Positions 1 through 6,029 of a stretch of DNA of 6,029 bases are shown piece by piece (position 1 is the stretch's first letter; each line of letters starts with the position of its first letter). The stretch is from a virus. The DNA lies in the IMG/VR virus record IMGVR_UViG_3300020030_000002, positions 1 through 6,029 of that record; one strand, written 5' to 3'. The translations under genes and the position numbers were made by a program. The notes below the pieces were generated by a model, which saw nothing but the letters and a program-made list of their open reading frames with translations, searched no databases and was not told where the DNA came from.

Positions 1-121
1 GCCACCACGAATAAGGGCGGCTCCGCCGAGACTGCCAGCGACTCCAACAAGAGCCTTGCCGATCTCAAGATACGGATCAAGCTTGGCATTACGGAGGGCA
101 ATACGAGCTTCTTCGGGGAGA
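1..121. repeat. Terminal redundancy, copy A (circular-genome assembly overlap)
   Basis: A base-by-base comparison shows 1-121 is identical to 5909-6029. It lies inside the VP2 coding sequence, so it is not a biological repeat element. Confidence 0.96.
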
Positions 122-1197
122 AATTCTGAAGCTTTAGATTGATTAATTTCGGTCTTGTCATAAAAGTCTTTAAGAGACATAGAAATCTTAAAAGTCTCAG
201 GACCAGGATTACCACGCTGGATAGGGTTATTCGAACGGACATTAGCGCTGTAGGCAGGATTCGGGATCTCAATCTCAAAACGCTTATCCCATTGACGAGA
301 AAGCTCATTAGCGAGATCAAGATTGTTAATACGCTGTCCTTCCTCATTGGCAGAAGCAAGATCAGAGAGAGATTGATTGAGAACACCCTGCGTTTCAAGA
401 ACGAGGACTCGAGCTTTGACCATGCGCTCGACGTACGAACCCTGAATGCGAAGTTGTCTTAATTCTTCTTTAGCCGTTTCGGCAAACGCCTTAACCTCCT
501 CAACGCGAGCGTCGAGTGTGAGAGAGAGTAAAGTATTGTTAAGATCATTTAAAAGACGCTCAGACTTAAGTGCAGCAGCGGCCTCAATTTCCTTATTAGC
601 AAGGGCTTCGTCGACAGCCTTAGAGGCTTCAGCACGAGCCTTATTAAACTCAGGTTCAAAAGTATTACTACGAATATTTGCAGCCTCAGCATCATCACGA
701 TTAGCGGCGGCGACGTTGCGGTCGGCAGTCGAACGGGCGAGCATATTCTGTGCAATAGCCGCAGGGTCGGAAACGGGGCCAAAACCCGAGCCACCAGAAA
801 AAGTACCTGAAGGTCCGGAGGCAGAGGGCATAGACGCAGAACCACCTGACATAGTCGCATTTACGCCAACACCCGAAGAACCAAGAACGGCAGCGGGGGT
901 TACGCCAGCTTTTAAATAACGATCGAAAACCTTCGTAGGATCATTGTAAGCGTTCTCATAGTCAAACTGCTTCTGCCAGTTAGCATAGGAAAGTTCAGAT
1001 TGTTTTTGCATTTGCTCTAAAGCATATTTCTGCTGAAGAGCCATCTGTTTCTGCTGAAAACGCCACTGACGACGAGCGTTCATACCGCCAAAAAGCTGAC
1101 CAAGAGCGCCAGAAATTAGACCGGTAGTGCCCGTAGAGGCAGCAGCCTGACCGAGAGATTGACCAAAAGATGCAGCGGAAGCACCAGGAATAGCCAT
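1..1197 (-). CDS. VP2: DNA pilot / minor capsid protein VP2, N-terminal 399 codons. The ORF leaves the window at nt 1 and continues at 5908.
   Basis: I translated this by hand from the ATG at 1197..1195 and found 399 sense codons with no stop down to nt 1 (MAIPGASAASFGQSLGQAAASTGTTGLISGALGQLFGGMNARRQWRFQQKQMALQQKYALEQ...). An in-frame TAA at 1212..1210 bounds it upstream. It has a Gly/Ala-rich hydrophobic N-terminus. The segment YENAYNDPTKVFDRYLKAGVTPAAVLG matches the YNxP...R...AG(L/V)xP signature I recall from gokushovirus VP2. It also has a long Ala/Glu/Leu-rich helical region. It is absent from the supplied ORF track only because it is truncated by the window edge. Confidence 0.85.
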   Translation of the reverse strand, partial: MAIPGASAASFGQSLGQAAASTGTTGLISGALGQLFGGMNARRQWRFQQKQMALQQKYALEQMQKQSELSYANWQKQFDYENAYNDPTKVFDRYLKAGVTPAAVLGSSGVGVNATMSGGSASMPSASGPSGTFSGGSGFGPVSDPAAIAQNMLARSTADRNVAAANRDDAEAANIRSNTFEPEFNKARAEASKAVDEALANKEIEAAAALKSERLLNDLNNTLLSLTLDARVEEVKAFAETAKEELRQLRIQGSYVERMVKARVLVLETQGVLNQSLSDLASANEEGQRINNLDLANELSRQWDKRFEIEIPNPAYSANVRSNNPIQRGNPGPETFKISMSLKDFYDKTEINQSKASEFLPEEARIALRNAKLDPYLEIGKALVGVAGSLGGAALIRGG

Positions 1198-1198
1198 A

Positions 1199-1390
1199 CT
1201 ATATACGAGTTAAATTATTAGAACGAATGATATAATCAACACGCACAGTATCGATGTGAACGCCACTACGCTGCATCCTAGCCTGGGCAGAACACGAAGC
1301 AAGAAAAAAGGCAGCTAAAGCAGCAACGATAGACGAAATGAGCGTCCAAAAAGCCTTCGACTTATAGAAGGGTGGTCTAGTATCAGACAT
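1199..1390 (-). CDS. Small predicted lipoprotein (63 aa), function unknown; candidate lysis or superinfection-exclusion factor
   Basis: ATG at 1390..1388 and TAG at 1201..1199, one nt before the VP2 ATG. The product is MSDTRPPFYKSKAFWTLISSIVAALAAFFLASCSAQARMQRSGVHIDTVRVDYIIRSNNLTRI. It has a basic n-region (K10, K12), an ~18-residue hydrophobic core, and then L30-A31-S32-C33, which matches the lipobox [LVI][ASTVI][GAS]C. The Cys codon is at 1294..1292. It occupies its own non-overlapping slot in a densely packed genome. Confidence 0.6.
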   Translation of the reverse strand: MSDTRPPFYKSKAFWTLISSIVAALAAFFLASCSAQARMQRSGVHIDTVRVDYIIRSNNLTRI

Positions 1391-1416
1391 AGAAATAAAA
1401 AATTAAAGAACGATAG

Positions 1417-1494
1417 AAAAATGCGCGGCCTCTCCGGCAGTCGTTACCAATAACCTCTAACAATTCACGAACTCTTGCAAGAGGGGTCCGCGCA
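1417..1494 (-). terminator. GC-rich long-range stem followed by a T5 tract on the coding strand; leaky terminator and/or ssDNA structural element
   Basis: Read on the minus strand: TGCGCGG-acc-CCTCT, then 46 nt, then AGAGG-CCGCGCA, then TTTTT (1421..1417). That gives 7 + 5 bp of complementary arms with a 3-nt bulge. The interior contains the perfect 12-nt palindrome CTCTTGCAAGAG (1472..1483) and a third CCTCT copy (1454..1458), which allow alternative folds. It lies in the 134-nt gap between the 98-aa and 63-aa ORFs. Confidence 0.4.
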
Positions 1495-1524
1495 CGTAAC
1501 ATATATCGTCAAGTAAAGAAAACG

Positions 1525-1821
1525 CTATTTTTCTTCAGAATTAGAGGAATTCGAGGTAGACTTAGCCTTATCGAGCTGAGAATCAATGAGTTCCTGTCCA
1601 ACCTCGAGACCGTCGAACTTATCCATGCGAGAGAAGGAGTTAGGATCAAAATCGATATCGGGATTAAACCTCTCTCCCTTTTCAAAGTCGGAAGGTTCGG
1701 CTATCACATCCGGACGGCCGGGAAGTACATCAACAGAACCAGAGCCGTTAAGAACGGAAAGGATACGCTGACCACGAGAGATATAGGCGGGGGCATCCTC
1801 AAGTAACCAATCAAGTGCCAT
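1525..1821 (-). CDS. Acidic 98-aa protein; possible internal scaffolding protein (VP3-like)
   Basis: ATG at 1821..1819, 11 nt after the VP1 stop; TAG at 1527..1525. By my count it has about 20 Asp/Glu against 10 Arg/Lys. The segment DPNSFSRMDKFDGLEVGQELID loosely recalls the R-x-D-(R/K)-F-(D/E) segment I remember from chlamydiaphage-type VP3 scaffolds. That recollection is from memory only and the assignment is weak. Confidence 0.65.
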   Translation of the reverse strand: MALDWLLEDAPAYISRGQRILSVLNGSGSVDVLPGRPDVIAEPSDFEKGERFNPDIDFDPNSFSRMDKFDGLEVGQELIDSQLDKAKSTSNSSNSEEK

Positions 1822-1832
1822 AGATTAATATA

Positions 1833-3623
1833 TTAACGATTAGACAAACGGGTAGCAAATGTTTTATTAACTAAGTTCTTCTTCTGAACAGAGTACGAAA
1901 GGTTGATGAAAAAGTTATCTTCCGACTTAGACAGAAACGGGGAGTTTACCTGATTAATATCCACAAACAGAAGAGAGTAATACTTATTGTAGCTCGCTGA
2001 CAAAACACGCTGTTGAACCCAATAAGAATAAAGAGGCGTACTGTTAGCGGCACCTTGGAATAGAGACAACTGGCCAAGAACTTCGTCATACGAGGATCGA
2101 AACTCGTTAAAGCATGGTTCGTAAGCCACAGCCTCCGCGGCTGAAGTGGTTCCGAAGCCGAACTGGAACCCAGGAACATCCTGATATCCAATGTCATTAT
2201 AAATCGGATTAAAATAATCAGCACCGGTGTAATGGAGATAGTCGGGGTAAACGCCTGCCCAATAGTAGACGGGACGAATACTCAGCATATCGATCAAATA
2301 ACCAGGTTCGCGGAAGTAGTAGGACTGTCGACGACCAAGGCGATCGTTAAAAGCAATAGCACCACCCTGCTGGCCAAGAGGCGGAAAGCCTTCTGAGCTG
2401 TCAAAATTGCCATTACCTGCTTGATTCATAATTACCTGAACATTAATGGTCTGCGACGCACTAAACAGGAGCTTAGGCCGATCGACGTGTTCAATCTTTG
2501 ACGCAAAGAAAGTTTCCAGCCAGTCGCTATAGCGAGAACCGCCAGCGCCGAGAAGGTCTTTATACTCCTGAAGCCGCGAAGCGATAGCTAACTGCGGTAT
2601 AGTCGAAACGCCAGACATGGAAACGCCCTCGGAACTGCCGACGGGGAGCAGGCGACTGTAGCGGTCAGGGTTTGAAGGTATAACAGCCATCGGATGAGAC
2701 ACAAGGAATGCTCCGAGCGAAGTGACAGTTGTAGTGCCAGCATCGATAGAGAGTTGACCCGCGGGACCTGCAGTAGTCAGTGAAGTACTTCCGGGGTAAA
2801 TGGTAGAAACAGGATAACCATCCCTAGAGGCGGTAATCGTAGCGCCAAGGTCTGAAAGCAATATCTGGGAAAAAAGATTCCCTCTATTGTACGTATTGTT
2901 CGACGACGGCACAGCCGAAGGGTAGAATTGACTCTCAAAATAAGCATCAAGGAATTCAAGGTTTCCGAATCTTTGCGAAAAGAACGTCGAATTAGCGCTA
3001 AACTGAGAGACGTTATACGCAGTACCAGTACTATTAGGAATGAAATACCAACTGCTAGGCCAAGCGAAAGAATAGAGTCCCCACTGGGAGTAGCCGTAGT
3101 AATTACGGACGATATCCCAATAAGCAAGATAAGAATCGGCGGTGCACCAACCTAAAGGATAACCCAATTGAGCTGTCGAAAGGTTCGCCGACATGGGAAC
3201 GTTACTAGAAGTTGTCGACGGAATAGAGGCGGGAACAATGCGTAACCAACGAAGCAATGAATTAGAATAAGGGTAGTTATTGTGGGTGAATGGGTAAGAG
3301 GCGGTTGTCGAAGCAGCAACGAAATTCAAGCTCAAATCATTCATGTCAAACTTGCTGCTATTCGTTCTCATTTCAGGATGGTACAGCTGAAGCGGCACCC
3401 AAAAACGATGCAAGCGAATAGTGAAGGGGTTGAATGTCGGAACGGCGAGTGGATTACTACGAACATCGACGCCTTGCTCAATAGACACACGATCTCGAGC
3501 GTTAATAAAATCGATTCGCACAGGATATAAAATACCCGGCGTGCACGTAAAGGCTTTGCTCTCAGGAACATCGTAACGAGAGTAGCCATTTACAGCGTGT
3601 GAAATAAAAGGTTGTTTTCCCAT
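1833..3623 (-). CDS. VP1: Major capsid protein VP1 (phiX174 F-like jelly-roll capsid protein), 596 aa
   Basis: Several conserved Microviridae capsid blocks are recognisable. These include TPGILYPVRIDFI, RSNPLAVPTFNPFTIRLHRFWVPLQLY (the PL..P....H.F(F/W)VP block) and SYLAYWDIVRNYYGY (the aY..Iwn.YY block). Also present are IASRLQEYKDLLGAGGSRYSDWLETFF (the LQ.w.e...r.G.RY.e.l..fF block) and FREPGYLIDMLSIRPVYYW. It is the largest internal ORF, and its ATG at 3623 lies 3 nt after the Rep stop. Confidence 0.96.
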   Translation of the reverse strand: MGKQPFISHAVNGYSRYDVPESKAFTCTPGILYPVRIDFINARDRVSIEQGVDVRSNPLAVPTFNPFTIRLHRFWVPLQLYHPEMRTNSSKFDMNDLSLNFVAASTTASYPFTHNNYPYSNSLLRWLRIVPASIPSTTSSNVPMSANLSTAQLGYPLGWCTADSYLAYWDIVRNYYGYSQWGLYSFAWPSSWYFIPNSTGTAYNVSQFSANSTFFSQRFGNLEFLDAYFESQFYPSAVPSSNNTYNRGNLFSQILLSDLGATITASRDGYPVSTIYPGSTSLTTAGPAGQLSIDAGTTTVTSLGAFLVSHPMAVIPSNPDRYSRLLPVGSSEGVSMSGVSTIPQLAIASRLQEYKDLLGAGGSRYSDWLETFFASKIEHVDRPKLLFSASQTINVQVIMNQAGNGNFDSSEGFPPLGQQGGAIAFNDRLGRRQSYYFREPGYLIDMLSIRPVYYWAGVYPDYLHYTGADYFNPIYNDIGYQDVPGFQFGFGTTSAAEAVAYEPCFNEFRSSYDEVLGQLSLFQGAANSTPLYSYWVQQRVLSASYNKYYSLLFVDINQVNSPFLSKSEDNFFINLSYSVQKKNLVNKTFATRLSNR

Positions 3624-3626
3624 AAA

Positions 3627-4697
3627 TTAAATGTTTAATTGAAGTTTATAATGATCTCTCCAAAACTGAAGAATATCCAAATCTAACCAAGTAGGAGGAT
3701 CAAGGTCAGGCATCTTCCGAGAAGACGCGGCAAAACGCATTATTTGCTTTTGCTCCCAGATATACGAAGCTCTACGGGATACGGCGGAACTGAGACCGAA
3801 CCGGTCAACACACAAAGACACAATACGCTTAACCAGAGGAGACTTGCTAAAACGTGCATAACAATCAGCAGAGGCAATCGAGCGAAAAACCTCGTCTTCC
3901 GGTTTAAAATACTTAAAATAGTATCGAGGGATCGAGTAATTATAATTGATACGCCGCGCAAAATCAAAATAAGACCACGACGAAACACTAGCAGAAGGAC
4001 GAGGCATATAACCAAGAAAATCACCAACGCCAGAAGATACGAATTTTCGCGTATAACGGCGATGTTGGAGGAGGATAGATAAAGGAGTAACGTTTCCATT
4101 TACAGTAACATATTTATCCGAAATTTCTTCGGGGTTAAATTCAATTTGTTTAGTAACATATTTAACACAATAACGGGCTCGCTTATGGGTGGCCTTCGTT
4201 AACCAAACAAAACCAAGGCCACGAACAGCAGAACGAATTGTATTATAAAGGACATTTGTGCCAAAAAGAAAGCCATGAAAGTGCAATCGAGGCTCATTTC
4301 CCATTTCGGGGTGTGTGCCAAACTCTTGAAAAAAAGCGTGCTTAAATGAATGACCGAGTTTATGACGCAAACGCTCATTGAAACGACGAATGAATCGAGA
4401 AGGGTCAAGTAGGGCTTCATCGTAATAACTCGGATCAATCGTTATTGTAACAAAAATAGACTGCCGGCCATCAGCCTTACAACGAGCAAGCTCGCGCTCT
4501 AGGCGAACAAACCAATCATTACGCTGACGACGCAAGCAGTCTTCACACTTTCCACAGGGAACCATCAACCATTGGCGGGAAATATCCCAGGGGCGAAGGG
4601 CTAAAGCTGACTTGGCGACATCGGAGCCATTACGACAAGGGTTTTTCTTATCGAAATAACGACGATTTCGTATCCATATGGGAGATGAACAAGGCAT
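3627..4697 (-). CDS. VP4: Rolling-circle replication initiator VP4 (phiX174 gpA-like HUH endonuclease), 356 aa
   Basis: The N-terminal Cys motifs are MPCSSP and VPCGKCEDCLRRQRNDW (Cys-rich, typical of gokushovirus-type VP4). Motif I is FVTITID. The HUH motif is RLHFHGFLF, with HFH at 4283..4275. The two-tyrosine catalytic motif is ARYCVKYVTK, with YCVKY at 4172..4158 (compare phiX174 A, YVAKYVNK). Confidence 0.95.
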   Translation of the reverse strand: MPCSSPIWIRNRRYFDKKNPCRNGSDVAKSALALRPWDISRQWLMVPCGKCEDCLRRQRNDWFVRLERELARCKADGRQSIFVTITIDPSYYDEALLDPSRFIRRFNERLRHKLGHSFKHAFFQEFGTHPEMGNEPRLHFHGFLFGTNVLYNTIRSAVRGLGFVWLTKATHKRARYCVKYVTKQIEFNPEEISDKYVTVNGNVTPLSILLQHRRYTRKFVSSGVGDFLGYMPRPSASVSSWSYFDFARRINYNYSIPRYYFKYFKPEDEVFRSIASADCYARFSKSPLVKRIVSLCVDRFGLSSAVSRRASYIWEQKQIMRFAASSRKMPDLDPPTWLDLDILQFWRDHYKLQLNI

Positions 4698-4897
4698 TAA
4701 AAAAGGCTTTTAAGGCAATCAAACTTAACATAAGGGTTAGTACGGCGACAACGAACAAGATAATCATTCGCAGAAGTTTCGTCGGCAAACCAAGCGATAA
4801 TAACTCGCTTTCGGCCGCGGTACGCGCCAACAGAATAACGATGAGGAACACTATTAACGTTAAGAGAATATCTAGGTCTGAAATCGAAATAATCCAT
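4697..4897 (-). CDS. Small basic protein (66 aa), unknown function, apparently translationally coupled to Rep
   Basis: ATG at 4897..4895. The stop and start overlap as TAATG at 4699..4695, sharing nt 4697 with the Rep ATG. The composition is diverse and non-repetitive (MDYFDFRPRYSLNVNSVPHRYSVGAYRGRKRVIIAWFADETSANDYLVRCRRTNPYVKFDCLKSLF), with 12 Arg/Lys against 6 Asp/Glu by my count. It is the first ORF after the strong terminator. Confidence 0.6.
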   Translation of the reverse strand: MDYFDFRPRYSLNVNSVPHRYSVGAYRGRKRVIIAWFADETSANDYLVRCRRTNPYVKFDCLKSLF

Positions 4898-4931
4898 AAT
4901 TTAAAAATATACCTTACATTAAACAGTGAAT

Positions 4932-4989
4932 AAAAAAAGCCCACAGGAGATGAGCAGTCTCCTGGGGCTCAACGAGTTAAAGAACTCGT
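4932..4989 (-). terminator. Tandem-hairpin rho-independent terminator on the coding (minus) strand
   Basis: Read on the minus strand, the first element is ACGAGTT-cttt-AACTCGT (4989..4972), a perfect 7-bp stem. The second is GCCCCAGGAGA-ctgctca-TCTCCTGtGGGC (4968..4939), an 11-bp GC-rich stem with one bulged nt and a 7-nt loop. TTTTTTT (4938..4932) follows immediately. It starts 25 nt downstream of the stop of the 107-aa ORF. Confidence 0.7.
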
Positions 4990-5013
4990 CCTCCAAGCGG
5001 GCGGGTCACTACC

Positions 5014-5337
5014 TTAGTGCCCTTTCCCTTCTTCTTTCGACGTGCTTTCATCCTGAGCAAAATCATAATCAAACGTAAGAACAAGCGTATTCTCGAAAAA
5101 TTCGATCGAAAAACCAGAACGCAAAATCAAATCCTTTACAAGATGAGAAATACGAGAATGATAAATATAGGGCGAATCAGAAATACTAGAATGCTCTACA
5201 TAATTAGAAACAGGCGTATGAGCGAGAGAGTCAAGAGGAATTTTCTCAAGACGGTCATCTTTGATGTAGCCGACCTGAACAAGATCGATCGAGAAAGCCG
5301 GATTGATACGGCGAATGACAACATGAATCTGTGGCAT
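5014..5337 (-). CDS. Hypothetical protein (107 aa from the first ATG), accessory, unknown function
   Basis: The track lists 5014..5388, but that start is a TTG (5388..5386) overlapping the upstream gene. The first ATG is at 5337..5335, 11 nt after the upstream stop. The product is MPQIHVVIRRINPAFSIDLVQVGYIKDDRLEKIPLDSLAHTPVSNYVEHSSISDSPYIYHSRISHLVKDLILRSGFSIEFFENTLVLTFDYDFAQDESTSKEEGKGH. The composition is balanced and I recognise no family. Confidence 0.55.
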   Translation of the reverse strand: MPQIHVVIRRINPAFSIDLVQVGYIKDDRLEKIPLDSLAHTPVSNYVEHSSISDSPYIYHSRISHLVKDLILRSGFSIEFFENTLVLTFDYDFAQDESTSKEEGKGH

Positions 5338-5348
5338 AATAATATAGT

Positions 5349-5666
5349 TTAACAGTGTTTTACAAATTCGGCCAAAAAACGCTTCCAAGCCTCAGAATGT
5401 TTGAGCCAGAATTCACAACCCTCAGGAGTTGAGGTAAACAAAAAGGCCGTGAGAATAAGGGATCCTAGGCCAAAATAGGAACCACAATAAACGAGTCGAA
5501 TGTGATCACGCAAACAATCTCGGAAGGATTTCTTAGACGTACGACCACGTTCAAAATTTGACCGAAACGAAGAGTACAAATTTCGGCGAACAAGCCACTC
5601 GATGAACGCATACTCTACGACATCGATAAGCAGATCATTAACACTAACTCTTTTGTTTTTTTTCAT
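5349..5666 (-). CDS. Hypothetical protein (105 aa), accessory, unknown function
   Basis: ATG at 5666..5664 and TAA at 5351..5349. It has a basic N-terminus (MKKNKR) and a C-terminal aromatic signature, AFLFTSTPEGCEFWLKHSEAWKRFLAEF. From memory, that signature resembles an uncharacterised small-protein architecture common in gut and Bacteroidota phage genomes (AF.W..T.EG..FW......W). I could not verify this. Confidence 0.6.
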   Translation of the reverse strand: MKKNKRVSVNDLLIDVVEYAFIEWLVRRNLYSSFRSNFERGRTSKKSFRDCLRDHIRLVYCGSYFGLGSLILTAFLFTSTPEGCEFWLKHSEAWKRFLAEFVKHC

Positions 5667-5746
5667 AATAATATGGTTATTGGTTTACAGAGCAAACATA
5701 CGACAAAGCGAAAATAACAACAAGTTCAAAATAAGAACAAAATTGT
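5667..5746 (-). promoter_or_regulatory. AT-rich spacer with a Bacteroidota-type -7 promoter element; candidate promoter of the accessory cassette
   Basis: This is an 80-nt non-coding gap between the VP2 stop (TGA 5749..5747) and the ATG at 5666. The minus strand contains TATGTTTG (5700..5693), an exact match to the Bacteroides -7 consensus TAnnTTTG, 26 nt upstream of the ATG. Only a partial -33-like element (cTTG) lies at ~20-nt spacing. The motif has about six specified bases, so chance matches are expected in 6 kb. Confidence 0.25.
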
Positions 5747-6029
5747 TCAAAACCGATTACGACGAGTACTCGAGCCATAAGTCGAACCCATAGATTCAGT
5801 TCTCGAACTACTTACGACGTTACCACGAGAATCGTACGTAGTAGTATAAGACGAATTGTTCGAACCTCCTGTATTAGCTTGCGTAAAGCCTTTCACAGCG
5901 CGTGTCATGCCACCACGAATAAGGGCGGCTCCGCCGAGACTGCCAGCGACTCCAACAAGAGCCTTGCCGATCTCAAGATACGGATCAAGCTTGGCATTAC
6001 GGAGGGCAATACGAGCTTCTTCGGGGAGA
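5747..6029 (-). CDS. VP2: DNA pilot protein VP2, C-terminal portion. 5909..6029 duplicates 1..121; the unique tail is 5908..5747.
   Basis: nt 1197..1 is exactly 399 codons, and the frame continues at 5908 as ATG ACA CGC GCT ... (MTRAVKGFTQANTGGSNNSSYTTTYDSRGNVVSSSRTESMGSTYGSSTRRNRF) to TGA at 5749..5747. The full protein is 452 aa. Confidence 0.85.
   Translation of the reverse strand, partial: LPEEARIALRNAKLDPYLEIGKALVGVAGSLGGAALIRGGMTRAVKGFTQANTGGSNNSSYTTTYDSRGNVVSSSRTESMGSTYGSSTRRNRF
5909..6029. repeat. Terminal redundancy, copy B (circular-genome assembly overlap)
   Basis: Identical to 1-121 over all 121 nt. Confidence 0.96.

What the first reader, a model, noticed from the sequence alone, without database searches (positions are those of the whole stretch)
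1199..1390. Microvirus-encoded small lipoprotein immediately upstream of VP2
The 63-aa ORF has a complete type-II signal peptide architecture: a basic n-region, an 18-residue hydrophobic core, and the lipobox LAS|C with Cys33. That would leave a 31-residue basic, beta-prone mature peptide (CSAQARMQRSGVHIDTVRVDYIIRSNNLTRI). I know of no lipoprotein in the canonical Microviridae gene set, and I recognise no lysis gene elsewhere in this genome. Phage-encoded small lipoproteins in other families act as outer-membrane spanin subunits (Rz1-type) or as receptor-blocking superinfection-exclusion factors (T5 Llp, Cor). Either role would be new for a microvirus. A phiX174 E-like single-gene lysis role for the membrane-anchored precursor is also possible. 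There are no acidic residues right after the Cys, which in Bacteroidota argues against surface export.
Basis: partly seen in the sequence, partly recalled or inferred. Interest (0 to 1): 0.7.

Follow-up and report, generated by a model that had tools for sequence, protein, structure and literature searches.

The report
Conserved small lipoprotein gene in gut microviruses
A tiny gut virus of Bacteroidales bacteria carries a real, strongly conserved gene for a 63-residue lipid-anchored envelope peptide that no microvirus paper describes; it may help the virus burst its host, but its function is untested.

Summary
Window 1199-1390 (minus strand) is a genuine 63-codon gene. Its stop lies 1 nt before the VP2 start. 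It is intact in 71/71 relatives, has dN/dS of about 0.06-0.14, and is the most conserved protein of the genome. The lipobox is LASC with Cys33. The Cys is kept in 257/257 family members, with S/G/A at -1 in about 255 and no acidic residue at +2 to +5.

It belongs to a modular family found only in microviruses. One conserved signal peptide is joined to at least three unrelated ~30-residue mature peptides, and the window's mature peptide also occurs with other signal peptides. The slot upstream of VP2 is filled in all 20 listed GenBank relatives. Integrated copies lie in Alistipes genomes, so hosts are Bacteroidales.

No Pfam, PHROG or NCBIfam family matches. One GenBank TPA homologue is already auto-labelled 'lipoprotein', and I found no paper on it.

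Function is inferred only. Lysis or envelope disruption is most likely, because these genomes lack the M15 peptidase that other gut microviruses carry. Superinfection exclusion is the main rival.

A conserved overprinted 119-aa membrane ORF sits inside the replication gene. An 80-nt covarying structured element lies just upstream of the lipoprotein gene.

The parts
1199..1390 (-). Prolipoprotein gene: 63 codons plus the TAG stop at 1199-1201.
   Evidence: ORF. Intact in 71/71 relatives, median identity 87%. pN/pS 0.14 and median dN/dS 0.06 over 83 distinct orthologues. Synonymous diversity is normal at 0.42-0.48, so conservation is at the protein level.
1295..1390 (-). Signal peptide, codons 1-32. 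The n-region is MSDTRPPFYKSK and the h-region is AFWTLISSIVAALAAFFLAS.
   Evidence: Composition and hydropathy. K12, F14, W15, L17, A24, L25 and F29 are invariant or nearly so across 23 divergent members. AF2 gives a helix with pLDDT 87-93 over residues 11-30.
1292..1303 (-). Lipobox L30-A31-S32-C33. The Cys33 codon TGT is at 1292-1294. The predicted Lsp cleavage is S32|C33.
   Evidence: All 257 family members keep a Cys, 10 residues before the G.H.D[ST]V motif in 254 of them. Position -1 is S, G or A in about 255. Cys is encoded by both TGT and TGC among orthologues.
1202..1294 (-). Mature lipopeptide, codons 33-63: CSAQARMQRSGVHIDTVRVDYIIRSNNLTRI ('class 1').
   Evidence: G43, H45 and D47 are invariant, and T48 and V49 nearly so. 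pN/pS is 0.13 for codons 34-57. No D or E at +2 to +5 in any member. The same mature peptide occurs with unrelated signal peptides in L090, L091, P0146, P0154 and P0163.
1195..1197 (-). VP2 (DNA pilot protein) start codon, 1 nt after the lipoprotein stop (TAG-T-ATG). This implies co-transcription and probable translational coupling.
   Evidence: The same 1-nt spacing is found in 85/88 relatives. VP2 matches PHROG 8689, pilot protein.
1416..1495 (-). 80-nt structured element ending in a U-run, 25 nt upstream of the lipoprotein ATG. It is a candidate attenuator/terminator or a single-strand origin. Gene callers often translate it as a false N-terminal extension, giving the '100-aa' forms.
   Evidence: Across 49 distinct sequences, 99% of cells are paired and 9 of 22 pairs show compensatory changes. 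No shuffle of 500 reaches the observed values, and slid controls pair only 33-47%. No Rfam or tRNA match. Its frame differs from the ORF's frame in the window.

Best explanation
Shown: window 1199-1390 (minus strand) is a genuine protein-coding gene of a circular microvirus of about 5.9 kb. The gene belongs to a family found only in microviruses whose hosts include Bacteroidales (Alistipes). Its product has every sequence feature of a bacterial prolipoprotein.

Inferred pathway: the precursor is exported by Sec. Cys33 is diacylglycerol-modified by Lgt, and Lsp cuts at S32|C33. This leaves a 31-residue, beta-prone, mildly basic lipopeptide anchored on the periplasmic face of the inner or outer membrane. 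It should not reach the cell surface, because it has no acidic export signal. The gene is made together with the pilot protein VP2, from the late transcript downstream of a structured U-run element that probably lowers expression.

Inferred function, my best guess: the lipopeptide attacks a conserved component of the host envelope and causes or assists lysis and virion release. It would work like the small bacteriolytic lipoproteins of other minimal replicons (colicin lysis / bacteriocin-release proteins, entericidin B). It would substitute for the M15 peptidoglycan peptidase that other gut microviruses carry. The unusually conserved signal peptide may itself contribute, as the stable signal peptide of release proteins does.

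I put about 0.9 on 'real lipoprotein gene' and about 0.45 on the lysis function.
For: Real gene:
- 389 homologue clusters.
- dN/dS about 0.06-0.14 with saturated synonymous sites.
- Intact in 71/71 relatives and the most conserved protein of the genome: 87% identity against VP1 69% and VP2 55%.
- No overlapping constraint on the gene.

Lipoprotein:
- The rule-based test is met, and the lipobox Cys is invariant in 257/257 members with a small residue at -1.
- The only sub-threshold database hits are to lipoprotein signal regions: LPAM_1, YgdI/YgdR, LptM, Lpp.

Host is a diderm with Lgt/Lsp: integrated microvirus prophages carrying the gene lie in three Alistipes genomes.

Looks essential:
- The slot between the structured element and VP2 holds a small lipobox ORF in all 20 listed GenBank relatives, which were picked by similarity elsewhere in the genome. 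Fifteen are class 1. Five are class 2, with the same signal peptide and a different mature peptide.
- The gene persists after moving to another genome position (L004, L007, L008, L089).

Lysis specifically:
- No ORF of the window has a hydrolase or any lysis domain.
- 0 of 96 lipoprotein-bearing loci carry an M15 peptidase like that of Bacteroides microvirus phiHBP1 (PMC13064476).
- That peptidase is common in other gut microviruses (469 phage records). Six of six peptidase-bearing microviruses lack a family-type lipoprotein ORF.
- High conservation while the capsid and pilot proteins diverge fits a conserved host target better than a fast-evolving receptor.
Against: - There is no experimental evidence of any kind, and SignalP/LipoP could not be run.
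- The signal peptide is long (32 aa, with an h-region of about 20 residues), which is closer to a membrane anchor than to a typical SPII signal.
- A rival lysis candidate exists in the same genomes, the overprinted membrane ORF at 3740-4099. The peptidase/lipoprotein complementarity therefore cannot be assigned to the lipoprotein alone.
- The complementarity rests on few, phylogenetically separate peptidase-bearing genomes.
- Discrete mature-peptide classes on a shared signal peptide also fit specificity types of an exclusion or immunity function.
- The gene is present in temperate (integrated) relatives, where exclusion genes are common.
- AF2 gave no usable fold for the mature part.
- There is no sequence similarity to any known lytic lipoprotein.
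Confidence: 0.45

Rival explanations
1. Superinfection exclusion or receptor masking. The lipopeptide would sit in the envelope of infected or lysogenic cells. There it would block the phage receptor or pilot-tube entry, protecting the cell from related microviruses and sparing progeny from adsorbing to debris. This is how T5 Llp and the Cor lipoproteins of phi80 and N15 work.
For: - It is a small phage lipoprotein of the right size and topology.
- The gene is present in integrated prophages in Alistipes.
- It is adjacent to, and coupled with, the pilot protein gene VP2.
- Several discrete mature-peptide classes sit on one signal peptide, which looks like specificity types.
- The gene moves between genome positions like an accessory cassette.
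Against: - The slot is occupied in every relative examined, which is unusual for exclusion genes.
- The protein is far more conserved than the receptor-contacting capsid and pilot proteins.
- Lipoprotein class does not track VP1 relatedness: VP1 identity is about 61-69% both within and between classes.
- There is no similarity to Llp or Cor families.
Confidence: 0.25
2. A phiX174 E-like mechanism. The conserved N-terminal transmembrane segment, either the uncleaved precursor or the released signal peptide, would be the effector. It would inhibit a membrane step of cell-wall synthesis. The lipobox and the mature peptide would be secondary.
For: - Signal-peptide type a (KKFWTL..AIVAAL.AFF) is conserved at the protein level across mature classes 1, 2 and 3, unlike ordinary signal peptides.
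- Its synonymous sites vary normally, so the constraint is on the protein.
- The h-region is about 20 residues, long enough to span a membrane.
Against: - The class-1 mature peptide is just as conserved.
- It also occurs with unrelated signal peptides (L090, L091, P0146, P0154, P0163), so the mature part carries function.
- The Cys and the small -1 residue are invariant, which points to Lsp processing.
Confidence: 0.1
3. Outer-membrane partner in a two-part lysis system. The overprinted membrane protein inside VP4 (3740-4099) would damage the inner membrane or wall synthesis. The lipoprotein would then disrupt the outer membrane, as a spanin-like last step.
For: - Both ORFs are conserved together throughout the window's clade, including the class-2 genomes.
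- The lipoprotein has the size of o-spanins.
Against: - There is no i-spanin-like partner with a periplasmic coiled coil.
- There is no endolysin.
- The mature peptide has no Cys and is not Pro-rich.
- Lineages with the lipoprotein but no detectable homologue of the VP4-internal ORF exist (L004, L007, L008, L089).
- There is no Rz1 family match.
Confidence: 0.08
4. Not a lipoprotein. It would be a small type-II membrane protein whose conserved Cys serves another role such as a disulfide or metal site, or a cytoplasmic or virion protein.
For: - The h-region is long, and the Cys lies near the upper limit (position 33) for lipoprotein signals.
- Class-2 members often have LESC, with an atypical Glu at -2.
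- No predictor was run.
Against: - The -1 residue is S, G or A in about 255 of 257 members, and the Cys position relative to the h-region is fixed.
- Database near-hits are all lipoprotein signals.
- A hydrophobic N-terminus with a positive n-region predicts export, which excludes a virion role.
Confidence: 0.07

Closest known systems
Colicin / cloacin lysis proteins (bacteriocin release proteins, Pfam PF02402 Lysis_col) and entericidin B
   Same: They are very small prolipoproteins with a mature part of about 30 residues. They are encoded by minimal replicons that must release a macromolecular product through a Gram-negative envelope. They are bacteriolytic when expressed, and the signal peptide itself is reported to matter. 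These properties are from my own knowledge. The match in architecture and size is shown.
   Different: No sequence similarity was found (no Pfam or NCBIfam hit). The host phylum is different (Bacteroidota). The signal peptide here is 32 aa and sequence-conserved. Lytic activity has not been tested.
T5 Llp and Cor (phi80, N15, HK022) superinfection-exclusion lipoproteins
   Same: They are small phage-encoded lipoproteins that act in the envelope of the infected cell (own knowledge). The precursor size is comparable.
   Different: They belong to dsDNA tailed phages and block FhuA. There is no homology. The window's gene is kept in every relative examined and is more conserved than the receptor-binding proteins.
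Rz1-type o-spanins
   Same: They are phage prolipoproteins of about 60 residues with a short mature peptide.
   Different: There is no Rz-like i-spanin, no holin or endolysin cassette, no Pro-rich mature region and no periplasmic Cys for disulfide linkage. There is no family match.
phiX174 protein E (single-gene lysis, MraY inhibitor)
   Same: It is a microvirus-encoded small membrane-targeted protein with a conserved N-terminal hydrophobic segment, in a genome without a muralytic enzyme.
   Different: E is not a lipoprotein and is overprinted inside gene D (own knowledge). The window's gene stands alone, with normal synonymous variation. The overprinted ORF at 3740-4099 resembles E more closely in its gene architecture.
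GenBank DAU60727.1 'MAG TPA: lipoprotein [Microviridae sp.]'
   Same: It is a direct homologue, 89% identical over the 63 residues. The lipoprotein label therefore already exists in a public record.
   Different: The name comes from automated annotation, and the record includes the false 37-residue N-terminal extension. It has no family definition, no functional claim, and no paper that I could find.

Membership tests
Bacterial prolipoproteins (SPase II substrates; PROSITE PS51257-type signal) | Positively charged n-region followed by an uncharged hydrophobic h-region. | tested here: met
   The n-region has net charge +2. The uncharged stretch is A13-A37, and the best 19-residue KD window scores 2.14.
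Bacterial prolipoproteins (SPase II substrates; PROSITE PS51257-type signal) | Lipobox [LVI][ASTVI][GAS]C, with the Cys within residues 15-35. | tested here: met
   LASC with Cys33. The Cys is invariant in 257/257 members, and -1 is S, G or A in about 255. The rule was written from memory.
Bacterial prolipoproteins (SPase II substrates; PROSITE PS51257-type signal) | SPII call by a trained predictor (SignalP 6, LipoP). | not testable with these tools
   No such predictor was available.
Bacterial prolipoproteins (SPase II substrates; PROSITE PS51257-type signal) | Lipid modification and globomycin-sensitive cleavage. | not testable with these tools
   This needs an experiment.
Rz1-type o-spanin | Paired with an i-spanin (Rz) gene, embedded in or adjacent to it, within a holin-endolysin cassette. 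| tested here: not met
   The neighbours are the structured element and VP2. No ORF of the genome has an endolysin, holin or spanin domain.
Rz1-type o-spanin | Pro-rich mature peptide with periplasmic Cys for intermolecular disulfides; family-level similarity. | tested here: not met
   The mature peptide has no Pro and no Cys beyond the lipidated one. No Pfam or PHROG hit even at E<=5-10.
Colicin lysis / bacteriocin release proteins (PF02402) | Sequence membership of the family. | tested here: not met
   None of the 23 divergent members hits PF02402 at E<=10.
Colicin lysis / bacteriocin release proteins (PF02402) | Small prolipoprotein with a mature part of about 30 residues that causes quasi-lysis on expression. 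| tested here: inconclusive
   The architecture and size match. Lytic activity cannot be tested here.
Llp / Cor exclusion lipoproteins | Sequence membership, and blocking of the phage's own receptor. | tested here: not met
   No family hit in Pfam, NCBIfam or PHROGs. Receptor blocking cannot be tested here.
phiX174 E-type single-gene lysis protein | Non-lipoprotein N-terminal TMD protein, overprinted in another gene. | tested here: not met
   The gene stands alone with normal synonymous diversity. It has a conserved lipobox.
Microvirus small-lipoprotein family defined here (signal peptide + ~30-aa mature peptide, class 1 = G.H.D[ST]V motif) | Class-1 motif 10 residues after the lipobox Cys, in a microvirus genome context. 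| tested here: met
   The window protein is 83-95% identical to 120 listed clusters. Contigs carrying the 120 listed clusters are at most about 12 kb, and the loci checked (L001-L008, L089-L091) carry VP1, VP2 and/or VP4 homologues. The motif spacing is 10 in 254 of 257 members.

The most novel reading that the evidence does not exclude
The gene would be the founding member of a new class of single-gene lysis effector. It would be a lipid-anchored periplasmic 'protein antibiotic' of about 30 residues, used by Bacteroidales microviruses in place of a peptidoglycan hydrolase. The interchangeable mature-peptide classes would each target a different conserved envelope-biogenesis protein. All known small-phage lysis proteins act from the cytoplasmic side or within the inner membrane, so a lipoprotein acting from the periplasm would be a new route. 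It would also be a new source of targets in gut anaerobes.
Probability: 0.3. Interest if true: 0.85.

Novelty: new variant of a known kind. Interest (0 to 1): 0.6.

Why it matters
How microviruses other than the phiX174 group lyse their hosts is largely unknown, apart from those with M15 peptidases. These viruses are among the most abundant phages of the mammalian gut.

A universally retained, highly conserved and exported lipopeptide gives a concrete candidate that is easy to synthesise. It can be tested by inducible expression in Bacteroides or Alistipes, with C33A and signal-swap mutants. A cultured lysogen (Alistipes montrealensis kh20) carries a relative.

If the peptide is lytic, its target would be a conserved envelope function of Bacteroidales, and the different mature-peptide classes would be natural probes. 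If it is an exclusion factor, it would be the first described for gut microviruses.

The work also corrects annotation. The '100-aa' gene calls are artefacts of translating a structured element. The replication gene contains an unannotated overprinted membrane-protein gene.

Tried and rejected
- AF2 on a 23-sequence alignment gave one long helix. Only the signal peptide was confident (pLDDT 87-93); the mature part scored 57-74. I ran no fold search because the model is uninformative.
- Pfam, PHROGs and NCBIfam gave nothing above threshold at permissive E-values. The only near-hits were generic lipoprotein-signal matches.
- Rfam and tRNA scans of the window found nothing.
- The consensus promoter/terminator scan of 1100-1900 was not above the shuffled expectation.
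- Folding 146 nt around the element on its own was not significant (z = -0.6). Only the comparative analysis revealed the structure.
- The 100-aa 'long N-terminus' form is rejected. The extension is in a different frame in the window, is the translated structured element, and 65 of the 120 listed homologues are called at 63 aa.
- The hydrophobic GTG ORF at 4648-4944 is rejected as a gene, because it is intact in 0/69 relatives.
- The plus-strand ORF at 3744-4082 is rejected as the cause of synonymous suppression in VP4, because it is broken by stops in divergent relatives.
- The ~190-200-aa 'long C-terminus' forms in other lineages are not beyond chance. The open frame survives 32-52% of synonymous shuffles of the overlapped gene, and substitutions do not fit coding in that frame.
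- Literature searches for microvirus lipoproteins or lipoprotein single-gene lysis found nothing relevant.
- There is no cellular homologue. The genome scan returned only three Alistipes microvirus prophages.

Full report
**What the window is.** The 6029-nt window is a complete circular microvirus genome of 5908 nt, assembled with an exact 121-nt terminal overlap: 1-121 equals 5909-6029. All genes are on the minus strand:
- replication initiator VP4, 3627-4697;
- major capsid VP1, 1833-3623;
- an acidic 98-aa ORF, 1525-1821;
- the candidate ORF, 1199-1390;
- pilot protein VP2, from 1197 across the junction to 5747 (452 aa);
- three small ORFs.

These assignments rest. The closest GenBank genomes are unverified 'Microviridae sp.' from pig, civet, deer, rodent, lemur and tortoise faeces.

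**The observation.** There is an ATG at 1388-1390 and a TAG stop at 1199-1201, giving 63 codons. The n-region MSDTRPPFYKSK has net charge +2. The hydrophobic core is about 20 residues. The lipobox is LASC with Cys33 (TGT at 1292-1294). The mature peptide is 31 residues, with five K/R, two D/E and one H. The VP2 ATG follows the stop after a single base (TAG-T-ATG), and 85 of 88 relatives keep this spacing. On either strand of the genome, this is the only ORF that passes a strict lipoprotein-signal rule.

**Is it a real gene?** Yes.
- A search of 5.8 billion proteins found 389 clusters of homologues. The best 120 are 83-95% identical.
- Eighty-three distinct 63-codon orthologues from IMG/VR and GenBank have saturated synonymous differences (pS 0.63) but few replacements (pN 0.088). 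Pooled pN/pS is 0.14 and the median pairwise dN/dS is 0.06. Both the signal peptide and the mature part are constrained, and only the last six residues are relaxed.
- The ORF is intact in 71/71 related genomes. With VP4 and the 98-aa ORF it is the most conserved protein: 87% median identity, against 69% for VP1 and 55% for VP2.
- Its synonymous codon diversity (0.42-0.48) equals the genome average, so no hidden overlapping element explains the conservation.

**Is it a lipoprotein?** I could not run SignalP or LipoP. The comparative evidence is strong.
- In 257 family members, a Cys lies upstream of the conserved G.H.D[ST]V motif without exception, 10 residues upstream in 254.
- The residue before it is S, G or A in about 255.
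- No member has an acidic residue at +2 to +5.
- The Cys is encoded by both TGT and TGC.
- The only database near-hits, all below threshold, are to lipoprotein signal regions: LPAM_1, YgdI/YgdR, LptM, Lpp/OprI.
- From memory, S/T-rich lipoboxes such as LTSC and TTSC are typical of Bacteroidota, and acidic residues after the Cys are their surface-export signal. If so, the family looks like periplasm-facing Bacteroidota lipoproteins.

The caveats are a long signal (Cys at 33, h-region of about 20 residues) and the LESC box of many class-2 members.

**Family anatomy: a modular gene.** Five of the 20 listed GenBank relatives, which were picked by nucleotide similarity elsewhere in the genome, were missing from the list of homologue-bearing records. 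All five carry, in the same slot, a 65-aa ORF with the same signal peptide (…SKKFWTLVAAIVAALAAFF-L/V/I-E/S-S/G-C). Its mature peptide is unrelated: TTRHYVVQSASSIKSGDTTRTTITYEQIGNFKRP, 'class 2'. Class 2 has 31 clusters. P0170 and P0172 show further mature peptides on that same signal peptide. Conversely, the class-1 mature peptide occurs with unrelated signal peptides in L090, L091, P0146, P0154 and P0163.

In other lineages the gene sits between VP2 and VP4 or directly before VP4, instead of before VP2 (L004, L007, L008, L089). There it stays about 55-75% identical, while VP1 and VP4 fall to about 30%. The gene therefore behaves as a mobile, recombining cassette that is always retained.

**Host.** A scan of 185,579 species genomes found the class-1 motif only in three Alistipes genomes. 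In each it lies inside an integrated microvirus carrying VP4, VP1 and, where detectable, VP2. Contigs carrying the 120 listed homologue clusters are at most about 12 kb. The family therefore appears confined to microviruses, and at least part of it infects Bacteroidales.

**Comparison with known families.** No member matches Rz1, Cor, Llp, colicin-lysis, entericidin or any other Pfam, PHROG or NCBIfam family.
- The spanin model fails its defining features: no i-spanin, no endolysin or holin, no Pro-rich region and no extra Cys.
- The closest analogues in how they work are the colicin lysis / bacteriocin-release lipoproteins and entericidin B. These are tiny prolipoproteins of minimal replicons that lyse or permeabilise the producer (own knowledge). 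This is a resemblance in architecture, not family membership.
- One GenBank TPA homologue (DAU60727.1) is auto-named 'lipoprotein', and a class-2 member is named 'chitin synthase regulator'.
- Five full-text searches, plus targeted reading of five papers, found nothing about microvirus lipoproteins.

**Function: inferred, not shown.** An exported lipopeptide cannot be a virion or cytoplasmic assembly component. It must act on the envelope of the infected cell.

Arguments for lysis:
- The slot is filled in every relative examined.
- The protein is much more conserved than the receptor-contacting capsid and pilot proteins.
- Lipoprotein class does not track VP1 relatedness.
- The genome has no muralytic domain.
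- The M15 peptidase is carried by the cultured Bacteroides fragilis microvirus phiHBP1 (PMC13064476) and by many other gut microviruses. It is absent from all 96 lipoprotein-bearing loci. Six of six peptidase-bearing microviruses lack a family-type lipoprotein.

Arguments for superinfection exclusion:
- Related genomes are temperate.
- The mature peptides fall into discrete classes.
- The gene is adjacent to VP2.

The protein-level conservation of signal peptide type a is unexplained. It leaves room for an E-like or stable-signal-peptide contribution.

My estimates are: lysis or envelope disruption about 0.45, exclusion about 0.25, and the remaining rivals about 0.25 together.

There is another lysis candidate. 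Across 62 VP4 orthologues, synonymous codon diversity falls from about 0.5 to 0.11-0.18 (one 15-codon block reaches 0.31) over window 3753-4112, and recovers on both sides. No comparable drop occurs anywhere else in the genome, apart from the short overlap with the basic-peptide ORF. The dip coincides with a minus-strand ORF at 3740-4099. This ORF encodes 119 aa with two or three hydrophobic segments and a charged C-terminus.
- It is intact in 69/71 close relatives.
- It is open over the 92-119 codons aligned in eight of the nine more divergent relatives checked, including all five class-2 genomes; L005 has a single stop three codons from the end.
- The plus-strand ORF at the same place is broken by stops in those relatives.

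This is a phiX174-style overprinted gene with no database match. It could be the lysis protein, a partner of the lipoprotein, or something else.

**Upstream element.** Twenty-five nt before the lipoprotein ATG lies an 80-nt element (1416-1495, minus strand) with an 8-bp closing stem, inner helices and a U-run. Across 49 distinct sequences, 99% of cells pair and 9 of 22 pairs show compensatory changes. No shuffle of 500 reaches the observed values, and slid controls pair only 33-47%. It has no Rfam match. It may attenuate transcription into the lipoprotein-VP2 pair. Because the packaged strand has the same sense, it could instead be a complementary-strand origin, like those in the phiX174/G4 F-G intergenic region (own knowledge). 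Gene callers often translate it in frame with the ORF, which produces the spurious 100-aa forms.

**Verdict.** The function is open, with lysis the best-supported guess. The finding is a new, microvirus-specific variant of the known kind 'small phage or plasmid lipoprotein acting on the envelope'. It is abundant in public data but essentially undescribed. Interest is 0.6.

Noticed in passing
window 3740-4099 (minus strand), inside VP4 (3627-4697): Overprinted 119-aa ORF with 2-3 hydrophobic segments and a charged C-terminus. It is intact in 69/71 close relatives and open in divergent relatives, including the class-2 genomes. VP4 synonymous diversity drops from about 0.5 to 0.11-0.18 over 3753-4112. 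There is no database match. It is a candidate E-like or holin-like protein.
   Followed up: yes
window 1416-1495 (minus strand): 80-nt structured element with strong covariation: 99% paired, 9 compensatory pairs, 0/500 shuffles. It ends in a U-run 25 nt before the lipoprotein ATG. It has no Rfam family. It could be an attenuator/terminator or a single-strand origin.
   Followed up: yes
window 1-121 and 5909-6029: Exact 121-nt terminal repeat, the assembly overlap of a circular 5908-nt genome. VP2 runs across the junction and is 452 aa.
   Followed up: yes
window 4977-5084 (minus strand), overlapping the 3' end of the 124-aa ORF at 5014-5388: Short ORF ending in a strongly basic tail...MKARRKKKGKGTKVVTRPLGGRVL. 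It resembles a phiX174 J-type DNA-binding peptide (from memory). Synonymous diversity of the 124-aa ORF drops to 0.23 over 5029-5088, which supports a second coding frame there.
   Followed up: partly
L008 1512-2114; L089 9977-10585; proteins P0124-P0167: In other lineages the lipoprotein frame runs on for about 130 codons across another gene. It ends in the same kind of basic tail (RRGGRRGK.RPK.TK.IPLGGSHL), which has no ATG of its own. The open frame is not beyond chance for a single genome (32-52% of synonymous shuffles are stop-free), and substitutions do not fit coding in that frame. How the tail is translated is unexplained.
   Followed up: partly
L089 9977-14793 (Alistipes montrealensis kh20, NZ_JAGYXY010000001.1); also L090, L091: Integrated microvirus prophages in Alistipes genomes, with the gene order lipoprotein - VP4 - VP1 - 112-aa ORF - VP2. 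One is in a cultured strain and could serve as an experimental system.
   Followed up: partly
L092-L096 (MG945170, MG945272, MG945509, PP511490, OM869610), slot upstream of VP2: 'Class 2' allele: the same signal peptide as the window's gene but an unrelated 34-residue mature peptide, often with an atypical LESC lipobox. One nr member is auto-named 'chitin synthase regulator', which looks spurious.
   Followed up: yes
window 1383-1502 (minus strand) and the 100-aa database entries (e.g. P0005, P0062): The 39-aa ORF MLRARTPLARVRELLEV... is the translated structured element, not a gene. Depending on frame, it is fused to the lipoprotein ORF in about 40% of the listed public gene calls.
   Followed up: yes
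window 4648-4944 (minus strand, GTG start): Very hydrophobic 98-aa ORF overlapping the 66-aa gene. It looks like a membrane protein but is intact in 0/69 relatives, so it is not a gene.
   Followed up: yes
L097 84-488 (Bacteroides phage phiHBP1, PV598014) and 469 phage records: An M15-type peptidase is common in gut microviruses (bajarodmic, Dulem and other groups). Its distribution is complementary to the lipoprotein family in the genomes checked.
   Followed up: partly
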